Made by a program: the position numbers and the translations under genes | NCBI GenBank assembly: GCA_052168235.1 | Contig: JBQLZK010000007.1 | Coordinates: 97,833-161,832, forward strand | Origin: Thainema sp. | Lineage (GTDB): Bacteria; Cyanobacteriota; Cyanobacteriia; Phormidesmidales; Phormidesmidaceae | DNA length: 64,000 nucleotides | Reading direction: 5' to 3' | The notes under the pieces: model-generated | Told to the model about the DNA's origin: nothing | The model's input: only the letters and a program-made list of their open reading frames with translations | Database searches by the model: none | In this document: in pieces, positions 1 to 64,000 of the stretch | How positions within the stretch are numbered: the first letter of the stretch is position 1 | Layout of the letters: each line of letters opens with the position of its first letter

Positions 1-2
1 CA

Positions 3-392
3 ATGGTGAAACAGGGCATTGTCGGCATGGCCTCCCGCACCTTTAGCAATCCCGTGCTCGCTGCCATCGACAATGCCCAGGACCCCGAACCGGATCAGAC
101 CCGTTCGGCCAACGGCATGATCCGCTGCTGGGAACAGCATCCTAACGGGATTTTCGTGATTGGTAATGCGCCGACCGCGTTGCTGGCATTGTGCGATCGC
201 ATTCAGCAGTCCCATATAAAACCTCCGTTAGTGATTGGCGCACCCGTGGGATTTATTGCCGTTGAAGAGTCCAAGCAGGTACTGGCTCAAACCGACGTGG
301 CTCAAATTCGGCTAGATGGGCGCAAAGGCGGATCAGCGGCGGCAGCGGCGATTGTGAATGCGCTATTGGTGTTGGGAGTGAGCAAGTTTTGA
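3..392 (+). CDS. cobH: Precorrin-8X methylmutase CobH/CbiC, C-terminal part (5' end probably outside the window)
   Basis: Motifs IGNAPTALL, GAPVGF..ESK and GRKGGS.AAAAIVNAL; overlaps the start of cbiET. Confidence 0.9.
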   Translation: MVKQGIVGMASRTFSNPVLAAIDNAQDPEPDQTRSANGMIRCWEQHPNGIFVIGNAPTALLALCDRIQQSHIKPPLVIGAPVGFIAVEESKQVLAQTDVAQIRLDGRKGGSAAAAAIVNALLVLGVSKF

Positions 393-1762
393 GTACTACG
401 CAAGTGCAAACAACGCCGATCCACGTTATTGGCATGGGTCTAGACGGCATGGCGGGATTGCCGTTGAGTTTGCATGAGCAGATTGCTGAGGCGACGGTGC
501 TGGTCGGACATGAGCGGTATCTGGCTGGCATTGAGCAGTCCAAGGCGCAGCGGATTTGGCTGGATAGTTTTACAGAAGGGATGCGTCACCTGCGCCAAAT
601 CTGCGATTCTCTGCGAGGTAGCACAGCCGAACGCGCCGCTTCTAACTCTGGGCAAACCGATGATCAAGTTGATCAGACGGACAGCCAAACCAAGCTTCTG
701 TCTGAACGAATTGTCGTTATTGCATCCGGCGATCCCCTCTTTTTTGGCATTGGTCGTCTACTCCTCCAGCATTTTCCTGCCGAGTGGATCACGTTTCATC
801 CCCATCCCAGCTCGATTCAACTGGCATTTAGCCGGATCAAACTACCGTGGCAGGATGCCCACATCGTCAGCGCTCACGGACGGTCGCTGGATGTATTGGT
901 GCAAACGCTGCAAAAGGGAGCCGACAAAATTGCGGTACTCACCGACCCCACTCATACGCCGCGTGCGATCGCAAAACTCGTCCAATCGCTCCAGCTACCG
1001 AGCCGCTATCGGCTGTGGGTCTGTGAAAACTTAGGCGGTGAAGCGGAGCAGGTGCAGGCATTTTGGCCAGAAGAACTTATCGCCCTGCCGGACGCGGCCT
1101 CTCTGAACGTGGTGATTTTGCATCGTCAAGCCCAAGCCGTTCAGCCCGTTGATCCAGCCCAGCTACCGCTGTTCGGTATTCCCGATCCGCTGTTTCTCAG
1201 CTTTCCAGACCGACCGGGTTTAATGACCAAGCGAGAAATTCGCCTGATGATTTTGGGTGAACTGGCGCTCCAGCCACAGCTGACGATTTGGGATATTGGC
1301 GCAGGTACAGGATCGGTGTCGATTGAAATGGCGCGACTGTCCCCTTCTTCCCGAATTTATGCGGTCGAGAAAACGGCGATTGGCCAATCTCTGATTCAGC
1401 AAAACTGCCAGCGTTTTCAAGTTGAAAATATTGCGATCGCATCGGGTCACGCCCCGGATGCGCTAGTAACTTTACCCAATCCCGACCGAATTTTTATTGG
1501 TGGCAGCGGCGGTCAGTTGACAAAAATTCTAGATCACTGCGATGCGGCGCTGTCGGCCAACGGCATCATCGTGCTGGCGCTCGCGACGTTTGAACACTTT
1601 AGTACGGCACTCAACTGGTTTGATCAGCAAACTGAAATACACTGGCGAACCCATCACACCCAACTGCAAATCGCCCGCTCGGTTGCTGTCCAGTCCCTCA
1701 CCCGCTGGTCGCCGCTCAATCCGGTCACGTTAATTACAGCCCAAAAATTGCCCCCAAACTGA
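389..1762 (+). CDS. cbiET: Bifunctional precorrin-6Y C5,15-methyltransferase (CbiE/CbiT, CobL-type)
   Basis: N-terminal VIGMG and ASGDPLFFGIG; C-terminal MTKREIR and SAM motif WDIGAGTGSVSIE. Confidence 0.9.
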   Translation: MSTTQVQTTPIHVIGMGLDGMAGLPLSLHEQIAEATVLVGHERYLAGIEQSKAQRIWLDSFTEGMRHLRQICDSLRGSTAERAASNSGQTDDQVDQTDSQTKLLSERIVVIASGDPLFFGIGRLLLQHFPAEWITFHPHPSSIQLAFSRIKLPWQDAHIVSAHGRSLDVLVQTLQKGADKIAVLTDPTHTPRAIAKLVQSLQLPSRYRLWVCENLGGEAEQVQAFWPEELIALPDAASLNVVILHRQAQAVQPVDPAQLPLFGIPDPLFLSFPDRPGLMTKREIRLMILGELALQPQLTIWDIGAGTGSVSIEMARLSPSSRIYAVEKTAIGQSLIQQNCQRFQVENIAIASGHAPDALVTLPNPDRIFIGGSGGQLTKILDHCDAALSANGIIVLALATFEHFSTALNWFDQQTEIHWRTHHTQLQIARSVAVQSLTRWSPLNPVTLITAQKLPPN

Positions 1763-2720
1763 TCCCCGTTCCAAGCAGCAACACCAGCGGCATCAGCCCA
1801 AACAGCGGCTGTTCTAGCGTTCCCGTCAACCAGGCTGGCCCTTTACCCGTCAATTGGTAAAGCTGCGCTGTGTCCAAACAGGCCAAGCTCCAGATCCAGC
1901 CGCTATGCAGTCCCCACGCTAGTCCAATACTGCCACCGTCTACCCAGCGAGCGGCGACTAGCACCATACCCATTAGCCACAGCCCTGGAAGCTGCGGCAC
2001 TTGCTGTCGTCCTTCCCATAGGACATGGGAGATGGCAAAAATGACGCTTGCGATCGCAGCCGCCCAGCCAACTGCAAACTGGCTTTGCAGATGAGTCTGC
2101 ATAAAACCACGGAAGATGAGTTCTTCTGTAAAGCCAATCCAACTGGCCAGGAGAAAAAGTGGAATAATAATTGTTCTTAACTGAGGGTGTGGTGTAGTGC
2201 TGGCCAAAGATGCTACATTACTGCCCTCAGATTGATCATAAGATTGTGCTTCAAACTGATCGTGAAACTCACTTTGATTTTCTAGATCGCTTTCTGTAGA
2301 ACCCTGCGCTAAACGTTCAGTCGAATTTTCTGTCAGCAACGAGATAGAAGTTCTTTGCGCTCTCCAACCTAGCCCAACTTGTAAACCGACCAAAGCCGCA
2401 ATACCGATGACACCAAATCCCAAACCTTGACCAAACGATACAAAAAATTGCATCGTCCAGCTTAATCCATTTTGCTGAAAAGAACTATTCTCTACAGCTA
2501 TAAATCCCCACAGTAAAAATGGCGCAATAATATAGAGCGAGGTTAACAGTGGGAGCTTTTGCTGAGGGGTAGCAGGTTGAAATGGTTGCCACTTTACTCG
2601 TCCCGCAATTGCGATCGCAATTGGCAACCATAAACCAAGCCAGCTCAGCAAAAAAAGAATCACCTGAACAAAAGCCGGTGATTCTTTCCAAAGATTAATT
2701 AAAAAATTCAATCTTGTCAC
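1734..2720 (-). CDS. CPBP/Abi (CAAX-protease-like) intramembrane metalloprotease
   Basis: EELIFRG, FAISH and LHSGW motifs; multiple TM helices; 3' end overlaps cbiET convergently by 29 bp. Confidence 0.85.
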   Translation of the reverse strand: MTRLNFLINLWKESPAFVQVILFLLSWLGLWLPIAIAIAGRVKWQPFQPATPQQKLPLLTSLYIIAPFLLWGFIAVENSSFQQNGLSWTMQFFVSFGQGLGFGVIGIAALVGLQVGLGWRAQRTSISLLTENSTERLAQGSTESDLENQSEFHDQFEAQSYDQSEGSNVASLASTTPHPQLRTIIIPLFLLASWIGFTEELIFRGFMQTHLQSQFAVGWAAAIASVIFAISHVLWEGRQQVPQLPGLWLMGMVLVAARWVDGGSIGLAWGLHSGWIWSLACLDTAQLYQLTGKGPAWLTGTLEQPLFGLMPLVLLLGTGISLGAIFGL

Positions 2721-2800
2721 AGCAACAAGCCGAAGTCACGATTTAACGTCAATTTGCACATCTACGATAGTATATCGTTGCAAATCGCCGTTGCAAATCG

Positions 2801-3196
2801 TTATCCCTTGCCGTTTTCTTCTGATTTGTCGCTATCTAGCTGAATCAGATGAATGTGCTTATACCCTAGCTTGATTTCAAATTCATCGCCGGGTTTCAGA
2901 TTCATCTCTTGGGTATAGGTTGAACCAATCACAATTTGTCCATTCTTGTGAACGCTAACGCGATAGGTTGGCTCCCGTCCCCGGCCATCTTTGGTGCCTT
3001 CTGGATTGAGGGAAACTCCTCTTGCCTCCAGCAAAGCATTATAGAACTCGGTCAAATTGACGCGAGTTTGGTTGTTTTTCGTAGTGCTGTAATATCCACA
3101 GTGTCTAGCGACTTCTCGCCGAGACAGATGTGAAAGTTCTTTTACCTTTTGAAGCAGCGCTTTTCCCGTAAGTGGAGCAGAGGATGTCTCAGCCAT
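2801..3196 (-). CDS. Cyanobacterial AbrB-like transcriptional regulator (cyAbrB)
   Basis: LTGKALLQKVKEL...CGYY...GREPTYRVSVHKNGQIVIGSTYT...FEIKLGYKHIHL; likely ATG start at 3196. Confidence 0.92.
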   Translation of the reverse strand: MAETSSAPLTGKALLQKVKELSHLSRREVARHCGYYSTTKNNQTRVNLTEFYNALLEARGVSLNPEGTKDGRGREPTYRVSVHKNGQIVIGSTYTQEMNLKPGDEFEIKLGYKHIHLIQLDSDKSEENGKG

Positions 3197-3777
3197 AAAA
3201 CAGTCCAATTATTTTTCTAAACTCTAAGATAGCAAATTATAGATCGCTTTCATCGAGAATTTCATCGAGAAATATAACATTAAGTCCGCAGATTAAAGAG
3301 TGAGTGATTGGCAAGATCAGATAATTTAATCGACTTAAAAAGGAAGCTACAGCTGTGCTGATAGGAGCCGGGGAAGAAAAAGTATCAGTCTATGCTGAGA
3401 TATCTCTGAGTTATATCTCTAAATTTGAAGGAATCCATATTTTGCGGCTTATAAATCTGGATCGAAGAAAGAGCATTTTATCGCCAAATCGTAACGACAA
3501 AATATCTCTCGTGAGTTTGAGGTGGAAAATTTGAGGGTCTTACCCACCATTACCAAATTCACCCAATCCAATTAAGGCTGAGGCTACTCTCGTTTTCAGC
3601 GTGATCAGGATTTAGCTAATTTGAGATGTGCCCATTTTGCACTTTATATCGCAGCGGCAAAATGGTCATTTTGGATTTCCGGATAAACGGTAAGATAGCC
3701 AACTTTATTTTCGCCAGAGATGAACAAAATGCTACTGACGGGAAAAAAGCATTTAGGTTAAAGCACTTAGGCTACTA

Positions 3778-3878
3778 AGGAGCGTGAATTAAATAGCCTG
3801 TCAATCATTCCATCCGTAGGGACACGGCAATGCCGTGTCCCTACCCCAAAGATTTCATCTTATTAAATTCACGCTCCT
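3778..3878. mobile_element. MITE-like element carrying a GTAG-type REP hairpin
   Basis: Terminal inverted repeats AGGAGCGTGAATTAAATA / TATTAAATTCACGCTCCT (17/18 match); central palindrome GTAGGGACACGGCA-A-TGCCGTGTCCCTAC at 3816-3844. Confidence 0.7.
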
Positions 3879-4261
3879 AAGCGAATCTTGCTGTTGCGAT
3901 CGCACATGATTTGTGAAAGAGCTGTCAAGCTGGCAGAGAAAGGGCGTTTTATCGTTACATTGTGACGGCAAAGCGCCCCTTCTGAGTTGAACACCGGATA
4001 TGACTTTAGAGTTTTCTTTACTCACGCTTTATCAGTTTGTTTAGTTTATACGTGTATTTTCGGGCAAGAGTTGAGCCATGTTCATCAGCATGACTACGAT
4101 GGGCGCAATGACTTGTCGTCACTGCATGTAACCCATGCTTAATCAGGCTTACATCAGTCGGAACGATCAGGCTGATGATGCTGTGCCATGCATTAGCTTC
4201 ATGCATTAACTCCATAAAATCTGGGTTCGTTCTACTTTATGGACAGTTGGGTGTAAGAGAT

Positions 4262-5710
4262 ATGAGGCGGACTACCTTTTTAGGATTAGCTGCGATCGCA
4301 GCCTTAACAGCTTGTATCGTTATCTTCATACATGGAGAAGTTAGGTCGAATCAGCGAAACTATCCGACACCTGATGTCTCAGGCGCTCTCGAAACGTCCT
4401 TTACGGAAGTCTGTTTGTCGCCTAATGCTGAACAGCGTCCCCCTTGGGAATGCTATGAAATCTCTGCTGCTGGAGAAGAGTATCAACCCGTTGAAATTCG
4501 CCACTCCGATGGAGAAGTGCATCGAGTTTTGACCTTCAAAGATGGAAATCAAACAAAGTTTCGGTTTACGCCAACTAAGCCAGGAATTTGGTCATTTAGT
4601 ACCGGGGGAGAACTCACCATTGATGCTGAACGGCCCGACTATGCCAAAGGGTTTGTGGCAGCAGCAGGGCAAAAGTGGATTCGAACCGCCACTGGTGAAG
4701 CCTTTGTGCCGCAATTTGTTATGTATGACAAACCGGATCTGGATCAAGCACTAGACGAGTTTGTTGAGGGCCACGGATTTACCGGATTTCATCTGACAAA
4801 CTTGCGTGATTTTCTGGCAAATCCCCAGTATTTTGAAGCGGTCGTTCTCAAAACTTATCGGCGGGGCGGTGTCACCCATTTCTGGATTTGGGGAGATAAA
4901 CAGAGAAAGCAAACGCCCAAGACATACGGCATTGATAGCGAAAAGCTCTACAAAGAAATTGCTGCCCGTTTAGCCCCCCTGCCGGGTTGGACGTTCAGCT
5001 ATGGCTTTGACTTGTTCGAGTGGGCCAGTGCTAGAGAGCTAGAAGATTTACGGACAAAATTGAGGTCTTACACCAGCTACACACATCTATTTGGTGCACG
5101 CGGCCACACTCACGAATACAAAGAAATCAGCTCGAATCTAGACTATGCCTCTTGGGAGTGGCGTCGTCCGGTATACGAAGACTACCGAGACCATCTCACG
5201 AAAGCAGGGGATCGTCCAGCCTTCTCAGAAGACCGCTTTCGGATTCGGACTCCTTCCCGCTATCCCGATAAGGATTATGACCCAGAACGCACCTATAAGG
5301 GGCTTTGGTATTCGATGATTTCTGGTGGCGTTGGCAATATCTGGGGGCATAAACCGCGCGATCGCGAATTTTCTGAACCCTATCCCAATAAAGATCAAAT
5401 CAAAACCTACAGTGTGTTTACCCGCAAAAACTATACCGTTGGTATGCAGCCAGATAACAGCTTGATTAACGCAGGCTACTGTTTGCGAGATGGAGCGATC
5501 TCGGCGATGTGTTATGCCGAAAATACCCATAATATCCGTTTACAGCTTGATGCACTGTCGGCTCCAGTCCAAGTTTTAGCCGTCGATGCTAAAGCGGCCT
5601 ATCAGGAAATTGAGCTACCGAGCCAAGGTGGGCAAATCGAATGGCAAGCTCCCCGTCGTTCTGACTGGGCCATTGCGATCGCACCGTTGGCATCGCCAGC
5701 AGCCAACTAA
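4262..5710 (+). CDS. Exported or membrane-anchored glycoside-hydrolase-like protein (DUF5060/DUF4038-like)
   Basis: N-terminal signal/TM segment after MRRTTF; KFRFTPTKPGIWSF resembles DUF5060; followed by a TIM-barrel-like region and a C-terminal beta domain (W.AP..SDW). Confidence 0.5.
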   Translation: MRRTTFLGLAAIAALTACIVIFIHGEVRSNQRNYPTPDVSGALETSFTEVCLSPNAEQRPPWECYEISAAGEEYQPVEIRHSDGEVHRVLTFKDGNQTKFRFTPTKPGIWSFSTGGELTIDAERPDYAKGFVAAAGQKWIRTATGEAFVPQFVMYDKPDLDQALDEFVEGHGFTGFHLTNLRDFLANPQYFEAVVLKTYRRGGVTHFWIWGDKQRKQTPKTYGIDSEKLYKEIAARLAPLPGWTFSYGFDLFEWASARELEDLRTKLRSYTSYTHLFGARGHTHEYKEISSNLDYASWEWRRPVYEDYRDHLTKAGDRPAFSEDRFRIRTPSRYPDKDYDPERTYKGLWYSMISGGVGNIWGHKPRDREFSEPYPNKDQIKTYSVFTRKNYTVGMQPDNSLINAGYCLRDGAISAMCYAENTHNIRLQLDALSAPVQVLAVDAKAAYQEIELPSQGGQIEWQAPRRSDWAIAIAPLASPAAN

Positions 5711-5808
5711 CCCCAACTTCAGCACTCCCATCACGCTCATCCTTTCAGCCACTTCATTAACAAATTCGTATTAACTAACCGCCCAACTCTGGTGGAGCCG
5801 ATATTAAG

Positions 5809-7359
5809 ATGACGATATTTGATCAAACCAATCCTTCCAAAAATCAATCCAAGCTGACACTGCGATCGCAGATCACCCAGACACATTGGATTATTCCAGG
5901 CTTAATCTTTGGTTTAGCCACCATCTTGAGACTCTACGCTTTAGGCGAAGAGAATCTTTGGGTTGATGAAATGAATAGCCTAGAAGACTCCAAGTATTTC
6001 TCTTGGCTAAACCCTGGAGTCAGGCCGCTCTACTACAGCCTGCTTCATATTTGGATGCAGTGGTTCAATGATGAAAGTGGCTGGCGGCTTTTATCAGTGA
6101 TCCTGGGCATTGGTTGCGTCGTCTTGACCTATGACCTGGGCCATCGGCTCTTTGGCAAGAATATTGCCCAACTGTCATCTCTTATGATGGCCATTTCGCC
6201 CATTTTTATTAATCACTCTCAAGAAATCAGGATGTATCCTCTGATGGTCTTTTGGGCGATTTTGGGATCGATTGCGCTACTAGAATACATCGATCGGCCG
6301 AGTTATTGGCGCGTTGCAGCTTGGACAATCTGCCGCCTGCTGGCGATTTTGGCCTTTCCAATTAGTATCGCGCTGCTAGTGCCCGATGGCCTGATTCTAA
6401 TTGTCCGATTCCGCCAGCAGCGCCGTTGGCTGTTTTCCGCTGTCTCAGGCGTATTGTTTATTGGCGCAATGCTCTTGCCCATTGCGTTAACCCAGCTCGC
6501 GCAAAAAGCCCAAGACTACTACGCTCTACACGGAGATGGTGGGGATGAGGCTTCTTTCTCAGTGGTTTCTGTAATTGCCAAACTAACCAGTTTTACCGTG
6601 TTTTGGCCACTGGAAACCCTGAATGATCGTCCCAGCCTGCTGCTGTTCTACAAAGGCATAACGCTGCTTTTGCTTCTCGTGCTCGGTATTAGCCTACTGG
6701 GAATGCGGCGGAATAGGTCACTACAACTTGCGGCAACATGGACAATTGGTGGCCTCGGTTCCGTTCTTTTGGCGGACATTCTCGTTCTGGGTGGCAAAGC
6801 ATGGATTACGCGCTATCTGCTCTTTGCTGCGCCGTTTGTCTTCATTTTGCTAGCCGTAGGTTTATCACGGCTTTGGAGCTGGCATCGCTGGGTCGGTGGT
6901 GCGGTTGCTCTCCTATATATCTTGGCCGTTTGGCAAGGTTTAGCCTACTACTACAGCACGGCCTATCGCGATGACTGGCGCGGATTAGCACAAGCCATCC
7001 AGCCAACGGCTTCTCCCGAAGCGATTGTCTACTATGCACCGGATGACCATTTGCAATATTCGCTGCCGTTCTACTACGACGGTAAGGCTCCACTGCATAT
7101 AGTTAGTCGATCGAATAAAGAACGGGAAGAAGCAACAGTACTAACTCCAGCAGATTTAGCCGATCTGCCCCAGAATCAAGAACGCCTCTGGTTAGCCTGC
7201 TGGTCGTTTTGCCACGACGAAGCCGGAATTGATCTAATCGCCCAAACAGTTTTGGGTGCCGAGGGTACAATCAAATCTCAACAATCTTTTCGAGGTCATG
7301 CTCCGGGTTCCGCCCGACGACTTGAGCTACTGGTTATTGAACCTGAGGTTGCTCAATAA
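5809..7359 (+). CDS. GT-C fold membrane glycosyltransferase (GT39/PMT/ArnT-like)
   Basis: LRLY.LG.ENLWVDE, PLYY.LLH.W and HSQEIRMY motifs; many TM helices. Confidence 0.8.
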   Translation: MTIFDQTNPSKNQSKLTLRSQITQTHWIIPGLIFGLATILRLYALGEENLWVDEMNSLEDSKYFSWLNPGVRPLYYSLLHIWMQWFNDESGWRLLSVILGIGCVVLTYDLGHRLFGKNIAQLSSLMMAISPIFINHSQEIRMYPLMVFWAILGSIALLEYIDRPSYWRVAAWTICRLLAILAFPISIALLVPDGLILIVRFRQQRRWLFSAVSGVLFIGAMLLPIALTQLAQKAQDYYALHGDGGDEASFSVVSVIAKLTSFTVFWPLETLNDRPSLLLFYKGITLLLLLVLGISLLGMRRNRSLQLAATWTIGGLGSVLLADILVLGGKAWITRYLLFAAPFVFILLAVGLSRLWSWHRWVGGAVALLYILAVWQGLAYYYSTAYRDDWRGLAQAIQPTASPEAIVYYAPDDHLQYSLPFYYDGKAPLHIVSRSNKEREEATVLTPADLADLPQNQERLWLACWSFCHDEAGIDLIAQTVLGAEGTIKSQQSFRGHAPGSARRLELLVIEPEVAQ

Positions 7360-7616
7360 CCTGACATCTGATTAATCAACCTATTGCTTCGTGGCCAAAT
7401 CTAAGTTGCGATCGCAGATATACACATACATCCTCTTACCATCTGTGCCAAATAGAGTGGTCATATAAGCCACTGTCTCATCATTCTATGGTTATCTGTC
7501 ATCTTGCACTCTGCAAAGCTTAAAACCCGAAGATAGTTATAAGACAGCGCTACTTTAGCTATGAAATAACCATCTTCGGGTTTTAATAAGTAGGTTGGCA
7601 TCAATAAACGCATATA

Positions 7617-7659
7617 AAAAATCGGGGGAGCACTCCGGAGGGGTGCTCCCCCGGTTTTT
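7617..7659. terminator. Bidirectional intrinsic terminator-like hairpin between convergent genes
   Basis: AAAAATCGGGGGAGCACTCC...GGGGTGCTCCCCCGGTTTTT, with A and T tracts on either side. Confidence 0.65.
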
Positions 7660-7702
7660 AGTTGTGCATTTATTCATATGCAGCTACTTACGAGCTGTGA
7701 AC

Positions 7703-9625
7703 TTAAGAATCTGTACGGCGAATATAGCCCTGATCGTCAATCACCAAAGGCGTTTGTGGAAAATCGCTTTGAGTTAGTGTCCGGACTAGATTGACGGTTT
7801 GGAAATAATCATCCAAATAGGGAATACCGCTGTCGTCAAGTGCGATAGGAATAATCCGACCCATTTGGAAATCACCTTGTTTGTCAAGCTGGAACTGCAA
7901 GATCATTGAGTTGCCTAACGTACCCACGGTAGACAACGTGCGATAGCCCATAAAATTACCCAGCGAATAGGCAATCAGCTTGCCCTGATAGAGTTCCATT
8001 GCGCGGGGAACGTGGGGGCCATGTCCTAGTACGACATCGGCTCCGGCATCGATCATGGCGCGGGCAAACTGGACAGAATTACCGCGATTTTCAGAATAAA
8101 AATATTCGGTTTCGTTGCGAGTGTAAATGGCATCGGTTCCCTCTGCCCCTGCATGCACCGAGATCACCACGATATCAGCATTTTCAGACGCTTCCTTGAC
8201 TAATGCTTGACCCGCAGCAATGTCATGCATTGAGTTGTGATCGTCCAAGTAGCTAAACGCGATGTAGGCCGTTTTGATACCTTTGACGTCTTGATAGACG
8301 ATTTGGTCTTTGCGACCCACAGCTTTCATCCCAGACTTTTCAATGTTTTCAATCGTGTCGTTAAATCCCTCTTCGTAGAAATCCATTGAGTGATTATTGG
8401 CCACACTCAGTACATCAAAGCCTGCAGCCTTAAGAATTCCAGCGTAGTGAGGCGGCGTCCGGAAAGCGAACGTCATGCCCTGGCTGACATCTTTGGCGCT
8501 ACTTGGATAGTCGGTTAGAGTACTTTCAAAATTGCCAAATACGATATCGGCCTCAGCCAGATAAGGCTGCACATTGGCAAACAGCATCCCTAAATCACTG
8601 GGCAAGCGAGTGTGAGGAAAGTTAGTGCCTGGAATAATGTCTCCCACGGCTTTGAACACAATCGTATCGGCGGCAATTGGATTAGCAGCAGCATCAGAAC
8701 TGGCATCTTCAGCCGGAGCAGCGGCACTCGGTTGAGTCTCTGGCGAGGCAGCAGATTGAGCAGCAGCTTCTGCTTTCGGCTCTGTGTCTGATGCAGCCGG
8801 AGTTGAATTCGTGTCTGACTGATCAGACTCCATTGCAGGATCGCTTGTCGTGTTATCAGCCGGATCTGCTGCTGGGTTGCTAGTGGGAGCAGCGGGTACA
8901 CCAGAACTGCTGCCGAAATAGGGCAGGTCTTTGTTCAAAAGCGTTTCGTCCTCCTTCAGCGAAGGTGGAGGAGCGGGTTCGAGAGTCTCAATTGGGGTTG
9001 GTTCATCATTCCCATTGGCTGACGCTCCGCTTTCAACCTGCACGTCTTCAGCAACGGGTTGAGCAGCATTATTGAGCTGTGTCCGCAACATCACACTCAA
9101 GCCTGTTCCCAAAACGAAACTGGCCGCAATTAAGCCTAAAATGCCGTAGCGCCAGACTTTTCGCTGCGATGGACGGCGAGAACGGCTGGGCGATTTTGGG
9201 GCTGACTGTTTGAGTGTTGCTCGTGGCGGGGCAACTGGAACAGGTACAACTGGGGCGGGCTGAGCATCTAATAGAATCTCCTCTTGCCAGTCTGGTTGCT
9301 CATCACCAGCCCGATGGCCGTAAATCTGCACCACACGAATGTTCGGTAGCCCCAAACAGAGCAGAACTGCACGGGTGGTATGGACATGTAGGGTTCGTTC
9401 TGGAACGTGACTAGACTCTAGATGAATATGCAGCCGATCGCCCTGTTTGGAGACAGTTGCCCAAACCTGCTCTAGGACAAAGGCTTGGTTGAGTATAGAG
9501 GCGATGGCCTGGGTGTTTCCCTGTCTGGCTTGAGCCAGAACCTGTTGCTGATCCGCTATCACTGCGCTCACACCATAAAATTTTTTCGCCTCTAATATTG
9601 GCGCTGACTCAGCAATTTGAGTCAT
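7703..9625 (-). CDS. CapA/PGA_cap family metallophosphoesterase with a TM anchor and a low-complexity linker
   Basis: AVGDI, GNFES, VANNHSMD, VHAGAE, GHGPHV and YSLGNF motifs; likely ATG at 9625. Confidence 0.85.
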   Translation of the reverse strand: MTQIAESAPILEAKKFYGVSAVIADQQQVLAQARQGNTQAIASILNQAFVLEQVWATVSKQGDRLHIHLESSHVPERTLHVHTTRAVLLCLGLPNIRVVQIYGHRAGDEQPDWQEEILLDAQPAPVVPVPVAPPRATLKQSAPKSPSRSRRPSQRKVWRYGILGLIAASFVLGTGLSVMLRTQLNNAAQPVAEDVQVESGASANGNDEPTPIETLEPAPPPSLKEDETLLNKDLPYFGSSSGVPAAPTSNPAADPADNTTSDPAMESDQSDTNSTPAASDTEPKAEAAAQSAASPETQPSAAAPAEDASSDAAANPIAADTIVFKAVGDIIPGTNFPHTRLPSDLGMLFANVQPYLAEADIVFGNFESTLTDYPSSAKDVSQGMTFAFRTPPHYAGILKAAGFDVLSVANNHSMDFYEEGFNDTIENIEKSGMKAVGRKDQIVYQDVKGIKTAYIAFSYLDDHNSMHDIAAGQALVKEASENADIVVISVHAGAEGTDAIYTRNETEYFYSENRGNSVQFARAMIDAGADVVLGHGPHVPRAMELYQGKLIAYSLGNFMGYRTLSTVGTLGNSMILQFQLDKQGDFQMGRIIPIALDDSGIPYLDDYFQTVNLVRTLTQSDFPQTPLVIDDQGYIRRTDS

Positions 9626-9772
9626 ACAAAATGTTAATAAAAACCATTTGCATCGGTGCAGTAAGCGGGTGAAACATGCTGATTCAGGTGCGATCGCACC
9701 TACACTCCCACCCACCGACTCAATATCAACAAGCCATGAAGTTGTGAACTAACGCAGCTTTTTCGCTGCTCG

Positions 9773-11098
9773 TCAAAGTAGAGCTGCCGATCGCTCAGCC
9801 AGTTTTGACCGCTCGCCTTTCAACAGCGTGACATGTCCCGCGAGCGGATCATCCTTAAAACGCTCAATCACGTAGGTCAACCCATTACTCGCCGCATCGA
9901 CGTAGGGATTGTCAATTTGATCGACATCGCCCGTTAGCACGATCTTGGTGCCTTCGCCTGCACGGGTCAGAATCGTCTTCACCTCATGGGGCGTCAGGTT
10001 TTGCGCTTCGTCAATGACAAAGAACTGACGCGGGATCGTGCGGCCTCGAATATAAGTCAGCGGCTCGATTTGCAGCAGACCATGTTCAATCAGTTCTTCG
10101 TGTCCCCGTCGCCAGTGAGCCGGTTTACCAGTTGTATCCTGAGTGCCAAGAATCAAATCAAAGTTATCGTACAGTGGCTGCATCCAAGGCGTCAGCTTTT
10201 CAGAGACATCCCCTGGTAAATAGCCGAGATCCCGCCCCATCGGCATAACCGGACGAGCAATCAACAGCCGACTATAGACATGCTCATCCGCCACTTTACT
10301 CAGTCCAGCTGCGATCGCAAGTAGCGTTTTCCCCGTACCGGCCTTCCCCACCAGCGTCACCAGCGGAATTGAATCCTGCAGCAACAGTTCTAGCGCAAAC
10401 TTTTGTTCCCGGTTGCGGGCGCGAATGCCCGACACCCCAATTGTTGGTAGTTTCAACAGCGGAACAGCTTGTTGAATCGTGCCATCAAACACCGCCAGTG
10501 CTGTGTGAGATGGATTACTCGTGTCAATCAGCGTTAACAACTGGTTGGCATAGAAGCGATTGGGGAGCTCAACCTGTCCGTCTTGATAGAACTGGGTAAT
10601 CACACTAGTTTCAACCCAAACTTCATCAATGCCTGTATAAAGCCCCTCAACATCCACCTTATCGGTTTCATAGTCTTCGGCATTTAGTCCCAAGGCATCG
10701 GCTTTGATCCGTAGATTGGTGTCTTTACTCACCAGCACAACCCGGTTATGACACTGCCGCTTCAGTTCCAGCGCTACCGCTAAGATCGAATTATCGGCCT
10801 GATCACCTTCCAGCTCCGGCGGTAGAGTCGCTAACGTCTCCCGGTGACACAGTGCGACGCGCAGTGTCCCGCCATTGCTCAAGGTAATCCCGTCAATCAA
10901 ATGTCCTTGTTGGCGCAATTCGTCTAGCATACGCGACGTCTGACGTGCATTCCGCCCTGTCATTTCAGACTGCTTCTTGAAGCGATCCAGCTCTTCAATG
11001 ATGGTAATTGGCAGCACCACATCATTATCTTCAAACCCCAAGAGTGCTTCTGGAGCATGCAACAACACATTTGTATCGAGGACAAAGACCTTTTTCAT
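9773..11098 (-). CDS. PIN-PhoH (PhoH2-type) protein
   Basis: N-terminal PIN domain (VLDTNVLL, EELD, ADNSIL, SKDTNLRIKA); Walker A GKAGTGKT; IRGRT, DEAQN and GD..QID. Confidence 0.92.
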   Translation of the reverse strand: MKKVFVLDTNVLLHAPEALLGFEDNDVVLPITIIEELDRFKKQSEMTGRNARQTSRMLDELRQQGHLIDGITLSNGGTLRVALCHRETLATLPPELEGDQADNSILAVALELKRQCHNRVVLVSKDTNLRIKADALGLNAEDYETDKVDVEGLYTGIDEVWVETSVITQFYQDGQVELPNRFYANQLLTLIDTSNPSHTALAVFDGTIQQAVPLLKLPTIGVSGIRARNREQKFALELLLQDSIPLVTLVGKAGTGKTLLAIAAGLSKVADEHVYSRLLIARPVMPMGRDLGYLPGDVSEKLTPWMQPLYDNFDLILGTQDTTGKPAHWRRGHEELIEHGLLQIEPLTYIRGRTIPRQFFVIDEAQNLTPHEVKTILTRAGEGTKIVLTGDVDQIDNPYVDAASNGLTYVIERFKDDPLAGHVTLLKGERSKLAERSAALL

Positions 11099-11200
11099 TA
11101 CGTACGCTAACTAGATTGGCTGATCTCTATATTTTGGCATCAAAACCGAAGAGGTTATTTGACTACCGTTACAAGCTGATTTCTATCTTGGCAGACCAAT

Positions 11201-11245
11201 AAAAAACCTGCTGGCTAGCACAAAAAATGTGAACTAACAAGCAGG
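11201..11245 (-). terminator. Intrinsic terminator-like hairpin between the SH3 gene and PIN-PhoH
   Basis: Minus strand CCTGCTTGTTAGTTCACA...TGTGCTAGCCAGCAGG followed by T6. Confidence 0.55.
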
Positions 11246-11438
11246 CTACGGTGTGCAGTGTTTTCCAGCAGTCGCAAACCGGATGGATAGTCCGCTCTAC
11301 GCTCTGGATAATGTCGGATGGATATTGAGATTGTGTGGATGAACGAACCAGTGGGATGAATCTAGTCGCAAATCTGGTGTGTGTGGGGTGCTAAAGCACC
11401 GTCCAGATTTAGCGCGACCAGATCCAAACTTTTGAAAT

Positions 11439-11762
11439 CTAGTGCAGAAATTCAACGTGATCGGCAGCTACCCAGCCTCGGGCTGCGCCCGAGGAAATAT
11501 AGTACCAATGCGAAACACTGTCATGGACAGTCACATGCGTCCCCGCACTGTACTGGCCGACTGTATCCGCATCAGAATCGGGTGCCGCATAGACATAGAT
11601 GTGAGAACCACCTACTAACTTGGCGGCCCGACCGTCATGGTGGGGCTTGTAATGCCCTGGAGCATCTGCACGAACCGCTGGCACGATTTCATTCATGACA
11701 GCAGTCGTTGCCACAAATCCGGTTGCAGCAACTGCCATCAAAGCAAAGAACTTTTTGTTCAT
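11439..11762 (-). CDS. Small secreted protein with a bacterial SH3-like domain
   Basis: Signal peptide; IYVYAAPD...VG....G..V.V......WYYI.....GWVAA pattern. Confidence 0.7.
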   Translation of the reverse strand: MNKKFFALMAVAATGFVATTAVMNEIVPAVRADAPGHYKPHHDGRAAKLVGGSHIYVYAAPDSDADTVGQYSAGTHVTVHDSVSHWYYISSGAARGWVAADHVEFLH

Positions 11763-12692
11763 GCCTGTATCCTCATCAGATGGTTAGATGCAGTCAGTTC
11801 TATGCCTGAAAATTGGCATTTAAAGTCATTCAGAATCGAACTAAAAATCTGTCACTCCTCACACCAATTTCTGGCAGACAAAACTGACCACTGCAATTAA
11901 GCAGCATCGAAATTTAGCGGAGACGATACTTTTAAGCATTTATTTGAACGGATAATTATTCAGTATGCTGAGTATGCCGTTGCACACCAATATGATGCAG
12001 CAGTGGCCGAGCTGGATGGATGTTTAGCTCATGCTGCTGCTAATCCATATACATCGCTAAAGCAACTCTTTTCAATCTAGCTACAATCAAGATGTACCTC
12101 ATTCAAAGTGCTCAACAGCAACTCCAAATGGATATTCCGGCTGTAGCCTGAGCTGCCTAGATCAGCTTTAATCAAGTATTTTTTGCTCACGAAAAAGAGC
12201 AGACTCAAATAACTTAAATTGCCAGCAGCTTGCTCACTGAAATAGGACTGAGATCGGGAAATTCCAATCGCTTAAATACCAATAGCAGAGAAGAGCTGCA
12301 AGGAGCACCTAGTGGTCTACAAATTTTGGTTTTGCTTCAATCGCTCAATCAAACCGATTGCTATGCACAGGGACATCACGTCCAAATATTGCTTTATGAC
12401 TTAAATGCTAAAAATGCTGCCGAGGAGGAGGACAGCGCTGCGATCGCACATAATAGCGAAGAATAAACATAGGTAAACCTCAAACGTTAGCTAATGAACA
12501 AACGCTTCATTCCCGCGATGTCATGCTCTATGGAGGACCTTGGAAACCACAGAACAATATGCTGGGAATAAAGTACCTGTCAGTGTATCTCAATATTCTC
12601 TGCACGGAACACTAATTTTCGATATTTTTGAAAAGATATGTGATGCATTTATGCCTTGCATCAAAATTTAAGTACGACGCTAATTTCAGCAC

Positions 12693-13661
12693 ATGACCCA
12701 ATGGATGCGAACTCGAATAGCCCAACTGATTATTCAAACCGGACTGCATTGGCAACAAGATAACTGTTTAGAGATGGGTGCTGCGATCGCATATTACGCC
12801 TTATTCTCGCTGTTTCCCTTAATCCTGATTATTCTCAGCGTAGTCGGTTTCTTCGTTGGCCCCAACCAGTATGCTTCCGATCAGATTCTGCTGTTTGCAC
12901 AAGCGGCACTGCCCCCAGAAGCCTACGATTTGGTAGCAGAAAACCTGACCCAGATGAACGAAAACAGCGTCACTGCTGGGATTATCAGCTTTGGATTGTT
13001 GTTAGTGACAGCCAGCGGCTTTTTCAGTGCACTGACCCTGGCCTTCGATCGCATTTGGCGCGTCAACCATTTTGCAGACGAAGAGAATAACTGGAGACGC
13101 GCCGTATTCACGTTTCTCAAACGACGCGTATTTGCGTTTGCGCTGGTGCTCAGTGCTGCACTGCTGCTCTTGGCTTCGCTCCTGTCTGAGCTATTTATCA
13201 ATGTTTTAATTGAGGTGCTGAAAGTCTTTAGCGATCAAGTTCAGTTTGTGCAGCTTGATGATGTGGTGCTGTTGCGATCGCTTAACTTTGCCTCAGCATT
13301 TTTGATTTTGACGGTGGTGATGGCGCTGCTGTTTAAGTTTTTGCCTTCAACCCGCGTCCACTGGGGCGATGTTTGGCTGGGGGCGCTAATTACGACCGTG
13401 CTGTTTATGATTCTGCAGCAGCTCATCAGCAACAGTATCGTCAGCATCGGCAGCCGCTTCCAGTCCTATGGCGTGGCGGGTAGCGTCATGGTGCTGCTGC
13501 TGTGGATTTATCTTACCAGTCAAATTTTCTTTTTGGGCGGTGAATTCACCTACGCCTATGCCTTAATTTACGGCAGTCGTCGCCGCACAGACGAGGAACT
13601 AGCCGAACTAGCCGATCAGAGTGAGCAAGAAAGAGCACGTGGGCGCACCAAATCGTTCTGA
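12693..13661 (+). CDS. YihY/virulence factor BrkB family membrane protein
   Basis: MGAAIAYYALFSLFP and YG.AGS.MVLLLWIY..SQIFFLGGE motifs. Confidence 0.9.
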   Translation: MTQWMRTRIAQLIIQTGLHWQQDNCLEMGAAIAYYALFSLFPLILIILSVVGFFVGPNQYASDQILLFAQAALPPEAYDLVAENLTQMNENSVTAGIISFGLLLVTASGFFSALTLAFDRIWRVNHFADEENNWRRAVFTFLKRRVFAFALVLSAALLLLASLLSELFINVLIEVLKVFSDQVQFVQLDDVVLLRSLNFASAFLILTVVMALLFKFLPSTRVHWGDVWLGALITTVLFMILQQLISNSIVSIGSRFQSYGVAGSVMVLLLWIYLTSQIFFLGGEFTYAYALIYGSRRRTDEELAELADQSEQERARGRTKSF

Positions 13662-13706
13662 TATTCGATTGCCTAAATATTCAGCCCATATCCAGCCTGT
13701 GGATAA

Positions 13707-13760
13707 TAGACCTTATTGAAAATTGTTTTGTAGCGCGGCGGAGCCGCGCTACAAAACAAT
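13707..13760. repeat. REP/MITE-like palindrome, family shared with 49513-49602
   Basis: TAGACCTTAT followed by ATTGTTTTGTAGCGCGGC-GGA-GCCGCGCTACAAAACAAT (13722-13760). Confidence 0.75.
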
Positions 13761-13763
13761 CAG

Positions 13764-15689
13764 TTACCACTGCCAGGTATCGCGCCACTTAACAGTGCCC
13801 GTCTCAGCCACAACCCAGCGACGACAAGTCAGATTTTCGCGCAGCGGCGATTGTCCCTGCCGCCACATGGCATATTTGTAGGCAATCGGCTTCCCAGCGC
13901 TCTCGTCAAAGGGAATTTCGCCAAACCAGGTGTTGTCGTTGATGTATTCCAGCGGATAGGCCTTGGCAATGTCCCAGTTGCCAAGTTCAGGACAGTCTCC
14001 CAGCACAACAATTGTTTCACCGGGCTGGGTTGAGACACCGTTGAGCTGGACGCGAATGATGGTCTGCGCTTTCACCCGCTCACCAACATGGCTCAGCACA
14101 ATCACTTCGCGATCGCCCAGTTCTAAATCAGCAATATAGCCATCCTGGGTTTGAAACTTGCGATGGGTCAAGATGCAGGTATGCTCACCATCGGGCATTT
14201 CAGTGTGAATGTTTTCAATGGTGGTGGCTAAGCCGCGATTCATGGCCACAAAACAGCGGGAATCCCGATACTTACGGGTATAGCAGTAGACATCCGGCTC
14301 TACATACTTTTGCCATTGGCTACCCAGAGCCACCGAAGGATTAAGGCGGCGCAGTCCTGACAGTAATCGCACATACCGATACACTTCGGTTTCCGTATCC
14401 CACTGCTGCATCATCGGGCGATTGTAGGGATCATTGCCGAAGTCAGTGTCGTCATGCAGGTACTGCTCGGTGCCGTAGTAAAGACAGGGGATGCCCCGAC
14501 AGGTCATGATCAGTGCGATCGCAATTCGCAGCATGTCTGGATCGGGGTTTAAGCTCTGGAAGCGGGGCATATCGTGATTATCGATAAAGGTAATCAGCTC
14601 CGTTGCGCCCGCGTAGCGATGGTCTTCGTCGAAGATGGTTTGAATTTCGTGAAAGCCAAATTCTGCACCTTGCCCCAGAACCGCCCGAATGGCAACCGCT
14701 AGGCCGAAATCCAAAATTGTCATGCCAGAAGAGTTGGCAAACTCCACCGACTGATCATCGAGAGGATGGCTAAAGATCCACTCGCCAAAGATAAAGATAT
14801 CGGGCTTATGGGTCAAGATGTCGGCGTTGAACTCCTGCCAAAACCAAATCGGCATGTGCTTAACCGTATCGACCCGCAGCGCATCGACACCGCGATCCAG
14901 CCACTGTTTAATCGCTGCTTTGATGTAGTTGCGATATTCGGCGTTGTTTTCGTTGAACGTGGCAAGTCCCGCTAATTCGCAGTTTTGCACCTGCCAATCG
15001 TCTTCCCAGTCGGTCACTTCACCGTAATGGTGATACCAGTGGTTCACATCGTTGTTGAAATCGGCAATCAGCGTTCCATCGTCATATAGCTCGCCTTTGC
15101 TGCCGCCTACGTCGGGACTGCTATGGTTGCAGACGATATCCAGTACCAGCTTCATGCCGCGCTTGTGCATTTCTTCAATCAGTCGGTCGAACGTGGTGTT
15201 GCGCGTGTCCTGCGTATTGTTGAGCGAGGGATCTTCGTCTTTGCCAATAAAGCGAGGATTAATCCGCTTAAAATCTCGTGTCCAGTAACCATGAATGGCG
15301 GCATTTTCGACAAACAATTCTTCCACTTGTTCAAACAGCGGCGTCAACCAAATGGCCGTCACACCCATGTTTTTCAGATAATCCAGCTTGTTAATAATGC
15401 CTTGTAAATCGCCGCCCCAGTATTTGCCCCAATCCTGCTGGTCTGGATCATAAAGTTCTGGATTTTCGCCTTCATTATTGTCGGGATCGCCGTCGCAAAA
15501 CCGATCCACCACAATAAAATAAATTGTTTCTTGACGAAACTCGATATCGCGCGTGTAGAGAAACTCTAGATTAATCTCATCACTGGTTAAGGCATCGGTT
15601 TGAGTTTGGACAACGGTATCAAGCTTCTGTTGACTCGATTCAAATTGCTCTTTGGACTGAATCGATGAGGTTGCTTCTGTTTTTGTCAT
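13764..15689 (-). CDS. GH13 alpha-amylase/CGTase-like enzyme with a C-terminal CBM20 starch-binding domain
   Basis: YWGGDLQG, DIVCNH, LRVDTVKH, FGEW and FIDNHD catalytic regions; C-terminal GET.VVLG..PELGNW...YKY. Confidence 0.88.
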   Translation of the reverse strand: MTKTEATSSIQSKEQFESSQQKLDTVVQTQTDALTSDEINLEFLYTRDIEFRQETIYFIVVDRFCDGDPDNNEGENPELYDPDQQDWGKYWGGDLQGIINKLDYLKNMGVTAIWLTPLFEQVEELFVENAAIHGYWTRDFKRINPRFIGKDEDPSLNNTQDTRNTTFDRLIEEMHKRGMKLVLDIVCNHSSPDVGGSKGELYDDGTLIADFNNDVNHWYHHYGEVTDWEDDWQVQNCELAGLATFNENNAEYRNYIKAAIKQWLDRGVDALRVDTVKHMPIWFWQEFNADILTHKPDIFIFGEWIFSHPLDDQSVEFANSSGMTILDFGLAVAIRAVLGQGAEFGFHEIQTIFDEDHRYAGATELITFIDNHDMPRFQSLNPDPDMLRIAIALIMTCRGIPCLYYGTEQYLHDDTDFGNDPYNRPMMQQWDTETEVYRYVRLLSGLRRLNPSVALGSQWQKYVEPDVYCYTRKYRDSRCFVAMNRGLATTIENIHTEMPDGEHTCILTHRKFQTQDGYIADLELGDREVIVLSHVGERVKAQTIIRVQLNGVSTQPGETIVVLGDCPELGNWDIAKAYPLEYINDNTWFGEIPFDESAGKPIAYKYAMWRQGQSPLRENLTCRRWVVAETGTVKWRDTWQW

Positions 15690-16035
15690 AGTTGTGGCTA
15701 AAAGTTAAAGGAAAAACGCTAAATGCATGATTAGCGACACATGTAATTTCCAAACACAGCCCAAGTAAACGTGAAGACGAATGTTCTTTACCTAAACACG
15801 TCTTCTAATCGAGTTGCGATCGCGATTGGTTCGGATGGAACTTTGGCATCACATTAGATTATGTGGAGCGAAAAATCATCTTGTCCTGCCTCTGGAGGAG
15901 GAATTTGTGGGAACGGTGCATTAGGTCAGCTTAGACTGTGTAGAAAATTCGCGTAGGGGCGATGCATTTAAATCGCGGGTTTTGGTCAGAATCGAAACAT
16001 ATGCTTATAAAACCACGCTGCACAATCCACGTTCC

Positions 16036-16485
16036 TTAGTTTTGTGGTGGCACCTGGTTGAGCATCATCCAATAAAAACCGACTTGGCGGGTTATATCTA
16101 CAAATTGCTGAAAATCGAGCGGTTTGACAATGTAGCTGTTTACTCCCAGCTCATAGCAGGCACTGAGATCTTGATTTTCCACTGAAGAAGTCATGACCAC
16201 CACCACCAAATCCTGTGTACGGGGGTGGCTGCGAATCGTGCGTAGAACCTCGATTCCGTCAATTTTGGGTAATTTTAGATCCAGTAAAACCAGTCTGGGC
16301 AGAGGGCGGAGCGTACTATCGTCGGCTGAACCAAGCAAATAATTCACCGCTTGTTCACCATCCATGACGATATCCAGCTGATTGACAAAGTGATAAGTCT
16401 CTAGAGCCAACTGAATCAGCTCAATGTCGTTTGGATCATCCTCAACTAACAAAATCGGGGTCGGCTCTACATTCACCACGTTCAT
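16036..16485 (-). CDS. Single-domain response regulator (Rcp1-like)
   Basis: LLVEDD, LLDLKLPKIDG, MTSS and Y.LGVNSYIVKP. Confidence 0.9.
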   Translation of the reverse strand: MNVVNVEPTPILLVEDDPNDIELIQLALETYHFVNQLDIVMDGEQAVNYLLGSADDSTLRPLPRLVLLDLKLPKIDGIEVLRTIRSHPRTQDLVVVVMTSSVENQDLSACYELGVNSYIVKPLDFQQFVDITRQVGFYWMMLNQVPPQN

Positions 16486-16565
16486 TCTTCATTGCACCAC
16501 TGCCCAGATCGTAGTGGATGTAACCATGAACGACCTTTCATTCACGGACGGGTTCATCCAAACTT

Positions 16566-19145
16566 TTAAGAAATGTTATCAAGGGTAAAGTAGAATACCG
16601 TTTCTTGATGTGGCTCGCTTTCAGCCCAAATGATGCCGCCATGACGATGAATGATGCGCTGCACAATCGCTAGCCCAATACCTGTGCCTTCAAATTCAGT
16701 TTGAGCATGAAGGCGCTGAAACGCTCCAAACAGCTTATCCGCATATTTCATTTGAAAGCCAACGCCATTATCTTTAACAAAAATTGCTCCGTCTGAGGCT
16801 TGACCAATTTCGATTTGGGGCTGTGCCTGCTGACGACTAAACTTGACGGCATTGCCGATTAAATTAATTAGCACCTGTTGCAAAAGCGTTGCATCTCCCA
16901 TGACAGTTGGTAGAGCGCCAATCACAAAGTTAACTGCATCTACAGTTTCCAAATTACCGTTCACGATTTCAATCACCTCATCAACTAGCTGTCGGAGCGG
17001 AACCGGAGCGTAAACAATGGGTTTCCGGCCAATGCGAGACAGGGTCAGTAGTCCGTCAATGAGCTGAGCCATTTTCTGACTGCTGTTTTCGATGACCTGC
17101 AAATAGTGAGCGACTTTGGCATCGTTTAGCACCTCTTGTCCCTGTAAACGCTGCTGTAGCGCATTGACAAAGCCGTGAATATGGCGCAAAGGAGCTCGTA
17201 AATCGTGGGAGACAGAGTAGGAGAAGGATTCAAGTTCTTTGTTACTGGCTTCGAGTTGAGCCGTACGTCGCGTCAACTCAGCCGTCCGCTCGGCCACTAA
17301 CCTCTCTAGGTCACGATTTTGCTGTTCCAAGGCTGCATTGAGCTGACGAATTTCTAACTCAGCCTGTTTGCGATCGCTAATATCTAGATTTGCTCCCACC
17401 AATCGAATTGAATTCCGCTCAGGTTCAGGCTGCATCAGAGCATAGGAAGCAATATAGCGGATGCTACCATCCGGCAGCACGATGCGGAATTCCATCTGAT
17501 AGTTCTGTTGGTTGTCTAGGGCCTGCTGAACGACCGAACGGGCTCTTGATAGATCATCCGGATGCAATCGTGCTTCCCAAGCTGTCCAGACATTATTCAA
17601 CTCTGAGCTTTGAATACCGTAGAGGGCACACATACGGTCATCCCAAACCAGGTAATCGGTCGCTGAGTCCCATTCCCAAATGCCGATATTGGCCGACTGG
17701 ATGGCTAACTCTAGACGCTCCGTCAAACGGCGCAGTTTATCTTCCGCTTGTTTGCGCTCAGTAATATCTTGTGCCAGTCCTGCCCGTCGCGTAACGTTGC
17801 CGGATTCGTCAAAAATGGGAAAACCGCGATCGCGAATCCAGCGAATTTCACCACTCGGTTGCACAATCCGGTACTCAATTTCAAAGGGAGCCTGGGGATG
17901 ACTCAAATTACTGACCACTCGTTGTCGATCATGCGGATGAATGGCATCAAGGAACGACTTTGGATCGGTATTGATGCTCTCAAGACTGCGTCCCCAAATC
18001 TGTTCGTAAGCCGGGCTGATGTAGAGAATGCGGTGAATGTCTACATCAGATAACCAAAAAACTTCTTGGACATTTTCTGCCAGCTGCCGAAAGCGAGCCT
18101 CACTTTCTTGCAGAGCAATTTCAGCTCGTTTGCGATCAGTGATGTCTTCAAGGGTCGCCACCACACCATCGATCTGCCCAGATGCATCAAAGGACGGTGC
18201 TGCATTAACGGACAACAGCAAGAGCTGACCAACCGATGTCTGAATGCCGTGCTGAACATTGAAAACTGGCTGTTTCGTCTGCATCACTCGGACAAAGGGA
18301 AATTCCGATTCTGGCAGAGGAGAACCATCTAAACTTTGAATTTGCCAAACGGGTGCATTATAGGTGCGACCAACGGCTTCATCTTTGGTCAGACCCAGAA
18401 TCTGGGTGGCCCGATCATTGGCAAAGGTGATCTGCCCAGTTGGGTTCAGCACCACAATGCCGGCTGGACTCATGGCCATAATGCGGCTGAGTAGGTTTCG
18501 TTCTTGACGGAGAGCTTCTGCGATTTGATCCTGTTCCGCTTCTCGTCGTTTCTGTTCGGTGATGTCTAACCCAATTGACTGCAAATGAGTCAAATTGCCC
18601 TGTTCATCAAAAAAGGCTCGGTTAACCCAGTGCTGCCAGCCTCTACTCCCGTCAGCTTGCACGGTTGGATGTTCGTATACGGCAAAGGGAGCATCAGGGC
18701 TGAGGGACATGTACTGTGCTTGGGTCGCTGGCCGTTCCTCCTCTGGCAAAAAATCTAGAAACTGATGCCCAATTAAATCCTCTGGTCGCTGATTAAAGTA
18801 CTCACAATAGGTCGAATTAACGTAGGTTAAGGTGCTGTCGGGTAAGAATCGACAAATTAAGGCCGGCATATCGTCTGCCAACTGCCGATAGTGCTCTTTA
18901 CTCTGTTGGAGAGCCGCAATTTGTTGCCGCACATGGCTCTCCCAATTGGAACTGCGAGCTAGTGGATCAGGTTGGGTGCGATCGCAAATCTGGGGATCGC
19001 TCCGTTGAAGCGACCACCGTCCTATCCAGAAGCTTCCTAGCGTTAGCAGCAGGCCAACTACAAGCCATTCCAGCCGTAACGGCAAGACACTTAATAAGTC
19101 ATCGGCTGCACAAACGCTGGTGTAAACCCCGCTCCAAATGCTCAT
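16566..19145 (-). CDS. Multi-PAS sensor histidine kinase
   Basis: N-terminal TM segment; four PAS/PAC units ending DI(T/S)(E/D)(R/Q)K; H-box FSYSVSHDLRAPL; NAVKF, DNGVGF and GTGIGL. Confidence 0.92.
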   Translation of the reverse strand: MSIWSGVYTSVCAADDLLSVLPLRLEWLVVGLLLTLGSFWIGRWSLQRSDPQICDRTQPDPLARSSNWESHVRQQIAALQQSKEHYRQLADDMPALICRFLPDSTLTYVNSTYCEYFNQRPEDLIGHQFLDFLPEEERPATQAQYMSLSPDAPFAVYEHPTVQADGSRGWQHWVNRAFFDEQGNLTHLQSIGLDITEQKRREAEQDQIAEALRQERNLLSRIMAMSPAGIVVLNPTGQITFANDRATQILGLTKDEAVGRTYNAPVWQIQSLDGSPLPESEFPFVRVMQTKQPVFNVQHGIQTSVGQLLLLSVNAAPSFDASGQIDGVVATLEDITDRKRAEIALQESEARFRQLAENVQEVFWLSDVDIHRILYISPAYEQIWGRSLESINTDPKSFLDAIHPHDRQRVVSNLSHPQAPFEIEYRIVQPSGEIRWIRDRGFPIFDESGNVTRRAGLAQDITERKQAEDKLRRLTERLELAIQSANIGIWEWDSATDYLVWDDRMCALYGIQSSELNNVWTAWEARLHPDDLSRARSVVQQALDNQQNYQMEFRIVLPDGSIRYIASYALMQPEPERNSIRLVGANLDISDRKQAELEIRQLNAALEQQNRDLERLVAERTAELTRRTAQLEASNKELESFSYSVSHDLRAPLRHIHGFVNALQQRLQGQEVLNDAKVAHYLQVIENSSQKMAQLIDGLLTLSRIGRKPIVYAPVPLRQLVDEVIEIVNGNLETVDAVNFVIGALPTVMGDATLLQQVLINLIGNAVKFSRQQAQPQIEIGQASDGAIFVKDNGVGFQMKYADKLFGAFQRLHAQTEFEGTGIGLAIVQRIIHRHGGIIWAESEPHQETVFYFTLDNIS

Positions 19146-19195
19146 AGTGTAAAACTGTTCATAGTGTGAACCGATGGTTGAACTTGAAGGGAAAT

Positions 19196-19281
19196 CTCAC
19201 ATCTTGCCACCTCAACTCTTACCCTCAACCCAGAAACCACATTAACCGCCCCAAGATTTGCGGCAAGATGCAAGATATGAA
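19196..19281. mobile_element. Degenerate copy of the CTCACATCTTGCAC-TIR MITE
   Basis: CTCACATCTTGC at the left and TGCAAGATATGA at the right; AAATC on both sides. Confidence 0.5.
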
Positions 19282-19340
19282 AATCAAAACATTCATGTAA
19301 GCTAAGGAAAGAAACGTTACAGAAAGCATTCTAAACCGCT

Positions 19341-19538
19341 ATGATTTTGCCAGGTTCTGCTGTTTGCGTCATTAATCCTGACGACACCTACTATCGATTT
19401 CAGGGGCAAGTGCAGCGCGTTGCAGATGGACATGCGGCTGTCTTGTTCGAAGGCGGCAACTGGGACAAGCTCGTTACTTTCCGACTGTCTGAACTTGAAC
19501 TGGTCGATGCAACGGCTGGACGTAAAAAGAAAAAGTAA
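19341..19538 (+). CDS. ndhS: NAD(P)H dehydrogenase (NDH-1) subunit NdhS
   Basis: [39 protein letters not shown]. Confidence 0.92.
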
Positions 19539-19554
19539 TTTTCGGTAACTGCCC

Positions 19555-20223
19555 ATGCGGCTTCCCCTGCCTCAGTTTGAGCGACAAGACCGACATCCCA
19601 ATCACTTTGCAGAGGTGGTGGAAACCTCTACGGCTGAATTTTTGGCCCAGTGCCTTGAGCCAGAAGATTTGGGATTTCCGGTGATGCCGCCCTTTGGCAG
19701 TTGGGTGCAGGCGGTGGATGAAGAGTCCGGCAACCAAATTTTTGCGGTTGTCTACTATGCCACCACCTCACCGATTGATTCTGTGCATCGGGCGCGGGCG
19801 CTGGGCATGTCCCTTGCGGAACTGCGAGAGCAGCAGCCGCAGATTTTTGCCATGCTGAAAACAGAGTTCCGGGCCGCGATTGTGGGATTTCGGCCAACAA
19901 CCTCTGGTCGCAATGGTCAGCGCCGCATGAGCGATCTGATCTATCAGCATTTGCCGCCCCGTCCACCTCAGGTGCATCAAGCTGTGCATCGGTGCGATCG
20001 CACTGACGTGATTCAGTTCACCGAAGAACTCGATTTCCTGCGAATTTTGCTGCAAGTCCCCGGCGTGCCTGTCGATAGCCTGGTTGCCGCCACCATCCGA
20101 GAGGTATATCAGTTGCGGAAGGCCGAACGGGCTTGGCTGGTGCAAACGGGCCGCATGCTCAACCTGTTGTTAAAGGATGATTACGATCGGTTGCGGATGA
20201 TTCTCAGCCAGATTCACCCTTGA
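19555..20223 (+). CDS. Conserved cyanobacterial HAS-barrel-like protein
   Basis: MRLPLPQF...AEVVETSTAEFLAQC...MPPFGSWV...LLKDDYDRL, a conserved cyanobacterial family. Confidence 0.65.
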   Translation: MRLPLPQFERQDRHPNHFAEVVETSTAEFLAQCLEPEDLGFPVMPPFGSWVQAVDEESGNQIFAVVYYATTSPIDSVHRARALGMSLAELREQQPQIFAMLKTEFRAAIVGFRPTTSGRNGQRRMSDLIYQHLPPRPPQVHQAVHRCDRTDVIQFTEELDFLRILLQVPGVPVDSLVAATIREVYQLRKAERAWLVQTGRMLNLLLKDDYDRLRMILSQIHP

Positions 20224-20384
20224 GTTACACCATTTAGATTTTGGGCAACATCTAGTTTGACGCTGTCACAACGCTGTTACAGAGGTTGCGATCGCACGCG
20301 TTCGACTAAGGTTTGATTGCCGTTAATCATTAAGCGGCGCAAAATCTGAGGTGACAGTTAATTAACTTCAAGCGGGTGAGATGG

Positions 20385-21032
20385 ATGACTGACTTTCAAC
20401 CCAATCCTAAACCGTCTGAATCGTCCGCCTCTGCTGAATCGTCCGTACCCAAAAGTAACAACGTGTGGAAGTGGGTGGCGATTGGCTGCGGTGGAGCTTT
20501 CCTCCTATTTGTGCTGCTGATTGCAGGCACGACGTTTTTTGCCTTCCGCCAGCTCAACTTTTCAATGGATCCAGAAGAAGTCGAAGCCAAAGCCCGCACA
20601 GTCTTTGACTACGAAATTCCCGGTGGATCGCAGGGTTTACTAACCATGAATATGTTCGGCATCGAAATGATTCAGGTCACGGATACCAATCAGCCGCCGG
20701 AGATTATGCTGATGGTCGGCACTCTGCCGCCCGCTTTTCAAACCGAACAAACGCAGGAGCAGTTCCTGGAAGGGTTCCAAGACAGCCTGTCTGATCAGCA
20801 GCAGTTTGAAACCCAGGATCAGCGGATTGAAGAACGCCAACTCTGTGGTGAAACGGTTTCCGTCCTCATTCAAGAAGGCAGTGCATCAACTGGACAGTCG
20901 GCAGAACCTGCAACGACCTACTCTACCGTTGTCGCTTACGACGGAACAAGCCGCTTTGCCTGGTTACAAGCTAGTGGTGAGAATGCAAATGCACTGGCGG
21001 AGCAGGTGTTTACATCTCTCGAATGCCGCTAG
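20385..21032 (+). CDS. Hypothetical single-pass membrane protein
   Basis: WKWVAIGCGG TM segment followed by a soluble domain; coding-like ORF. Confidence 0.6.
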   Translation: MTDFQPNPKPSESSASAESSVPKSNNVWKWVAIGCGGAFLLFVLLIAGTTFFAFRQLNFSMDPEEVEAKARTVFDYEIPGGSQGLLTMNMFGIEMIQVTDTNQPPEIMLMVGTLPPAFQTEQTQEQFLEGFQDSLSDQQQFETQDQRIEERQLCGETVSVLIQEGSASTGQSAEPATTYSTVVAYDGTSRFAWLQASGENANALAEQVFTSLECR

Positions 21033-21063
21033 TTCAGCTTAATTTTGGAACGCTGGCCAGTCA

Positions 21064-21177
21064 TAGCAGTCGTCACATCGGTTAGACCGTTGGAAAACTC
21101 TGATAACGTTCAAACGCTCAAGCGTTGGATTTCGTATTGGATTTCGTAACTGTCTCCATCAACGTGACGATGGCTAT
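21064..21177. repeat. MITE-like element with imperfect TIRs
   Basis: ATAGCAGTCGTCAC ... GTGACGATGGCTAT (12/14 complementary); internal AACGTT-type short repeats; a related end occurs at 58916-58930. Confidence 0.45.
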
Positions 21178-21215
21178 CAATTCAACCTGATTGAACAGCA
21201 CCCGCTAAAGCGTTG

Positions 21216-21875
21216 CTAATCAACGAGCGCGGGTTTAAGTTGCTCAAATAAATTAGCGACCTTTACCAGATCTTTATCGCCCGGAGAACGCTCGACGCCG
21301 CTAGATAAGTCAATGCCGCTGGGCGAGAGCTGACGCAAAGCCGCTTGGACATTATCAGGGCGCAAACCGCCTGCCAAAAACCAGGGGCGGCTGGGTCGAA
21401 ACGTCTGGAGCGTTTGCCAATCCAGCGTTTTTCCCGTGCCACCAAACAGATGAGGATGATAAGCATCCAGCAGCAACGCATTAATCACGGGTTCATAAGC
21501 TGCGATCGCACTTAAATCTTCGCTGGAGCGAATCCGAAAGGCTTTAATCAGCTCAATATCGGGTAACGCTTGTCGAACTTGGGCGCAAACGTCCGGGGAC
21601 TCATTTCCATGCAGCTGCACGCCATTGAGCCGTCCCAGGTTGACCGTCTGCTCAATCGTCGCCAGGTCAGCATTCACAAACACGCCAATTCGATCCACGG
21701 TGTAAGTTCCAGCCGCATTCAGCGGTAGGGCATCAACGATGGCCCCAATTTGCTCTGGTGTCACAAAGCGGGGCGACTTTGTCGCACAGATAAACCCAAG
21801 TGCAGTTGCTCCCAACTGTGCGATCTCAACTCCCTGATCCGGCTGAGTAATCCCGCAGATTTTAATTCGTAACAT
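21216..21875 (-). CDS. trpF: Phosphoribosylanthranilate isomerase
   Basis: IKICGIT, VQLHGNE, LLDAY, GGTGKT, LAGGL and DLSSGVE. Confidence 0.95.
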
Positions 21876-21997
21876 ACATCCAATTGGCGATTAAGAACCC
21901 TAACGAATATTGAGCTGTGTGAACTCTGTTAAATAAATCATAGATTTGTGTGCCCGCTTTTTTATAATTCGGGTGACTTGTCTGGAGAATAAACCTC

Positions 21998-22261
21998 ATG
22001 GATTTTGCACTACTTGCCGCTGTTGCCCAAACCACAGAATGGTCATGGAAAGTGGCTGCGGTCATGATCACCTGCAACGTATTTGCCATTGTGATTGGCT
22101 ATTACGCAATTCAAAAACGCGGGGTTGGCCCATCCCTGCCCGTTGAACTTCCTGCTATTTTCACAGGTTTTGGCGTTCCCGAACTGCTTGCTACCGCTAG
22201 TTTTGGCCATCTGCTAGGCGCTGGCATGATTTTGGGCTTGTCCAATGCAGGTTTGCTCTAA
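21998..22261 (+). CDS. psaK: Photosystem I subunit PsaK
   Basis: WS.KVA.VM..CN.FAI.IG...LLATASFGHLLGAG.ILGL. Confidence 0.92.
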   Translation: MDFALLAAVAQTTEWSWKVAAVMITCNVFAIVIGYYAIQKRGVGPSLPVELPAIFTGFGVPELLATASFGHLLGAGMILGLSNAGLL

Positions 22262-22718
22262 CGTTAACCGAGTTGACCTGTTGTCACGACATCCTAATTT
22301 ACCGATCGCATCTGTTCATAAGAATTCCGGTTAACCAATAACACAAGACCCTCACCCCATTACTCTGGCAAAAAGCTCTGGGAAAGAAGTCGGGGGTGGG
22401 GGTCTCCAAAGCCCAAATCTGCGGTTATCCACACCCAGCCTTGCATTGAGAACTTCGATAAAATATAGACATCTGGCGGGTTGAGTGGGATATGTCGAAC
22501 CTGCAAATCAGAACCAGTTTTATTTTTTGTGGAAAGTTGGTGTAGCCGTTGCCATTGTGGTTGAGACATTTACAAAATCCAGCGTTTAAACGTGAACGTT
22601 GGAGCATTTTCAGAGTTTTCCAACGGTCTAACCAAGATGGCTACTATATACGAGCTTTTCACAAAAAATAAATCATCGGTAATCCCCGCCCCATTCATCG
22701 GATTTAAGGACAGTCTCT

Positions 22719-23939
22719 ATGCAATCTGGATGGCGAATAGGCTCCCTCTTTGGCATTCCATTTTATATCGATCCCTCTTGGCTGATCGTGGTCACGCTAG
22801 TGGCGTTTGCCTACGGTAGTGACTGGCAGTCACCTGCTGTTTTAAGCGAAATGAACTGGAGTAGCGGTATTGCCTGGTTGGCAGGCTTGCTGACGGCTTT
22901 GTTGCTGTTTGGCTCGGTGCTGCTGCATGAACTGGGTCACAGCTTAGTGGCGCGATCGCAGGGCATCAACGTCAATTCCATTACCCTCTTCCTGTTTGGT
23001 GGCATTGCCGCCATTGACCGCGAATCGAAAACGCCGGGTCAAGCTTTTCAAGTTGCGATCGCAGGCCCAACCGTTAGCTTCATCCTGTTTGCGCTGCTAG
23101 CTGCCGTCAGCGTGCTCACAATTACTCCCCCCAGCGTGCGGCTAATTGCCAGCAGCGTTGCTCAAATCAATCTCGTCTTAGGCCTATTCAACCTCATTCC
23201 TGGTCTGCCCTTAGACGGTGGCCAAATTCTCAAATCTCTGGTCTGGAAGATCACCAATGATCGATTTGCGGGTGTGCGATGGGCTGCTCGTACCGGATTG
23301 ATTCTAGGCTGGATAGCCGTTGCCATTGGCGTTTCTAACTTCTTCATCTCCGGCAATATTTCCATGCTGTGGATTGCCTTTATCGGCGGCTTCTGTATCC
23401 GGAACGCCAGCGCCTACAGCCGTATGACCGATTTACAAGAAGCGCTGTCAGGCTTAACATCTGCCGATGCCATGATGCGCGATTTTCGCGTCGTTGATGC
23501 TGACCTGACGCTACGAGAGTTTGCCGACCAGTACGTGCTGATGGCTGACTCCCGACCTCCCATGTACTTTGCAGCATCCAACGGTCGCTACCGTGGAGCT
23601 ATATCGGTTGATGATTTGCGGTCTATCGAGCGGAGTCAATGGGACGTTTTGCGAGTTGCCGACATTGCCCACTCTTTGACCGAAATCCCATCCGCGCGCG
23701 AATCGGCTCCCATTACTGAAGTGATCAATCGGCTGGATGAAGAGCAGCTCCAGCGCCTGACGATTCTCACACCTGCTGATGCCGTCGCCGGAACCATTGA
23801 CCGGGGTGATATTGTTCGAGCATTGGCTCAGAAAATCAATCTCAAAGTTCCAGAAGAACTGATTCAGCGCATCAAAGAAGAAGGTGCTTACCCACCTGGC
23901 CTGAAGCTGTCTGCTCTATCAAAATCAATGGCAGATTAA
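22719..23939 (+). CDS. Site-2 protease (M50) with CBS domains
   Basis: HELGH and FNLIPGLPLDGG motifs; C-terminal CBS pair. Confidence 0.9.
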   Translation: MQSGWRIGSLFGIPFYIDPSWLIVVTLVAFAYGSDWQSPAVLSEMNWSSGIAWLAGLLTALLLFGSVLLHELGHSLVARSQGINVNSITLFLFGGIAAIDRESKTPGQAFQVAIAGPTVSFILFALLAAVSVLTITPPSVRLIASSVAQINLVLGLFNLIPGLPLDGGQILKSLVWKITNDRFAGVRWAARTGLILGWIAVAIGVSNFFISGNISMLWIAFIGGFCIRNASAYSRMTDLQEALSGLTSADAMMRDFRVVDADLTLREFADQYVLMADSRPPMYFAASNGRYRGAISVDDLRSIERSQWDVLRVADIAHSLTEIPSARESAPITEVINRLDEEQLQRLTILTPADAVAGTIDRGDIVRALAQKINLKVPEELIQRIKEEGAYPPGLKLSALSKSMAD

Positions 23940-23957
23940 GTTTAGTGTGAACATTAA

Positions 23958-24000
23958 CCAAACAAAGGGGGCCGCGCGATGCGCGGCCCCCTTTGTTTGG
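23958..24000. repeat. Long perfect palindrome between convergent genes
   Basis: CCAAACAAAGGGGGCCGCGC-GAT-GCGCGGCCCCCTTTGTTTGG, 20-bp arms. Confidence 0.8.
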
Positions 24001-24020
24001 AATGGCTAATTTATCCCCAG

Positions 24021-25658
24021 TTAAACTCGTGCTTTTGCGACTTCCGGATCAACGGCTTGGCGCTGAGGATGGAGCGACTTGACCTGCTGAAGCGCGGCAT
24101 AGAGCCGATTCAGTGCGTTCAAATAGGCATGGGTTGACGCCACAATAATATCGGTATTGGCGGCATGACCGGAGTAGACGCGATCCTCATGGCGTAATCG
24201 AATTGTCACCTCACCGATCGCATCGATGCCTGCTGTGACAGACTGAACCGAAAACTCAATCAGCTCATTCGGAATGTCTACGACGCGGTTGATTGCCTTA
24301 TAAACCGCATCCACTGGCCCAGTCCCAATGGCTGCATCCGTCAGCTCATCGCCCTCTGGAGTACGCAGCGTAACAGTAGCCGTGGGCCGCGCGTGGTCAC
24401 CGCAGGATACCTGCACCAGTTCCAACCGGAAATGCTCAGGGGCCTGCTGCGTTTCATCGTTGATAATCGCTTCCAAATCGCGATCGCTAATGTCTTTCTT
24501 TTTGTCAGCCAGTTCCTTAAAGCGAATAAACGCTTTATTCAACGCCTGCTCATCCATTTCAAACCCCAGATCCCGCAGGCGAGTGCGGAAGGCATTGCGA
24601 CCGGAGTGCTTACCCAAGACAATTTGATTGGTGTTCACCCCAATCGACTGGGCATCCATGATCTCATAGGTCAGCTTGTGTTTTAGCACACCGTCCTGGT
24701 GGATACCGGACTCATGGGCAAAGGCATTGGTGCCAACGATGGCCTTGTTGGGCTGTACCAGCATACCTGTCAGGTTAGAAACCAGGCGCGAGGTCTTGTA
24801 GATCTCCTGCGTGTTGATGCGAGTGAGCGGTTCCTCCGACTCCGGTGGACGACCGAGACAAGGATTGTAAAACTGCCGCCGAACGTGTAGCGCCATCACC
24901 AGTTCTTCCAGCGCTGCGTTGCCTGCTCGTTCGCCGATGCCGTTAATTGTGCATTCGAGCTGCCGCGCCCCATTCTTCACCGCTTCCAGAAAGTTGGCAA
25001 CGGCCAAGCCCAAGTCATTGTGGCCATGTACTGAAATAATGGCCTGATCAATATTGGGCACGTTTTCCTTAATGCCGCGAATCAGGCCACCAAATTCACT
25101 GGGTGTCGTATAACCAACGGTATCGGGAATATTAATCGTCGTCGCTCCAGCTGCGATCGCACGTTCCAGCACTTCATACAGAAATTCCGGATCAGAGCGC
25201 GCTGCATCCTCCGGTGAGAACTCCACGTCATTCGTAAACGACTTGGCAAAGGCAACCATCTCTTCTGCGATCTCAAGTACCTCTGGTCGAGTTTTACGCA
25301 GCTTGTATTCCAGGTGAATATCAGATGTGGCAATAAAGGTATGAATACGCCAGTGGGCTGCTGGTTTGAGGGCATTGGCCGCTGCTTCAATATCCTGGCG
25401 AGTGGCTCGTGCCAAACCACAGATTGTGGGGCCATCTTCTGTCCCCACCTGCTCGGCAATCCGCTGAACCGCTTCAAAATCCCCCGGACTAGCAAAGGGA
25501 AAACCCGCTTCAATGATGTCTACACCCAGCCGAGCCAGTTGACGCGCAATGGTTAGCTTCTCTTCAACATTAAGCGTTGCTCCCGGAGACTGTTCACCAT
25601 CTCGCAGGGTGGTATCAAAGATCAGAATGCGCTCTGGACTTTGGGATGATGTAGTCAT
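24021..25658 (-). CDS. leuA: 2-isopropylmalate synthase
   Basis: [24 protein letters not shown] and [10 protein letters not shown]-terminal regulatory domain. Confidence 0.95.
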
Positions 25659-25779
25659 AGCAAACCAGCACTAACTCAGAATGATTTTGGATAACAGATC
25701 CATTCTAATGTGCAGACTTCGATTGATATCAACCGAGATCAACGGTTTATGTGGTTTATGTTGTGTTTTGTAGACGATC

Positions 25780-27543
25780 CTATTCCTCTATCCGTAGCTC
25801 ATGGATATTCCATAGCGCTCCACCCAAGGCAGAATACTTAACACCTTGAACATCGTTACGGACGGCTGCTAGAGAAAGGGGATTGATTAAATAAATAAAC
25901 GGCAAATACTCCTGGGCCAGAATTTGTGTTTGAGCATAGATGGCTTTGCGCTTTTCCTCATCCAGCTCTTGGGCTCCTTGCGTATACAAACGGCCAATCT
26001 CTGCCTCCCAGTCCGCAATGACCCGACCTTCAATCGGTTCTTGCCCAGGCGTTTCCTTTTGATTAAACGAATGAAGAGTACCATCTGGCTGCCAAACATT
26101 TGCACCATTATTGGGTTCAACTCCTCCTGTGAAACCAATCAAGTGGCAGTCCCAATCTAAGGTGTCTGTCAGCTTTGCCACTAGCGCATTAAACGCCAGC
26201 GGTTGAAAATCAACCCGTATCCCGATCGCTGCCAAATCCTGTTTAATCTGGGCACCCATCGCTTCTCGGATTTTGTTGCCCGAATTGGTGATCAGCGTAA
26301 ACCGGACGCGATTGCCCTCAGCGTCCAGCAGTTCGCCGTCGCTGTTGTAGGTAAAGCCTGCGCTCAGCAACAGCTCCTTGGCCCGTTCTGGATTATGTTC
26401 ATAAACTGGCAAGCCCTCTTCCGGGGGCAGGTAGTACGGACTTTGCACCGAAATCGGTGAGTTTTGGGGTTTTCCTAGCCCTTGATAGATATTGTTCAAC
26501 ATCTTTTGCCGATCGAGGCCATAGGCGATGGCTTGGCGGAATTCGAGCGTGTTAAACCAAGCCGACTTAATCGGATTAACTAGTGGTACGCCGTTACGGT
26601 TTCCTTTGTTCAAGTTAAAGCTGATAAACGTTGTGCCGGGTGCCGCACCACCCTCAAAAATGGTGAAATTACCCCGATCTTCTTCTCGTTTCAGCAGAGA
26701 AAAATAGTCAGGTGCCACACTCGTCACGTCTAATCCTCCAGAGCGGAACTGGATCAGCGCAGTTTCGGTAGACTCCACGATTTCCCAAATCACGCGATCG
26801 ATGTAGGGCTGAGGGGCACCTGAATCAGGAGAGCGCCAATAGTAGGGATTTTTCTCGAAGATGACTCGTTCACCCGTTACGTACTGGGCCAAACGATAAG
26901 GACCTGTACCGATAATCTGCTCAGCAGGTGTGTTAGTTCCCCACTTTGACAAAAATAAAGGATTGCCTTCAGCATTCTTGGTTAAGATGGATTCCCGCAA
27001 TAGATGTGCAGGCAGGATTTCCAACCCTGTTGCGCGGAGAAACGGAGCAAAGGGTTCAGGCACCGTAAACTCTACCTGGCGGTCATTGAGCTTGCGCACG
27101 GCTGGCAACGCACCGCTTTCGCCAACCCGAAGAATATCTCTAGAACCCGTTGGGATCTCCTCATTGAGATATACCTCGTTGTAGCTAAAGATGACGTCAT
27201 CAGCCGTCAAGGGTTCACCATCGGCCCACTTTAGATTCGGTCGCAGCGTATATGTAATTCGAAGATTGTCGTCAGAAATTTCCCAAGATTCAGCCAGAGC
27301 AGGCTGAATGTCACCCGTCAGTCCATCGGCTTCGATTAATCCATCAAAGGTTAACGGAAAGATATTGGGTGATTCTTGACTCAGCGCTGGGTTAAACGTT
27401 TTAGGATCGCTGAGGTTACTATCAACTAATTGGGGAACCTGAGCCGCCTCGGTTTCAAAGGCTTCTAGGCTACAGCCTGCCAGAGGGAGGCTGAGCACCA
27501 AAATTAATAATCCGCATAACCAGCTACGCAACCAAGAGGGCAT
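25780..27543 (-). CDS. ABC transporter peptide/oligopeptide-binding lipoprotein (SBP family 5)
   Basis: Lipobox LAGC; DPKTFNP, PALAESW and GTGPY motifs. Confidence 0.9.
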   Translation of the reverse strand: MPSWLRSWLCGLLILVLSLPLAGCSLEAFETEAAQVPQLVDSNLSDPKTFNPALSQESPNIFPLTFDGLIEADGLTGDIQPALAESWEISDDNLRITYTLRPNLKWADGEPLTADDVIFSYNEVYLNEEIPTGSRDILRVGESGALPAVRKLNDRQVEFTVPEPFAPFLRATGLEILPAHLLRESILTKNAEGNPLFLSKWGTNTPAEQIIGTGPYRLAQYVTGERVIFEKNPYYWRSPDSGAPQPYIDRVIWEIVESTETALIQFRSGGLDVTSVAPDYFSLLKREEDRGNFTIFEGGAAPGTTFISFNLNKGNRNGVPLVNPIKSAWFNTLEFRQAIAYGLDRQKMLNNIYQGLGKPQNSPISVQSPYYLPPEEGLPVYEHNPERAKELLLSAGFTYNSDGELLDAEGNRVRFTLITNSGNKIREAMGAQIKQDLAAIGIRVDFQPLAFNALVAKLTDTLDWDCHLIGFTGGVEPNNGANVWQPDGTLHSFNQKETPGQEPIEGRVIADWEAEIGRLYTQGAQELDEEKRKAIYAQTQILAQEYLPFIYLINPLSLAAVRNDVQGVKYSALGGALWNIHELRIEE

Positions 27544-27727
27544 GACGATGTTCCTAAGTCTGTGAGCTTTACCTTATTCACATTTTGCACCAAAACCCAA
27601 AGGAGGCATGTTGCTGCACATTGTGAACGTAATATCCTGCTTCAATTTTTTGACCTAATATCAAGATCCAAAATTGACTAATTTCTGGAATGTACGAGCG
27701 TGTACTGGCGTGTAGTTATTAACGGGT

Positions 27728-28204
27728 TTAGCGGGTTAACAAAGCCACTGCATAGGCAGCAATGCCTTCTTCGCGTCCAGTAGGACCTAATTTTTCGTTA
27801 GTGGTGGCTTTGATGCCGACTTGATCGGGGTCAATGGTTAAAACCGTAGAAATGCGATCGCGCATGGCCTGAATGTGTGGCTTCAGCTTTGGCCGTTCAG
27901 CAACCACCACCGTATCGAGATTGCCAATTTGCCAGCCTTTTTCCTGAATCAGTTGATGCACCTGGGCGAGCAGTTCGGTGCTGTCAGCTCCAGCCCAGCG
28001 CTGCTCAGTGGGCGGAAAGTAAAGGCCAATATCGCCTAAGCTCAGGGCACCCAGCATGGCGTCCATGATGGCATGGATCAGCACATCTGCATCGCTGTGA
28101 CCGATTAAGCCCAGTTCATGCGGAATATGAACGCCGCCCAAAATGAGGGGACGACCGGAGCCGAGTCGATGAATGTCGTAGCCGTTGCCAATCCGAATGT
28201 TCAT
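27728..28204 (-). CDS. ispF: 2-C-methyl-D-erythritol 2,4-cyclodiphosphate synthase
   Basis: [19 protein letters not shown] and KATTNEKLG; likely ATG at 28204. Confidence 0.95.
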
Positions 28205-28255
28205 AGCGTGCGTAGCCGTCCCGTTAGAAATAAATTCCACCGAAATTCAGGCTAC

Positions 28256-28356
28256 CTCACATCTTGCACCAAAACCCAGAAGAGTTATTTTGCCGCCACG
28301 ATGCGGCAGCAAAATAACCTTTTCAGGCTCTCAGCGTATAAGGTGCAAGATGTGAG
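28256..28356. mobile_element. MITE with CTCACATCTTGCAC terminal inverted repeats
   Basis: Perfect TIRs CTCACATCTTGCAC / GTGCAAGATGTGAG; CTAC duplicated on both flanks; internal hairpin GTTATTTTGC...GCAAAATAAC. Confidence 0.8.
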
Positions 28357-28396
28357 CTACCGTGTCTAGTTGCTCAATATGTAATTTGGGTTCAAC

Positions 28397-28451
28397 CGCG
28401 AGATAGTTTTGCAGCGGCACGCATTGCGTGCCGCTGCAAAACTATCTCGCG
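28397..28451. repeat. Long perfect palindrome immediately after trmD
   Basis: CGCGAGATAGTTTTGCAGCGGCACGCA-T-TGCGTGCCGCTGCAAAACTATCTCGCG, 27-bp arms. Confidence 0.8.
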
Positions 28452-28453
28452 AT

Positions 28454-29152
28454 TTACGGGTCAGCATTTTGCTGCTGCCACTGTTCGTACAAATCAGGGC
28501 GGCGGTCTTTTGTACGCTGCACCTGTTGGTCGTGTCGCCATTGTGCGATCGCAGCATGATTTCCCGATCGCAGCACCTCTGGCACTTCCCACTCGCGGAA
28601 CACAGCGGGTCGAGTGTATTGCGGATAATCTAACAGTCCGGCTTCAAAGCTTTCGTATTTAAGAGAATCCACCTTACCAACCGTTCCAGGCCGCAGCCGA
28701 ATCACGCCGTTGACGAGCGCCAGTGCCGGAATTTCGCCACAGGTCAAAACAAAATCGCCCAGCGACACTTCTCGATCAACTAAATTCAGAACCCGCTCAT
28801 CTACCCCTTCATAGTGGCCGCAAATTAACACAAGCTGGTCATAGTTCTCAGCTAGTTCGCGAAACAGGGGTTGGCGCATCGGTTCACCCTGCGGCGTCAT
28901 CAGCAACACCTGCCGCTGAGCCAAACAGGGCAGAGACTCCACTGCCGCAAAAATTGGCTCTGGTTTCATCAACATGCCCACTCCGCCCCCATAGGGTTCG
29001 TCGTCTACCCGATGATGCTTATCCAGCGCAAAATCGCGGGGATTAGTTAAATAAACCGACGCAATATCATTGGCTAACGCTTTCCCCAACAGCCCACTCT
29101 GTAGCGGCGATGTGAAGAAATCTGGAAATAACGTGACAATATCAATCCGCAC
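28454..29152 (-). CDS. trmD: tRNA (guanine-N1)-methyltransferase
   Basis: VDDEPYGGGVGM, CGHYEGVDER, SLGDFVL, YPQYTRP and SGNH; likely GTG at 29152. Confidence 0.95.
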   Translation of the reverse strand: MRIDIVTLFPDFFTSPLQSGLLGKALANDIASVYLTNPRDFALDKHHRVDDEPYGGGVGMLMKPEPIFAAVESLPCLAQRQVLLMTPQGEPMRQPLFRELAENYDQLVLICGHYEGVDERVLNLVDREVSLGDFVLTCGEIPALALVNGVIRLRPGTVGKVDSLKYESFEAGLLDYPQYTRPAVFREWEVPEVLRSGNHAAIAQWRHDQQVQRTKDRRPDLYEQWQQQNADP

Positions 29153-29200
29153 AAGTGAACGCCTAAATTTTGACCTAAAGTTCAATACTAATCAGCCTTT

Positions 29201-29329
29201 GAGAAGTGAGGAGTGAGGAGTAGGGCTAGAAAGACCAACATCCAACACACAGTACCTAATACCTAGTACCTAGTACCTAACTCTCAATACCCAGAACCGA
29301 CTCCTCAGCACTCAATTCTCAGCACTCAA
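29201..29329. repeat. Heptameric short tandem repeats (STRR-like)
   Basis: GAGGAGT and TAGTACC tandem units, and CTCAGCACTCAA twice. Confidence 0.6.
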
Positions 29330-29632
29330 ACCGCGATCGCACATCCTCTAAACTGTTTTTGCCATATTTTTGCCACAAAACGCAGCAAATTAGACGGTAG
29401 AGGTCAGCGGCAATCTGGTTCAATGTTCAATAGTAAAAATACTAAAACGTCATGAACCGTTAAACGATGTGCATGGAAAGTGGTTTGCATAGTTATCAAT
29501 TTCAAGCTTGAGTAAAATGATAGGTTGCGTCTAGCTACTTAGCCTAAAAATTGCTCTCTCGCAATTCGTCGCTGATCAGAGTAAAAAACTGGAGCCAGCG
29601 CATATTTCAACGTAATCGCGATACACTCAATC

Positions 29633-30484
29633 ATGCTGCAATTAGAGTCTCAACCTCTTTCGAGAATGCCTCAATCCACGAAAACCGCCGTGATGGTAAT
29701 TGGCGGTGCTGAAGACAAGATCCACGGGCGAGAAATTCTCCACACCTTCTTTGAGCGAGCGGGTGGAACAGACGCGAATATCGCCGTGATCCCCTGTGCT
29801 TCCCGTGAACCGGTTGCGATCGCAAGTCGCTATCGGGACATTTTTACCGACATGGGCGCACGCACGATTGAGGTGCTGGATATTCGCGATCGCGATCATG
29901 GCGAAGATCCGCTGTGGAAAAGCCGAATTGAGGACGCAACGGGTGTCTTCATGACGGGCGGCGATCAGCTACGGCTGTGTGGCTTGCTGGCCGATACGCC
30001 TGTGATGGAGTTGATCCGCCAGCGGGCACAACTGGGACAAATTACTTTAGCAGGTACCAGTGCTGGAGCGGCTGTCATGGGCCACCACATGATTGCGGGC
30101 GGCGGCAGCGGTGAATCGCCGAATCGCTCTCTAGTGGATATGGCGACTGGGCTGGGTATTCTGCCCGATGTCATCGTGGATCAGCATTTTCACAACCGAA
30201 ATCGGATGGCTCGCTTAATCAGCGCCATTGCTATGCATCCCGATCGCTGGGGAATTGGCATTGACGAAGACACCTGTGCCATGTTTGAGAATGACTCAGT
30301 TTTTCAAGTGATTGGCAAAGGCGTGGTCAGCGTGATTGATCCAGGGCACTGCACCTACACTAATCAAGCCGATATTGGCGCAGATGATCCGATTAGCCTG
30401 CACAACTTGAGCGTTCACTATCTGACCCACGGCGATCGGTTTGATCTGAAACACCGCAAATCAATCCCGCCGCAAAGCGCTTAA
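29633..30484 (+). CDS. cphB: Cyanophycinase
   Basis: IGGAEDK, TGGDQ, GTSAGA and DQHF..RNR; lies upstream of cphA. Confidence 0.95.
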   Translation: MLQLESQPLSRMPQSTKTAVMVIGGAEDKIHGREILHTFFERAGGTDANIAVIPCASREPVAIASRYRDIFTDMGARTIEVLDIRDRDHGEDPLWKSRIEDATGVFMTGGDQLRLCGLLADTPVMELIRQRAQLGQITLAGTSAGAAVMGHHMIAGGGSGESPNRSLVDMATGLGILPDVIVDQHFHNRNRMARLISAIAMHPDRWGIGIDEDTCAMFENDSVFQVIGKGVVSVIDPGHCTYTNQADIGADDPISLHNLSVHYLTHGDRFDLKHRKSIPPQSA

Positions 30485-30777
30485 ACGATTTCGGCGATTC
30501 CGGCTGCTTACTACACCTAAGCAATCTATTCCCCTACAAATCGACATGATCCTGCTGAAGATACTTGGTTGAGGAGATAACGCTTCCATAAGATGAGATC
30601 CAGAGCTAGAGTTTGCCCAAATCCCTAACTGACTATCGGTTTCGGCCTCACTGTTTCGTCTCTCCAAATAAAACTTCACGATAAAACTGTTTACTGTGAA
30701 CAGATTAGAAACTTTTTGAGGTCTGAGACTAGGTAGGTGCTGCACCCTTACCCTCAGAAGACTGCTGGATATTGCAC

Positions 30778-33498
30778 ATGAAGATCCTTAAAACTCAGAC
30801 TTTGCGTGGCCCCAACTACTGGAGCATCCGTTATCACAAGCTGATTGTGATGCGGATTGACTTAGATGAGCTGGCCGAAACACCCACCAATCAAATCCCC
30901 GGCTTCTACGAAGAAATGACGGATTTGTTGCCCAGCCTAGTTGAACACTACTGCTCACCGGGCTGTCGCGGAGGCTTCTTCAAGCGGATTGAAGAGGGGA
31001 CGATGATGGGGCATGTGATTGAGCACATTGCTCTAGAGTTGCAAACGCTAGCCGGGATGCCCGTTGGGTTTGGGCGCACCCGCGAAACCGCTACACCGGG
31101 TATTTATCGCGTCGTTTATGAATATTTAGACGAGCAGGCCGGACGCTATGCCGGACGGGCCGCTGTTCGCATGTGCCAAAGCATCATTGACTATGGGCGC
31201 TATCCTCGGGAAGAGCTAGAGAAGGATCTGGCTGATCTGCGGGAACTGTGGGCAGAGGCAGCATTAGGGCCTAGCACCGACAATATTGTCCAGGAAGCTG
31301 ATCTGCGCGGGATTCCTTGGATTCCGCTCCAGAGCCGCGCTATGATTCAGCTCGGCTACGGCGTGCATCAAAAGCGCATTCAGGCAACCCTGAGCAGCAA
31401 CACCAGTATTTTGGGCGTCGAGCTAGCCTGCGATAAAGAGGGCACCAAGCAGATTTTGCGAGAAGCCGCGATTCCAGTACCGCGTGGGACAGTGATTTAC
31501 TATCTGGATGAACTGGAAGATGCGATCGCAGATGTGGGTGGCTATCCGATCGTGGTCAAACCGCTGGACGGCAACCACGGACGCGGCATCACCATTGACA
31601 TCGACAAGTGGGAAGATGCGATCGCCGCTTACGACGTGGCGCGCGAAATCTCCCGTGGCGTCATTATTGAGCGGTACTATCGCGGTTCTGATCACAGAGT
31701 GCTGGTCGTCAATGGTTCTGTAGTCGCAGTGGCCGAACGAGTTCCCGCCCATGTAGTTGGCGATGGACAATCAACCATTCAGGAACTGATTGACGAAACT
31801 AATCGCGCTCCTCGGCGGGGCGAAGGGCACGACAACATTCTGACTCGCATTGAGGTGGATCGAAACACTTGGCAGCTGCTAGAGCGCAAAGGCTATACCC
31901 TAGAAACCGTTTTACCAGCAGGAGAAGTGTGCTACCTGCGGGCAACGGCCAACTTGAGTACAGGCGGTATTGCCATCGATCGCACCGATCAGATCCACCC
32001 CGAGAATGTCTGGCTGGCTCAGCGTGTTGCCAAAGTAATTGGCTTGGACATCGCGGGGATTGATATCGTTACGCCGGATATTTCAAAGCCGCTGCGGGAA
32101 ACAGGCAGCGTTATTGTCGAAGTCAATGCTGCTCCGGGCTTTCGGATGCACTTCTCGCCCAGCGAGGGACTACCGCGCAATGTTGCAGCCCCGGTAATCG
32201 ACATGCTGTTCCCACCGGGCAGTCCCAGTCGAATTCCCATCCTGTCCATTACGGGCACGAACGGAAAAACGACGACGACCCGCTTGCTGGCTCACATGTT
32301 TAAGCAAACGGGCAAAGTAGTTGGTTACACTACGACCGACGGCATCTACATTGGCGACTATGTAGTTGAAAAAGGCGATACCACTGGGCCACAGAGCGCT
32401 CAGGTTATCCTGCAAGATCCTACGGTCGAAGTGGCTGTCCTGGAAACGGCCCGAGGTGGCCTGTTGCGATCGGGGCTGGCGTTCAAGCAGTGCGATGTTG
32501 GCATTGTTTTGAACGTAGCGGCAGATCACCTGGGCATTGGCGATATCGAAATCGTTGAAGATTTGGCCTATCTCAAGAGCGTAGTGGCCGAAACGGCTTC
32601 ACCCGACGGCTATGCGATTTTGAACGCAGACGATTCGCTGGTTGTGGGCATGGCTAAGCGGGTGAAAGCGCAGATTGCCTACTTCAGCATGAACGCTGAA
32701 AATGAGCTAGTGAAGTCCCATATTCAGCAGGGTGGATTGGCTGCGATTTATGAAAACGGCTATCTCTCCATTCTGAAAGGCGACTGGGTTCTGCGGATTG
32801 AGCAGGCCGTCAACATTCCGTTGACAATGGGCGGCAAAGCACCGTTCCAGATTGCTAATTCCCTGGCGGCAAGCTTGGCCGCGTTCGCTCACGGTGTGGA
32901 TATTGAAGCAATTCGTGCGGCCCTGCTGTCCTTTGAGGCATCTTCTAGCCGCACCCCTGGCCGCATGAACCTGTTTAATCTTGGCTCGTTCCATGCCCTG
33001 GTTGACTATGCCCACAATCCGGCTAGCTATGAGGCTTTAGCTAGCTTTGTGAAGAACTGGCCGGGTAAGCGCATCGGCGTCGTTGGTGGGCCTGGTGATC
33101 GGCGCGATGAGGATTTTGTCGAGTTGGGCAAATTAGCGGCTGACATGTTCGATCAGATTCTCGTTAAGGAAGATGATGATACGCGGGGTCGGCCTCGGGG
33201 TGAAGCAGCAGACTTGATCATGGAGGGAATCGAAAGCATAGAAGCTGACTGCTCCTGTGAAACGATTCTGGAGGAAACGCGAGCGATCAATGTTGCTCTA
33301 GATGAAGCACCCGAAGGTAGTCTAGTTGTGATTCTGCCGGAAAGCGTGAGTCGCTCACTGCAATTGATCGAGGAAAAGGGCGGTAAGCCTACGTCCCTAA
33401 GCGGCTCGTCTAGTCATGCCAAGAATTCATCGGAGAAGCCGACTAGCGAGGCTGAGACAGATTCCGATTCCTCAGAGTATGTAGAGACGAATAGCTAA
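30778..33498 (+). CDS. cphA: Cyanophycin synthetase
   Basis: LRGPNYWS; ATP-grasp KPLDGNHGRG and EVNAAPG; Mur-ligase-like TGTNGKTTT and DYAHN. Confidence 0.95.
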   Translation: MKILKTQTLRGPNYWSIRYHKLIVMRIDLDELAETPTNQIPGFYEEMTDLLPSLVEHYCSPGCRGGFFKRIEEGTMMGHVIEHIALELQTLAGMPVGFGRTRETATPGIYRVVYEYLDEQAGRYAGRAAVRMCQSIIDYGRYPREELEKDLADLRELWAEAALGPSTDNIVQEADLRGIPWIPLQSRAMIQLGYGVHQKRIQATLSSNTSILGVELACDKEGTKQILREAAIPVPRGTVIYYLDELEDAIADVGGYPIVVKPLDGNHGRGITIDIDKWEDAIAAYDVAREISRGVIIERYYRGSDHRVLVVNGSVVAVAERVPAHVVGDGQSTIQELIDETNRAPRRGEGHDNILTRIEVDRNTWQLLERKGYTLETVLPAGEVCYLRATANLSTGGIAIDRTDQIHPENVWLAQRVAKVIGLDIAGIDIVTPDISKPLRETGSVIVEVNAAPGFRMHFSPSEGLPRNVAAPVIDMLFPPGSPSRIPILSITGTNGKTTTTRLLAHMFKQTGKVVGYTTTDGIYIGDYVVEKGDTTGPQSAQVILQDPTVEVAVLETARGGLLRSGLAFKQCDVGIVLNVAADHLGIGDIEIVEDLAYLKSVVAETASPDGYAILNADDSLVVGMAKRVKAQIAYFSMNAENELVKSHIQQGGLAAIYENGYLSILKGDWVLRIEQAVNIPLTMGGKAPFQIANSLAASLAAFAHGVDIEAIRAALLSFEASSSRTPGRMNLFNLGSFHALVDYAHNPASYEALASFVKNWPGKRIGVVGGPGDRRDEDFVELGKLAADMFDQILVKEDDDTRGRPRGEAADLIMEGIESIEADCSCETILEETRAINVALDEAPEGSLVVILPESVSRSLQLIEEKGGKPTSLSGSSSHAKNSSEKPTSEAETDSDSSEYVETNS

Positions 33499-33608
33499 GT
33501 TAGCTAAGCCCAACGTTGGGTAAAGGCGGGTTTAGCAGTAGGTTATTGATCTCAAGCAGAGCTGATCAGCAAAAACCGCCCCTACCGTTGGTTTCCATCT
33601 TAAATGCC

Positions 33609-33648
33609 AAAAAGAGCAAGCCGCGCGTATGCGCGGCTTGCTCTTTTT
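33609..33648. terminator. Palindromic bidirectional terminator / REP-like hairpin
   Basis: AAAAAGAGCAAGCCGCGC-GTAT-GCGCGGCTTGCTCTTTTT between convergent cphA and tatA. Confidence 0.75.
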
Positions 33649-33671
33649 ACGAAAGTTTATAAATAGTCCAA

Positions 33672-33857
33672 CTAATCTCGCTGTTCGGGTAGTTCTTCGT
33701 AAACGGCGTCCTCTTCGTCCTGGGTATTCATTTCCTCCTTAAAGCCTTTCAAGGTTTTACCCAAGGCACTACCTAATTCGGGAATTTTCTTTGGGCCAAA
33801 GATCAGGATTGCGACGATCGCAATGATGCCTACTTCCGGCCAGCCGAGTCCAAACAT
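33672..33857 (-). CDS. tatA: Twin-arginine translocase TatA/E
   Basis: MFGLGWPE...IFGPKKIPELG..LGK.LKGFKE; ATG at 33857. Confidence 0.92.
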   Translation of the reverse strand: MFGLGWPEVGIIAIVAILIFGPKKIPELGSALGKTLKGFKEEMNTQDEEDAVYEELPEQRD

Positions 33858-34038
33858 GCCAAGTCTCCCCAGTATTAAATACCGAATTCGCCATTGCAAA
33901 CTAATTCTAGCGTTTTGCGCCAAGCAAACGTTGCTTACCTGGCGCAAAATGCTACTTGGAGATTTTATCAGCAGATTTCAGACTGCTTCAGTCTGGCAAG
34001 ATTCAGCTAAATTACTCATGCGAAAGCCGGTAGCTAGA

Positions 34039-34482
34039 CTATACCTCTGATATGAGCTGCAAGATGGTATCAAAGTCATTGAGTGCATCCCGATATTCGC
34101 GGTAGGCGATCGCACTATCCTTGATGTCCGCTGCCCCATCAATCTTAACGAGATGATTATTAAGAGAACGGGCCAATTCAGCCGCTTCGGCTTGTTCCGC
34201 AGGTAGCAGCGTCCGGGATAACCGGAATAAGCGCGATCTCAGATCTCCCAGTGGCCCATGAATAAAGTTTTGGACGTTTGTCCAATCTTTCTGATCTAGA
34301 TAAGATTGCAGTTCTGGCATGCGATCGCGCAATTGCTGTAGACCCGCACCGTAGGTCTCAATCATCTGCACCTGTTCGCTGGTGTAGGTCGGCGGTGGGG
34401 TGTTCACGTTGCTGCCACAGCCCGCCAGTCCAATGGTCAAAATCGCAACGGCTACTGCTAAAAGCGCCCGGAGTCGTCGCAT
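34039..34482 (-). CDS. psbQ: Photosystem II extrinsic lipoprotein PsbQ (CyanoQ)
   Basis: Lipobox LAGC; PPTYT...W..V.NFIHGPLGDLR...LLP; AGGAGG RBS before ATG 34482. Confidence 0.88.
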   Translation of the reverse strand: MRRLRALLAVAVAILTIGLAGCGSNVNTPPPTYTSEQVQMIETYGAGLQQLRDRMPELQSYLDQKDWTNVQNFIHGPLGDLRSRLFRLSRTLLPAEQAEAAELARSLNNHLVKIDGAADIKDSAIAYREYRDALNDFDTILQLISEV

Positions 34483-34660
34483 TGTTAATCCTCCTTGCAT
34501 TTAGTATTTCGTGAAAACGTGTGATTTTTTGAGTAAAACGCTTGCAATGCAAGCGTTTTACTCAAAAAATCATGTTCTTATTACTACGTTATCAGGGAAG
34601 CTCTTCGCTACTGTCTCTATATCGATTGATATATTTTGGATTGAGCTCCTGAAGGGGAAA

Positions 34661-35521
34661 TTAAATGCCAAACTGCAGCGGTTTGGGATGGTATTCATGC
34701 TCCACCTCAAACACGTGAGCGTAAAGATTGGCCAGGATCTGTTTGCCCTCTAGGGTAAGCTGCAGATAGCCAATAGCGGGGCCAATGTAAGGATAAACGC
34801 TTTTCCAGTAAAACCTGGGATAGTTTTGCCGCAGTTCCTCTGGATTACGGTAGCCCAGAGTTTTATTGACGCCCGTTTCTTCAAATTCGTAAAACAGCGA
34901 CGGAATTTTTTGCAGATAGCGCGGATCGGAGAGCTGACCAATCAAATCGGCGGCGCGCACCAGTCCAGGATAGTGAACCGTGTCTTGGTGATCACCATCC
35001 AGCGGCACTGGAAACCGGGTCAGCTCAATGTTTTTCTTAATCGTTTCGGCCTGAATCAGATTATGACCGCCAAAGCGCTCTTCAATGAACAGCTTGCCCC
35101 GGTCAACATGGAAAGCGGTAAGACTTGCATCCGTTGATCCCGGTGGCAGCGTCACCGTTTCATCAAATCGGCCAGTGGCGTAAATTCGGGCCAAGATATT
35201 GTCGCCCCGACAAACGCCTTTGACATAACCAATGTCATGACAAACCAGCGAAATCATGAAGTGCAGCCAGTCTTCACAGGAAACTCCACCTTCGCGAATA
35301 TGCTTGCCTCGCAGCACTTCTTGGCCCACGAGGGAGACAAAGATGGTGTGTTCAACGTTGTGGTAAAGCGCGTTGCTGTTGGCAATATTTTCCAGCCCCA
35401 TGTTGCCGACCCAGGCAATAATGTCGGCATAGTCAGGCTTAAGACCGCCATAGGTCAGCGAATATCCCTGCCGCAGGGCTTGGACAAATTCTTCAATTAG
35501 CAGCTTGTTGGGATTCAGCAT
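34661..35521 (-). CDS. HD-domain metal-dependent phosphohydrolase
   Basis: YHNVEHT, CHDIGY, HVDRG and AADLIGQ. Confidence 0.8.
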   Translation of the reverse strand: MLNPNKLLIEEFVQALRQGYSLTYGGLKPDYADIIAWVGNMGLENIANSNALYHNVEHTIFVSLVGQEVLRGKHIREGGVSCEDWLHFMISLVCHDIGYVKGVCRGDNILARIYATGRFDETVTLPPGSTDASLTAFHVDRGKLFIEERFGGHNLIQAETIKKNIELTRFPVPLDGDHQDTVHYPGLVRAADLIGQLSDPRYLQKIPSLFYEFEETGVNKTLGYRNPEELRQNYPRFYWKSVYPYIGPAIGYLQLTLEGKQILANLYAHVFEVEHEYHPKPLQFGI

Positions 35522-35758
35522 CAGAGGCAGTCTGGGAACAATTTAGGCTGTGAATGAACTGTAAATAACTGAAGAACACAAGATTCTAGGCGCATTTGGC
35601 AGCTTTGCTTTTGATTGTAGACAAACTCTCTCCCATCGCGCACTATTTGGTTATCTGTTGATTACACAACTTGGTGACAAAATTCCGGCTATGTAACTGA
35701 ATGACAAGCTTTTGCATGAAAAGCTGTGCGATCGCATTTCAACCTTGCAGCCTTTCAA

Positions 35759-36607
35759 CTACACAATCTGTTGGCGCAGGAACGGCACTAGAGCATCACA
35801 GACTTTTTCCCACCAGTCTTCCTGAGCATAGTGGCCCGTTTCTTCCATCTTCTCCAGTTTGCCGTTTTCTAGTGACTCAACAAACTGCTCAGCCATTTCG
35901 GTAGTCAACCACTTATCGGAGACGCCCCAAGCAACGAGGGTCGGCACTGACCACTGCTGAAAACCCGTTTCAATTTCCGCTGTGACATCCGCTAGATTCA
36001 ACCGCTGCACGGTGCTCATCAACGAACGCCCAGCATCCGAACTTTTGAGAAACGGGCGACGATACACGTCCAAATCAGCGTCAGCAACCTGATATGGGCC
36101 TGCCCCTTCAAGCGTGCGATCAACTAGCAGCGGATCTTGACAGAGCATATCGCCGACAAGGGGAATGCCAAACTGGCGAATCTTCCAGGGCAGTTTAGCC
36201 GAAGTTGATAACGGGGTATTGAGGATGACCAGCCGATCAATGCGATCGCAATTTCTCAGCGCATAGAGCAATCCCGTTGATCCGACAAATCCCTGCACGA
36301 CGAGGTGAAACTTGGGTAAATCCAGCGCATCAATAAATAGGCTCAATTCCTGCAAAAACGCTTCTGGGGTATAGCCAAAATCCCGCTTGTCAGGCTTTTC
36401 AGAGAAGCCGAATCCTAACCAGTCAGGTGCGATCGCACGAAAGCCTTTCTCAGCCAGCGTCTTCATCGTTTCGCGCCAGCTATAGCTCTGTGACACTAGC
36501 CCGTGCAGCAGTAAGACAGGCGGCTTATCGCTGGGATTCATGGGATTGGCCTCGCGATAGAACCATGTAAATTGCCCCACTTTAATATTCTTTTCTTCAA
36601 CTGTCAT
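35759..36607 (-). CDS. Alpha/beta fold hydrolase (haloalkane dehalogenase-like)
   Basis: LLHG, APDWLGFGFSEKP and GHY.QED; likely ATG at 36607. Confidence 0.85.
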   Translation of the reverse strand: MTVEEKNIKVGQFTWFYREANPMNPSDKPPVLLLHGLVSQSYSWRETMKTLAEKGFRAIAPDWLGFGFSEKPDKRDFGYTPEAFLQELSLFIDALDLPKFHLVVQGFVGSTGLLYALRNCDRIDRLVILNTPLSTSAKLPWKIRQFGIPLVGDMLCQDPLLVDRTLEGAGPYQVADADLDVYRRPFLKSSDAGRSLMSTVQRLNLADVTAEIETGFQQWSVPTLVAWGVSDKWLTTEMAEQFVESLENGKLEKMEETGHYAQEDWWEKVCDALVPFLRQQIV

Positions 36608-36634
36608 TCCAACATTCCTATATAAACTGTTTTC

Positions 36635-36728
36635 CTCACATCTTGCACTTTGAAAACCCGAAGAGGTTGTTTTGCCGCCGCGATGAGGCGGCAAAACAAC
36701 CCTTCTGGGTTTTAGTGCAAGATGTGAG
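36635..36728. mobile_element. MITE with CTCACATCTTGCAC terminal inverted repeats
   Basis: 15-bp perfect TIRs; TTTTC on both flanks; internal hairpin GGTTGTTTTGCCGCC...GGCGGCAAAACAACC. Confidence 0.8.
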
Positions 36729-36859
36729 TTTTCTCTATTCAGATCCAGCAGGTATTGCACCCACTGCCAGAAGGTAATTCAGAAGGTAATTGGATTGAGC
36801 TTACCGTCCTGAGAGATTTCTAAGCAAGCGTTGTGAGGCTGTAGAGGGCTAAAGATCTC

Positions 36860-36887
36860 GTAGGGACACGGCATGCCGTGTCCCTAC
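36860..36887. repeat. GTAG-type REP palindrome (second copy of 3816-3844)
   Basis: Perfect 28-bp palindrome GTAGGGACACGGCATGCCGTGTCCCTAC. Confidence 0.8.
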
Positions 36888-36961
36888 AAAAACCATTTCT
36901 AAATCTTGGTTTTCATTAACGTTCGTTCCCAAGCAGATGGGCCGCTCCCTATACTGGGCGT

Positions 36962-37834
36962 ATGACTATGTTCAGCGGGATCAGGAAGATGTCCGAGATG
37001 TTCGATCGCTCGATGCTGCTGGAGTGGCAAGAGCGCGTTCAGCAGATGCAGGATGCAACGAACCAAACCGTTGATCAGATGCGCGATCAGGTTCAGGCAA
37101 CGACCGAAACGCTCAAAGCCAACACCGAACAGACGCTACAAACCGTGATGGATGGCACAACTCAGACCGTGAATTCATTTTGGGATCAAACCAGTCAAAT
37201 TGGCCAAATGCCGCAGGCAGCCGTGAATGGATTTCAACATGCGATCGCAGATTCCATTCAAGCGTGGTTAGCTGACCATCCCGTTGTTCACTGGCTGGTG
37301 AACCATCCAATTTGGGGTCTGATTCTGACGGTGACGAGCATCTTTCTCTTCTGGGGACTGCTGCAAGCCGTGGCGGATTTGACGCGGCAGTTTTGGCAGA
37401 TGCTGATTCGGTTACCGCTGATCTTGGGCCAGTGGTTGTCCAGTCAAGTGATTCGGTTGGGAGCGGTAGTCGTGAAGAAAGTGCGATCGCGCTTGTGGAA
37501 GCAGCCTAATTTCTCAATCCGTTCAGAACCATCCAATGCCATCCCCTCAAAACACATCGCAGTCAATCGACTACTTTTAAGCAGTACCACTCAAGGCGAA
37601 GACGTAATTTTGAACGGTGCAAAACCCATCAACTCAGACGCTGTTAATTCAGAGACCGTTAACTTAGACACGATCAATTTAGACACCGTCAATTCGGAGA
37701 AATTAACGCCTCTAAGTAACAGCAAGGAGATCGTTCAACTCCTACATCGCCTGGAAAAACTGGGGCAAGAACAAAACCAAATCCTGCGCCAAATTGCCGC
37801 TCTCGCGGAGCGCGATGCTTTGGTTGAAAAGTGA
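36962..37834 (+). CDS. Hypothetical membrane protein with a Q/T-rich helical N-terminus
   Basis: Long ORF; W...HP...W...HP followed by a TM segment; C-terminal coiled coil. Confidence 0.6.
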   Translation: MTMFSGIRKMSEMFDRSMLLEWQERVQQMQDATNQTVDQMRDQVQATTETLKANTEQTLQTVMDGTTQTVNSFWDQTSQIGQMPQAAVNGFQHAIADSIQAWLADHPVVHWLVNHPIWGLILTVTSIFLFWGLLQAVADLTRQFWQMLIRLPLILGQWLSSQVIRLGAVVVKKVRSRLWKQPNFSIRSEPSNAIPSKHIAVNRLLLSSTTQGEDVILNGAKPINSDAVNSETVNLDTINLDTVNSEKLTPLSNSKEIVQLLHRLEKLGQEQNQILRQIAALAERDALVEK

Positions 37835-38026
37835 AGAGTGAAGCAAAAAGCCAAAGAGGGAATCAGGAAGTAGATGTAGGGTGCTGTTAGCAAAGCGTAA
37901 CGCACCGAGTAGTAAGGTTGTATAGGCTGTAAAGGGTATCGAGAGATTAAGCGAATAGTTTTGAATGTTGAATTTTAGATGATTGACATCTTTTACTCAC
38001 TCAACACTCAGCACTCTGTAAATTAA

Positions 38027-38077
38027 GTTTTGATGGTTGACGTGCCGCGCTCCGCGCGGCACGTCAACCATCAAAAC
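38027..38077. repeat. Long perfect palindrome between convergent genes
   Basis: GTTTTGATGGTTGACGTGCCGCGC-TCC-GCGCGGCACGTCAACCATCAAAAC, 24-bp arms. Confidence 0.8.
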
Positions 38078-38138
38078 CCATTAAAATAAAGTTGACAGAC
38101 TACTCAGTTTTCAGAACTTGAAAATCGTAGAAATTGCA

Positions 38139-39521
38139 TTAGCCAAACAGCTTTTTAATCAGCTTAATCTTGTCGCCATAGGGCGCATACCGGAACTTTA
38201 GATCCAGCCAAAACGGGCGCTTCAGCACGCTTTTATAGTGAGAGAACGTATCAAAACTCGCTTTGCCGTGATACGCTCCCATGCCGCTGTTGCCAACGCC
38301 GCCAAAGGGCAGGCCATAGGGGGCAATCTGCATAATCGTGTCATTGATGCACACGCCGCCGGACGAAGTTTGATGCAAAACCGTTTGCTGCTTGTCCGGA
38401 TTGCGCGTAAACAGGTACAGGGCTAGCGGTTTAGGCCGCTGGTTGATAAATGCGATCGCATCTTCTAGATTTTCGTATTCCAAAACGGGCAAAATCGGGC
38501 CAAAGATTTCTTCCTGCATCAGCGGCGAGTCCAACGCAGGCTTATCGAGCACCGTCGGGGCAATATAGCGATCGGCAGCGTCTGCGGCTCCGCCAGTCAC
38601 GGCTTCACCATAGGGCAGCAGGTTTGATAAGCGATGGAAGTGCTTATCGCTGACAATGCGGCCAAAATCTGGACTTTCAGCCGGATTATCGCCGAAGAAT
38701 TCACGAATTCGAGCTGTGAGCTGCTCCATAAACTGCGGCTTAATTACCTGATCAACCAGGACATAATCAGGCGCAATACAGGTTTGGCCCGCGTTGATGA
38801 ACTTGCCCCAAGCAATCCGGCGCGTTGCCGTTTCCAGGTCAACATCGGCATCCACGATGCAGGGACTCTTGCCGCCCAGCTCCAGCGTCACAGGCGTAAG
38901 GTGCTTGGCTGCGGCCTCCATGACGATTTTGCCGATCTGGGTGCCGCCCGTAAACAAAATGTGGTCAAACGGTTGCTCCAGCAGCTCTTGACTGGCTTCA
39001 ACCCCACCTTCTACCACGCTGATATAAGCGGGATCAAACGTCGCCTCAATCATCTTGGCCAGCGCGGCTGAGGTATGAGGTGCAATTTCAGAGGGCTTGA
39101 GCATGGCGCAGTTGCCTGCTGCGATCGCACCGATCAGCGGCGAAATTGCTAGCTGTACTGGATAATTCCAGGGACTAATGATCAGCACCACCCCCAGCGG
39201 TTCTGGATAGATGCGCGCCGCAGCCGGAAAGAGCTGCAAAGATGTTGATGCACGGCGGATTTTCATCCACGACTTGAGATGCTTGATTGCGTAGTCAATT
39301 TCTTGAATTCCGGCAATTTCCGTCAGGTAGGACTCCAGCCGAGGTTTACGCAAATCCTGACTCAGCGCTTCGATCAACGCGTCTTGATGATCGAGAACGG
39401 CTTGCTTCAGTTGCCGCAACTGCCGTAATCGAAAATCAAGCGAGCGAGTTTGTCCTGAACTGAAGAAATCCCGCTGTTGCCGCAAACGCTCAGTTGCAGA
39501 GACTGCTGCCAGTTGAACCAT
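38139..39521 (-). CDS. Aldehyde dehydrogenase (ALDH3/fatty-aldehyde type)
   Basis: PWNYP, KPSE, FTGG, LELGGKSP, NAGQTCIAPDY, EEIFGP and PFGGVG.SG.G.YHG. Confidence 0.93.
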   Translation of the reverse strand: MVQLAAVSATERLRQQRDFFSSGQTRSLDFRLRQLRQLKQAVLDHQDALIEALSQDLRKPRLESYLTEIAGIQEIDYAIKHLKSWMKIRRASTSLQLFPAAARIYPEPLGVVLIISPWNYPVQLAISPLIGAIAAGNCAMLKPSEIAPHTSAALAKMIEATFDPAYISVVEGGVEASQELLEQPFDHILFTGGTQIGKIVMEAAAKHLTPVTLELGGKSPCIVDADVDLETATRRIAWGKFINAGQTCIAPDYVLVDQVIKPQFMEQLTARIREFFGDNPAESPDFGRIVSDKHFHRLSNLLPYGEAVTGGAADAADRYIAPTVLDKPALDSPLMQEEIFGPILPVLEYENLEDAIAFINQRPKPLALYLFTRNPDKQQTVLHQTSSGGVCINDTIMQIAPYGLPFGGVGNSGMGAYHGKASFDTFSHYKSVLKRPFWLDLKFRYAPYGDKIKLIKKLFG

Positions 39522-39595
39522 TGCTCTTGTTTACTCCTGAACTGACTGTTAACGGTTATATGTCACCTGTGCGTTGCTAACTTGTCACTGGCTGA

Positions 39596-40768
39596 TCACT
39601 GACTGACACGGCTGGCCATATTGTTCGCCTGTTGGCTCGCGGGAATCTTGACCGTGAATGAGCTACCTTTACCCACTTCTGAAAGACAGCTCAGTTCGCC
39701 ACCATGCGCCTCAACAATGCGGTGGGATAAGTACAGCCCCAACCCGCTGCCTGAGCGACCGTGCCGGCCCTGCTGAAACCGTTGAAATAGATCGGCCTGA
39801 GATTCAGGTGGAATCCCTGGACCCGTATCATTAACCGTTACTTTGACGATGGAGTTGGATTGACCAGAGTTAGACTGCCCAGGAGCCGTTCCCATCAGAA
39901 GCACTGTCACAGTGCCAGAATCAGTAAACTTGATGGCATTACCAACCAAATTAGTAATGATGCGATTCAGCTCTAGCCGATCGCCCTGCACAACGTAGGA
40001 ATAATCTGATGGCGTTTCTTCCTCCAAAATCAGCTGCAAGCTTTTTTCCTGCGCCAGCGGATCGAGCGCCTGCAGCACTTCTTGTGCAACTTCCTTCAGA
40101 TCAGTCGGTCTAAAATTCAGCGATTTACGGCCAGCTTCATACCGATAGACTTCCAGAAGCTGGTTAACCATCGCCAGCAGATTTTTGTTACTGCTAGCCA
40201 TCGTCACGACCACTTCTTCCATTTCTTCGGACAATTCTCCTAAATAGCCTTGCTGCATCAGATCCAACATCCGATCGGCAGCAACTAGGGGAGTCCGTAA
40301 GTCATGGGTCAAACGAGAGACAAAATCTTCCCGCTGACGAGCAATTTCGTCACGCTCATCGACACTATGCTTGAGCCGAATCAGCGATCGCACTCGTGCG
40401 AGCAGTTCATCAAACTCAACTGGCTTGCGGATAAAATCATCGGCCCCAATATCCAAGCCCCTGGCAACACTCGGCTCATCGTAGGCTGTAATCAATAAGA
40501 TAGGAATAAACGGCAGAGTTTCAGATTTTTGTTGTTCCCGAATAATGCGAGTCACCTCAAATCCATCCATTCCAGGCATCATCACGTCCAGCAGCACGAG
40601 CTGGGGTGGCGATTTTTGAATTAGATCAAGTGCTTTGGCACCGTTATCAGCGACCTCAACAATATATCCTTCGTCCTGCAAAATGGACTGAACCAGGAAC
40701 AAATTATCTGGAGCATCATCAACAACTAAGATGCGATCACTCTGCTGCGAATGAGAAGAGTAAACCAT
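39596..40768 (-). CDS. Hybrid receiver-histidine kinase
   Basis: N-terminal receiver (VVDD, LLDVMMP, RKP); H-box LTHDLRTPL; NAIKF, DTGPGI and GSGLGL. Confidence 0.9.
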   Translation of the reverse strand: MVYSSHSQQSDRILVVDDAPDNLFLVQSILQDEGYIVEVADNGAKALDLIQKSPPQLVLLDVMMPGMDGFEVTRIIREQQKSETLPFIPILLITAYDEPSVARGLDIGADDFIRKPVEFDELLARVRSLIRLKHSVDERDEIARQREDFVSRLTHDLRTPLVAADRMLDLMQQGYLGELSEEMEEVVVTMASSNKNLLAMVNQLLEVYRYEAGRKSLNFRPTDLKEVAQEVLQALDPLAQEKSLQLILEEETPSDYSYVVQGDRLELNRIITNLVGNAIKFTDSGTVTVLLMGTAPGQSNSGQSNSIVKVTVNDTGPGIPPESQADLFQRFQQGRHGRSGSGLGLYLSHRIVEAHGGELSCLSEVGKGSSFTVKIPASQQANNMASRVSQ

Positions 40769-41347
40769 ATTTTCCAACAGCTAAGTCTTATAAGCGCTAT
40801 ACACAGTTGCAAGCAAGAAAGACAACCAATAGAAGTCACACAACCAACTCGATTGTGAGCTGCAATTGGATGGTTCACTTTCCTACTACGTTTTGAAGTA
40901 TTTTGAAATTTATTTACCTTTTCCACATTAGGTGAAAACGAAAAGCAAGTAAATTTCAAGCAACTTCTAACCAATTAAAATCTAGATAAATAATTGACAG
41001 AGCGCAGATTACTTATCTTGATGAGATACTAATACAAGACGCAAAGTGCTTCTTGCAAACTTTCAATTCGTTTGCTGAGCAACGGCGCATCAAATATTTT
41101 TGTCGATTGTTTTTTTGGCTGCGAGAGACAAAAAAGGACTCTGCCTCTATGCTCACATCCTAAGGAACTATATGCTCTCACTCTGAAGAGGGATTTTGAC
41201 CCAAATTTGTATACAAAGGCTCGTTGCAGGTTTCCTCACAGATCTCAATTCACATTTTGCGCCAAAACCAGCAGGGTAATCGAGCTATCGCGATATATCA
41301 GCTAGTCACTTCTGCAAGTTCTTGACTGGCAAGATATAAGCAATGAG

Positions 41348-43057
41348 CTAGAACAAGAAATAACGCTGAGCCATCGGTAAAACCGTAGCGGGTTCACACG
41401 TAAGCAGCTCACCGTCGGCTCGCACTTCGTAGGTTTCCGGGTCAACCTCAATATGGGGTAAGTTATCGTTGAGCTTGAGATCTGCTTTACCGATATTGCG
41501 CGTATTGGCAACTGCGATCGCAGTTTTTTGCAGACCAAGCTGCTCCGGTACACCTAGATCCAGCGCCGCTTGGGAGATAAACGTCAGCGATGTAGTTGAG
41601 ATCGCACCGCCATAGCTACCAAACATCGGTCGCATATGAATCGGCTGCGGCGTCGGGATACTGGCATTTGGATCGCCCATCTGCGCCCAGGCAATCACAC
41701 CACCTTTAATCACCAGTTCGGGCTTGACGCCAAAGAAGGCGGGCTTCCATAGGCAAAGATCGGCCAGCTTACCCTCTTCAACTGAACCAACCTCATGGGC
41801 AATGCCGTGGGTGATAGCGGGATTAATTGTGTACTTGGCCACATAGCGTTTAGCCCGATTGTTGTCGTTGCGATCGCTATCTTCCGCCAGTGCCCCTCGC
41901 TGCACTTTCATCTTGTGCGCCGTCTGCCAGGTGCGAATAACCACTTCGCCAACCCGCCCCATCGCCTGCGAGTCCGAGGCAATCATGCTGAACGCGCCCA
42001 GGTCATGCAGAATATCTTCCGCCGCAATTGTCTCCCGCCGAATCCGCGACTCCGCAAAGGCAACGTCTTCTGGAATGCTGGGGCTGAGGTGATGGCAAAC
42101 CATCAGCATATCCAGGTGCTCGTCTAGAGTATTCACCGTGTAAGGCCGCGTGGGATTGGTAGACGACGGCAAAACGTTGGCCTGACCACACACTTTAATA
42201 ATGTCCGGCGCATGGCCACCGCCCGCCCCTTCGGTGTGATAGGTATGAATCGCCCGATTCTTAAAGGCGGCGATGGTATTCTCGACAAATCCCGCCTCAT
42301 TCAGCGTATCGGTGTGAATTGCAACTTGTATATCGTATTCATCGGCAATGCTTAAACAGGTATCAATCGTGGCCGGGGTTGTGCCCCAGTCTTCATGCAG
42401 CTTCAGCCCCATCGCACCCGCTTTCACCTGTTCCGCCAGACCATCAGGCTGACTGCTGTTGCCTTTACCGAGAAAACCTAAATTCATCGGAAACGCCTCA
42501 GCAGCCTGCAGCATCCGGTACATATTCCAAGCTCCGGGCGTACAGGTTGTCGCGTTCGTGCCCGTTGCGGGGCCAGTGCCACCGCCGATCATGGTTGTTA
42601 CGCCAGATGCGATCGCAGTTTCAATCTGCTGCGGACAAATAAAGTGAATGTGGGAATCAATGCCGCCTGCCGTGAGAATCATGCCCTCACCCGCAACTGC
42701 TTCTGTAGCAGGGCCAATGATAATGTCTACATTGTTTTGAATATAGGGATTACCCGCTTTGCCAATCTTGGCAATTCGACCGTCCTTGATACCAATATCT
42801 GCTTTAACAATGCCCCACCAGTCCAGAATCAACGCATTGGTAATCACCATATCCACCGCGCCGTTCTCACGCGAAATCGGTGACTGCCCCATGCCGTCCC
42901 GGATTACTTTACCGCCGCCAAACTTAACTTCATCCCCATAGGGCGTAAAGTCTTGTTCAACCTCGAGAATCAACTCAGTATCCGCAAGACGAATGCGATC
43001 GCCCACAGTTGGGCCATATGTCTCGGCATAGGCGCGGCGATCCATGCGATACCCCAT
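41348..43057 (-). CDS. ureC: Urease subunit alpha
   Basis: [45 protein letters not shown] and C-terminal PMAQRYFLF. Confidence 0.97.
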
Positions 43058-43194
43058 GCAGTGCTCCTCCTGGCAGTATTTAAATTAAGAGGTCTAATGT
43101 AGTGTACGAATTTTCGAGGAATGGTCAAGTAGCATACCATTCAAGATCTCAAATTAAGGCATCTACAAAATAGAGAAGCTTCAGGAAGAAGGTT

Positions 43195-43485
43195 ATGCCA
43201 GAAATTCGATTTCAGATTGAGTGGCCTGATGGAGTACAAGAAACCTGCTACTCGCCCTCTTTGATCGTGAAGGAATACTTTGAGCCAGGAAACGCTTATT
43301 CCCTAGCCGATTTTTTAGAAAAATCTCAGACCGCTCTCACCATTGCCAGCGATCGCGTTGCTGCTAAATACGGCTTTCCCTGTGGCCGAGCATTAGGACA
43401 GCTCCAGCAAATTGAGGCCAAGGTGCAACACTACCAGTCGCAAACCCCAGCCTCAACCGTCAAGCTCATTCAATTTTTACATTGA
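43195..43485 (+). CDS. MSMEG_0570-family small protein (Nit1C-cluster associated)
   Basis: MPE..F.I.WPDG....CYSPSL.V..YF..G..Y....F......AL.IAS.RV..KYGF.C..A pattern. Confidence 0.75.
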   Translation: MPEIRFQIEWPDGVQETCYSPSLIVKEYFEPGNAYSLADFLEKSQTALTIASDRVAAKYGFPCGRALGQLQQIEAKVQHYQSQTPASTVKLIQFLH

Positions 43486-43536
43486 ATTTTTACAGTAGTG
43501 TTATTGAACGTGACTGTACCGTCCAACCGTAATTTC

Positions 43537-44928
43537 TTAAACAGTGCCTGCGAGTAGCACATCCAGCGGAGTTCCAAATCCAATAGCTGCACGAACGGCA
43601 ACAACTAGTAGAATTACCCCTATTAATCCAGCCGTCATTTGCACATCCTGTTTCCAAAAAATGAGTTTTTCTCGCCAAGCACCGTACTGAATTGCTAGAT
43701 AAGACGGCAAGTCGCTGACTGCAACGGCTGCGATCGCACCGACAGTTCCAGCCAGATAAAACCCAAGCGGTAATCCTGCTGCTAATGTAATAAATCGTAA
43801 AAGGTTCGCTTGCGCACCGTAGACTGGTTTACCAACTCCCAATAAACAAGGACTCATGGTGTAAAACAGAACTGAGAACCAAACACCTAGAGAGAGAATA
43901 GACATCATCCAGGTTGCTTGCAAATATCGATCGTCATAAAGAATGCGAATTGCAATATCTCCAAAACAAACCAACCCAGCAACTAAACCCAGAAAGCTTA
44001 GCAACACAAACTTGCGCTTAGCTAAAATCTTCTTTCGTAGCTGATGACGTGGCAGTTCTGCGTTACCAGAAACAAGCGGGAAAATAACTTTCAAGCTAAC
44101 TTTCTTGATGATTTGTCGGGGTAAATCTGCCAGTGCAAAAGCAATTGAATACACACCTAGTAAGGCAAACGTAAACAGAGAACCTAATATCAATCGGTCA
44201 GACTGTTCTGCTAAAAACATCATCGTTGTTTCTAGCCAAACCCAGCGACCGAATGAAAAGATTTCAGTACGTGCTGCTTTTTCCCAAGCGAACCAGTTGT
44301 TCCGACCCGGTAAAACAAAGTGGCTGCTTAGCGTCCAGAGGAATGTACTCACTAAACTACCAACGGCTAAAGCCCAAACAGTTGGATTAATTGCAGCCCA
44401 AACAATCATGACGAAGATGCCAGCGACTTGGGTGGCTAATCCCAAAGCAGTCATCAGTCCCAGCTTCATCTCGCGATTTAGCGTGAATAGCTTAGTTGAA
44501 TTGAAACCATTAATGATAGTTGTGATGCCAACAACCGGAACGAGTTGAGCTAAGAGGGGTTCTTCATAAAAGCGAGCTAAGGGCACACTAACAGCAAGCA
44601 GTAATAGCCAAACTCCAAAGCCACGGATAATCTGCAACGTCCAAGCTGTATCTAAAAAAGCTTGATCGTTCCAGCGTTTGCTCTGAACGATGCTTTTGCC
44701 AACTCCAAAGTCAGATAGCCAAACTAATCCGATATATAGACTGTTAACAATAGCCATTAAGCCGAAGTATTCGGGCAGCAACAAGCGCGTTAAGACTAAA
44801 TTGCTAATAAACCGTACAACTTGGCTTGATCCAAATCCACCGATTGTCCAGATTGCACCGCGAACCGCTGATCCTTTAAGAGCTGCACGTCCTTTAGAAA
44901 TTGCGCGTCCGATCGAAAGAGAGGCCAT
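43537..44928 (-). CDS. Wzx-type oligosaccharide flippase
   Basis: LVLTRLLLPEYFGLMA, SDFG, DRLILG and LGVYSIA; about 12 TM helices. Confidence 0.88.
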   Translation of the reverse strand: MASLSIGRAISKGRAALKGSAVRGAIWTIGGFGSSQVVRFISNLVLTRLLLPEYFGLMAIVNSLYIGLVWLSDFGVGKSIVQSKRWNDQAFLDTAWTLQIIRGFGVWLLLLAVSVPLARFYEEPLLAQLVPVVGITTIINGFNSTKLFTLNREMKLGLMTALGLATQVAGIFVMIVWAAINPTVWALAVGSLVSTFLWTLSSHFVLPGRNNWFAWEKAARTEIFSFGRWVWLETTMMFLAEQSDRLILGSLFTFALLGVYSIAFALADLPRQIIKKVSLKVIFPLVSGNAELPRHQLRKKILAKRKFVLLSFLGLVAGLVCFGDIAIRILYDDRYLQATWMMSILSLGVWFSVLFYTMSPCLLGVGKPVYGAQANLLRFITLAAGLPLGFYLAGTVGAIAAVAVSDLPSYLAIQYGAWREKLIFWKQDVQMTAGLIGVILLVVAVRAAIGFGTPLDVLLAGTV

Positions 44929-44995
44929 GAGTTACCTTGTTTCTATACCTTACTTATTAGCAGCGTTTTAAGCTTGATGTACGATGAACAAGCTT

Positions 44996-46024
44996 TTATG
45001 AGCTTAGTGCCGCAATCGGCAAAGCTTGCGTTCTATCACGCCGAGATACAGTTGCAAAGCAGCGTTTTATAAAAGAGAATGTTTGACTTATTCCCGATTG
45101 AAGTCTTTGACGCTCATAGGCTGGAATTGCTACATCCTCAATAAAGGCTTGCCAGCGCTTGACGATAGCATCTGGCTCCGTTTCTTTGGCACGTTGAAAA
45201 CCATTTTCAATCATGGCCCGTCGTAGTTCTGGTTCTTCTTTCAAGCGTTTAAGAGCTGCGATCGCATCATGAACCGTCGTCACCTTAATAAAATCAAGCT
45301 CGTTGTGAAACTCGGCTTGGAATGCGGAATCATTGCCAACAATTGCAGGTACACCGGTATGCCAAGCATTAAACAATTTATTTGCTGGCTTAGCCGAATA
45401 GGTTTGCTGGTCAAAGCTTCGCACAGCAAGCACCGCATCTATATTGCTGTAGTCAGACCACAGCTCAGGTTCATCAGATAAAATCCAACACAGCCCCAGA
45501 TCGCTTAACTGCTCTAACCACCAATCACTTTTCAGTTCGGGCGCTAGATTGACTTTCCGGCCAAAGAAGGCAATGTTTTCAAAGCGATTGCCTCTTTGAG
45601 AATCACGAGGGATCAGTCCTTGCTGCAACCAAAACGGTATAAAGTGAGCATTCCAACAACCACTTAGAAATCTTGCTTCTTCAGGATTTTGAACAACATG
45701 TATAGCTGCATAGGGATGGGGCGTTCGCTCCGCCTTAATACAAACAGCTAGTAGTTTAGGGTTGAGCAATTTAGGATGCTTAGGCAGCAAATCATAATGT
45801 GCAATTACAATACCTTCGGTAGGAAGCTGATCAATAATCTGGCATGGAAATCCACTCGTACTCAAACGCAAGTAGGTTTGTATGGTGTGGTCATATTTTC
45901 CAGCAGATGGCCATAGATTTGGATCAGTCCAGCAGGTAATTGGCGTTTGCGGGATACCCTGCTCAGGCCACTCTGAGCGAGGTACATAAAAATACACAGG
46001 AACTTCGGGTTTTGACATGGTCAT
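44996..46024 (-). CDS. Putative GT-B glycosyltransferase-like protein
   Basis: KPANKLFNAW..GVPAI...MIENG..RA C-terminal GT-B motif; located in the polysaccharide cluster. Confidence 0.6.
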   Translation of the reverse strand: MTMSKPEVPVYFYVPRSEWPEQGIPQTPITCWTDPNLWPSAGKYDHTIQTYLRLSTSGFPCQIIDQLPTEGIVIAHYDLLPKHPKLLNPKLLAVCIKAERTPHPYAAIHVVQNPEEARFLSGCWNAHFIPFWLQQGLIPRDSQRGNRFENIAFFGRKVNLAPELKSDWWLEQLSDLGLCWILSDEPELWSDYSNIDAVLAVRSFDQQTYSAKPANKLFNAWHTGVPAIVGNDSAFQAEFHNELDFIKVTTVHDAIAALKRLKEEPELRRAMIENGFQRAKETEPDAIVKRWQAFIEDVAIPAYERQRLQSGISQTFSFIKRCFATVSRRDRTQALPIAALSS

Positions 46025-47053
46025 CGCAAAAAACATGCACCAATAATCATGCACTAGCACTGAATGGGGCAAATGGGCAGTCTTCTCATCCCAACTCATC
46101 CTCAATCAGCAGTCCTACCTATAGTGCCATCTAGAATTAGCTAAAAAGATGGCATAGAGTGAGCCTTATGCTAAGTAGCAGAACAGCAGTTGTGTATTTT
46201 CACTGAAACACACACTGAATCCACAGAGATTCCACAGCATGCCACTGGTCACAGCATACGTTCAATAACTGGCTTTGTTGTCTGAATTGCCTATAGGTTT
46301 GCACAATCTACATCCAATTATGTTGGAATTTACTGAAATCAACAAAATCTGCGGCAACGATGGCCGCCCACCTTTACACCAACAGCGTGAACACTGTCAC
46401 ACTGAGACAAAAGGCTTTGGCTCCTGCTCAAGCCTTCATAGTTCCATTTAGGTGTCTCAAAATTAGACCTCCCCTCAGACGAGCATTGATGAGAATATCT
46501 GAAGACGCTACAATGCTCCAGCAAGAAGCGATTTCGCTTAAGAATCATTTGTCAACTACTTACAGGTCACACCTCTGTCAGCAGCGGGGTGATCCAATCA
46601 AAAGAGTATTGGCTACACAGAGCCTTCACTTTAACTATTGTGGAACTTTATCATTCCGTTGAACATCAAAACGATTGCACAGTTCAGCTTAACCGTGGAA
46701 CCTACTCATCTGATGATTAAACCTTATGATCAAATGCCCTAACTTGGCTTTCTTATCATGCTAAGAGAATGTCAGAATTGTTCAAAATAGCCATCTGCTA
46801 GTTCAAGCTGGCTTTGCGAAGCTAAATCAACCTCTTAATAAAGTCTATATTGAACGCTGCCAAAATTTGTTGAAAGCACTAAGATTCAACGATTCTTTGG
46901 CATTCACTGTAAATTTGCTGATTTCATAGATAGAGTTGTTTGCAGAGAAGTGCTAACTTCAGGACTAGAACCAACTGTTTTATGTCTTAGTTCATACAAA
47001 AACGATATATCGACGTAACGGCTTGCCTTTGTGCAACCAATTGGATAGCGGGA

Positions 47054-48271
47054 ATGTCTTACTTCAGACTTTTTGAAAAAGCGTTTGCTGTTTTTGGACT
47101 CATGTATTTCGCTGGCACTTTAGATATTCTGGTTCCAGAATCGGTGCTTTCTCTGATGCGATATACCGTTCTGCTGTTTTCCATTTTTTTTATCGCGTTG
47201 CGATTTAAAGGCGCTATACGATCGCTTCGCAAAGATCCGTTCCTAGTTGTACTGATCACTTTGACGTTTGCATCATTTTTATGGTCAATTGCTCCTGATT
47301 CAACTATTCTAAGTCTCAGAAGTCAGGTCATTCAAATGATTGGTTTCGGCTTGTTTTTTGCGACCAGCTTTACACTCAAAGAGCAGTTAGAGTTAGTAGC
47401 GTTTGGGCTTGGCTTATCAGCTTTGATTAGTACTTTTTACGCTATCGTTCAACCTTCTATTGGGAAGCACCTATCTGGTCCTTTTGCTGGTGCTTGGAAA
47501 GGGGTTTATCCTCAAAAGAACGTATTAAGCCGACTAATGGTGCTGAGCTGTATGGCTTTTGCTTGTTTGAACAATAAAAACTATAGTAAGCGCTATTTGT
47601 TTGCATTCGGCTTCTATTTTTCATTGACTTTAGTTTTATTGTCTACTTCAAAAAGTGGCCTTATCGCTTCAATTTTTCTGGTCGCTTTCTTATTCTTGTA
47701 TCGACGATTTCGATGGCGAGGCGAAATTAGTGTGATCGCCATAGACTTAGTCTTTTTAAGCTCAGTTTTTTTGGTTGGTGTCATCATTGACAATTGGGAG
47801 CCTATTCTAGTCGGATTAGGACGCGATCCGACCTTGACTGGAAGAACATTGATTTGGAATGCCTCTCTAGATATGTTATTTCAGGATCGATTCTGGTTGG
47901 GTTATGGAAGAGACGCGTTTTGGAATACTAACCTGCCAGTTGAAGTTGGTCAGTCAGTTGCTCGGGGGTATGTTCCTCCTCATGCTCATAACGGATTCAT
48001 TGATTTGATGATTGACTTAGGTTTCATCGGTCTTTTTGTTTTTGCTCTAAGCCTTATCCACAATTTCATTAGAGCAATAAAAAAAGCCTATGCGGCGGAG
48101 CAGGGCGAAGATTTATGGCCACTTGCCTTTTTGGCATGCTTGACAATAGCCAACATCACTGAAAGCACGCTCATGCTACTGACCAACATCTTTTTTGTTT
48201 TATATGTTGCGATCGCATTTTCCGATTTTGCACCTAACCAGTCGCAGACAGATCAAGAGTCAAAAGTATGA
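47054..48271 (+). CDS. O-antigen ligase / Wzy polymerase-like protein
   Basis: W.G...QKN, STSKS, GRDPTLTGRT.IW, LGYG and HAHNGF...LG.IG. Confidence 0.88.
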   Translation: MSYFRLFEKAFAVFGLMYFAGTLDILVPESVLSLMRYTVLLFSIFFIALRFKGAIRSLRKDPFLVVLITLTFASFLWSIAPDSTILSLRSQVIQMIGFGLFFATSFTLKEQLELVAFGLGLSALISTFYAIVQPSIGKHLSGPFAGAWKGVYPQKNVLSRLMVLSCMAFACLNNKNYSKRYLFAFGFYFSLTLVLLSTSKSGLIASIFLVAFLFLYRRFRWRGEISVIAIDLVFLSSVFLVGVIIDNWEPILVGLGRDPTLTGRTLIWNASLDMLFQDRFWLGYGRDAFWNTNLPVEVGQSVARGYVPPHAHNGFIDLMIDLGFIGLFVFALSLIHNFIRAIKKAYAAEQGEDLWPLAFLACLTIANITESTLMLLTNIFFVLYVAIAFSDFAPNQSQTDQESKV

Positions 48272-48423
48272 AATCTTGTTTTATATCCGCAAAATTAAGC
48301 AAAGTTTACCAGCATAAGAACTAAATTTACTGATTCCTCACAGAACGCCTGCCGTCTTACAGTTGGCATACATTACACTGGGTTTGAAGACTGGCTAAGT
48401 TTTGACGCACGAAGGCAATTAAA

Positions 48424-49434
48424 ATGGTGACCTTAAACCATATTGGCATTGTTGTTATCGGACGCAACGAGGGAGATCGACTACGGCGATGCCTGAGTTC
48501 AGTTGTCGATAAGGTTGAGCATGTTGTTTATGTCGATTCCGCATCAACTGATGGCAGTTTAGAACTTGCGCGCAAGTTTGGAGTTGAAATTGTTGAACTC
48601 GATCCATCCAAGCCTTTTGCATCACCACGCTCTCGAAATGAAGGGTTTTACCATTTGATGCAGGTGGCTCCTCATCTCAAGTATGTTCAGTTTATTGACG
48701 GAGATTGTGAACTCAGCGACGGCTGGTTGGAGTACGCAGAGCAAACTCTGAGTGAAAGAAAAGATGTTGCTGTCGTCTGTGGTCGCAGACGGGAGCTATA
48801 TCCCGAGGCATCTATCTACAATCTGCTTTGTGATATCGAATGGGACACACCTGTTGGAGAAGCCCGCTCCTGTGGTGGCGACTCGATGATGCGACCGGAG
48901 GCATTCAAACAAGTTGGTGGATTTAATCCAGGGCTGATTGGTGGCGGTGAACCCGAATTATGTGTCCGTCTTCGACAAAATGGCTGGAAAATTCTTCGGT
49001 TAGACGCAGAAATGTCACTTCATGATGCCGATATTCAACGTTTCCAGCAGTGGTGGAACCGTAATCGCCGAGTTGGTCATGCCTATGCTGAAGGCTCCTG
49101 GTTACACGGTCGGAGTCCCGATCGCCACTGGGTAAAGGACAGTTGGAGCATCTGGACGTGGGGATTAGTACTACCACTAACTGCTCTATTTTTAGCGTGG
49201 CCGACACAGGGCTTGAGCTTGCTACTGCTCCTGGGATATCCGCTTCTAGTCGCCAAGATATACCTCAAAGAGGCCGCAAAGCTCGGCCATCGTCATGCTA
49301 TCATCTATGCCTTGTCTTGTGTAATTGGAAAGTTTCCATTGGCTTTAGGACAAATCCAATTCCATTGGAACCGCTTAAAAGGACGAGCTACTCGATTGGT
49401 CGAATACAAAGATGTAAAGTCAGTTGATGCTTAG
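48424..49434 (+). CDS. GT2 family glycosyltransferase
   Basis: VIGRNEG, YVDSASTDGS, RNEG, FIDGD and GGEPELC.RL. Confidence 0.9.
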   Translation: MVTLNHIGIVVIGRNEGDRLRRCLSSVVDKVEHVVYVDSASTDGSLELARKFGVEIVELDPSKPFASPRSRNEGFYHLMQVAPHLKYVQFIDGDCELSDGWLEYAEQTLSERKDVAVVCGRRRELYPEASIYNLLCDIEWDTPVGEARSCGGDSMMRPEAFKQVGGFNPGLIGGGEPELCVRLRQNGWKILRLDAEMSLHDADIQRFQQWWNRNRRVGHAYAEGSWLHGRSPDRHWVKDSWSIWTWGLVLPLTALFLAWPTQGLSLLLLLGYPLLVAKIYLKEAAKLGHRHAIIYALSCVIGKFPLALGQIQFHWNRLKGRATRLVEYKDVKSVDA

Positions 49435-49512
49435 GTTGTAAAGCCATAACCCACTCAGGGTGAGTAGTTGCATCAACAATTTTCATTCATCAAATAGCTC
49501 AACTTACTACAT

Positions 49513-49602
49513 TAGACCTTATCGGCAATTGTTTTGTAGCGCGGCTCCGCCGCGCTACAAAACAATTGCCAACCCCAAAAACTTTATTTCCAATAAAGTC
49601 TA
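49513..49602. mobile_element. MITE-like element with a central palindrome
   Basis: Ends TAGACCTTAT ... ATAAAGTCTA; palindrome GGCAATTGTTTTGTAGCGCGGC-TCC-GCCGCGCTACAAAACAATTGCC (49524-49570), near-identical to 13722-13760. Confidence 0.7.
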
Positions 49603-49638
49603 TTGCATCTAGCAGCTAACTTCAGGACTTACCTGAAG

Positions 49639-51699
49639 TTAGATTGCCATGAGCACCACCGTAGATCGGGCTTCTACACAGTAACCCTTAGCGGGTACGC
49701 GAGGAGCCTTTTCCGGAATAGGTGACATATCATCAGGCGACGGCAGCGCTGTATCAATAATGCGATGCCAGTGTTCGTCTTGGCCCAGTGGCGGCAGTTC
49801 AAATTCAAGTGGCACCCAATAGGCATTGCACATCACGTGTAGATGTTCATGAAAATCGGGATGATAGAGCGTAAACGCCAGTACATGGGACTCATGCTCC
49901 CAGCCTGGTTTACCCAACTTCATGCCGTGCCAGATCAGATAAGGATGTAAGGAATCATAGTTAACGGAGAGAATGCGCTCTTGCCGGAAGAGTTCCAGCG
50001 ACTGTGTAAACTGAATCAAGCCCCGCACAAACGCGAAAAAGTCGGCATGTTCTTCTAGCGCACTCCAGTTAAACCAGCTTAGCTCGTTGTCTTGGCAGTA
50101 GCTGTTGTTGTTCCCCTGCTGGCTGCGCCGAATTTCGTCACCCATCAGCAGCATCGGCGTTCCCTGAGACATAAACATCAGCGTCAGCAGGTTTTTACTC
50201 TGCCGCAGCCGCAGCGCATTGACCTTGGGGTGATCGGTCACGCCTTCGACACCGCAGTTCCAGCTAAAGTTGTGGTTTGCGCCATCCCGGTTGTCTTCCA
50301 GGTTCGCTTCGTTGTGCTTTTCGTTGTAAGAGACTAAATCGTTGAGCGTAAAGCCGTCGTGGCAGGTAATGAAATTAATGCTGCGGTTGGGTTCGCGGTT
50401 CGGGTCAGGATAGATATCGGGGCTACCCATAATTCGTGCCGCTAGGATACCAACCATGCCTTCGTCACCCCGAACAAAACGGCGCACGTCGTCGCGGAAT
50501 GGGCCATTCCACTCAGCAAAGCGATCGCCAATAAACGACCCAACCTGATACAGTCCAGCTGCATCCCAAGCTTCGGCAATGATCTTGCTGCCTGCCAATA
50601 CCGGATTGGATTCAATCGACCAGAGAATGGGCGGATCTTGCAGCGGTTCACCAGAGCGACTGCGCGAAAGCACCGAGGCCAGATCAAACCGGAAGCCATC
50701 GACATGCATTTCGGCTGTCCAATAAATCAGGCTATCAAGAATCATGCGCCCGACAATTTCATGATTCGCTTTTAGCGTATTGCCGCAACCGCTGTAGTTG
50801 CTGTATTCAGCCAGATTGTCTTCCAGCATGTAATAGGCTGAGTTCTCAAAGCCGCGAAAGGAGAAGGTTGGCCCATCTTGATTCCCTTCAGCCGTGTGAT
50901 TGAAAACGACATCCAGAATAACTTCAATTCCAGCTCGATGCAGGGCTTTGACCATGTCGCGAAATTCATCAACTGGCCCTAGTGGATCTTGGCGGGAGCT
51001 GTAGCTGCGGTGGGGAGCAAAGAAGGCCATTGGGCTATAGCCCCAGTAGTTACTCAGATCGAATGGAGCATCTTGTTCATCAAACTGATGAATCGGCAGT
51101 AGTTCGACTGCTGTGACTCCTAGCTCTTTCAGGTAGGGGATCTTTTCAATCACGCCTGCAAACGTGCCTTGCTTTTCAGGCGCAACGCCAGAGTTGGGAT
51201 TATGAGTAAATCCACCAACGTGCATTTCGTAAATGATCGTAGAAGAGTAGGGAATATTGGGCGGTTCATCTCCCTCCCAGTCGTAAGTACGGGTGTCAAC
51301 AACGACGCTGCGGAGCGACTGAGCGCAGTTATCGCCGGGTTCAATCGCGGCTTCTCGACTGTAGTGCTGCCAGCCCATGACAGCGCGAGCGTAGGGATCG
51401 AGTAAAACCTTTTGACCGTCAAAGCGATGCCCCAGTTCCGGTGCATAAGGCCCATAGGCACGATAGGCGTAAATTTGCCCAGGCTTTAGCCCCGGAACGA
51501 AGACGTGCCAGTAGTAAAACGTTTTGTTGTTTTTGGCGTTGAGGCGAATCACGTGGGCTGGTTTGAAGGCATCGTCATCTTCAAATAGCAGCAGCTCAAT
51601 GGAGGTGGCATGTTTTGAAAAAACGCAAAAGTTGACGCCTTCTGGGTAAACTGTTGCTCCAATGGGAAAGCTTTTGCCGGGAGAAATGTCTAACCCCAT
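49639..51699 (-). CDS. glgX: Glycogen debranching enzyme
   Basis: NYWGY, DVVFNHT, DGFRFDL, AEAWD, CHDGFTL.D and GNNN.YCQDN. Confidence 0.95.
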   Translation of the reverse strand: MGLDISPGKSFPIGATVYPEGVNFCVFSKHATSIELLLFEDDDAFKPAHVIRLNAKNNKTFYYWHVFVPGLKPGQIYAYRAYGPYAPELGHRFDGQKVLLDPYARAVMGWQHYSREAAIEPGDNCAQSLRSVVVDTRTYDWEGDEPPNIPYSSTIIYEMHVGGFTHNPNSGVAPEKQGTFAGVIEKIPYLKELGVTAVELLPIHQFDEQDAPFDLSNYWGYSPMAFFAPHRSYSSRQDPLGPVDEFRDMVKALHRAGIEVILDVVFNHTAEGNQDGPTFSFRGFENSAYYMLEDNLAEYSNYSGCGNTLKANHEIVGRMILDSLIYWTAEMHVDGFRFDLASVLSRSRSGEPLQDPPILWSIESNPVLAGSKIIAEAWDAAGLYQVGSFIGDRFAEWNGPFRDDVRRFVRGDEGMVGILAARIMGSPDIYPDPNREPNRSINFITCHDGFTLNDLVSYNEKHNEANLEDNRDGANHNFSWNCGVEGVTDHPKVNALRLRQSKNLLTLMFMSQGTPMLLMGDEIRRSQQGNNNSYCQDNELSWFNWSALEEHADFFAFVRGLIQFTQSLELFRQERILSVNYDSLHPYLIWHGMKLGKPGWEHESHVLAFTLYHPDFHEHLHVMCNAYWVPLEFELPPLGQDEHWHRIIDTALPSPDDMSPIPEKAPRVPAKGYCVEARSTVVLMAI

Positions 51700-51816
51700 A
51701 CTGTCCTGCCTGTTGCATCATCGGCGTGTTTACCGATACATACGCTAATTGTGAGTTGCGATCGCACGTGCAAACCGCAAACAGGATCACTCTTAGGAAA
51801 TGTTTAGGTTTCTTAG

Positions 51817-51914
51817 GATGAGGTAGAGGAGTGGGCGGGTAGGAGGGTGGATGGGTAAGGGGTGGCGGCGATGGTTGTGGGTGGGGGAGTTAATGAATGA
51901 GGCGGGAGAGGAGA
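51817..51914. repeat. G-rich degenerate short tandem repeats in the glgX/SpoIID divergent region
   Basis: GAGTGGGC-GGGTAGGA-GGGTGGAT-GGGTAAGG-GGTGG runs. Confidence 0.55.
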
Positions 51915-52042
51915 AACTTTATGTTCTAAACGGCGGTCAAGTTAGTCAGAGCTGTTTAGAATAGACGGGTAAATTCAGAATCATGCTCTGGGCTGAGTTC
52001 GGAGCGCTGTCCTCAAACCCTTATCCTCGATAAGTTCTCGCC

Positions 52043-53899
52043 GTGACACATCATCGACTAGTTACTCGACTGCGCTATCTAGGATTGGCTTTTATTGCCG
52101 CCAGTTTGACGCTCTTTGCTGCATCACCGTTGCCTGCACAGCAAGCACCTGAGCCGGTGATTGAGGTGGGTGTGGTGCAGCGGTTTGGCGAAGCGGCTGA
52201 CGATGAGATGACGCTGAATGCGCTGAATGGCGATCGCTTGACCGTTCAGTTTGAAACGGGTGGGCAAACGGAGACGATTACCGCCAATCAAATCAAGATT
52301 GTCGTCGGTCAGCAGGCATTGGACGCGCCTCGAATTCAGGAGCGGGTGGTGCTGAGTACGCACCGCAGTTTTGAGAGCGCTGAGGACAGCGCCAACCAGT
52401 GGAAACAGCGGGGGATTGAGACGGAACTGGCTCAGCCCAATAGCTGGCAGGTGTGGGCCAAGCGAGATGTATACAGCACGCCGCTACTGCGTCGCTTGTT
52501 GCTGAAGAATTTAACTAAACAGGGCTACGGTGACGCGGTTTTTCTGGACACCAAGGTTGAACCTGCGATTCCCAGAACGGCGTTCGTTGCCAATGGCTAT
52601 CGTTACAACCGCGACGTGTTCAACATCACCTCCGGCTATCAGCGGATTCAGGTGCAGACGAAGGATGAGACGAGGCTCTATGCTGGCAGCTTGAGAGTTC
52701 AGCCCAATGCCTACGGGACGTATACGCTGGTCAACTTTGTGCCAATTGAGTCCTACCTGCGCGGCGTAGTGCCCCATGAAATCGGTCTAGGTGCGCCGAT
52801 GCCAACTAAGGAAGCCCAGGCAATTCTGGCCCGCACCTACGCATTGAGAAATCTGCGCCGATTTGAAATTGATGGCTATGAACTCTGTGCCGATACCCAG
52901 TGCCAAGTTTACAGCGGTTTAGGTGGAACAGCCGAGAGTACCGATCGCGCGATCGCAAATACGCGTGGTCTAGTCCTAACCTACGACAACGAACTCGTGG
53001 ATGCGCTGTATTCGTCTACCACTGGTGGCGTGACAGCTCGATTTACCGACGTGTGGAATGGGGCCGATCGGCCTTACCTGCAAGCGGTGGTGGATTCGGT
53101 GCAGGGCGTGTGGGATCTCTCTCAGCGCAGCTTAGCCTCGGAGGAAAATTTCCGCGCCTTTATTCAGCAGGAACAGGGTTTTAACGAAGAAGAATGGGAC
53201 ATGTTCCGCTGGCGCTATGAGGGAACGCTGGAAGAAATTGCTGGCGGACTGCGTCAATATTTAGGACGGCAGCAGCACCCATTGGCCAACTTTAGCCAAA
53301 TCATTCAAATGCAGGTCGCAGAACGAGCACCCGCTGGCCGAGTGCAAAAAGTGGATATCCAGACCGACATGGGCACAGTTACGCTGGAGAAAGACGAAAT
53401 TATTCGCGCTCTGTATCCGCCCCGCAGCTTGCTGTTCTACATGGAGCCCATGTATGAACCTGCTCCGCAGCCTGCACCTGCAAATACACCATCTGCAACA
53501 CCGTCGGGAGCAACAGTTGATCCAGCGAACGTTATCAGTCCAATTCCAACTCCTTCGTCTGTTCTGAAAGGCTATGCCTTTATTGGTGGCGGTCTAGGTC
53601 ACGGCGTCGGCATGAGCCAAACCGGAGCCTATCGGCTGGGTGACCTTGGTTGGACATATGAGCGGATTCTCCAGTTCTACTATCCCAATACGACGCTGCA
53701 ACCGATCAGCGATGCGATCGTATTCTGGCGCGAACCTTCGCTAACAGAAGCTAATACTGAATCATCTGGTGCAACGGACAATGTCGTATCAACGAGCAAG
53801 GAAAAACCAGCGTCAAACTCAGCATCGTCTTCTCCTAACGCAGAGAAGGAACAACGGGGCATAACGTTTACGCTACCCAAAGCTGAGAAATCGAAATAA
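52043..53899 (+). CDS. SpoIID/LytB domain protein (lytic-transglycosylase-like)
   Basis: Signal peptide; YLRGVVPHEI, AQAILARTYA, LCADTQCQVY and GHGVGMSQ.GA...IL.FYYP. Confidence 0.9.
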   Translation: MTHHRLVTRLRYLGLAFIAASLTLFAASPLPAQQAPEPVIEVGVVQRFGEAADDEMTLNALNGDRLTVQFETGGQTETITANQIKIVVGQQALDAPRIQERVVLSTHRSFESAEDSANQWKQRGIETELAQPNSWQVWAKRDVYSTPLLRRLLLKNLTKQGYGDAVFLDTKVEPAIPRTAFVANGYRYNRDVFNITSGYQRIQVQTKDETRLYAGSLRVQPNAYGTYTLVNFVPIESYLRGVVPHEIGLGAPMPTKEAQAILARTYALRNLRRFEIDGYELCADTQCQVYSGLGGTAESTDRAIANTRGLVLTYDNELVDALYSSTTGGVTARFTDVWNGADRPYLQAVVDSVQGVWDLSQRSLASEENFRAFIQQEQGFNEEEWDMFRWRYEGTLEEIAGGLRQYLGRQQHPLANFSQIIQMQVAERAPAGRVQKVDIQTDMGTVTLEKDEIIRALYPPRSLLFYMEPMYEPAPQPAPANTPSATPSGATVDPANVISPIPTPSSVLKGYAFIGGGLGHGVGMSQTGAYRLGDLGWTYERILQFYYPNTTLQPISDAIVFWREPSLTEANTESSGATDNVVSTSKEKPASNSASSSPNAEKEQRGITFTLPKAEKSK

Positions 53900-54028
53900 A
53901 TCTGCAATCAACCCTCTACCTTGCGCCCTCGCTCCCGTTTTCCTTACATTGCGTTTTGCCAAAAAATTCCTGTGGGAGCAATCGCGATGCCATGATGAGG
54001 ATTAGTTCGCTGAATCTATACATCATCT

Positions 54029-55561
54029 ATGGTTCGCTCACAATCATCGGCTCAGTTCCCGCCCATTCCTGAGCTGATTGAAGGTTTACCGAATATTTGC
54101 GGCTGGGAAACCGAGGTTCAATCGGTTATTTCCCATGCCGATCCGGTATTTTTGCCCACCACAAATTTGGATCTGGGGCAAATTCAGGCAGCATTTGCGA
54201 TCGCACTCCAGATGCATCAGCCCACCATTCCGGCAGAAACCGGAGGCAAGCTGATCAGCAACTTGCAGTACATGTTTGAGCACCCCTACGAAGGGGACAA
54301 CTACAATGCTGGCCCCTTTTCCTACTGCTATGCGCGGATGGCCGATTTTATTCCAGAACTGGTGGGACAGGGCTACAATCCCCGCGCCATGCTGGTCTAT
54401 TCGGGTAATTTGCTCTGGGGACTGCGGCAGATTGGCCGGGGCGAAATTCTGGAAAAGCTAAAGCGAATGACGCAAGACGCCACCTATCAGCCCTATGTGG
54501 AGTGGCTAGGCACGATGTGGAGCCATGCGCTGGTGCCGACGACACCCGTTATGGATCTAGAGCCTCAGATTCGAGCGTGGCAGCATCATTTTGCCGCCGT
54601 GTTTGGCTGGGAGGCCCTGGCGCGAGTGCGCGGTTTTGCGCCGCCGGAACTCAGCTTGCCGACCCACCCAGATCAGCTCTATGCCTTTCTCAACGCGCTG
54701 AAAAACTGCGGCTATCGCTGGCTGATGGTGCAGGTCAGTTCAGTTGAAACGCTGGTGGGAGAACCGATTCAGGATATCCATCTGCCCCACTGTCTAGTGG
54801 CTCGGAATGAAGCAGGAGCCAGCATTAGTCTGCCCGTCTTGCTGACGCCGCGAGGTTCGGACAGCCATAAGTTTGTGGGACAGATGCAGCCCTATCAAGT
54901 GGCCAAGACCCTCTCGCCGCAAGTACAAAACGGCATTTCAATTCCGCCCCTGGTGACGCAGATTGCCGATGGCGAAAACAGCGGCATCATGATGAACGAG
55001 TTTCCGAATGCGTTTCGGCGGGTTTGGCAGGAGTGTGCCCAGAATAATAGCGGCCAGTCAGGCGTAGTCGGGATCAACGGTACTGAGTACTTAGAGCTGC
55101 TGGAGGCCGCTGGCTTCACCAGCGATCACTACCCTACCTGTCAGGCCAAAGGCCACTGCCAAATCTGGCGACAGTTTGACGACCCTGGTTCTCCCACAGA
55201 GTCAATTGCGATCGCAGTTAAACGCATCCAGCAGTCTTCACCCGAATTTCAGCTCGACCCCGTAGCCATACCACCCTTGGGGCAACGGTCTAACGCCCCC
55301 CAGAGTAATGGCGGTGACGACATCGCACCGATCTACCAGCTCAGCCGCCGATTTCACACGCTGATGGATTCCCTGAAAGCTGAAGCCGAAGCCAACTCAA
55401 CCGACGAACCCCTCACCCGTCAATCCCGCTATCGACGAGCCTTACTGCATAACTTACTCCTGCAAACCAGCTGCTTCCGCTACTGGGGACAAGGCATCTG
55501 GACAGAACGAGCAAAAGATATTTATGCGCGGGGGGAGTCGATTTTGCGAACGGATTTTTAG
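54029..55561 (+). CDS. Glycoside hydrolase family 57-like protein
   Basis: MHQP, GF.PPE, DGEN and TSCFRYWG, typical of cyanobacterial GH57-like proteins. Confidence 0.75.
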   Translation: MVRSQSSAQFPPIPELIEGLPNICGWETEVQSVISHADPVFLPTTNLDLGQIQAAFAIALQMHQPTIPAETGGKLISNLQYMFEHPYEGDNYNAGPFSYCYARMADFIPELVGQGYNPRAMLVYSGNLLWGLRQIGRGEILEKLKRMTQDATYQPYVEWLGTMWSHALVPTTPVMDLEPQIRAWQHHFAAVFGWEALARVRGFAPPELSLPTHPDQLYAFLNALKNCGYRWLMVQVSSVETLVGEPIQDIHLPHCLVARNEAGASISLPVLLTPRGSDSHKFVGQMQPYQVAKTLSPQVQNGISIPPLVTQIADGENSGIMMNEFPNAFRRVWQECAQNNSGQSGVVGINGTEYLELLEAAGFTSDHYPTCQAKGHCQIWRQFDDPGSPTESIAIAVKRIQQSSPEFQLDPVAIPPLGQRSNAPQSNGGDDIAPIYQLSRRFHTLMDSLKAEAEANSTDEPLTRQSRYRRALLHNLLLQTSCFRYWGQGIWTERAKDIYARGESILRTDF

Positions 55562-55580
55562 TGGGTGTTGCCTAATCTTG

Positions 55581-55626
55581 GTGTGAATTGTGATGTGGGG
55601 GCGCTGCCCCACATCACAATTCACAC
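55581..55626. repeat. Long palindrome between convergent genes
   Basis: GTGTGAATTGTGATGTGGGG-GCGCTG-CCCCACATCACAATTCACAC, 20-bp arms. Confidence 0.8.
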
Positions 55627-55657
55627 TTGAATTCAAAATTCAACACTCAGCACTCAC

Positions 55658-56251
55658 TCAACCTCGTGGTAACTCCCCCGACCAGTCCTGCTGGCGCTGA
55701 AACTGATAAGCGCCCATCATGGCTCCCCAAAGTCCCTGACCCGTCTCTGGATCAATACCGCGATCGCGGCTGTAAAATTCCTGCGGTGTGGCGGTGAATC
55801 CCAGTTCTACCTGCCGCGTTTGTCCAGCGTACTGAAAGCAGCATCTGGCTTCCGGGGGCATGGTGGCCTCAAATGTCCCGTTATTCTGACGCACGGTTAA
55901 TACACAGCCTGACAAATGTTCAACATCATCTGAGGTGATGGCTGCTAGCCGTTCTGGATTAGTTCCAGCGCCCCGAAACTGGCTGGGGTCACGAAAGGCT
56001 AGGTACTGTACCTGTAGTATTTGAGGATCAGTATCCGGCTTTAAGAGCATCAAGCGCTGGCGATAGGGCTGATCCAAATGCAGCACGTTGGCCTGTTCCG
56101 CGAATAGCGCCATGTGATTGGCGAACCGCTGGGGCAAGGGGCGATGCCACAGCCTTAGATGCACAAACCAAGCGGGTTGATCCAGCGCTTGCGATTGGTT
56201 GCTGAATTCGCCCGCGAGCCATTGAGCCAGAGTCCAAAGGGGTTCCGTCAT
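55658..56251 (-). CDS. cpcT: CpcT/CpeT family phycobiliprotein lyase
   Basis: LAGEFSN..QA...PAWFVH.RLW.RP, EQA, PYRQR, GC and SRDRG.DP.TG...WGA. Confidence 0.85.
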   Translation of the reverse strand: MTEPLWTLAQWLAGEFSNQSQALDQPAWFVHLRLWHRPLPQRFANHMALFAEQANVLHLDQPYRQRLMLLKPDTDPQILQVQYLAFRDPSQFRGAGTNPERLAAITSDDVEHLSGCVLTVRQNNGTFEATMPPEARCCFQYAGQTRQVELGFTATPQEFYSRDRGIDPETGQGLWGAMMGAYQFQRQQDWSGELPRG

Positions 56252-56674
56252 GGGAATATAATCGGCAGAACAAGATAAGCGTGTGAATAATTTGCCTCAG
56301 TGCATCAAGCCTTAATGAATACAATGCACAACGGGGGAAATACGGTAGACCGCAAGTTTACAATAGCAGCGACTACCCAGGTTCGGCATCTCCACACTGA
56401 GCAATCATATATTTGGGGCGCTGCATCCTGATCTCAGGATCGATGCTTGTAAAGATCATAAATATATAGATCATAAATATATAGATTAAATACATGCTGC
56501 ATCAGTGAATCAAGCACAGACACATGGTGCATTATGTCTAACTCCACTGCTCTTGGCCAATCTAACAGAATGTGAGAATCTGGCTTGGAACCATCTGAAC
56601 CGCTTTCTGTGATATGAGCGTTGAGCGTTCTCAATTGCCCTCTAATTGCTCTCCAGCATTCGCGAACAAAGTTT

Positions 56675-57763
56675 ATGGGTCGCAAAAGTCGAAAATTCGT
56701 CTCTTACGAAGACGATAAAATCTCGATTTATGAAACAGAAGATGGGTTGAGAATTCGCCGGAAGCGAGACTGGCGACGGATTCGCCAACCGTTACTAATC
56801 GGTTTACGGGCAGCAGTTTTAGGAGCTGGCGTGGCTGGACTGGTTGGTCTAGGACTGTACACCGTGCAGCTGGTGCAGCTTAAACAGCGATCGCAACCAT
56901 CGGAAGAGTTTCGTCTCGCCGTGAATAAAGCCACCAGTGCAGCCGAATTAACTCAAACGGCTCAGACCAGGCAAGAATGGGAGAAAATCGCAACCTGGTG
57001 GAAGGAAGCCAGTGAGCTGATGGCAGCGGTACCCAATGTGAATAACCAATCTGCGATCGCACATGACAGAGCTATTCAATATGATCAAAACCGCCAGTAC
57101 GCAGCCAAACAAGCCGCCGCAGCCGACTTGGCTACACAGCCGATCAAAAGCCTTTGGCACATTGGCTCTAGCCGGGGACAGATGCTAGGCATTCAAGGCC
57201 CACCCACACGCACGATTACATATGACTCCCAGTGCCGAGAACTGCTCTATTTCAACAACAGTCGGGTCGATGTGCAAAACGGACGGGTTGTAGACTATCA
57301 AGATGTTGATAACAACCTGTTGGTCATCCAGCCTGCCGACTTGCCCAACATCGCGGCCATTCCAGCTGGCTTTTGGAGCTTGGGCTCAACGAAAGAAGCG
57401 GTATTGGCTATTGAAGGAACGCCGAGCCAGTTTATTCGCTACGAAGCTCTTAATCAAGAGCTGCTGTATTACGGTAGTAGTCTAATTGAGTTAAAAAACG
57501 ACATTGTGACTGGCTACAACAATGCTGACAACAACTTAAATGTGGTCGTCATGCCCAGCGGAAGACAACGACCAAAGACCAACGCTTGGACACTGGACTC
57601 AACCCAAGAAGACATTCTGCTGATTCAAGGAACGCCGACTCAAATCGAGCGAGACCCATCCATTTGCCGAGAGCGCTTTTACTACGATAAAAGCATCGTT
57701 GATTTCAACAATGGGAAACTTGCTGGTTATCACAACTATAGTAATAATCTGAGAGTGCAATAG
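56675..57763 (+). CDS. Membrane-anchored protein with three tandem SmpA/BamE-like repeats
   Basis: TM segment and helical region, then three repeats W..(G/D)S.....L.I(Q/E)G.P...E...Y..S......V..Y.....NL; likely ATG at 56675. Confidence 0.55.
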   Translation: MGRKSRKFVSYEDDKISIYETEDGLRIRRKRDWRRIRQPLLIGLRAAVLGAGVAGLVGLGLYTVQLVQLKQRSQPSEEFRLAVNKATSAAELTQTAQTRQEWEKIATWWKEASELMAAVPNVNNQSAIAHDRAIQYDQNRQYAAKQAAAADLATQPIKSLWHIGSSRGQMLGIQGPPTRTITYDSQCRELLYFNNSRVDVQNGRVVDYQDVDNNLLVIQPADLPNIAAIPAGFWSLGSTKEAVLAIEGTPSQFIRYEALNQELLYYGSSLIELKNDIVTGYNNADNNLNVVVMPSGRQRPKTNAWTLDSTQEDILLIQGTPTQIERDPSICRERFYYDKSIVDFNNGKLAGYHNYSNNLRVQ

Positions 57764-57866
57764 GCTTTATTGGTCAACGTATAGACAGGTATGTGAGCTG
57801 CGCTTGCATCCTTATCTATCTGTATGCTTACCCTTTGAACATGCAACTAAACGGATAACAGAACGA

Positions 57867-58784
57867 ATGGCACAACCTCGTAAACGATTTGGCCAGCATT
57901 GGCTGCGCAGCGAAAAGGTGCTGCACCAGATTTTGACCGCCGCAGAGCTGACCGGATCGGATCGGGTGTTAGAAATTGGGCCGGGAACTGGAATTTTGAC
58001 CCGTTGGCTGCTGCCACTGGTGGAATCAGTCGTCGCGATTGAAATTGATCGGGATCTTTGTAAGCGACTGGTGCAAACGTTTCGAGAGGCGCAGAATTTT
58101 CTGCTGCTGCAAGGTGACGTGCTGGAACTGGACTGGGATGCTCAATTGCAGTCTTTCGAAAAGTTCCAATCGCCCAATAAAGTCGTGGCCAATATTCCCT
58201 ACTACATCACTGGCCCGATTTTGGAGCGGCTGTTAGGTACGATTACCAACCCAAATCCAGATCCCTTTAAGACAATCGTGCTGCTGGTACAAAAGGAAGT
58301 GGCAGAGCGGATCTGTGCCAAACCGGGTAACAAAAGTTTTGGCGCGCTATCGGTGCGAGTACAGTATCTTGCCCAAGCTGATTTTATGTGTACCGTACCC
58401 GCTAAAGCCTTTCAGCCGCCGCCGAAGGTGGATTCTGCAGTTGTACGCTTAACGCCCCGATCCTTTCCCACTCCGGTTCACAACCCTCGCCAAATGGAGT
58501 CTCTAGTCAAAATTGGCTTTGCGACGAAGCGAAAAATGCTGCGCAACAATCTCAAGGGCATGTTAGATCGCGATCGCAGTTTAGACCTGTTTGAAAAGCT
58601 AGATATTTCTCCCCAAGCTAGAGCCGAAGATGTCAGTGTGGCACAGTGGGTCAGTTTAAGTAATATGTTGAGTAACGTCACGGATAACGCCGCCAAAAAA
58701 CTGCATAGCTCCGTATCTGGTCACGACATCAACGAGTCAAACCCTGATTCAGTGCCGCAAAATGAACTAGAGATGGAAGAATAA
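57867..58784 (+). CDS. rsmA: 16S rRNA m6,2A1518/1519 dimethyltransferase
   Basis: PRKRFGQHWL, LEIGPGTG, VANIPYYIT, F.PPPKVDS and RKMLRNNL. Confidence 0.95.
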   Translation: MAQPRKRFGQHWLRSEKVLHQILTAAELTGSDRVLEIGPGTGILTRWLLPLVESVVAIEIDRDLCKRLVQTFREAQNFLLLQGDVLELDWDAQLQSFEKFQSPNKVVANIPYYITGPILERLLGTITNPNPDPFKTIVLLVQKEVAERICAKPGNKSFGALSVRVQYLAQADFMCTVPAKAFQPPPKVDSAVVRLTPRSFPTPVHNPRQMESLVKIGFATKRKMLRNNLKGMLDRDRSLDLFEKLDISPQARAEDVSVAQWVSLSNMLSNVTDNAAKKLHSSVSGHDINESNPDSVPQNELEMEE

Positions 58785-58965
58785 GAATCTGTAGCGCTAG
58801 CCGTTTAGGTTGAGACACTTTTTTTAGAAACTTAGGATTTAAATCGTTAGAACGTCGAAACGTTAGAACGTTCCAACATGCCAACGTTTTAGAATTTCCG
58901 AATGTTTCGCTCAGCGTGACGACTGGCTACGGCTGGTATGTACAACTGATGATGCAATCCCACCC

Positions 58966-59910
58966 ATGCGTATTTATTCGCTCTTGGCCTATGCCAAAAT
59001 CAATCTCTACCTAGAAATCATTGGCGATTGTCCCGATGGCTATCACGAGCTGGCAATGGTGATGCAGAGCGTCAGCTTGGCCGATCGAATTAGCCTGCGG
59101 GAGATCAGCGTCGATGACGTGCGGATTCAGTGCGATCATCCCGATGTGCCCACGGATCAGCGCAATTTGGCGTACCGGGTGGTAGAGCTAATGTGGGAGC
59201 AGTTTCCCGAAATGCTGCAGCGACATGGCGGAGTTGAAATCACAATTGAGAAGCAAATTCCGGTTGGAGCAGGGCTAGCGGGGGGGTCAGCCGATGCAGC
59301 AGCGGTGCTGGTGGGTCTTAATCTGCTGTGGAAGCTGGGGCTGACTCATATTGAACTTCAAGAATTGGGGCAGAAACTAGGATCTGATATTCCGTTTTGC
59401 ATTACAGGTGGAACTGCGATCGCAACCGGACGGGGCGAAAAACTGGCCCTACTGGACAATAACAACAATTTACATGTGGTGCTGGCCAAACACCGCAGCA
59501 TTTCAATTTCGACCCCTTGGGCTTATGGCACGTTTCGAGAGCAATTTCGCGACACTTATGTTTCCGCTGCCGATGACTTGGCTGCACGCTGGCACCAAGT
59601 TCACTCTGGCACACTGGTTGCGGCTCTTGGCCACCACAACCCGGCTGAAATTGGTCAGCATCTCTATAACGATTTTGAAAGGATTGTGCTGCCTGCTTAT
59701 CCCCAAGTTGGACAACTGCGAGATACGCTGGCCAAATTGAGTCCCTTGGGAGCGATGATGTCTGGTTCGGGGCCGACCGTATTTGCGCTAGCTAACTCGC
59801 GACAACAGGCTGAGCAGATTCAGCGGCAGGCTCAAGCTGAACTAGCCGATCCAGACATTGATTTTTGGGTAGCCCAGTTTTGCTCGTCCGGCGTGCAGAT
59901 GAGTGATTAG
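58966..59910 (+). CDS. ispE: 4-diphosphocytidyl-2-C-methyl-D-erythritol kinase
   Basis: AKINLYL, IPVGAGLAGGSADAAA, LGSDIPF, NDFE and MSGSGPTVF. Confidence 0.95.
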   Translation: MRIYSLLAYAKINLYLEIIGDCPDGYHELAMVMQSVSLADRISLREISVDDVRIQCDHPDVPTDQRNLAYRVVELMWEQFPEMLQRHGGVEITIEKQIPVGAGLAGGSADAAAVLVGLNLLWKLGLTHIELQELGQKLGSDIPFCITGGTAIATGRGEKLALLDNNNNLHVVLAKHRSISISTPWAYGTFREQFRDTYVSAADDLAARWHQVHSGTLVAALGHHNPAEIGQHLYNDFERIVLPAYPQVGQLRDTLAKLSPLGAMMSGSGPTVFALANSRQQAEQIQRQAQAELADPDIDFWVAQFCSSGVQMSD

Positions 59911-59950
59911 TGCAATAGCAATCAGCTTCGCTCCCCTCAAATCAGCCTTG

Positions 59951-61180
59951 CTAGGTCTGGGATTGGCGGCAAATGCCAAATACTGAGGTGTAACCATGCA
60001 GGAACGTTGTGCCTTCAACGGGGCCGATTTCACCATTGCAGAAAAAGCCACTGAGAGCTGTTGGACCAATGTAGCGATGGAACAGCTGCGAATCAAAGTT
60101 GGGAGCTTCATAGAGCTGTTCACCCCGTCCCATACAGGCAAACATTAAGGCACCCGCAGGCTGAGTGGCAGCATGATTTTGGGTGTATCGCTCAAGCAGC
60201 AGAGCCAAATCTTCCGCTGAGGTTTTTGCATCTCGGAGGTGGAACTGGATGCGCTGCCCAGACCGAATGCGATCGCCAATTGCGATCGCGCCTGCTCGTG
60301 GATCAACCCCCAATAAATTACGAATCAAAAAGTCGCCTTGTTCCAGATTGCGCTTGAAGCTGCTTTGAGCCACGCCAATAAAGAGGGAATTTTGGGCCAG
60401 TGCCCGATCCTCTTCACTCAGTGTCTGAAAGAGTTCTTGCAGCACTTCCAGCGGTGAACGGAGTTGATCGGGATGGTCGGGATCTTCTAATTCCAACAGC
60501 ACATTGCGCTCACCTTTCGCCACCCGATAGGGCTGACCAATGGGACGACAGCCCTGCGCCACAATCGTATCTAGCACCAGATTTCCCGACAGCGCTACCC
60601 CAATCGTCCCTGATTTGTAATAGGTTTGACCGCAAAACAAACCACTGTCCCCCACCATATCCGTACTGGCCAGCCCTCCCACTTTGACAGAACCGGGATA
60701 GGCAAAATCGAGTCCCTGTAGCAAATTACTAATGCCGGACGACATCGGTGCGCCCAACAGAATGAACTGAGGCTGGGATGCAGGCGATACTCCAACCTGA
60801 TCAATCCACGCATCTGGGGGAGAATCTAAATCAGGCAAATTATCTTCGGCAATATGAAACGTCTGCACATCCACCTCTGGCATAGAGGCTAGACAAAGGC
60901 TGAGGGCTGGATTCGTTTCCACCTCTTGAGTTTGACCCGAACAGTCTCTACCAATGATGCCGCCACCGCTGCAGCCAATCAGGACGGGCAGATCGAGCTG
61001 CTCTTGTAACAGCGGCATCAGCCGAGAATATTCACTCGCAAATGCCGTCGAGATAAAAACCAGACCAAAATTTGCTGGTGCCGATAATGCTTGCTGCGTT
61101 CGTTCCACGACTTCCAACACAGCAGCTTCTAGAGACGGACGAGTTGAAAGGGCATTGGCCCACTGCATAGAATCCGGCAC
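59951..61180 (-). CDS. FIST N/C domain protein
   Basis: GCSGGG, GGLAS, QGCRPIG, FHLRD, F.C.GRG and GFFCNGEIGP...LHGYT. Confidence 0.9.
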   Translation of the reverse strand: MPDSMQWANALSTRPSLEAAVLEVVERTQQALSAPANFGLVFISTAFASEYSRLMPLLQEQLDLPVLIGCSGGGIIGRDCSGQTQEVETNPALSLCLASMPEVDVQTFHIAEDNLPDLDSPPDAWIDQVGVSPASQPQFILLGAPMSSGISNLLQGLDFAYPGSVKVGGLASTDMVGDSGLFCGQTYYKSGTIGVALSGNLVLDTIVAQGCRPIGQPYRVAKGERNVLLELEDPDHPDQLRSPLEVLQELFQTLSEEDRALAQNSLFIGVAQSSFKRNLEQGDFLIRNLLGVDPRAGAIAIGDRIRSGQRIQFHLRDAKTSAEDLALLLERYTQNHAATQPAGALMFACMGRGEQLYEAPNFDSQLFHRYIGPTALSGFFCNGEIGPVEGTTFLHGYTSVFGICRQSQT

Positions 61181-61253
61181 GGTGCCACCTTTGGATCAAT
61201 TACGGTCTATCTCTTCAGTCGTGCCTCCCTCGACTGATTTTGTCATTAGTTTA

Positions 61254-61305
61254 GAATAAGGCATTCCGTAGTGAAGCGGTAGCGGAACGGAGGGATGCCT
61301 TATTC
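61254..61305. other. Hairpin containing the predicted recombination site ATAAGGCA-TT-CCGTA (61256-61270)
   Basis: Perfect 11-bp arms GAATAAGGCAT / ATGCCTTATTC; the site matches both guide segments of the upstream non-coding RNA. Confidence 0.65.
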
Positions 61306-61317
61306 GCGCGCGCGAAA

Positions 61318-61350
61318 ATCCCCCCACCAGCGCGGGGCCAGCGGGGGGAT
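61318..61350 (-). terminator. GC-rich hairpin downstream of the IS110 gene, terminator-like
   Basis: Minus strand ATCCCCCC...GGGGGGAT followed by a short T run. Confidence 0.45.
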
Positions 61351-61376
61351 GATGCTTGAATTATTGAAACTCTGTT

Positions 61377-62582
61377 CTAGCAGAACTGAATCGAAAGGGC
61401 TTTGAACAAATCTCGACTAACGCGAGATGCGGTCATCATAACTCGCTTGTTGCCAGGCAGCTTCTTGTCGAGCTGGCGATAGTAGGCGCGATGCGCTGCT
61501 AAATATTTTTGGTCGGTTAATCGGCTCGACTGAACAACTACCAGCACTTTGACGTGTTGCCATAGGGCAGTACGAGCATAGGACGCGCCGCCAGCAGTCC
61601 ACTCGGATTTATTGCCGCTCTGACTCTGAACCATACCCATACCGAGCGAGAGTTTAAAGGCAGCTTCAGAGCGACGGCGCTTGGTCTTCTTGTTTTTACG
61701 GCGCGAGCTGTCACTATATACATACTCAACTATCGGTTTTCCATCGCTGCCAAGGAACTTCTCAAAGGGAAATATTCGGCTCAGGAGCACGGCCCGGATC
61801 TTTGGGCTAAAACCAAAGTCGTCGAACACCTCTTGGTAGAGACGAAAGCGATCGGCGTTGAGCATCTCGTCAATTACCAGCTCTTGGCGGTACATCTGGC
61901 GATGAAGGTCGCACACCTGGGAGGCGAGCCATGTTGTTGCATCACTCAGACCTGTACCGATAGATTCGCTTAACTTTTGCGATCGCACTTTTTGACCGCG
62001 GACATCTTCACCTGCAATGAAGCGCCAGAGGTTCGGCGGATCAGGGTAGAGATACCAGCGAGGATTCTGGGGTTTTCTGCCGCTAGCGGTTCGGCAAACT
62101 TCAGGCCATTCGGTTGCCAGCTGCGCCCAGAGCCGATTCGTTGTGCTGGTACAAAGTCGAGATAGGCTGTGACGGCTCAACAGCATCTCCCGCAAGTCTT
62201 CAGCATACAGATCGATGAATGCTGACTCATCACTGAAGTTTTCGAGGGTATAGGCTGCGATGCAAACTGGATCGTAGCGGTCTGACTTGTTGTTGAGTCC
62301 TTTATATCCGCGATACTTGCCAATTCGGTGAGTTGGAATAAGCCTGACGATTTTGTTAGCGCCGCGCAACTGGTCGATCCACGGCCTTGAGTAACGGCCT
62401 GTTGGTTCCAGCGCATAGCAATCGGCATCGAGTGAGAGTAAATAGTCAATCCCAGATCTATCGATCTGGATAGATTCGGTTTTATGCCGCTGGGCAAAGC
62501 GCTTCAAATCATTGGGCACTTCATCTAGCAGACACATGGAAACGGACGTTTTACCAACGTCTAAACCACAAATTACAGTCAT
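61377..62582 (-). CDS. IS110-family (Piv/MooV-type) DEDD recombinase / bridge recombinase
   Basis: RuvC-like DEDD residues GLDVGK, ALEPTG and KSDRYD; helical region; C-terminal Tnp domain LGM....QSG with the candidate catalytic Ser, then G....RTALW. Confidence 0.88.
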   Translation of the reverse strand: MTVICGLDVGKTSVSMCLLDEVPNDLKRFAQRHKTESIQIDRSGIDYLLSLDADCYALEPTGRYSRPWIDQLRGANKIVRLIPTHRIGKYRGYKGLNNKSDRYDPVCIAAYTLENFSDESAFIDLYAEDLREMLLSRHSLSRLCTSTTNRLWAQLATEWPEVCRTASGRKPQNPRWYLYPDPPNLWRFIAGEDVRGQKVRSQKLSESIGTGLSDATTWLASQVCDLHRQMYRQELVIDEMLNADRFRLYQEVFDDFGFSPKIRAVLLSRIFPFEKFLGSDGKPIVEYVYSDSSRRKNKKTKRRRSEAAFKLSLGMGMVQSQSGNKSEWTAGGASYARTALWQHVKVLVVVQSSRLTDQKYLAAHRAYYRQLDKKLPGNKRVMMTASRVSRDLFKALSIQFC

Positions 62583-62842
62583 AATGTTCTCTAGCTCAGT
62601 ACTGCATTCTCGTTAAACCCGTCATCAATTGCAGGTCATCACCCCTTTAGAACCCGATCGCTAGAGAGTAGAGGCGCGATCCAGGCCGGATGTCAAACAA
62701 AACCCTTTTAGATACGGGGCGCGATTCAGGCCGCGTGTTCCGTAAACCTAAATAGGTCAATGCCTTATCAAGCCCGAATCGCGGTGTGATGGCTTTGGAC
62801 ACCACCACAGCGAGCGCGCGAAAGCGCTCGGTGTGAGGGTGG
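62583..62842 (-). ncRNA. Predicted bridge-RNA-like guide RNA in the upstream non-coding region
   Basis: Several stems with G-U pairs on the minus strand; a 12-bp stem closes an internal loop with segments AUAAGGCAUU and UACGGAA around a short hairpin, matching 61256-61270. Confidence 0.7.
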
Positions 62843-63100
62843 TTAGCGCTGCTGCTGAGCGATTTTATGGGCGTGGGTGATGAATTGGAGCGTGACGTGC
62901 TCAAGCTGTTCTGGCTGCAAAGTGCGATAGACATCTCCAGCGTCTTTTATAAGAAATTGGTGGACATCAACCTCACTTTGTTCAGTCAACATTGCGATCT
63001 CCACCGCGGCACTTTCTAGGGCTATGACGTAATGCGCAACAGCTTCTAGGAAGCAGGGGTTTAGAACGGAGATACCGGGGAATCTGGGGGAGTCTGTCAT
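62843..63100 (-). CDS. Small hypothetical protein of the phage-like cluster
   Basis: ATG overlaps the upstream stop (TAATG coupling at 63098-63102). Confidence 0.55.
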   Translation of the reverse strand: MTDSPRFPGISVLNPCFLEAVAHYVIALESAAVEIAMLTEQSEVDVHQFLIKDAGDVYRTLQPEQLEHVTLQFITHAHKIAQQQR

Positions 63101-63348
63101 TAGTTGTTGTCCTGTCGGTTCAAACGTTTAACATGCATTTCAGCGGCTGTTAGAGAGCAATGTGCATCCCATTCGTCGGCTTTGGCCTTGTTCTTGATGG
63201 CGTCGATTGCCAGGAGCGCAGATTCGCCAGTGATGGAACATTTACCAGCGCCGGGATAGTAAAGGTCTATCCACATTGCCTCCTCGTCCCATTCGGCATA
63301 GGCGATCTGATCGATGTTGTATGCGTTGCATCCAGTTTCTATGAGCAT
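63100..63348 (-). CDS. Small hypothetical protein of the phage-like cluster
   Basis: Start overlaps the upstream ORF; resembles short phage proteins (YNIDQIAYAEW). Confidence 0.55.
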   Translation of the reverse strand: MLIETGCNAYNIDQIAYAEWDEEAMWIDLYYPGAGKCSITGESALLAIDAIKNKAKADEWDAHCSLTAAEMHVKRLNRQDNN

Positions 63349-63569
63349 TTTTGCTGTGCCTCTCTCATGAGTTCAACGGGGTCAATGAAGACGACTTCAT
63401 ATTCATGTCTGCTGCTAGCTGAGATGCTGATTAGGCCGCGCACGTAGATTTCAGCGTGAGAGCGGAATTTGAAGGCGGCGACGCAATGGGGATGACCGAT
63501 GCAGGGACGGTGATAGACGCGATATTGGAAGCGGGAAACGATATGATTGGCGGTAACTTTGGAAGTCAT
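63339..63569 (-). CDS. Small hypothetical protein of the phage-like cluster
   Basis: AAAGGAG RBS upstream of the ATG; overlaps the next ORF. Confidence 0.55.
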   Translation of the reverse strand: MTSKVTANHIVSRFQYRVYHRPCIGHPHCVAAFKFRSHAEIYVRGLISISASSRHEYEVVFIDPVELMREAQQKCS

Positions 63570-63659
63570 TGGTTATCTACTCCTTTCTAGAATTTTCAAG
63601 TGGGCTTATTTCTCCACAGTGCGATCGCGGGGGTCTTGCGATCGCACTTTTTTCATGAG

Positions 63660-63932
63660 TCAATCTGGTTGCCGAAGCTGGCTAGAATCCCAAGGTTTTT
63701 TTAAGCCGATTTCGCTGAAAGCCTCATCCACGAGATAAAACCGACCATCCTGATCCAAGTCTTCTACCAGGTCGGTTCCCTCACGGATCGCTGTTTGTTG
63801 CAATTGAGTTAGAGGCTTATTCACCTCAATCGCGTATCTAGCAGTCATGCAGCGCAAAGCAGAACGCAGCACGGCAACGGCAAATACAGCGTTCTTATAG
63901 TCTTCCTCGGTAATTTCAATCTCTATTTCCAT
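63660..63932 (-). CDS. Small acidic hypothetical protein of the phage-like cluster
   Basis: 90-aa ORF with ATG start, co-oriented with the other cluster ORFs. Confidence 0.5.
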   Translation of the reverse strand: MEIEIEITEEDYKNAVFAVAVLRSALRCMTARYAIEVNKPLTQLQQTAIREGTDLVEDLDQDGRFYLVDEAFSEIGLKKPWDSSQLRQPD

Positions 63933-64000
63933 AAGCTCGCTCTGGGGTAGTGGTGCGTCAACAAATAGATGACGGCCAGCTAAAGTAAGAAAAACGCTTC

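Follow-up and report, generated by a model that had tools for sequence, protein, structure and literature searches.

The window, a 64,000-nt stretch of DNA from the cyanobacterium Thainema sp., ends in a compact cluster in which four short open reading frames (ORFs), a structured non-coding region and a recombinase gene all lie on the minus strand. The recombinase gene (61377..62582), encoding a 401-aa protein of the IS110-family DEDD/serine type, is 196 nt from a host FIST gene (59951..61180). A 260-nt non-coding region (62583..62842) separates it from a small-gene operon made of a 76-aa ORF (63339..63569), an 82-aa ORF (63100..63348) and an 85-aa ORF (62843..63100), in which the first pair overlaps by 10 nt and the second by 1 nt. 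The upstream region of the operon (63570..63663) contains a hairpin made from two GCGATCGC palindromes (63618-63648); beyond this palindromic hairpin and 90 nt away from the other three lies a 90-aa ORF (63660..63932), whose frame stays open to the window end at 64000 and whose protein-database version has 112 aa. The coordinates thus confirm the order given by the first-pass annotation, namely four co-oriented short ORFs, three of them overlapping, followed by a structured non-coding region and a recombinase; as it also stated, no further tyrosine or serine recombinase occurs at this edge in the relevant part of the window. Past the recombinase stop, a G+C-rich hairpin followed by a U run (61316..61349, minus strand) can be read from the sequence and is likely the terminator of the recombinase gene. 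Compensatory changes preserve its stem in the related locus L001, and a simple terminator scan did not list it among its hits. There is no step in GC content at the element-host junction and no tRNA near it, and within the 64-kb window both the recombinase and the 2.8-kb region occur just once.

Six related loci from other genomes (L001-L006) were set against the window. The three overlapping ORFs are genuine genes, with a dN/dS against the L001 copies of 0.16-0.20, similar to that of the recombinase (0.15). Identity to the L001 proteins amounts to 87% for the 76-aa, 90% for the 82-aa and 61% for the 85-aa product. None of the small ORFs belongs to a family in Pfam, PHROG, PADLOC or NCBIfam. 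The 82-aa protein is found in just 4 representative clusters among 1.84 billion; in the Protein Atlas, the 76-aa ORF reaches only 0.89 with viral hypothetical proteins, a score under the useful range, and the 85-aa ORF has no match. A resemblance of the 76- and 85-aa ORFs to ORFs of L002, suggested by eye, fails on comparison (E about 4). The 90-aa ORF is an orphan: a protein-database search returned only itself, and no ORF of L001-L004 is similar to it. Absent from L001, it is presumed to be further cargo of a larger element.

The recombinase matches Pfam DEDD_Tnp_IS110 (PF01548, E 3.2e-11) and, with 324 bits, clears the 180-bit cut-off of the full-length model NF051857 of NCBIfam ('IS110 family transposase'). 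Its RuvC-like part aligns to the IS621 structure 8wt6 (E 1.5e-11) with the D, E, D, D residues kept, and its profile also aligns to ISCro4 9t56. E59, D101, D104, S322 and G323 are invariant across 27 sequences, among which the first acidic residue of the DEDD set is D or E. The C-terminal Tnp domain (PF02371) scores 18.1 bits, under its 21.3 cut-off, and S322-G323 is a candidate serine site. Relatives are scarce, with 31 in 5.8 billion proteins and most clusters on 1-4 contigs; the genome scan for relatives was based on a 5-sequence alignment. A compact IS110 insertion sequence measures 1-1.6 kb and is usually present in several copies per genome. Here, the common unit is at least 2.4 kb, and the recombinase occurs once in the window and once in each relative locus.

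The common unit is defined by L001, in which positions 8920..11334 correspond to window positions 63663..61249 at 81% identity over 2424 nt. Homology runs uninterrupted through the three small ORFs, the non-coding RNA (ncRNA) and the recombinase; it stops at 61249 on the outer side and, sharply, at 63663 on the left, inside the GCGATCGC hairpin. The flanks are unlike on both sides, with FIST in the window facing SpoIID in L001 and unrelated ORFs upstream. In the window and in 4/4 chromosomal relatives, the next gene past the recombinase is an ordinary chromosomal one, lying within about 320 nt of the stop codon or overlapping it: FIST in the window, SpoIID in L001, a sigma factor in L002, a hydrolase in L003 and glgA in L004. 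Moreover, wherever a relative has enough flanking sequence, the pair of recombinase and guide RNA closes off a larger element; the L005 sequence is too short for its edge position to be judged. Upstream cargo genes are common to relatives whose recombinases are just 30-48% identical. For instance, proteins of 718/855 aa and 273/278 aa are 44-45% identical between L001 and L003, whose recombinases share 44%, and a protein with the motif 'YYR..WG..HIPGG' is encoded on the opposite strand in L001, L002, L003, L004 and L006. Such co-divergence of cargo and recombinase argues against a recently inserted insertion sequence. The more distant relatives lack the three small ORFs, yet their recombinase still sits at the island edge, accompanied by other shared cargo genes; in one relative, a type I restriction-modification system is found as cargo.

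These comparisons bear directly on the simplest account of the locus, an ordinary 1.6-kb IS110 copy that happens to lie next to unrelated small genes. The NCBIfam label and the size of the recombinase with its flanking non-coding DNA, about 1.6 kb and usual for IS110, would suit such a copy, which is nevertheless already contradicted and very improbable: homology to L001 is unbroken across the three small genes, the 64-kb window holds no second copy, the linkage is kept in all relatives, and no loop side of the RNA finds a match at the upstream edge of the non-coding region. The view that this is not a stand-alone insertion sequence, put forward from the window sequence at the outset, is thus borne out by a 2.4-kb block that recurs in a different context and by the larger islands of the relatives.

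Folding of the 260-nt non-coding region beats 200/200 shuffles (z -4.0). RNAalifold applied to the window and L001, two sequences only, gives 69 pairs, 6 of them changed on both sides and thus compensated; in this two-sequence consensus, two stems each close an internal loop with a distal hairpin. The resulting bridge-RNA-like ncRNA spans 62588..62783 on the minus strand. Stem P1 (62771-62783 with 62675-62687) closes the first loop, whose 5' side is 62759-62770 and 3' side 62688-62700, and stem P2 (62661-62667 with 62588-62594) closes the second, with sides at 62638-62651 (5') and 62601-62615 (3'). The segments of the ncRNA that vary between the window and L001 are its four unpaired loop sides. 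A segment of the first loop's distal stem that resembles the element end is base-paired in the consensus fold and was dropped as a guide. A search of the region against Rfam was negative.

Just 5' of the ncRNA lies a conserved hairpin, P0 (62800..62841, minus strand), with 1 compensatory pair. Its position is the site of a hammerhead ribozyme in five more distant relatives (L002-L006), and the hammerhead core motifs CUGANGA and GAAA are absent in the window and L001. A strict hammerhead descriptor matches L004 and L005, its 2 hits in 290,596 bases; minimum-energy folds show a three-way junction in L003-L006 and, for L002, a long stem III. By Rfam, the L005 hammerhead scores just 23 bits. A 9-nt match of the L002 RNA to the element end falls within the stem III insertion of the hammerhead and is probably due to chance. 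A literature search found no paper joining a bridge guide RNA with a self-cleaving ribozyme.

The loops of the ncRNA connect it to the element end. The match of the loop 1 5' side and that of the loop 2 3' side overlap at a TT dinucleotide, 61264..61265, 84 nt from the FIST start codon. This overlap agrees with the site and TT core predicted upstream of FIST in the first-pass annotation. The loop 1 5' side matches the junction at 10/10 positions, core included, in the window, L001 and L003, and the sequence differs in each. Between the window and L001, the match has 3 differing positions, all compensated. The loop 2 3' side pairs, as judged by eye, with the core and the element end over 9 nt with one bulge, adding one more compensated position. 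Such RNA-junction covariation fits the earlier proposal of RNA-guided recombination. In L002, no clear matches between junction and RNA loops were seen.

The junction is embedded in a terminal palindrome (61254..61305), with an outer arm at 61254-61269, a loop and an inner arm at 61287-61305. Each arm holds a 9-10 nt guide-matching sequence, in inverted copies, and in the window, L001 and L003 both arms vary in step with the RNA guide, a three-way covariation. The outer 15 nt of the L001-shared block (61249..61263), with the guide-matched stretch at 61256-61263, may represent a target-derived left half (LT). These supposedly host-side 15 nt are identical at 12/15 positions between the window and L001, with 7 of these nucleotides outside guide reach; they are also part of the palindrome, the inner arm of which belongs to the element. 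The crossover, placed by the guide matches at 61264-61265, may therefore lie further out, by up to 15 nt. Placing the junction within the inner arm, or to the left of the palindrome, was rejected, because host DNA would need to covary with element RNA. A common host repeat was likewise rejected as the target, the palindrome being found once only in the 64-kb window.

L001 offers a candidate for the far end of its element. At its right junction, the loop 1 5' and loop 2 3' sides form an 11-nt composite match, a length reached by 221/20000 shuffles. At L001 580-593, within the 301 nt that separate the last host gene from the first gene of the island, the loop 2 5' and loop 1 3' sides form a 14-nt composite, reached by 31/20000 shuffles. 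The remaining loop-side combinations at either place give nothing, or a 10-nt match at best. This crosswise mapping of the four loop sides to two junctions is the pattern expected of an integrated element, which would here measure about 10.7 kb, with its ends predicted at L001 584-585 and 11318-11319, between a DUF1565 and a SpoIID gene. Another relative, P0003, is located on a 10,737-nt contig, a length near this estimate. Across the whole 21-kb locus on both strands, a composite as long arises in 29/500 shuffles, and single 11-12-nt matches to the RNA number 3 in 19 kb; the case for the distal junction comes from this one locus and a partly post-hoc test. An initial composite-site statistic was too lax, with 104/300 shuffles passing, and was discarded. 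No empty-site counterpart of the L001 insertion point is present in the 64-kb window.

The position of this distal site matters for a second account, in which a self-moving 2.4-kb IS110 element (61249..63663) with three passenger genes lies beside or inside unrelated islands. The sharp limit at 63663, with unrelated ORFs past it in both genomes, would be natural for such an element, and IS110 elements of 2-10 kb with cargo are known from Hu et al. (bioRxiv 10.64898/2026.08.14.744561). We nevertheless regard it as unlikely. No loop side matches at the 63663 boundary or its L001 counterpart, and the loop 2 5' and loop 1 3' sides find no partner elsewhere in the window; the matching L001 site is 10.7 kb away. 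Distant relatives without the three ORFs keep the edge recombinase and other shared cargo. Furthermore, the limit falls within the GCGATCGC-palindrome hairpin, which would be a plausible point of mosaic exchange.

The islands also contain a second recombinase. A tyrosine recombinase gene of about 190-200 aa, 37-54% identical between loci, recurs in L001 and L002, near the far end, and in L006, about 3 kb upstream of the IS110-type gene. That small enzyme could be what integrates the island, leaving the IS110-type protein and its RNA as passengers or as agents of inversion, resolution or regulation at the palindrome, and its recurrence inside three islands was counted against the island reading developed here. 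The two inverted guide-matching sites of the palindrome would also suit an invertible or self-targeted site. Even so, this assignment seems improbable, as the protein consists of a catalytic domain only, of a size typical of invertases and resolvases such as FimB/FimE and not of integrases. In L002, its C-terminus has diverged at the expected catalytic tyrosine while the IS110-type gene is intact; L004 has no such gene in 10 kb upstream; and the L001 gene lies inside the RNA-predicted junctions. The first-pass annotation had held that an integrase and att sites of the cluster's own would speak against integration by the IS110-type enzyme. Some relatives do carry a second recombinase, the tyrosine enzyme, and att repeats were not found: the best direct repeat joining the two island ends does not exceed the reverse-strand control.

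The account that we favour, and consider reasonably probable, is that the window ends in an integrated mobile island that runs past 64000, with the terminal ncRNA and IS110-type recombinase acting as its integrase and excisionase. The window would then hold the last 2.4-2.75 kb of the island, closed by a terminal module of ncRNA and recombinase transcribed toward the element end. The first loop would recognise the chromosomal target and the second the element's own joined ends, and each junction would therefore be matched by one side per loop after integration. The recombinase would cut and rejoin at the TT core 84 nt upstream of the FIST gene; it would thus serve as integrase/excisionase of an island that moves as one unit, and not as the mover of a 1.6-kb insertion sequence. 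The window copy may match its relatives in size (about 6 kb to over 11 kb). Counting against this island reading, besides the tyrosine recombinase, are a far end of the window copy that lies beyond 64000, the single-locus, partly post-hoc basis of the distal junction, the lack of clear junction matches in L002, the conservation of the supposedly host-side 15 nt, an orientation of the guides that, with respect to the recombinase gene, is reversed from that of IS621, and the finding of no empty site, circular junction or sign of recent movement.

Whether such an island is a phage can be judged from its cargo. The first-pass annotation had called the gene string phage-like, a description that finds no backing among the 13 L001 cargo proteins, in which no virion, packaging or replication family was matched and no capsid, portal, terminase or tail gene was recognised. 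Their PHROG matches are collagen repeats and a weak holin-like hit (E 9e-4), and no phage records were matched. Likewise, no rolling-circle replication protein, Zot/pI ATPase or coat gene was detected among these proteins or the scanned ORFs of L002 and L003. The best-conserved cargo protein, of 273 aa, was considered as a capsid and rejected: neither PDB nor BFVD yields a fold match to its model (pLDDT 82) at E <= 0.001. The restriction-modification cargo of one relative also speaks against the label.

The closest mechanistic parallel is the bridge recombinase and bridge RNA of IS621 and the IS110 group, as portrayed by Durrant et al. 2024 (PMC11208160) and Hiraizumi et al. 2024 (PMC11208158). 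Shared features include the DEDD RuvC-like domain, aligned to the structure, a conserved region around the candidate serine, and an ncRNA that has two internal loops and lies immediately 5' of the gene. The loop guides are alike as well, with 9-10 nt on the 5' side, a shorter stretch on the 3' side and an overlap at a dinucleotide core, and the 3'-side segment also spans the last bases of the other partner, as in the IS621 handshake guides. Unlike IS621, the window recombinase has 401 aa instead of 326 aa and matches the C-terminal domain weakly, is present in a single copy, recognises sites inverted relative to the gene and ends in a palindrome that repeats the guide-matching site. The distance from the RNA to the near end is 1.4 kb; to the other end it exceeds 9 kb in L001, where cargo genes intervene. 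A hammerhead ribozyme precedes the RNA in relatives, and Rfam is blank here.

IS110 elements with cargo, and Neisseria prophages integrated by IS110 enzymes, are precedents already on record. The filamentous Nf (MDA) prophages of Neisseria, about 8 kb long, carry an IS110 transposase gene at one end and integrate at dRS3 repeats (PMC7058167, which cites Kawai et al. 2005); the Neisseria precedent for a Piv/IS110 enzyme invoked by the earlier annotation is in print. In both cases, an IS110-family enzyme sits at the very end of an integrated element of about 8-11 kb, its integrase role here being proposed. Unlike the Nf prophages, the host is a cyanobacterium, the cargo of the relatives has no recognised replication initiator, Zot-like ATPase or coat genes, and the target is no known repeat, with a palindrome that does not recur in the window. 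In the expanded IS110 loci reported by Hu et al., recombinase and guide RNA likewise bound multi-gene cargo, of 2-100 kb, and a 9.2-kb circle is described (bioRxiv 10.64898/2026.08.14.744561). According to that preprint, those loci expanded step by step, chiefly by taking up plasmid DNA and resistance genes, whereas here cargo and recombinase have diverged together and the cargo contains a conserved module of regulatory appearance; the available portion of that text contains no mention of cyanobacteria.

From that perspective, a broader and more tentative proposal is that these loci form a family of islands in cyanobacteria, found on chromosomes and on plasmids, that span about 6 kb to over 11 kb and employ a bridge recombinase as a dedicated integrase. 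The guide RNA would derive from the cargo-operon transcript, with its 5' end freed by a cis hammerhead that decayed to a plain hairpin in the window lineage, and the terminal palindrome would keep a DNA copy of the target guide, so that guide, junction and inner arm would therefore change together. Such a palindrome could be a device for rebuilding a hairpin where the element inserts, or one for controlling or re-setting its targeting.

Bridge recombinases have been studied as minimal insertion sequences and as genome-writing tools. If this lineage has stayed tied to a multi-gene island across cyanobacterial orders, it would show that the system can work as a programmable integrase on natural cargo about 10 kb in size. 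With the guide RNA located behind cargo genes, the adjacent ribozyme of the relatives would offer a natural way to free a guide from a longer transcript. The three-way covariation of the palindrome with the guide suggests a rule of site recognition, and it could bear on how these islands choose or change their targets.

On the minus strand, the final 2.8 kb of the window reads in this order: a 90-aa ORF open up to the window end (63660..63932), a hairpin made from a pair of GCGATCGC palindromes (63618-63648), a set of three overlapping ORFs with lengths of 76, 82 and 85 aa (63569..62843), 260 nt of non-coding DNA and a 401-aa recombinase gene (62582..61377). A FIST-domain gene starts at 61180, 196 nt past the recombinase gene, and the host genes upstream have an ordinary housekeeping look. 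The arrangement described in the first-pass annotation, four co-oriented short ORFs with three of them overlapping, then the non-coding region and recombinase, thus holds on one strand. By its sequence the 401-aa protein is an IS110-family recombinase, matching Pfam DEDD_Tnp_IS110 (E 3.2e-11) and NCBIfam NF051857 (324 bits, cut-off 180). Alignment through a profile of 27 relatives matches the first 150 residues to the structures of IS621 and ISCro4, the acidic residues being retained; the C-terminal domain matches Pfam weakly (18.1 bits versus a cut-off of 21.3) and keeps the invariant Ser-Gly. Purifying selection acts on the three small ORFs (dN/dS 0.16-0.20, compared to 0.15 for the recombinase), which marks them as genes; none of the libraries or searches tried gave them a function.

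The 260-nt non-coding stretch folds better than 200 of 200 shuffles and matched no Rfam family. A consensus fold, built from the copies in the window and in L001 (the locus of a close relative) alone, two sequences in all, begins with a 5' hairpin, P0. It is followed by a stem, P1, closing an internal loop that carries a long distal arm, and by P2, closing a second internal loop that carries a distal hairpin. Between the two copies, 6 of the 69 pairs changed on both sides, and free variation falls precisely on the four loop sides left unpaired. This two-loop plan is the one described for bridge RNAs in the available text of PMC11208160. A 95-aa ORF with an L001 counterpart also runs across the region (62647-62934, minus strand); the best explanation is that the RNA gene is conserved, rather than that the ORF is coding.

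The loops of this RNA match the element-host boundary. The 5' side of loop 1 is identical over 10 nt to plus-strand positions 61256-61265, the outer arm of a terminal palindrome adjoining host DNA. The same loop side matches the junction likewise in L001 and in the more distant locus L003, each with a different sequence; between the window and L001, 3 of the 10 guide positions differ and all three are mirrored in the RNA. By eye, loop 2 can pair through its 3' side over 9 nt with one bulge; the paired segment comprises the final 3 nt of the plus-strand stretch, the proposed TT crossover (61264-61265) and the first element bases, with one further compensated position. In this it resembles the handshake guides of IS621, whose 3'-side guide, according to the available text of PMC11208158, crosses the core into the other partner; unlike in IS621, the sites here are inverted relative to the recombinase gene. 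A match by one side per loop fits an integrated element rather than an unused site.

The palindrome itself occupies the last 50 nt of the element (61254-61305), with equivalents in L001 (11278-11329) and L003 (11259-11342). Its inner arm repeats the guide-matching sequence, and in all three lineages both arms covary with the RNA guide. The L003 palindrome, an inverted repeat that is perfect over 39 bp, terminates exactly at the end of the guide match. The window and L001 also agree at all 7 nt flanking the guide match on its outer side (61249-61255), which would be host DNA if crossover occurred at TT; the crossover may therefore be displaced outward by as much as 15 nt.

All five distant relatives (L002-L006) carry a hammerhead ribozyme with an open stem I immediately 5' of the RNA linked to the recombinase: L002 ~9676-9826, with a ~95-nt insertion in stem III, L003 ~9720-9778, L004 9699-9752, L005 195-248 and L006 ~11755-11808. 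The CUGANGA and GAAA cores are retained and all three stems vary between loci yet remain paired. Rfam missed these ribozymes at its gathering score, reaching only 23 bits, in L005. Cleavage would free the 5' end of the RNA from a longer transcript. The window (62800-62841, minus strand) and L001 have P0 at this position; it lacks the cores, and its outer and inner stems resemble hammerhead stems I and II, so that P0 is possibly a decayed ribozyme. In the text consulted from a full-text search, no link between the hammerhead and IS110 was found.

A stand-alone insertion sequence, the alternative to a larger element, is argued against by copy number, by the block common to L001 and by the islands of relatives. 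No second copy occurs within the 64-kb window. The recombinase family is small: 5.8 billion proteins include 31 members, of which two reach 80-84% identity and the others at most 48%, and most are found on 1-4 contigs; one scan of species-representative genomes gave 5 loci, none of them from the source genome. The L001 recombinase is 84% identical to that of the window, and the two loci align at 81% identity across 2424 nt (63663..61249 versus L001 8920..11334), a block that runs from the three overlapping ORFs through the non-coding region and the recombinase to ~130 nt beyond it. Outside it lie the 90-aa ORF and FIST in the window, and in L001 an unrelated 122-aa ORF on the left and a SpoIID-domain gene on the right.

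An all-against-all comparison of ORFs shows that the relatives share genes upstream of the recombinase, within a larger island in each. L001 and L003 have in common proteins of 718/855 aa (44% identity), 273/278 aa (45%) and 110/117 aa; L003 and L004 additionally have one of 123/125 aa. A protein with the motif YYR..WG..HIPGG is encoded on the opposite strand 2-4 kb upstream in L001-L004, and the far end of the L001 and L002 islands encodes a small tyrosine recombinase. On L006, a plasmid of a Nostocales cyanobacterium whose recombinase is 35% identical, the order tyrosine recombinase, motif protein, helix-turn-helix gene, small ORFs and recombinase repeats the pattern of the other islands. 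There the recombinase stop codon lies only 24 nt from the ParM gene start (13174-13200), too close for a terminal palindrome to fit in between; the module may accordingly belong to the plasmid itself. Host genes flank the islands of L001 (DUF1565 left, SpoIID right, ~10.7 kb apart) and L002 (response regulator and sigma factor, ~6 kb apart); that of L003 extends past the 10 kb of flank examined. Divergence among the cargo proteins is on a par with that among the recombinases, which speaks for a long shared ancestry rather than a recent IS insertion. Host DNA beside the L001 island holds a glutamine riboswitch (13381-13477, minus strand; RF01739, 54.6 bits).

L001 offers a candidate for the far junction. 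With loop sides taken from the consensus fold, a 14-nt composite match to the loop 2 5' side plus the loop 1 3' side lies on the expected strand at 580-593, within the 301-nt gap from the DUF1565 gene to the tyrosine recombinase gene. Shuffles of the gap reached it in 31 of 20000 cases, the other three combinations giving at most 10 nt, and shuffles of the whole 21-kb locus in 29 of 500; single 11-12-nt RNA matches are common. At the L001 near junction only the complementary loop-side pair scores (11 nt, reached by 221/20000 shuffles). Cores at 584-585 and 11318-11319 predict an element of ~10.7 kb with the tyrosine recombinase gene inside. The 80%-identical recombinase of another relative (P0003) is encoded on a 10,737-nt contig, which differs from that length by only a few bases and is possibly an assembled circular form. 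Clear junction sites were not found for the L002 RNA. The window offers no partner for the loop 2 5' and loop 1 3' sides at 63663 or anywhere else, in keeping with a far end that lies past 64000.

The cargo is not demonstrably viral, and the "phage-like" label first given to the gene string is not upheld. Thirteen scanned L001 cargo proteins gave only collagen repeats, from which the "tail fiber" PHROG matches arise, a weak holin-like match and the tyrosine recombinase; no phage records matched. The 273-aa protein (L001 4588-5409) belongs to a family of 445 proteins lacking a Pfam family, whose few members with a source name come from filamentous cyanobacteria; its model (pLDDT 82) had no fold match in PDB or BFVD at E <= 0.001. 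As 445 members far exceed 31 recombinase relatives, most such gene sets must travel with another integrase or none. L004 (1-7219 and 11410-12888) differs, carrying a type I restriction-modification system, Mrr and an XRE regulator; its 497-aa recombinase ORF overlaps the host glgA start by 79 nt. Because the cargo is not demonstrably viral and varies between relatives, the element is called an integrative island with variable cargo, with no narrower class assigned.

The earlier proposal of an RNA-guided integrase mobilizing a larger element stands in part: near-junction guide covariation and the relatives' islands favor it, whereas relatives also carry a tyrosine recombinase. This small enzyme, a catalytic domain only (~190-200 aa), accompanies the IS110-type recombinase in three islands: L001 657-1238 (minus), L002 5370-5996 (minus) and L006 8200-8799 (plus). 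The L002 copy, with its diverging C-terminus, looks damaged.

That an IS110 enzyme can serve larger cargo is already known in principle. According to the available text of the sources, Neisseria Nf prophages of ~8 kb have an IS110 transposase gene at one end and use dRS3 repeats as integration sites (PMC7058167), and a 2026 preprint describes IS110 loci whose cargo reaches ~100 kb, together with a 9.2-kb circle (bioRxiv 10.64898/2026.08.14.744561). What is new here is the cyanobacterial lineage, the co-diverged island, the embedded RNA, the ribozyme and the palindrome.

Follow-up and report, generated by a model that had tools for sequence, protein, structure and literature searches.

We propose, at somewhat less than an even chance, that in an IS110-family bridge-type RNA of the cyanobacterium Thainema sp. 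the first guide loop has two states, one matched to the junction between element end and flank, and the other an ordinary target-type loop. The predicted RNA is the minus strand of a 218-nt non-coding stretch upstream of a recombinase gene, and lies in the window that we analysed (64,000 nucleotides; contig JBQLZK010000007.1, positions 97,833 to 161,832). From its sequence, this stretch is best explained as the first guide loop and the second loop of such an RNA. The 3' half of the first loop would have been tandemly duplicated to give two mutually exclusive closings, which share the left arm and the left guide (here X). In state 1 the proximal right arm would close the loop, presenting X with right guide 1 (UACGGAA) and thereby reading the DNA site ATAAGGCA-TT-CCGTA, and this state would serve the cutting or transfer of the element end, be it by excision, copy-out or direct transfer. 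In state 2 the distal right arm would close the loop and present X with right guide 2 (UGUUUGA), with UACGGAA and the proximal arm stowed in an inner hairpin; this would be the ordinary target-type loop, and loop B (Table 1) would be the ordinary second loop. We infer that state 1 forms in vivo, that a trigger changes one state into the other, and that each state has its own reaction.

The gene downstream of the predicted RNA encodes a 401-aa protein that matches PF01548 (DEDD_Tnp_IS110) at 43.7 bits, above the Pfam cut-off of 29 (E 3.2e-11), and PF02371 (Transposase_20, the C-terminal Tnp domain) at 18.1 bits, under the cut-off of 21.3. With a family profile of 26 homologues, residues 3-153 match the N-terminal domains of IS621 (8wt6, E 1.3e-11) and ISCro4 (E 2.3e-10); a second stretch of the alignment with IS621 was not significant, and a single-sequence search of the PDB gave no match to a solved structure. 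In the profile alignment GvDvgK, lEPTG and KsDryDa of the recombinase are placed opposite GIDTAK, IEATG and KTDTVDA of IS621. Residues E59, D101 and D104 are invariant in the 26 homologues and, on our assumption as to which residues of IS621 are catalytic, presumably mark the region of the DEDD motif; S322 and G323 are invariant across the family. This family is small, with 31 proteins in a collection of 5.8 billion, and its members nearest to the window's protein are 84% and 80% identical to it, the remainder being at or below 48%. One scan of genome contigs, with a query made from 10 sequences, gave six related loci (L001-L006), cyanobacterial where named, which with the locus in the window (W) make seven. 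Recombinase identity to the window is 84% for L001 and 43% for L004, and the recombinase tree is ((L002,(W,L001)),(L003,L005,(L004,L006))). In a plasmid collection one distant relative was found (35% identity), where a hammerhead is present and a comparable hairpin is absent. No Rfam family matched positions 60500-64000 of the window at E values up to 10.

The two-copy repeat, 45 nt apart, that a sequence-only reading of this DNA had noticed is real. A direct repeat joins 62673-62693 to 62718-62738 (86% identity over 21 nt), the copies of GGCGCGATYCAGGCCG at 62673-62688 and 62718-62733 agree at 15 of 16 positions over the core marked in that reading, and when the 218-nt region was shuffled 2000 times with its dinucleotide content kept, a 16-mer direct repeat with at most one mismatch never arose. 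One left arm does face two right arms, as had been claimed: whichever copy is the partner, all 12 of its positions form standard pairs, one of them G-U with the proximal arm and two with the distal arm. The duplicated unit is a cassette composed of an inner-stem strand (GGUU), a 7-nt right guide, a 6-nt linker and a closing arm. As GGUU is itself duplicated (62748-62745 and 62704-62701), both closings give an internal loop of the same geometry, its 5' side about 12 nt long and its 3' side 13 or 14 nt. UACGGAA and UGUUUGA stand at the same distance from their closing arms, followed by CACGCG and CAUCCG respectively, so that the further claim of a single left guide facing two right guides in equal register is also borne out. 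Two other arrangements of the repeat were rejected, namely two ordinary loops with arms of their own, which the lack of a second left arm between the copies rules out, and a split-arm three-way junction, with each half of the left arm paired to a different copy and the copies to one another, where the leftover halves were unpaired when folded by hand and pairing between proximal and distal arms is weak and is not preserved in L001. No promoter-like site for the predicted guide RNA was found.

Table 1. Features of the guide RNA locus, in window coordinates
Feature	Position	Strand	Basis
Block common to W and L001	61249..63663	minus	81% identity, 2424 aligned nt; right edge 7 nt past X'
Downstream hairpin X-H-X'	61254..61305		inverted repeat, 14 nt, 93%; arms identical or complementary to left guide
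15-nt site ATAAGGCA-TT-CCGTA	61256..61270	plus	exact match to X + guide 1
IS110-family DEDD recombinase gene, 401 aa	61377..62582	minus	open reading frame, Pfam and profile match
Loop B, second conventional stem-loop	62588..62667	minus	closed by UCUCUAG/CUAGAGA; inner UGACC..GGGUUU hairpin
Distal right arm (a5)	62675..62686	minus	within copy 62673-62688
Right guide 2, UGUUUGA (L001: UAACAAA)	62693..62699	minus	position in loop
Long inner hairpin of fold 2	62701..62758	minus	GACC/GGUU, UU.GG/UC.AA, UACGG/CCGUA, GCG/CGC; three pairs compensatory between W and L001
Proximal right arm (a4)	62720..62731	minus	within copy 62718-62733; apical loop of fold 2 inner hairpin
Right guide 1, UACGGAA	62738..62744	minus	invariant in W, L001 and L004
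Left guide X, AUAAGGCAUU	62759..62768	minus	hypervariable across relatives
Left closing arm (a3), CGCGAUUCGGGC	62772..62783	minus	complementary to 62720-62731 (inverted repeat); pairing
5' hairpin before guide loops	62800..62841	minus	inverted repeat, 18 nt, 83%; kept in L001
Three small open reading frames, 85, 82 and 76 aa	62843..63569	minus	identity to L001 61%, 90% and 87%

The minimum free energy (MFE) of the 218-nt region is -72.3 kcal/mol (z -2.5; 4 of 200 shuffles were equally good), and in the MFE fold, fold 2, the left arm pairs with the distal copy and the long hairpin 62758-62701 is formed. RNAalifold on W and L001 likewise gave the distal closing with the long inner hairpin, in a consensus of 51 pairs, 5 of them compensatory; this hairpin, which the sequence-only reading had folded by eye, and its burial of guide 1 and the proximal arm are thus recovered by both methods. 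The fold 2 loop has 29 pairs, with all 58 cells kept and four pairs changed on both sides, one in the helix of left and distal arms (where pair 62772/62686 is C-G in the window and U-A in L001), two in the inner hairpin and one in its apical stem. This level of covariation was reached by 24 of 500 shuffles, and by slid controls to the extent of at most 1, in a comparison made of two sequences only (W and L001) for a structure itself derived from both. Judged by the compensatory pairs of fold 2, the variable stretches that follow CCGUAUC and that lie within the small hairpin loop are structural partners and not guides. Fold 1, with the proximal closing, has 16 pairs and 32 of 32 compatible cells with no double changes, and is uninformative. 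Compensatory pairs thus number 4 in the distal helix together with the inner hairpin; the proximal helix is 100% paired with 0 informative changes. In naked-RNA thermodynamics the distal closing is the predicted ground state of the loop, fold 1 in the window having -61.2 kcal/mol against -72.3 kcal/mol for fold 2. The claim of two alternative folds accordingly stands for the distal closing, which is both the MFE and the covarying one, and falters in the window for the proximal closing, which is 11.1 kcal/mol worse with a pair probability of 0.00. The closings in L001 are nearly equal (-57.6 kcal/mol for fold 1 vs -55.5 kcal/mol for fold 2), and the three possible closings of L004 lie within a spread of 3.8 kcal/mol (-78.1, -78.1 and -81.9). 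Bistable regulatory RNAs, such as riboswitches and attenuators, also have one strand with two mutually exclusive partners; unlike these, the guide loop has no evident ligand or terminator logic, and its output would be the choice of guide rather than gene expression.

In bridge RNAs the 5' side of a loop has the sequence of one DNA strand, to which the 3' side is complementary, with overlap at the core (PMC11208160), and by this published geometry AUAAGGCAUU together with UACGGAA reads ATAAGGCA-TT-CCGTA. The sequence concerned, ATAAGGCATTCCGTA, matches the window exactly at one place, plus-strand positions 61256-61270, and equivalent sites stand at the corresponding place in L001 (TTAACGAATTCCGTA) and L004 (TTTATAAATGTTCCGTAA), which upholds the earlier claim that the guides of fold 1 match the junction. 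Site and guides covary across these three cassette-bearing loci, the match to X and guide 1 being contiguous over 15-18 nt in each. The CCGTA half of the site is conserved among W, L001, L004 and L005, four loci out of seven. The X half is hypervariable: X is different in every locus, yet the left guide matches the downstream hairpin in all seven. Between W and L001, X diverges at 3 of 9 positions against 19% overall, and X of L003 is almost wholly different from that of L005, though the RNAs are otherwise near-identical. In six loci X is found three times, in the RNA gene and in both hairpin arms; L002 has the guide-pairing arm only. The guide-matched hairpin lies 60-75 nt downstream of the recombinase stop, and in the window its copies of X fall within 52 nt, both 3' of the recombinase gene. 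The core of this hairpin, CACTACGGAA, occurs only there, with no copy found beyond the element. Directly after the recombinase stop, and separating the gene from the guide-matched hairpin, is a G+C-rich hairpin with a T run (CCCCCCGC..GGGGGGAUUUU; 61310-61350, minus strand) that is present in all relatives.

DNA downstream of the guide-matched hairpin showed no relatedness in any of the 15 locus pairs, and the genes there are ordinary ones (FIST in the window; SpoIID, hydrolase and PAPS reductase in relatives), whereas the upstream DNA has small-ORF cargo that gave no Pfam or PHROG match and is partly conserved between loci. Unrelated host genes on the one side and conserved cargo on the other place the 15-nt site at the border of element and host, and suggest that recombinase, RNA and hairpin together are the right-hand end module of larger elements. 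The FIST-domain gene occupies 59951-61180 with a GTG start, and the element end is 69 nt upstream of this GTG (61180-61249), and so sits in the likely promoter region of the FIST gene; ispE-like and rsmA/ksgA-like open reading frames follow, as judged by eye from translations. A search of the window for the empty site of L001 gave no synteny. The host flank of L001 has a glutamine riboswitch (RF01739, 54.6 bits; 6381-6477, minus strand), which is unrelated to the guide loop. The three small open reading frames upstream of the RNA in the window gave no Pfam or PHROG match and look like cargo travelling with the recombinase module. Other small-ORF cargo is found upstream in relatives, common to L003 and L005 and to L004 and L006.

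Among the relatives, L001 has the architecture seen in the window, with 12 of 12 pairs between the left arm and both right arms. L004 has an exact 18-nt duplicate comprising core, linker and arm, of a sequence unrelated to that in the window, with 6 of 6 pairs to the left arm. The architecture of a shared left guide, which the sequence-only reading had described from one locus, therefore recurs, and its recurrence in L004 with other sequence gives indirect support to the proximal helix. The left arm of L004 has three possible partners, the two copies and a further, outer strand, and in the MFE fold of this RNA a stem GGCUA/UAGCC surrounds the proximal arm at the position of UACGG/CCGUA in the window. 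There is just one right arm in L002, L003, L005 and L006, and YUACGGAA is absent from the RNA region of L003, L005 and L006. On the recombinase tree the cassette is found in two clades, with W and L001 in one and L004 in the other, requiring two gains or at least three losses; the unrelated arm sequence of L004, in the other clade, makes a double gain likely.

The second loop is present in the window and in all relatives. Loop B, the closing stem of which has one compensatory pair in the RNAalifold of W and L001, is homologous by eye to loop 2 of relatives without the duplication, and its 3' side is like loop 2 of L004; the two conformers of the first loop consequently need not be a donor loop and a target loop. 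Loop 2 of L004 and that of L005 each have their own copy of the end-reading element, which in L004 is CUACGGA, and as this is already there in loop 2 the cassette appears to be an add-on to a complete two-loop RNA. The inner hairpin motif occurs in both loops of the window, at 62759-62744 and about 62637-62612, and in the L002 RNA it forms a direct repeat (UGACCUAGCU..GCGGUUU, about 2870-2895 and 2948-2975) with one copy per loop, which suggests an older duplication as the origin of the two loops in this family.

A hammerhead-type motif (CUGAYGA .. GAAA .. GUH) was seen in relatives just 5' of the guide RNA and 3' of the cargo open reading frames, at 2673-2716 in L002, about 2719-2790 in L003, 2703-2762 in L004, about 2727-2790 in L005, about 1528-1600 in L006 and 1254-1310 in L007. 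Its stem I has 4-5 of 5 pairs in L003-L007, and the Rfam hammerhead scores, 24.4 bits for L004 and 22.8 bits for L002, are under the threshold of 34 bits. W and L001 are without this motif and have a plain hairpin (62841-62800) in its place. Cleavage at the putative hammerhead would free the 5' end of the guide RNA from the operon transcript. A shallow search of the literature found no paper that links a hammerhead with IS110 or with a bridge RNA.

These data may also be read without any switch, an unlikely though serious alternative in which the distal closing alone is used, and cassette 1 is a relic of the duplication, an extended inner hairpin or a protein-binding arm with inherited complementarity to the left arm. 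That fold 2 is both the MFE fold and the one backed by covariation is as this explanation would have it, as are the zero informative pairs and the 0.00 probability of fold 1 in the window. The exact duplicate in L004 could be very recent, and at 19% divergence it is no great surprise that W and L001 have all 12 nt of the proximal arm in common (0.81^12, about 0.08). It is harder to see why a relic would have UACGGAA extend the left-guide match to the site in exact register in all three cassette-bearing loci, when this site-matching guide is the very one that fold 2 buries. The presence of the cassette in two clades with unrelated arm sequences, and the near-isoenergetic alternatives in L001 and L004, also argue against a single functional closing and favour the two-state loop.

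A quite unlikely alternative holds that X' (61256-61264) belongs to the element, so that X-H-X' with its 7-nt extension would be a subterminal repeat like those of IS1111, the left guide would be of donor type rather than target type, and crossover would occur past TCTAAAC. This heptamer, the 7 nt that follow X', is common to W and L001, after which the two diverge. Loop B moreover has UUCUAAA, which agrees at 7 of 7 positions in the window with the terminal TTCTAAA, yet this match shows no covariation in L001. The hairpin of L003 (4259-4342) is a perfect palindrome of about 40+40 nt, and in L002 a 23-bp perfect outer inverted repeat encloses the guide-matched sequence; both would be easier to account for within one molecule, and together with the shared TCTAAAC they are a better fit if X' is element than if it is flank. 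The subterminal repeats of IS1111 elements are 11-13 bp with terminal extensions of 7 and 3 bp (PMC11187229). On the other hand, the two copies of the repeat here share one end, 24-64 bp apart, instead of standing at either end of the element; the non-coding RNA has the position typical of the IS110 group, upstream of the gene for the recombinase; and X is far more variable than its surroundings, as is typical of target guides. The two-state model itself leaves the inner X copy in the hairpin (61295-61303) unexplained.

The sequence-only reading had itself tentatively assigned fold 1 to a donor loop and fold 2 to a target loop with X as common left half, such that integration would regenerate an intact-looking donor site and a far X-TY-AAACA. 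On this model the inner X copy would be partner to a far-end X, in the manner of the subterminal repeats beside IS1111 donors. This assignment accounts for a single left guide serving two right cassettes and for the intact look of the border site, it gives the inner X copy a role, and subterminal inverted repeats do flank donor sequence in known elements (PMC11208160; PMC11187229), but we consider it very unlikely given that X is on the required strand in none of the seven loci over the 1.4-3 kb upstream of each, that nothing like ATAAGGCATYAAACA occurs in the window, that a separate second loop is found in the window and all relatives, that loop 2 of the cassette-free L003 and L005 has by eye no copy of X despite the same hairpin, and that the second CUACGGA in loop 2 of L004 makes the cassette look like an add-on. 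On the sequences at hand, then, the structural half of that interpretation is supported, and its donor and target conformers are putative.

The predicted partner of guide 2 was likewise not recovered in the window, where the best approach to ATAAGGCA-TY-AAACA has 3 mismatches (5 matches vs 4.1 expected). At the 63663 homology break the plus strand reads TCAATCTG against a predicted TCAAACAA, a 5/8 match, and the second guide of L001 does not fit that locus's own break (about 1/8); as the break may moreover not be the end of the element, it was rejected as the partner of guide 2. Pairing of guide 2, or of guide Y of the relatives, with the inner hairpin arm was also rejected, reaching 7/8 in L001 and in L006 and failing in W, L003, L004 and L005, and the Shine-Dalgarno-like matches of guide Y in L003 and L005 are homologous ribosome-binding sites and were put down to chance. 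The left edge of the block common to W and L001 may be a mosaic break. Since the L001 open reading frames upstream of it are still small and domain-less, the 63663 break is probably mosaic and the far end outside the window, and the far ends of the elements probably lie outside all seven loci. Exactly at this left edge, at 63618-63648 on the plus strand, is a strong terminator-like hairpin with two HIP1-type GCGATCGC palindromes followed by TTTTTT.

As described in PMC11208160, the bridge RNA system of IS621 and other IS110 elements resembles this locus in that a structured non-coding RNA precedes the gene of a DEDD recombinase, that the internal loops have two guides with a 2-nt core in common and an inner hairpin separating them, and that the first loop is followed by a second. 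The present locus differs from that description in having two alternative 3' cassettes for one 5' guide in the first loop, in guides that, at the downstream end, read the strand opposite the recombinase gene, and in its lack of Rfam matches, its C-terminal Tnp domain below the Pfam cut-off and its small-ORF cargo. The seekRNA elements of the IS1111 group (PMC11187229) are alike in their inverted repeats of about 9-11 bp near the end with a 7-nt stretch beyond, and unlike in that here the two copies share one end and correspond to an RNA guide, with the RNA placed upstream of the gene; the repeats at opposite ends and the RNA downstream of the gene that define IS1111 were not found at this locus.

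During excision of IS621 the integrated junctions are hybrids of target and donor halves; each junction spans the two loops in an awkward, X-shaped mode of binding, and excision is weak (PMC13626964). In contrast to that excision complex, one conformer here would hold both half-site guides in a single loop. For CazIS110-1 a second, shorter RNA species is reported to change the junction pathway of the recombinase (10.1101/2025.10.25.684509), whereas here the change would come from an alternative fold of the same RNA. The two-state reading fits both accounts, in which junctions are poor substrates for a two-loop RNA (PMC13626964) and RNA forms redirect the reaction (10.1101/2025.10.25.684509). 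A shallow search of the literature, which cannot prove absence, found no bridge RNA with alternative guide-presenting folds.

In its fullest form, doubtful when all its parts are taken jointly, our proposal is of a bridge RNA with a built-in switch. The left guide with the variable right guide would read the empty target for insertion, and the left guide with the invariant right guide would read the element end, so that one loop would bind the whole junction and excision or transfer would be efficient. The cassette would have been gained independently in two cyanobacterial lineages, and in most relatives a hammerhead ribozyme would cut the RNA out of the transcript of the cargo operon. What directs a bridge recombinase to insertion or to excision is a question left open in recent papers, and a junction-matched loop that a natural RNA presents by refolding would be a simple means of programming directionality, while offering engineers a design for switchable guides. 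If confirmed by probing and recombination assays, the locus would be of real interest to those who study bridge recombinases. Tandem right-guide cassettes served by one left guide would widen the known architectures of bridge RNAs, and the locus directs attention to a cyanobacterial clade whose recombinase and RNA serve as the end module of larger, cargo-bearing elements.

Follow-up and report, generated by a model that had tools for sequence, protein, structure and literature searches.

A candidate bridge-type guide loop and its hairpin-embedded matching site at a diverged cyanobacterial IS110-family recombinase gene

Bridge RNAs and seekRNAs serve as programmable recombination tools, and the rules known for them derive from a few proteobacterial and firmicute elements. 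Integron attC sites and the CTX phage attP are imperfect palindromes in which the stem is the recombination site and extra-helical bases break the symmetry; both are used by tyrosine recombinases without RNA. In the available excerpts of the IS621 report, the donor guides match two separate ends and the target guides match two separate flanks, while the 5′ loop strand equals the left half of the top strand and the 3′ loop strand complements the right half (PMC11208160). For IS1111 elements, excerpts describe a seekRNA in which the complement of the top strand lies 5′ of the complement of the bottom strand, together with subterminal inverted repeats of 11–13 bp that are extended by 7 bp at the left end and by 3 bp at the right end (PMC11187229). 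Cargo-carrying, expanded IS110 elements are also reported in excerpts of a further study (10.64898/2026.08.14.744561). In this study, we analysed a locus within a 64-kb stretch of DNA (the window). Its RNA is not new in kind, bridge and seek RNAs being already known; what is new is the layout: the element itself appears to carry the site, which is intact, embedded in a hairpin and subject to three-way covariation, the unit has the size of an island, and relatives have a ribozyme upstream of the RNA.

The recombinase and its leader RNA

The gene on which the analysis centres is the following.

61377..62582, minus strand: recombinase gene, 401 aa, a diverged IS110-family recombinase of the DEDD plus Ser kind

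The 401-aa ORF matched PF01548 (DEDD_Tnp_IS110) at 43.7 bits against a cutoff of 29, and PF02371 (Transposase_20) at 18.1 bits, under the cutoff of 21.3. As a single query against IS621 the protein gave an E value of 0.36, and a profile of 27 family members gave 1.5e-11 over the RuvC-like domain; in the profile alignment, the GxD, E and DxxD motifs of the family lined up with D11, E60, D102 and D105 of IS621. The AlphaFold2 model of the protein had a pLDDT of 93.4, and its 10 best PDB matches were all IS621 (8wt6, 8wt9) or ISCro4 (9t56) chains, aligned over the full length (about 410 columns) with E values of 4e-10 to 9e-9, TM scores of 0.46–0.59 and an identity of about 16%. In the family alignment, position 8 was D or E in 25 of the 27 members and a gap in the other two, E59, D101 and D104 were kept in all 27, and S322-G323 was invariant (27/27); S322 would be the equivalent of S241 in IS621. 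The Pfam match, the profile comparison, the fold and the catalytic residues agree with the identity given in the initial annotation: the protein is a very diverged IS110-family (bridge-type) recombinase with the fold and catalytic residues of IS621.

The family is small, with 31 proteins found among 5.8 billion protein clusters, and its named members and the genome loci obtained were all cyanobacterial. We searched genome contigs with a profile built from 12 of the 27 family members and obtained six loci (L001–L006), whose recombinases share 84% to 41% protein identity. A plasmid collection gave two distant matches and from them one locus (L007), and a phage collection searched with the recombinase gave no match, so that the relatives sampled were six genome loci and one plasmid locus. 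In L007 the recombinase gene is followed by parM, without the hairpin described below, and its sole 12-nt guide match, in which AAGCTT forms a repeated palindrome, lies at chance level; this locus was left out of the guide-site argument and used for the hammerhead only. As a separate observation on the window, HIP1 octamers occur 70 times in its 64 kb, with 1.4 expected.

An RNA region lies upstream of the recombinase gene in all eight loci. In the window its parts are as follows.

62583..62719, minus strand: rest of the leader RNA (domain 2), holding UUCUAAA and GAAUGC
62673..62687, minus strand: second copy of the 3′ stem strand (GGCCUGGAUCGCGCC), direct repeat D1, an alternative partner for 62772–62783
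62720..62783, minus strand: guide loop (loop 1), with a closing stem, a 12+12-nt internal loop and a small hairpin
62738..62744, minus strand: 3′ loop strand (right guide), UACGGAA, in the same sense as the element strand at 61270–61264
62745..62758, minus strand: small 14-nt hairpin between the guides, from the module fold
62759..62768, minus strand: 5′ loop strand (left guide), AUAAGGCAUU, complementing the element-sense strand at 61256–61265
62800..62841, minus strand: strong hairpin, after the last small ORF and ahead of the RNA, at the position of the hammerhead of relatives

The minus strand from 62783 to 62720 reads exactly as quoted in the initial annotation. The 12-nt stem proposed there (62772–62783 with 62720–62731) is 92% complementary as DNA, and its one mismatch becomes a G-U pair in the minus-strand RNA. 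Folded in isolation, the 64-nt module gave a 13-bp stem, a 12+12-nt internal loop and a 5-bp hairpin at −26.6 kcal/mol, and the equivalent modules of the window and L001–L006, also folded in isolation, gave stem, internal loop and hairpin in 7/7, in agreement with the proposed bridge-RNA loop architecture. Folding of 62583–62842 upheld the drawing in part: the isolated module folds as drawn, but in the 260-nt context the minimum-energy fold pairs the 5′ stem strand with the near-identical 62675–62687 and not with the loop's own 3′ arm. The consensus fold of the window and L001 showed the same 62675–62687 closure, with one compensatory pair (C:G to U:A). The stem 62772–62783/62720–62731 is therefore one of two conserved alternatives. 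L004 carries an 18-nt duplication analogous to the repeated 3′ stem strand of the window, and in the clade of L003–L006 the closing stem showed compensatory changes at pairs 66:128, 70:124 and 71:123.

Within domain 2, UUCUAAA has the same sense as 61256–61250 and GAAUGC the same sense as 61266–61261; the latter is GAAUUC in L001, following a G to T change at the site. Segments of this length (UUCUAAA, GAAUGC and UAAUCG, 6–7 nt) stand at the level of about 30 chance 6-mers per locus. As candidates for a second loop, UCUCUAG:CUAGAGA from the consensus fold competes with CAUCC:GGGUG, two sequences being compared, and by eye the latter becomes CACAC:GUGUG in L001. A search with the Rfam families gave no match between 60500 and 64000 of the window.

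In most relatives, a type I hammerhead (CUGANGA and GAAA cores, three stems and an NUH site) lies directly upstream of the RNA. The hammerhead alignment of L003–L007 had 93.4% of its cells paired and nine pairs changed on both sides, and 0/500 shuffles were as good; the hammerhead of L002 was judged by eye. Rfam hammerhead scores in relatives were 24.4 and 22.8 bits, under the gathering score of 34. The same Rfam search of 60500–64000 gave no hammerhead in the window, where the strong hairpin at 62800..62841 is found instead. The excerpts returned by a full-text literature search contain no report of a hammerhead associated with an IS110 bridge RNA; where they mention both, ribozymes and bridge RNAs are separate examples.

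Guide matches, terminal hairpin and extent of the unit

The guides match a site downstream of the gene, and the features found there are as follows.

61249..61255, minus strand: TCTAAAC, the last 7 nt common to the window and L001 before the flanks diverge
61254..61305, minus strand: terminal hairpin with an 11-bp outer stem, a CCC bulge, a 5-bp inner stem and a 17-nt loop
61256..61270, plus strand: 15-bp site ATAAGGCA-TT-CCGTA, the 3′ (outer) arm of the hairpin; TACGG-AA-TGCCTTAT in element orientation
61287..61304, minus strand: 5′ (inner) arm of the hairpin, AATAAGGCA-T-CCC-T-CCGT, the same site with its core interrupted by CCC
61315..61348, minus strand: GC-rich terminator-like hairpin with a short T run, between the stop codon and the site hairpin, identified by eye

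The matches of the initial annotation were reproduced: ATAAGGCATT, the reverse complement of 62759–62768, equals the plus strand at 61256–61265, UACGGAA (62744–62738) is the reverse complement of TTCCGTA at 61264–61270, and the two overlap on TT at 61264–61265. We tested this geometry by comparing 260 nt upstream with 230 nt downstream; a configuration counted when the antisense match had 8 nt or more and the sense match 6 nt or more, with a spacing of 6–40 nt between the guides on the RNA and an overlap of 1–3 nt between the matches on the DNA. The results showed a contiguous site of 15 nt in the window, a length reached by 0/3000 shuffles of the downstream DNA, and any such configuration arose in 34/3000. 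The bridge geometry was also present in L001 (15 nt) and L004 (17 nt), with 0/3000 shuffles each, and in all three loci the guides are 14 nt apart. The claim of opposite-strand guides sharing TT is therefore borne out as a geometry that the shuffles do not reach.

The left-guide segment matches its own site 75–160 nt past the stop codon in all seven loci (the window and L001–L006). All seven left guides (9–12 nt) differ, and each occupies the internal loop's 5′ strand ahead of the small hairpin, a position that is structurally equivalent throughout. In a 7 × 7 table of guides and sites, the diagonal held matches of 9–12 nt and the 42 cross-locus pairs matches of 4–9 nt, the sole off-diagonal 9 being an A/T-only word; the table windows were placed by match position, though always in the same structural place. 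Against its own downstream DNA, the observed left-guide value was reached by 0 to 9 of 2000 shuffles per locus. The right guide completes the site in 3/7 loci, as an identical UACGGAA in the window, L001 and L004, and was not found in this loop in L002, L003, L005 and L006. Because it never varies, it indicates conservation and not covariation; of the loop-site covariation proposed initially, the left guide provides it in 7/7 loci, but the right guide, present in three and invariant, does not. The RNA of L005 contains, 51 nt further along and in the next domain, a sense segment (CGGAAUC) whose match directly adjoins the site, a result reached by 26/1500 shuffles. Candidate sense matches in L002 and L006 lie 9 nt off the antisense match and, as 6–7-mers, are at noise level.

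Read in element orientation, the gene is followed by the terminator-like hairpin, GCGCGCGCGA, the inner arm AATAAGGCAT-CCC-TCCGT and the loop, and then by the outer arm TACGGA-ATGCCTTATT, CTAAAC and the flank. The inner arm matches the left guide in sense at 9/10 nt. As DNA, the terminal hairpin folded at −12.4 kcal/mol (z −4.1, with 0/200 shuffles as good); hairpins at the equivalent place in L001–L005 had z values of −4.2 to −17.4, and L006 showed no significant hairpin there (z −0.2). The CCC of the inner arm is also found in L001 and L005, L004 has 9 nt in its place and L003 has none, its hairpin being a perfect 40-bp palindrome. In L002 the site lies in the loop of a different hairpin, without an inverted copy. 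In the loci compared, the two inverted copies are 16–77 nt apart within one hairpin. The outer stem, 11 bp in the window, runs 1–2 bp past the guide match in window/L001, L003, L004 and L005, indicating direct covariation between outer and inner arm, over and above any that acts through the guide. The inner hairpin sequence is homologous between loci with differing genomic surroundings and among elements from different genera. The TACGGAA half of the site, on the element side, is invariant in the window, L001, L004 and L005, and the half on the chromosome side is the variable one. The window and L001 remain homologous for 14 nt beyond the TT core, up to and including TCTAAAC, which is probably a terminal extension of the element.

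By eye, a terminator-like hairpin with a T run stands ahead of the site hairpin in 6/7 loci. The one at 61315..61348 was not called by a consensus terminator scanner, because it has only 4 T; L003, L005 and L006 have 6–8 T at this position.

The unit that carries these features was delimited by comparison with L001.

61249..63663, minus strand: block common with L001, 81% identity over a 2424-nt alignment; the minimum mobile unit
62843..63569, minus strand: three small co-oriented ORFs (76, 82 and 85 aa), 61–90% identical to those of L001

A compact, IS621-like insertion sequence does not fit a shared block of 2.4 kb with three small ORFs. A Pfam search of these ORFs gave no family, and an atlas search with the 85-aa ORF gave no match. 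In the window and L001 alike, the left edge of the block (63663) falls on the stop codon where a non-homologous upstream ORF ends; it is accordingly taken as a mosaic gene boundary, not as a proven element end. We considered this edge (TTGAC...) as an IS end with core TT or AC and rejected it, as no RNA segment matches and the edge is a gene boundary. Genes 2–3 kb upstream in L001, L002, L003 and L006 are weakly similar. This suggests islands longer than the 2.4-kb block, and the unit probably extends past the end of the window. On the downstream side of the hairpin, the seven loci all carry housekeeping genes (across loci FIST, SpoIID, a sigma-70 factor, a hydrolase, RtcB, PAPS reductase and an epimerase), and upstream they carry only ORFs without known family; the window and L001 adjoin unrelated genes. 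A search 1.8–3 kb upstream in L001–L006 gave no second copy of TACGGAA or of the left guide, and sequences predicted from the other loop strands gave nothing convincing over the same distance. A Piv-type invertase was also considered and rejected, the inverted copies lying within one hairpin and no further copy occurring in the 64-kb window.

Readings of the site

We read the loop as a bridge-type guide loop in the leader of an IS110-family recombinase, which would bind the element's own end (att-type) site, and we assign this reading a probability of about 0.5. The site is intact, lies at the recombinase-proximal end and sits in a conserved hairpin, where it co-varies with an inverted copy, and it thus behaves like an element-borne end or att site. 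The shared inner hairpin, the block extending past the core and the outer stem extending past the guide match indicate that the whole site belongs to the element, and the housekeeping genes downstream with family-less ORFs upstream place it at the end of an island. The terminator-like hairpin ahead of the site and the overlap of the guides on the core point to a site that acts as DNA and not as mRNA. The recombinase-RNA complex would bind the 15-bp site as double-stranded DNA in the manner of the IS621 loops, the 5′ loop strand pairing with the element-sense strand and the 3′ loop strand with the opposite strand, and the two sharing TT/AA. Since the site appears to be element-borne, in the terminal hairpin of the island, the loop would be an end-recognition loop and not a reader of free targets. 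Through recombination at or beside this end the island would enter and leave the chromosome, and the CCC-interrupted inner copy would leave one perfect palindromic arm, fixing polarity. In the initial annotation the site had been taken as one that could be read directly from the window; it does not behave as a free target, being intact, at the end of the element and within a co-varying hairpin.

Several findings count against an end site. An intact site matching both strands of one loop is unlike integrated IS110. A crossover at TT would fall 14 nt inside the shared block, which fits an end site only if the partner has the same sequence. The three-way match of guide, inner arm and outer arm is demanding and needs compensatory change. 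In addition, the right guide is missing from this loop in 4/7 loci, L006 is without a significant hairpin, L002 is without the inverted copy, and two folds of the RNA compete.

These findings have to be set beside what other explanations would predict. If the site were an insertion junction, its outer half (TGCCTTAT and beyond) would be chromosomal target and the inner TACGG an element end mimicking the other half; the programmable 5′ guide would pick the target, loop 1 would be the true target-binding loop and TT/AA would be the crossover. The orientation of the halves, variable toward the chromosome and invariant toward the element in the window, L001, L004 and L005, agrees with a junction, as do the seven different left guides, which are expected of retargeted elements. 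The change from G-AA-UGC in the window to G-AA-UUC in L001 parallels that of the first outer nucleotides and recalls the IS621 handshake guides; these, in excerpts of the report, pair with non-cognate DNA beside the core (PMC11208158), and excerpts on seekRNA state that excision needs the correct flanking target (PMC11187229). However, the element-internal inverted copy matches the outer half, 1–2 bp past the guide, in four independent lineages, and the window and L001, with unrelated neighbours, share TCTAAAC outside the guide match, for which the chance is about 6e-5. A junction would also require perfect 15–17-nt matches at single-copy chromosomal sites in each genome, and no second copy of TACGGAA or the left guide was found within 1.8–3 kb upstream in L001–L006. 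We consider a junction unlikely, and, as judged from these sequences, an element-borne end or att-type site fits better than a junction with target DNA.

The same matches could serve regulation in cis, in which case the loop would pair with the transcribed hairpin (3′ UTR) or its antisense transcript and control the expression or stability of the recombinase mRNA, DNA not being the partner. The left guide does complement the same strand 1.5 kb downstream, where a read-through transcript could pair with itself, and three-way covariation is what competing RNA helices would produce. Against this, the terminator-like hairpin and T run precede the site hairpin in 6/7 loci (by eye), the protein has the fold of a bridge recombinase, and the right guide matches the duplex site over 7 nt but the inner arm over only 5 nt (window) or 4 nt (L001). 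It also has the sense of the outer arm and crosses the AA core, which RNA-RNA pairing leaves unexplained, and we regard regulation of this kind as very unlikely. Insertion beside a host palindromic repeat of the REP type, with the intact site as an unused arm in the way of the REP-targeting IS621, ISPpu9 and ISPpu10, appears highly improbable, even with the precedent of IS110 members that occupy palindromic repeats, the need of ISPpu10 for its target stem-loop (10.64898/2026.03.19.712850; PMC12288879) and the fact that any palindrome supplies an inverted second copy of a site. The exact 15-mer occurs only once in the 64-kb window, even with up to 3 mismatches allowed, the inner hairpin sequence is homologous across genera and always follows directly after the recombinase terminator, and both arms lie on one side of the element, neither being split by insertion. 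Finally, single matches of 9–10 nt are not uncommon in a comparison of 260 nt with 230 nt (6–45 of 300 shuffles per locus), but chance complementarity without function would have to account for the same structural position in 7/7 loci and for a bridge geometry reached by 0/3000 shuffles in each of three loci, and its probability is negligible.

Beyond the end-recognition reading, a more far-reaching joint reading can be formulated, which we consider unlikely as a whole. An RNA-guided DEDD recombinase would be the integrase of multi-gene cyanobacterial islands, and its substrate would be the folded or extruded terminal hairpin. The stem would then be the guide-matched site and the bulged core (CCC) would fix polarity, as in attC and CTX attP, with guide, inner arm and outer arm co-evolving three ways. 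In most relatives the guide RNA would be freed from the operon transcript by the hammerhead, in which the CUGAUGA box and the upstream gene's stop codon overlap, and the duplicated 3′ stem strand would present one left guide in two alternative loops. If the hairpin is a real substrate, RNA-guided recombination would extend to structured att sites and island-sized cargo, and the locus would offer a natural case of donor-side recognition keeping step with a changing guide.

Comparison with known systems

The clade is very distant from the proteobacterial and firmicute elements behind the known rules. With the integron attC sites and CTX attP, the terminal hairpin shares an imperfect palindrome, its symmetry broken by extra-helical bases, whose stem would be the site.

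Compared with the IS621/IS110 bridge system as given in excerpts (PMC11208160, PMC11208158), the window has the same recombinase fold, catalytic residues and position of the RNA upstream of the gene. As there, a small hairpin stands between the two strands of the internal loop, which read one DNA strand each and both include a 2-nt core, and guide-to-DNA covariation is seen among orthologues. The differences concern the protein, which has about 16% identity in the structural alignment and a C-terminal Pfam domain under the cutoff, the candidate core, which is TT here and CT in IS621, and the unit, which measures at least 2.4 kb with ORFs and has an RNA matched by no Rfam family. Both strands of the defined loop match one contiguous site at one end, compared with the two-loop scheme of IS621; unlike the sites in the IS621 excerpts, the one matched here is intact and is embedded in a hairpin at the element's own end. 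With respect to the gene, the order of the strands is also inverted: when the IS621 rule is applied, the window site reads on the strand opposite to the gene. The initial annotation had compared the loop with the IS621-type guide logic; relative to the gene, the window shows the IS1111-type order, as described in excerpts of PMC11187229.

From the same excerpts, the window resembles IS1111 in the strand order of its RNA and in an 11-bp inverted repeat with a 7-nt extension. It differs in that the RNA lies upstream of the gene, whereas that of IS1111 lies downstream, in that both copies of the repeat are at one end, 30–77 nt apart, whereas IS1111 has one repeat per end, and in that the guide itself matches the repeat. 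In the excerpts on ISPpu10, what is recognised seems to include a stem-loop beside the RNA-matched sequence, as may be the case here; the stem-loop of ISPpu10 is a repeated host target, whereas the one described here travels with the element and co-varies with the guide (10.64898/2026.03.19.712850). Like the cargo-carrying IS110 elements in the excerpts of that report (10.64898/2026.08.14.744561), the locus combines a recombinase and an RNA with extra genes in a unit of more than 1.5 kb; unlike them, it carries small family-less ORFs, belongs to cyanobacteria and has relatives with a putative hammerhead release of the RNA.

A hammerhead ribozyme preceding the guide RNA in relatives

We found a type I hammerhead ribozyme immediately 5' of the bridge-type guide RNA in six of the eight loci, comprising five related genome loci (L002-L006) and the distant plasmid locus L007. 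It contains CUGA(U/C)GA and GAAAC, and its cleavage site, GUC or GUA, precedes GCGGG or GCCGG. No hammerhead was found in the window, which carries a plain hairpin at 62800-62841 instead. The three stems in L003-L007 were 93.4% paired with nine compensatory pairs, which none of 500 shuffles equalled, and the Rfam scores were under threshold. In L002, L006 and L007, the TGA stop codon of the upstream ORF lies within the CUGAUGA box of the ribozyme; for L007 the CDS end is the annotated one.

Hammerhead ribozymes and overlapping stop codons
L002 2673-2850, hammerhead, judged by eye
L003 2719-2785, hammerhead
L004 2703-2767, hammerhead
L005 2727-2793, hammerhead
L006 1528-1600, hammerhead
L007 5754-5818, hammerhead
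L002 about 2661, TGA in the CUGAUGA box
L006 about 1540, TGA in the CUGAUGA box
L007 5761-5763, TGA in the CUGAUGA box

Given this overlap, the upstream gene, ribozyme, guide RNA and recombinase gene look like a single transcription unit. Hammerhead cleavage of such an operon transcript would set where the guide RNA starts.

A duplicated stem strand and an additional loop

The 3' strand of the stem closing loop 1, the guide loop at window 62720-62783, has a second copy 36-45 nt downstream in the window and L004, together with the loop nucleotides that precede it. The single 5' strand can pair with either 3' copy, and both pairings are kept in L001. The duplication may allow the RNA to switch between two loops with one left guide in common. 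The RNAs of the L003-L006 clade contain an additional 5' internal loop, termed loop 0, located after the hammerhead cleavage site and before loop 1. It is closed by GGAGGC/GCCUCC or GCGG/CCGC pairs and has a conserved AUUCCA-CCCC hairpin loop. Loop 0 could be the second guide loop of these RNAs; we found no DNA partner for it.

Duplicated strands and loop 0
Window 62673-62693 and 62718-62738 (minus strand), duplicated 3' stem strand
L004 2856-2873 and 2892-2909, duplicated 3' stem strand
L004 2760-2811, example of loop 0

Terminal hairpin, island edges and the plasmid relative

In L003 the two arms of the terminal hairpin (4258-4343; z -17.4) form a perfect 40-bp palindrome, whereas the hairpins of its relatives are bulged, and the L003 arms look recently homogenised. 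No sense-strand guide abutting the site was present in L003.

In five of seven loci (window 61180-61249 and the downstream flanks of L001, L003, L005 and L006), a co-oriented housekeeping gene follows the island, its start codon lying 15-70 nt beyond the island end. With so short a distance, these genes would either retain little of their native upstream region or rely on read-out from the element. The window also contains a promoter-like site on the plus strand (61230-61257; TCGACT, 16 nt, TAGAAT), directed into the element and antisense to the recombinase gene, which was the sole match in the region, where chance alone would give 2.5. Its TAGAAT hexamer overlaps the beginning of the 15-bp site as well as the 7-nt extension, and the outer arms in the other loci are likewise A/T-rich and -10 box-like. 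The block common to the window and L001 has, exactly at its left edge, a 14-bp hairpin containing HIP1 (63618-63648, plus strand), with a T run and in the orientation opposing the element genes. The chromosomal flank of L001 carries a glutamine riboswitch (RF01739; 6381-6477, minus strand; 54.6 bits vs a gathering score of 35), which has no relation to the match between loop 1 and the site.

The L007 locus, on plasmid CP150887.1 (5995-8348), encodes a distant relative and is without a terminal hairpin. A ParM/StbA partition gene begins 24 nt after the recombinase gene and is followed by a mobilization protein gene; the recombinase in this replicon may serve the plasmid itself.

Follow-up and report, generated by a model that had tools for sequence, protein, structure and literature searches.

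Directionality is the open weak point of bridge recombination. According to the available part of the IS621 report (PMC13626964), IS621 excision is about 2,000-fold weaker than insertion because the excision substrates span both loops in an X shape. The same portion of the text describes handshake pairing as setting the direction of IS621, a promoter formed at the circle junction as driving its RNA, excision as possible with donor loops alone, and engineered bubbles as an aid to excision. Cores other than CT have already been published for bridge systems (PMC11208160, as far as the available text goes). The IS110 recombinases of filamentous prophages are thought to integrate and excise the provirus (PMC11437467, likewise in part).

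The window analysed here, a 64,000-nt stretch of Thainema sp. DNA, belongs to contig C7 of genome G000; G171 is a genome of the same genus, and X1, X2 and X4 are public runs. The window encodes an IS110-family recombinase (Table 1) whose PF01548 match of 43.7 bits (cut-off 29, E 3e-11) marks the N-terminal RuvC-like DEDD domain as present. The RuvC-like motifs align to IS621, and E59, D101 and D104 are invariant in 27 recombinase proteins, with D or E at position 9 (D9). PF02371 reaches only 18.1 bits, below its cut-off of 21.3. Despite this, the C-terminal Tnp domain is recognizable from Foldseek and from the invariance of S322 and G323 in 27 relatives, and S322 probably corresponds to the catalytic serine S241 of IS621. 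The best solved matches are IS621 and ISCro4, both by profile and by fold. The predicted structure (pLDDT 93) aligns to IS621 in Foldseek over about 400 columns (E 6e-10, TM 0.46-0.59). Named relatives of the recombinase are cyanobacterial.

A recombinase match is carried by 22 of 173 genomes of the family. From 28 matches, 12 elements with 10 distinct targets were analysed, in which both junctions and the same RNA scaffold were readable. Nine full-length loci with other RNA layouts were left out (L004, L011, L014-L016, L018-L020 and L027; L029 repeats L027), as were fragments and split genes (L017, L021-L023, L026 and L028). L004 carries a direct repeat of its own within the RNA and, past the gene, an inverted repeat of 23 bp; in L011 the left arm is doubled. 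Metagenome scans returned 0 and 2 loci, one repeating L010 and not counted, the other with a different RNA layout; a scan of genome contigs returned one locus, which appears to repeat L012. No relatives were found in viral contigs or GenBank phages, and 0 of 12 viral motif matches carry element genes. Genome G054 holds two elements with duplicated junction stretches on contigs C4 and C5 (L024, L008, L028, L101), and a truncated second recombinase lies 13 kb inside one of them, reflecting either an assembly error or a nested insertion.

Table 1. Features of the element end and its host flank, in window coordinates.
Feature	Position	Strand	Basis
Host FIST-domain gene, left flank, outside the element	59951..61180	-	Pfam FIST and FIST_C; G171 orthologue beside empty site
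LT, host left target arm, directly after -10-like TAGAAT	61256..61263	+	Identical in G171 empty site and in X2/X4 contigs
Core at left junction, TT	61264..61265	+	TC in target and far junction; TT in joined ends
RD, first bases of the element	61266..61270	+	Missing from empty site; follows LD in X1 joined-ends contig
Inverted LT copy inside element end	61292..61305	-	Hairpin with 61254-61267; changes with target
Terminator-like GC hairpin and short U run after recombinase gene	61315..61348	-	Sequence; also in homologues
IS110-family recombinase, 401 aa	61377..62582	-	PF01548; profile and fold matches to IS621/ISCro4; single copy in genome
Right-donor guide 62607-62615 (degenerate) and handshake UG 62605-62606	62605..62615	-	UG complementary to LT end
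Left-donor guide	62638..62647	-	8/8 with LD at far junction, contig C104
Right-target guide 62693-62699, handshake CA, second closing strand 62675-62686	62675..62699	-	7/7 with empty target, including core TC
Spacer	62707..62719	-	Would mask extra guide in fold B; would pair donor-loop 3' strand in fold A
Extra right module: guide 62738-62744, handshake CA, first closing strand 62720-62731	62720..62744	-	RD match 7/7
Opening strand 62772-62783 and left-target guide 62759-62768	62759..62783	-	Common to both folds
5' hairpin	62800..62841	-	Fold; site of hammerhead-like motif in most homologues
Three small element genes, co-directional with RNA and recombinase	62843..63569	-	61-90% identical to G171 element genes
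End of multi-copy repeat, where contig C7 stops; element resumes on C104	63946..64000		Repeat copies; G171 comparison

A preliminary description of this locus had reported a loop whose two guide segments spell out a 15-bp site downstream of the recombinase gene. The match holds exactly: the minus strand at 62759-62768 equals 61256-61265, the right segment at 62738-62744 is the reverse complement of 61264-61270, and the two overlap on TT. The 15-mer occurs once in the window and nowhere else in the 7.5-Mb genome. Shuffling the 260-nt RNA region produced such a guide pair with a site within 500 bp past the stop codon in 0 of 1000 cases, against 78 of 1000 with a site anywhere in the window, so the significance comes from the position beside the gene and from the homologues. 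A second exact 14-mer of the left junction occurs at position 20746 of G000 contig C67 (minus strand; about 8746-8760 of L001), with about 0.06 expected by chance. This copy overlaps the start of a gene in a plasmid-like region, which we take to encode a type I restriction-modification methyltransferase-like protein.

The site had been read as an intact target or donor, and this reading does not stand. The 15 bp are almost certainly a hybrid junction made of the host left arm, the core and the element end, as judged from assembled sequence. In G171 the FIST orthologue carries no insertion, and its flank reads ATAAGGCA-TC-AAACA, followed by a small host gene that is presumably CP12-like. The same empty site occurs in contigs of runs X2 and X4; the strains behind these three empty sites may never have carried the element. 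The right flank in G000 lies on contig C104 and is preceded by AAGGGGTG-TC, the LD|RT far junction. Since the empty site and the far junction divide the arms in this way, positions 61256-61270 read as LT from the host, the core, and RD from the element. On these alignments the element is shown to be bounded by LT|RD at window position 61264 and by LD|RT on C104. The reciprocal case was also found, a site occupied in G171 and empty in G000. The idea that target and donor share a left arm, both starting with LT, was rejected, as the genome contains no such far junction and C104 refutes it.

One X1 contig (506 nt, depth 12.8) links the far end to position 61264 as LD-TT-RD, and it may represent a circle or tandem junction in a relative of the window element. 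With TC in the target, TT in the donor, TT at the left junction and TC at the right junction, the crossover falls after the first T. The TT core put forward initially is usual for the family, being found at both junctions in 9 of 12 elements (a count that includes one register shifted by hand), but the empty target and far junction of the window element carry TC, so that only the first T is common to both of its junctions. The two other elements have overwritten left junctions. Far junctions were located by walking to the tyrosine recombinase gene; a blind search for guide-like word pairs did not find them. The far junction is on a separate contig in seven elements. Junction pairing is backed by empty sites for L002, L008 (5/5), L009 (5/5) and L006 (4/5), and for L007, L012 and L025 it rests on guide match or elimination. 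A search for the L024 empty site gave a 14-mer match in 0 of 7 loci.

Several side observations concern the junctions. Low-depth contigs of relatives in X4 (61263-61296) and X2 (from 61307) have other flanks or inner arms, suggesting further targets. L012 has a second TT and right-target arm 9 bp inside its junction, perhaps the scar of an earlier event. In L006, a group I intron (RF00028, 1994-2254) in an apparent tRNA gene lies about 125 bp from the left junction. In 8 of 10 targets, the core is preceded by a -10-like hexamer (xAxxxT) that ends 5-8 nt away, the distance being 6 nt in six of them, against a background of 0.10-0.33 per position. By this sequence pattern, the elements seem to insert at host transcription starts.

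The G171 element measures 10.7 kb, and four others on single contigs measure 11.9-18.0 kb. These five measured elements have a common gene set whose last member, immediately within the far junction, encodes a 162-aa tyrosine recombinase. A PF00589 gene adjoins the far junction in every element traced to its end. Among the 16 proteins of the G171 element are one collagen-repeat protein with tail-fibre PHROG matches, one weak holin match (E 9e-4), one integrase and one protein resembling unnamed, mostly viral clusters (0.93). Neither a capsid nor a terminase was found among the 16. By gene content, the element is phage-like and not a proven prophage. The element genes include a conserved 151-aa protein, and the three small genes 5' of the RNA have no Pfam match. 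The G000 assembly is without the element middle, a gap flanked by two multi-copy repeat ends. Both repeats, at the end of the window and at the C104 end, look like insertion-sequence ends, and G000 lacks a match to most genes from the middle of the G171 element. Gene and RNA are oriented against the LT-to-RD direction and close a series of small genes that point the same way. As the joined ends lie 3' of the gene and on the opposite strand, they would provide no IS621-type junction promoter for the RNA.

The RNA 5' of the recombinase gene is, with near certainty, an IS110 bridge RNA, as judged from pairing and covariation. Its guides follow the order left-target, extra right-donor, right-target, left-donor and right-donor. 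The preliminary description had recognized a bridge RNA with left and right guides on opposite strands, and this is borne out in the homologues, where guides covary with sites across 12 elements and 10 targets; it had missed the actual right-target guide, along with the donor loop and the large element. Rfam has no match to the bridge RNA itself, and the terminator-like hairpin after the gene was not among the consensus-scan results. The left-target guide matches 8/8 in all 12 elements. The right-target guide matches 43/50 positions over 10 targets (permuted mean 15.4, 0/100000 as high) and the left-donor guide 68/80 over 10 representatives (1/100000 permutations as high), figures that are inflated by relatedness among the elements. 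The donor-loop right guide is the weakest of the four canonical guides, with 0-3/5 ungapped matches to RD and 1/5 in the window. The extra guide also reads RD, which the donor-loop right guide matches loosely.

Handshake dinucleotides behave as in IS621 insertion, with pairing after top-strand exchange. The handshake after the right-target guide pairs with the LD end at 19/20 Watson-Crick positions in 10 elements (226/100000 permutations as high), and the one after the right-donor guide with the LT end at 15/20 (10 elements, 61/100000). For these counts, guide positions were assigned by eye on the scaffold and three registers were moved by one base; relatedness again inflates the permutation figures. 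Because of its handshake, the last module is the true donor-loop guide despite its poor match to RD.

The extra module lies between the two target guides in 7 of 12 elements, including the window; the other five are canonical. Its guide matches RD at 5/5 positions in four elements and with 4+1 wobble and 3+1 wobble in two, and at 2/5 in L010, whose RD is overwritten; against RT it matches 0-2/5. Because RD varies little, the case for covariation of the extra guide depends on L006 and L009. In 7/7, the handshake that follows this guide pairs with LD, a post-exchange pairing. The module occurs in three genera and requires at least two changes on the protein tree, with a single origin compatible with the well-supported branches.

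The closing strand is duplicated as a direct repeat with a spacing of 45, and this affects how the RNA folds. The minus strand of 62583-62842 is stable when folded freely (-98.5 kcal/mol, z = -4.0, 0/200 shuffles as good), but the 12-bp stem described between 62772-62783 and 62720-62731 is missing from this fold. The 5' arm pairs the second closing strand at about 62675-62686 instead, and the described stem forms if that rival strand is blocked. Since the free fold uses the second copy, the loop first described is suspected to be one of two alternatives. That loop had been taken to bind the target; it joins the left-target guide to the extra right-donor guide instead. It defines fold A, while fold B consists of target loop and donor loop with the extra guide partly paired. 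Both folds are buildable in 7/7 elements with the extra module when the active guides are held open, and as modelled they are probably mutually exclusive.

For naked RNA under imposed constraints, the window energies are -64.7 kcal/mol for fold B, -56.5 for fold A with a permuted loop and -56.0 for fold A with the donor loop intact (A2). Fold B is lower in energy in six of the seven elements, by about 2-11 kcal/mol; in L003 fold A reaches -53.6 against -50.8 kcal/mol for fold B. The permuted loop brings together the right-target and left-donor guides, the pair for the right junction, and it is clean only in 3/7 (L002, L003 and L006). Shuffling the 13-nt spacer at 62707-62719 in the window gave folds as stable in 4/100 cases for fold A and 1/100 for fold B. 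Spacer support for fold A is modest in L002, L003 and L006 (4/100 each), and the spacer gives fold A no support in the four genus-g12 elements, where 16-82/100 shuffles were as good.

Two further features accompany the RNA and the left junction. In 11 of 12 elements, all but L012, an inverted LT copy is found 28-73 bp into the element. The copy tracks the target, with best 9-mer matches of 81/90 in 10 elements (permuted mean 58.5, 0/100000 as high). By analogy with the engineered IS621 bubbles, it could form an extruded hairpin in which RD stays unpaired next to the core. An inversion switch between the hairpin arms was rejected, as no inner-right-arm guide was seen by eye and the swapped order occurs in 0 of 11 hairpin elements. 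In L005 and L010, the left junction 3' of the recombinase gene is a perfect palindrome that has lost RD, and the palindrome centre of L010 is inverted relative to L024. A palindrome with an inverted centre is a signature of template switching. These two are possibly locked elements or assembly artefacts.

Directly 5' of the RNA, a hand-made type I hammerhead-like motif with core and three stems matches 17 of 21 loci, 200-390 nt before the start codon (L005, L007-L010, L012, L013, L024, L025 and eight more); L004 and L027 have a long insert in stem III. Rfam model RF00163 matches 7 of 16 loci at 22.8-33.8 bits, all below its gathering cut-off of 34. Neither the motif nor Rfam finds a hammerhead in the window element, which has a plain hairpin at 62800-62841, a possible processing signal.

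We suggest that the extra module serves excision through a conformational switch of the RNA, a reading of the sequences that we favour slightly. In fold B, the left-target guide would close with the second right module, the donor loop would form, the extra guide would be hidden and the circle would insert. In fold A, the left-target guide would close with the extra module, and the left junction would be read as one full site. For the right junction, the reader would then be either the permuted loop, in which right-target and left-donor guides come together, or the donor loop through a half-match. Excision might thus proceed with insertion-like geometry, not with the poor cross-loop geometry of IS621, and a loop reading LT and RD in full would let the left junction bend like a target. 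The first loop of fold A would be complete 45 nt earlier in transcription and may therefore form first. Fold A would also release bases ahead of the start codon and might in this way link synthesis of the recombinase to excision. In predicted handshake pairs, fold B would gain four on insertion and lose four on excision; fold A on excision would be neutral with the permuted loop and gain four with a half-matched donor loop.

A wider model would join these parts. The bridge RNA might have two states, an insertion programme (LT+RT, LD+RD) and an excision programme (LT+RD, LD+RT through the permuted loop), with refolding in place of a protein directionality factor. In relatives, the RNA would be cut from a phage operon by the hammerhead, and the element end would copy each new host flank to give the junction hairpin. 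Taken jointly, this model is tentative and falls somewhat short of probable.

Other explanations differ mainly in what the extra module does. Tandem insertion, in which the first-described loop together with an intact donor loop inserts another circle at the occupied left junction, is unlikely. Fold A2 is buildable in 7/7 at the energy given above for the window, both handshakes would gain pairs after strand exchange, and the X1 LD-RD contig fits a tandem junction as well as a circle. However, no tandem copy was found in the five elements followed end to end on single contigs, although assemblies collapse tandems, and this explanation does not account for a spacer that rebuilds the right-junction loop in 3/7. 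Quite unlikely, too, is that the module is a functionless duplication or a guide-reprogramming intermediate, with fold B alone acting. The preference for fold B in 6/7 and the 5 of 12 elements without the module are as expected for a relic. The extra guide, however, fits RD at 5/5 where the donor-loop right guide of the window fits 1/5 ungapped, it has no match to RT, its sequence did not change between G000 and G171, whereas both the left-target and the right-target guide did, and the module is present in three genera. We consider it very unlikely that the module is a brake, with the junction loop parking the recombinase on the left junction or titrating the left-target guide and so blocking exit or re-insertion. 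Two IS621 target-loop dimers bind without forming a productive complex, according to the available part of that report (PMC13626964), and the inverted LT copy beside the junction could act as a decoy. Post-exchange handshake pairing with LD in 7/7 favours a reaction instead, even if this pairing could be a by-product of duplication.

Two explanations that set the bridge RNA aside or take its loop at face value fare worse. That the 162-aa tyrosine recombinase integrates and excises the element, with the IS110 gene as a passenger, would agree with the constant place of PF00589 beside the far junction in every element traced to its end. It is highly improbable given that the junctions have only 1-2 bp in common, the guides track both flanks across 10 targets and the left-donor guide matches the far end of the whole element. 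Barely credible is an ordinary loop reading an intact target or donor site with a TT core. Its perfect 10-nt and 7-nt matches are real, but the left arm of the site comes from the host and the right arm from the element, and the true target and donor carry other arms; the empty site already refutes this reading. Against the excision switch itself count the five related elements that do without the extra module, and no extra guide is strictly needed for excision, since IS621 can excise with donor loops alone.

If the switch holds, an RNA with both guide pairings would allow a large element to leave the chromosome without an excisionase, and it could serve as a template for switchable bridge editors. 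The ten natural retargetings, in which target guides, handshake dinucleotide and inverted DNA arm changed together, bear on the natural reprogramming of bridge RNAs. Should the switch prove wrong, the element would still have its boundaries, target, donor and full set of guides mapped.

A full-text literature search of the main texts available found no bridge RNA that reads a junction with one of its loops, switches between folds or carries a hammerhead. Also compared, in the portions of text available, were 10.64898/2026.08.31.748434, 10.1101/2025.10.25.684509, PMC12288879, PMC13604230 and 10.64898/2026.10.21.760802. Similar layouts could stand in figure S12 of 10.64898/2026.10.21.760802 and figures S8-S9 of 10.64898/2026.08.14.744561. 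Already published, as far as the consulted parts of these sources reach, are bridge RNAs, non-CT cores, IS110 elements of large size that occasionally have several donor loops, and the role of IS110 as integrase of a prophage.

Several described systems resemble parts of this element. Among large cargo-bearing IS110 elements, as presented in the available text of bioRxiv 10.64898/2026.08.14.744561, elements are likewise IS110-bounded and well over 1.5 kb, and one locus has several predicted donor loops with alternative guide assignments. Their cargo is mostly plasmid-derived and grown by accretion, and that portion of the text describes no loop reading a full hybrid junction and no fold switch. 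The Neisseria Nf and Thermus Zuza8, Zuza27 and phiOH16 filamentous prophages have an IS110 recombinase at the provirus end, as here (PMC11437467); the guide RNA is not analysed in the part of that report available. Unlike these prophages, the element here carries tail-like, collagen-repeat and tyrosine recombinase genes, and no inovirus hallmark gene was identified in it. The junction hairpin recalls the target stem-loop of ISPpu10 (bioRxiv 10.64898/2026.03.19.712850, in part), a DNA hairpin beside the site that adds a second layer of specificity. The ISPpu10 stem-loop is host-encoded and lies in the target, whereas the hairpin here combines a host arm and an element arm, exists only after insertion and has an inner arm that changes with each target. 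The motif 5' of the RNA resembles a type I hammerhead (RF00163) in its core and three stems, with a best score of 33.8 bits, but it stays below the gathering cut-off and is missing from the window's own element; cleavage by it is putative.

The closest systems remain IS621 and ISCro4 (PMC11208160, PMC13626964; PDB 8wt6, 9t56), compared on the parts of these reports available. The DEDD RuvC-like domain and overall fold are alike. So are the 5' non-coding RNA, with LTG, RTG, LDG and RDG pairing bottom and top strands around a short core, the handshake dinucleotides and, if the X1 contig represents a circle, the joined LD-core-RD form. Unlike IS621 and ISCro4, the window RNA has five guides, an RD guide inside the target loop and two closing strands, and the core is TT or TC instead of CT. 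Gene and RNA run opposite to LT-to-RD, with the joined ends 3' of the gene, in contrast to IS621. The elements here are 10.7-18 kb long and single copy, unlike the compact LE-gene-RE layout of IS621. By protein, guides and handshake, the sequences thus assign the window element to the IS110 bridge systems, and by its layout it is not an IS621-type insertion sequence.
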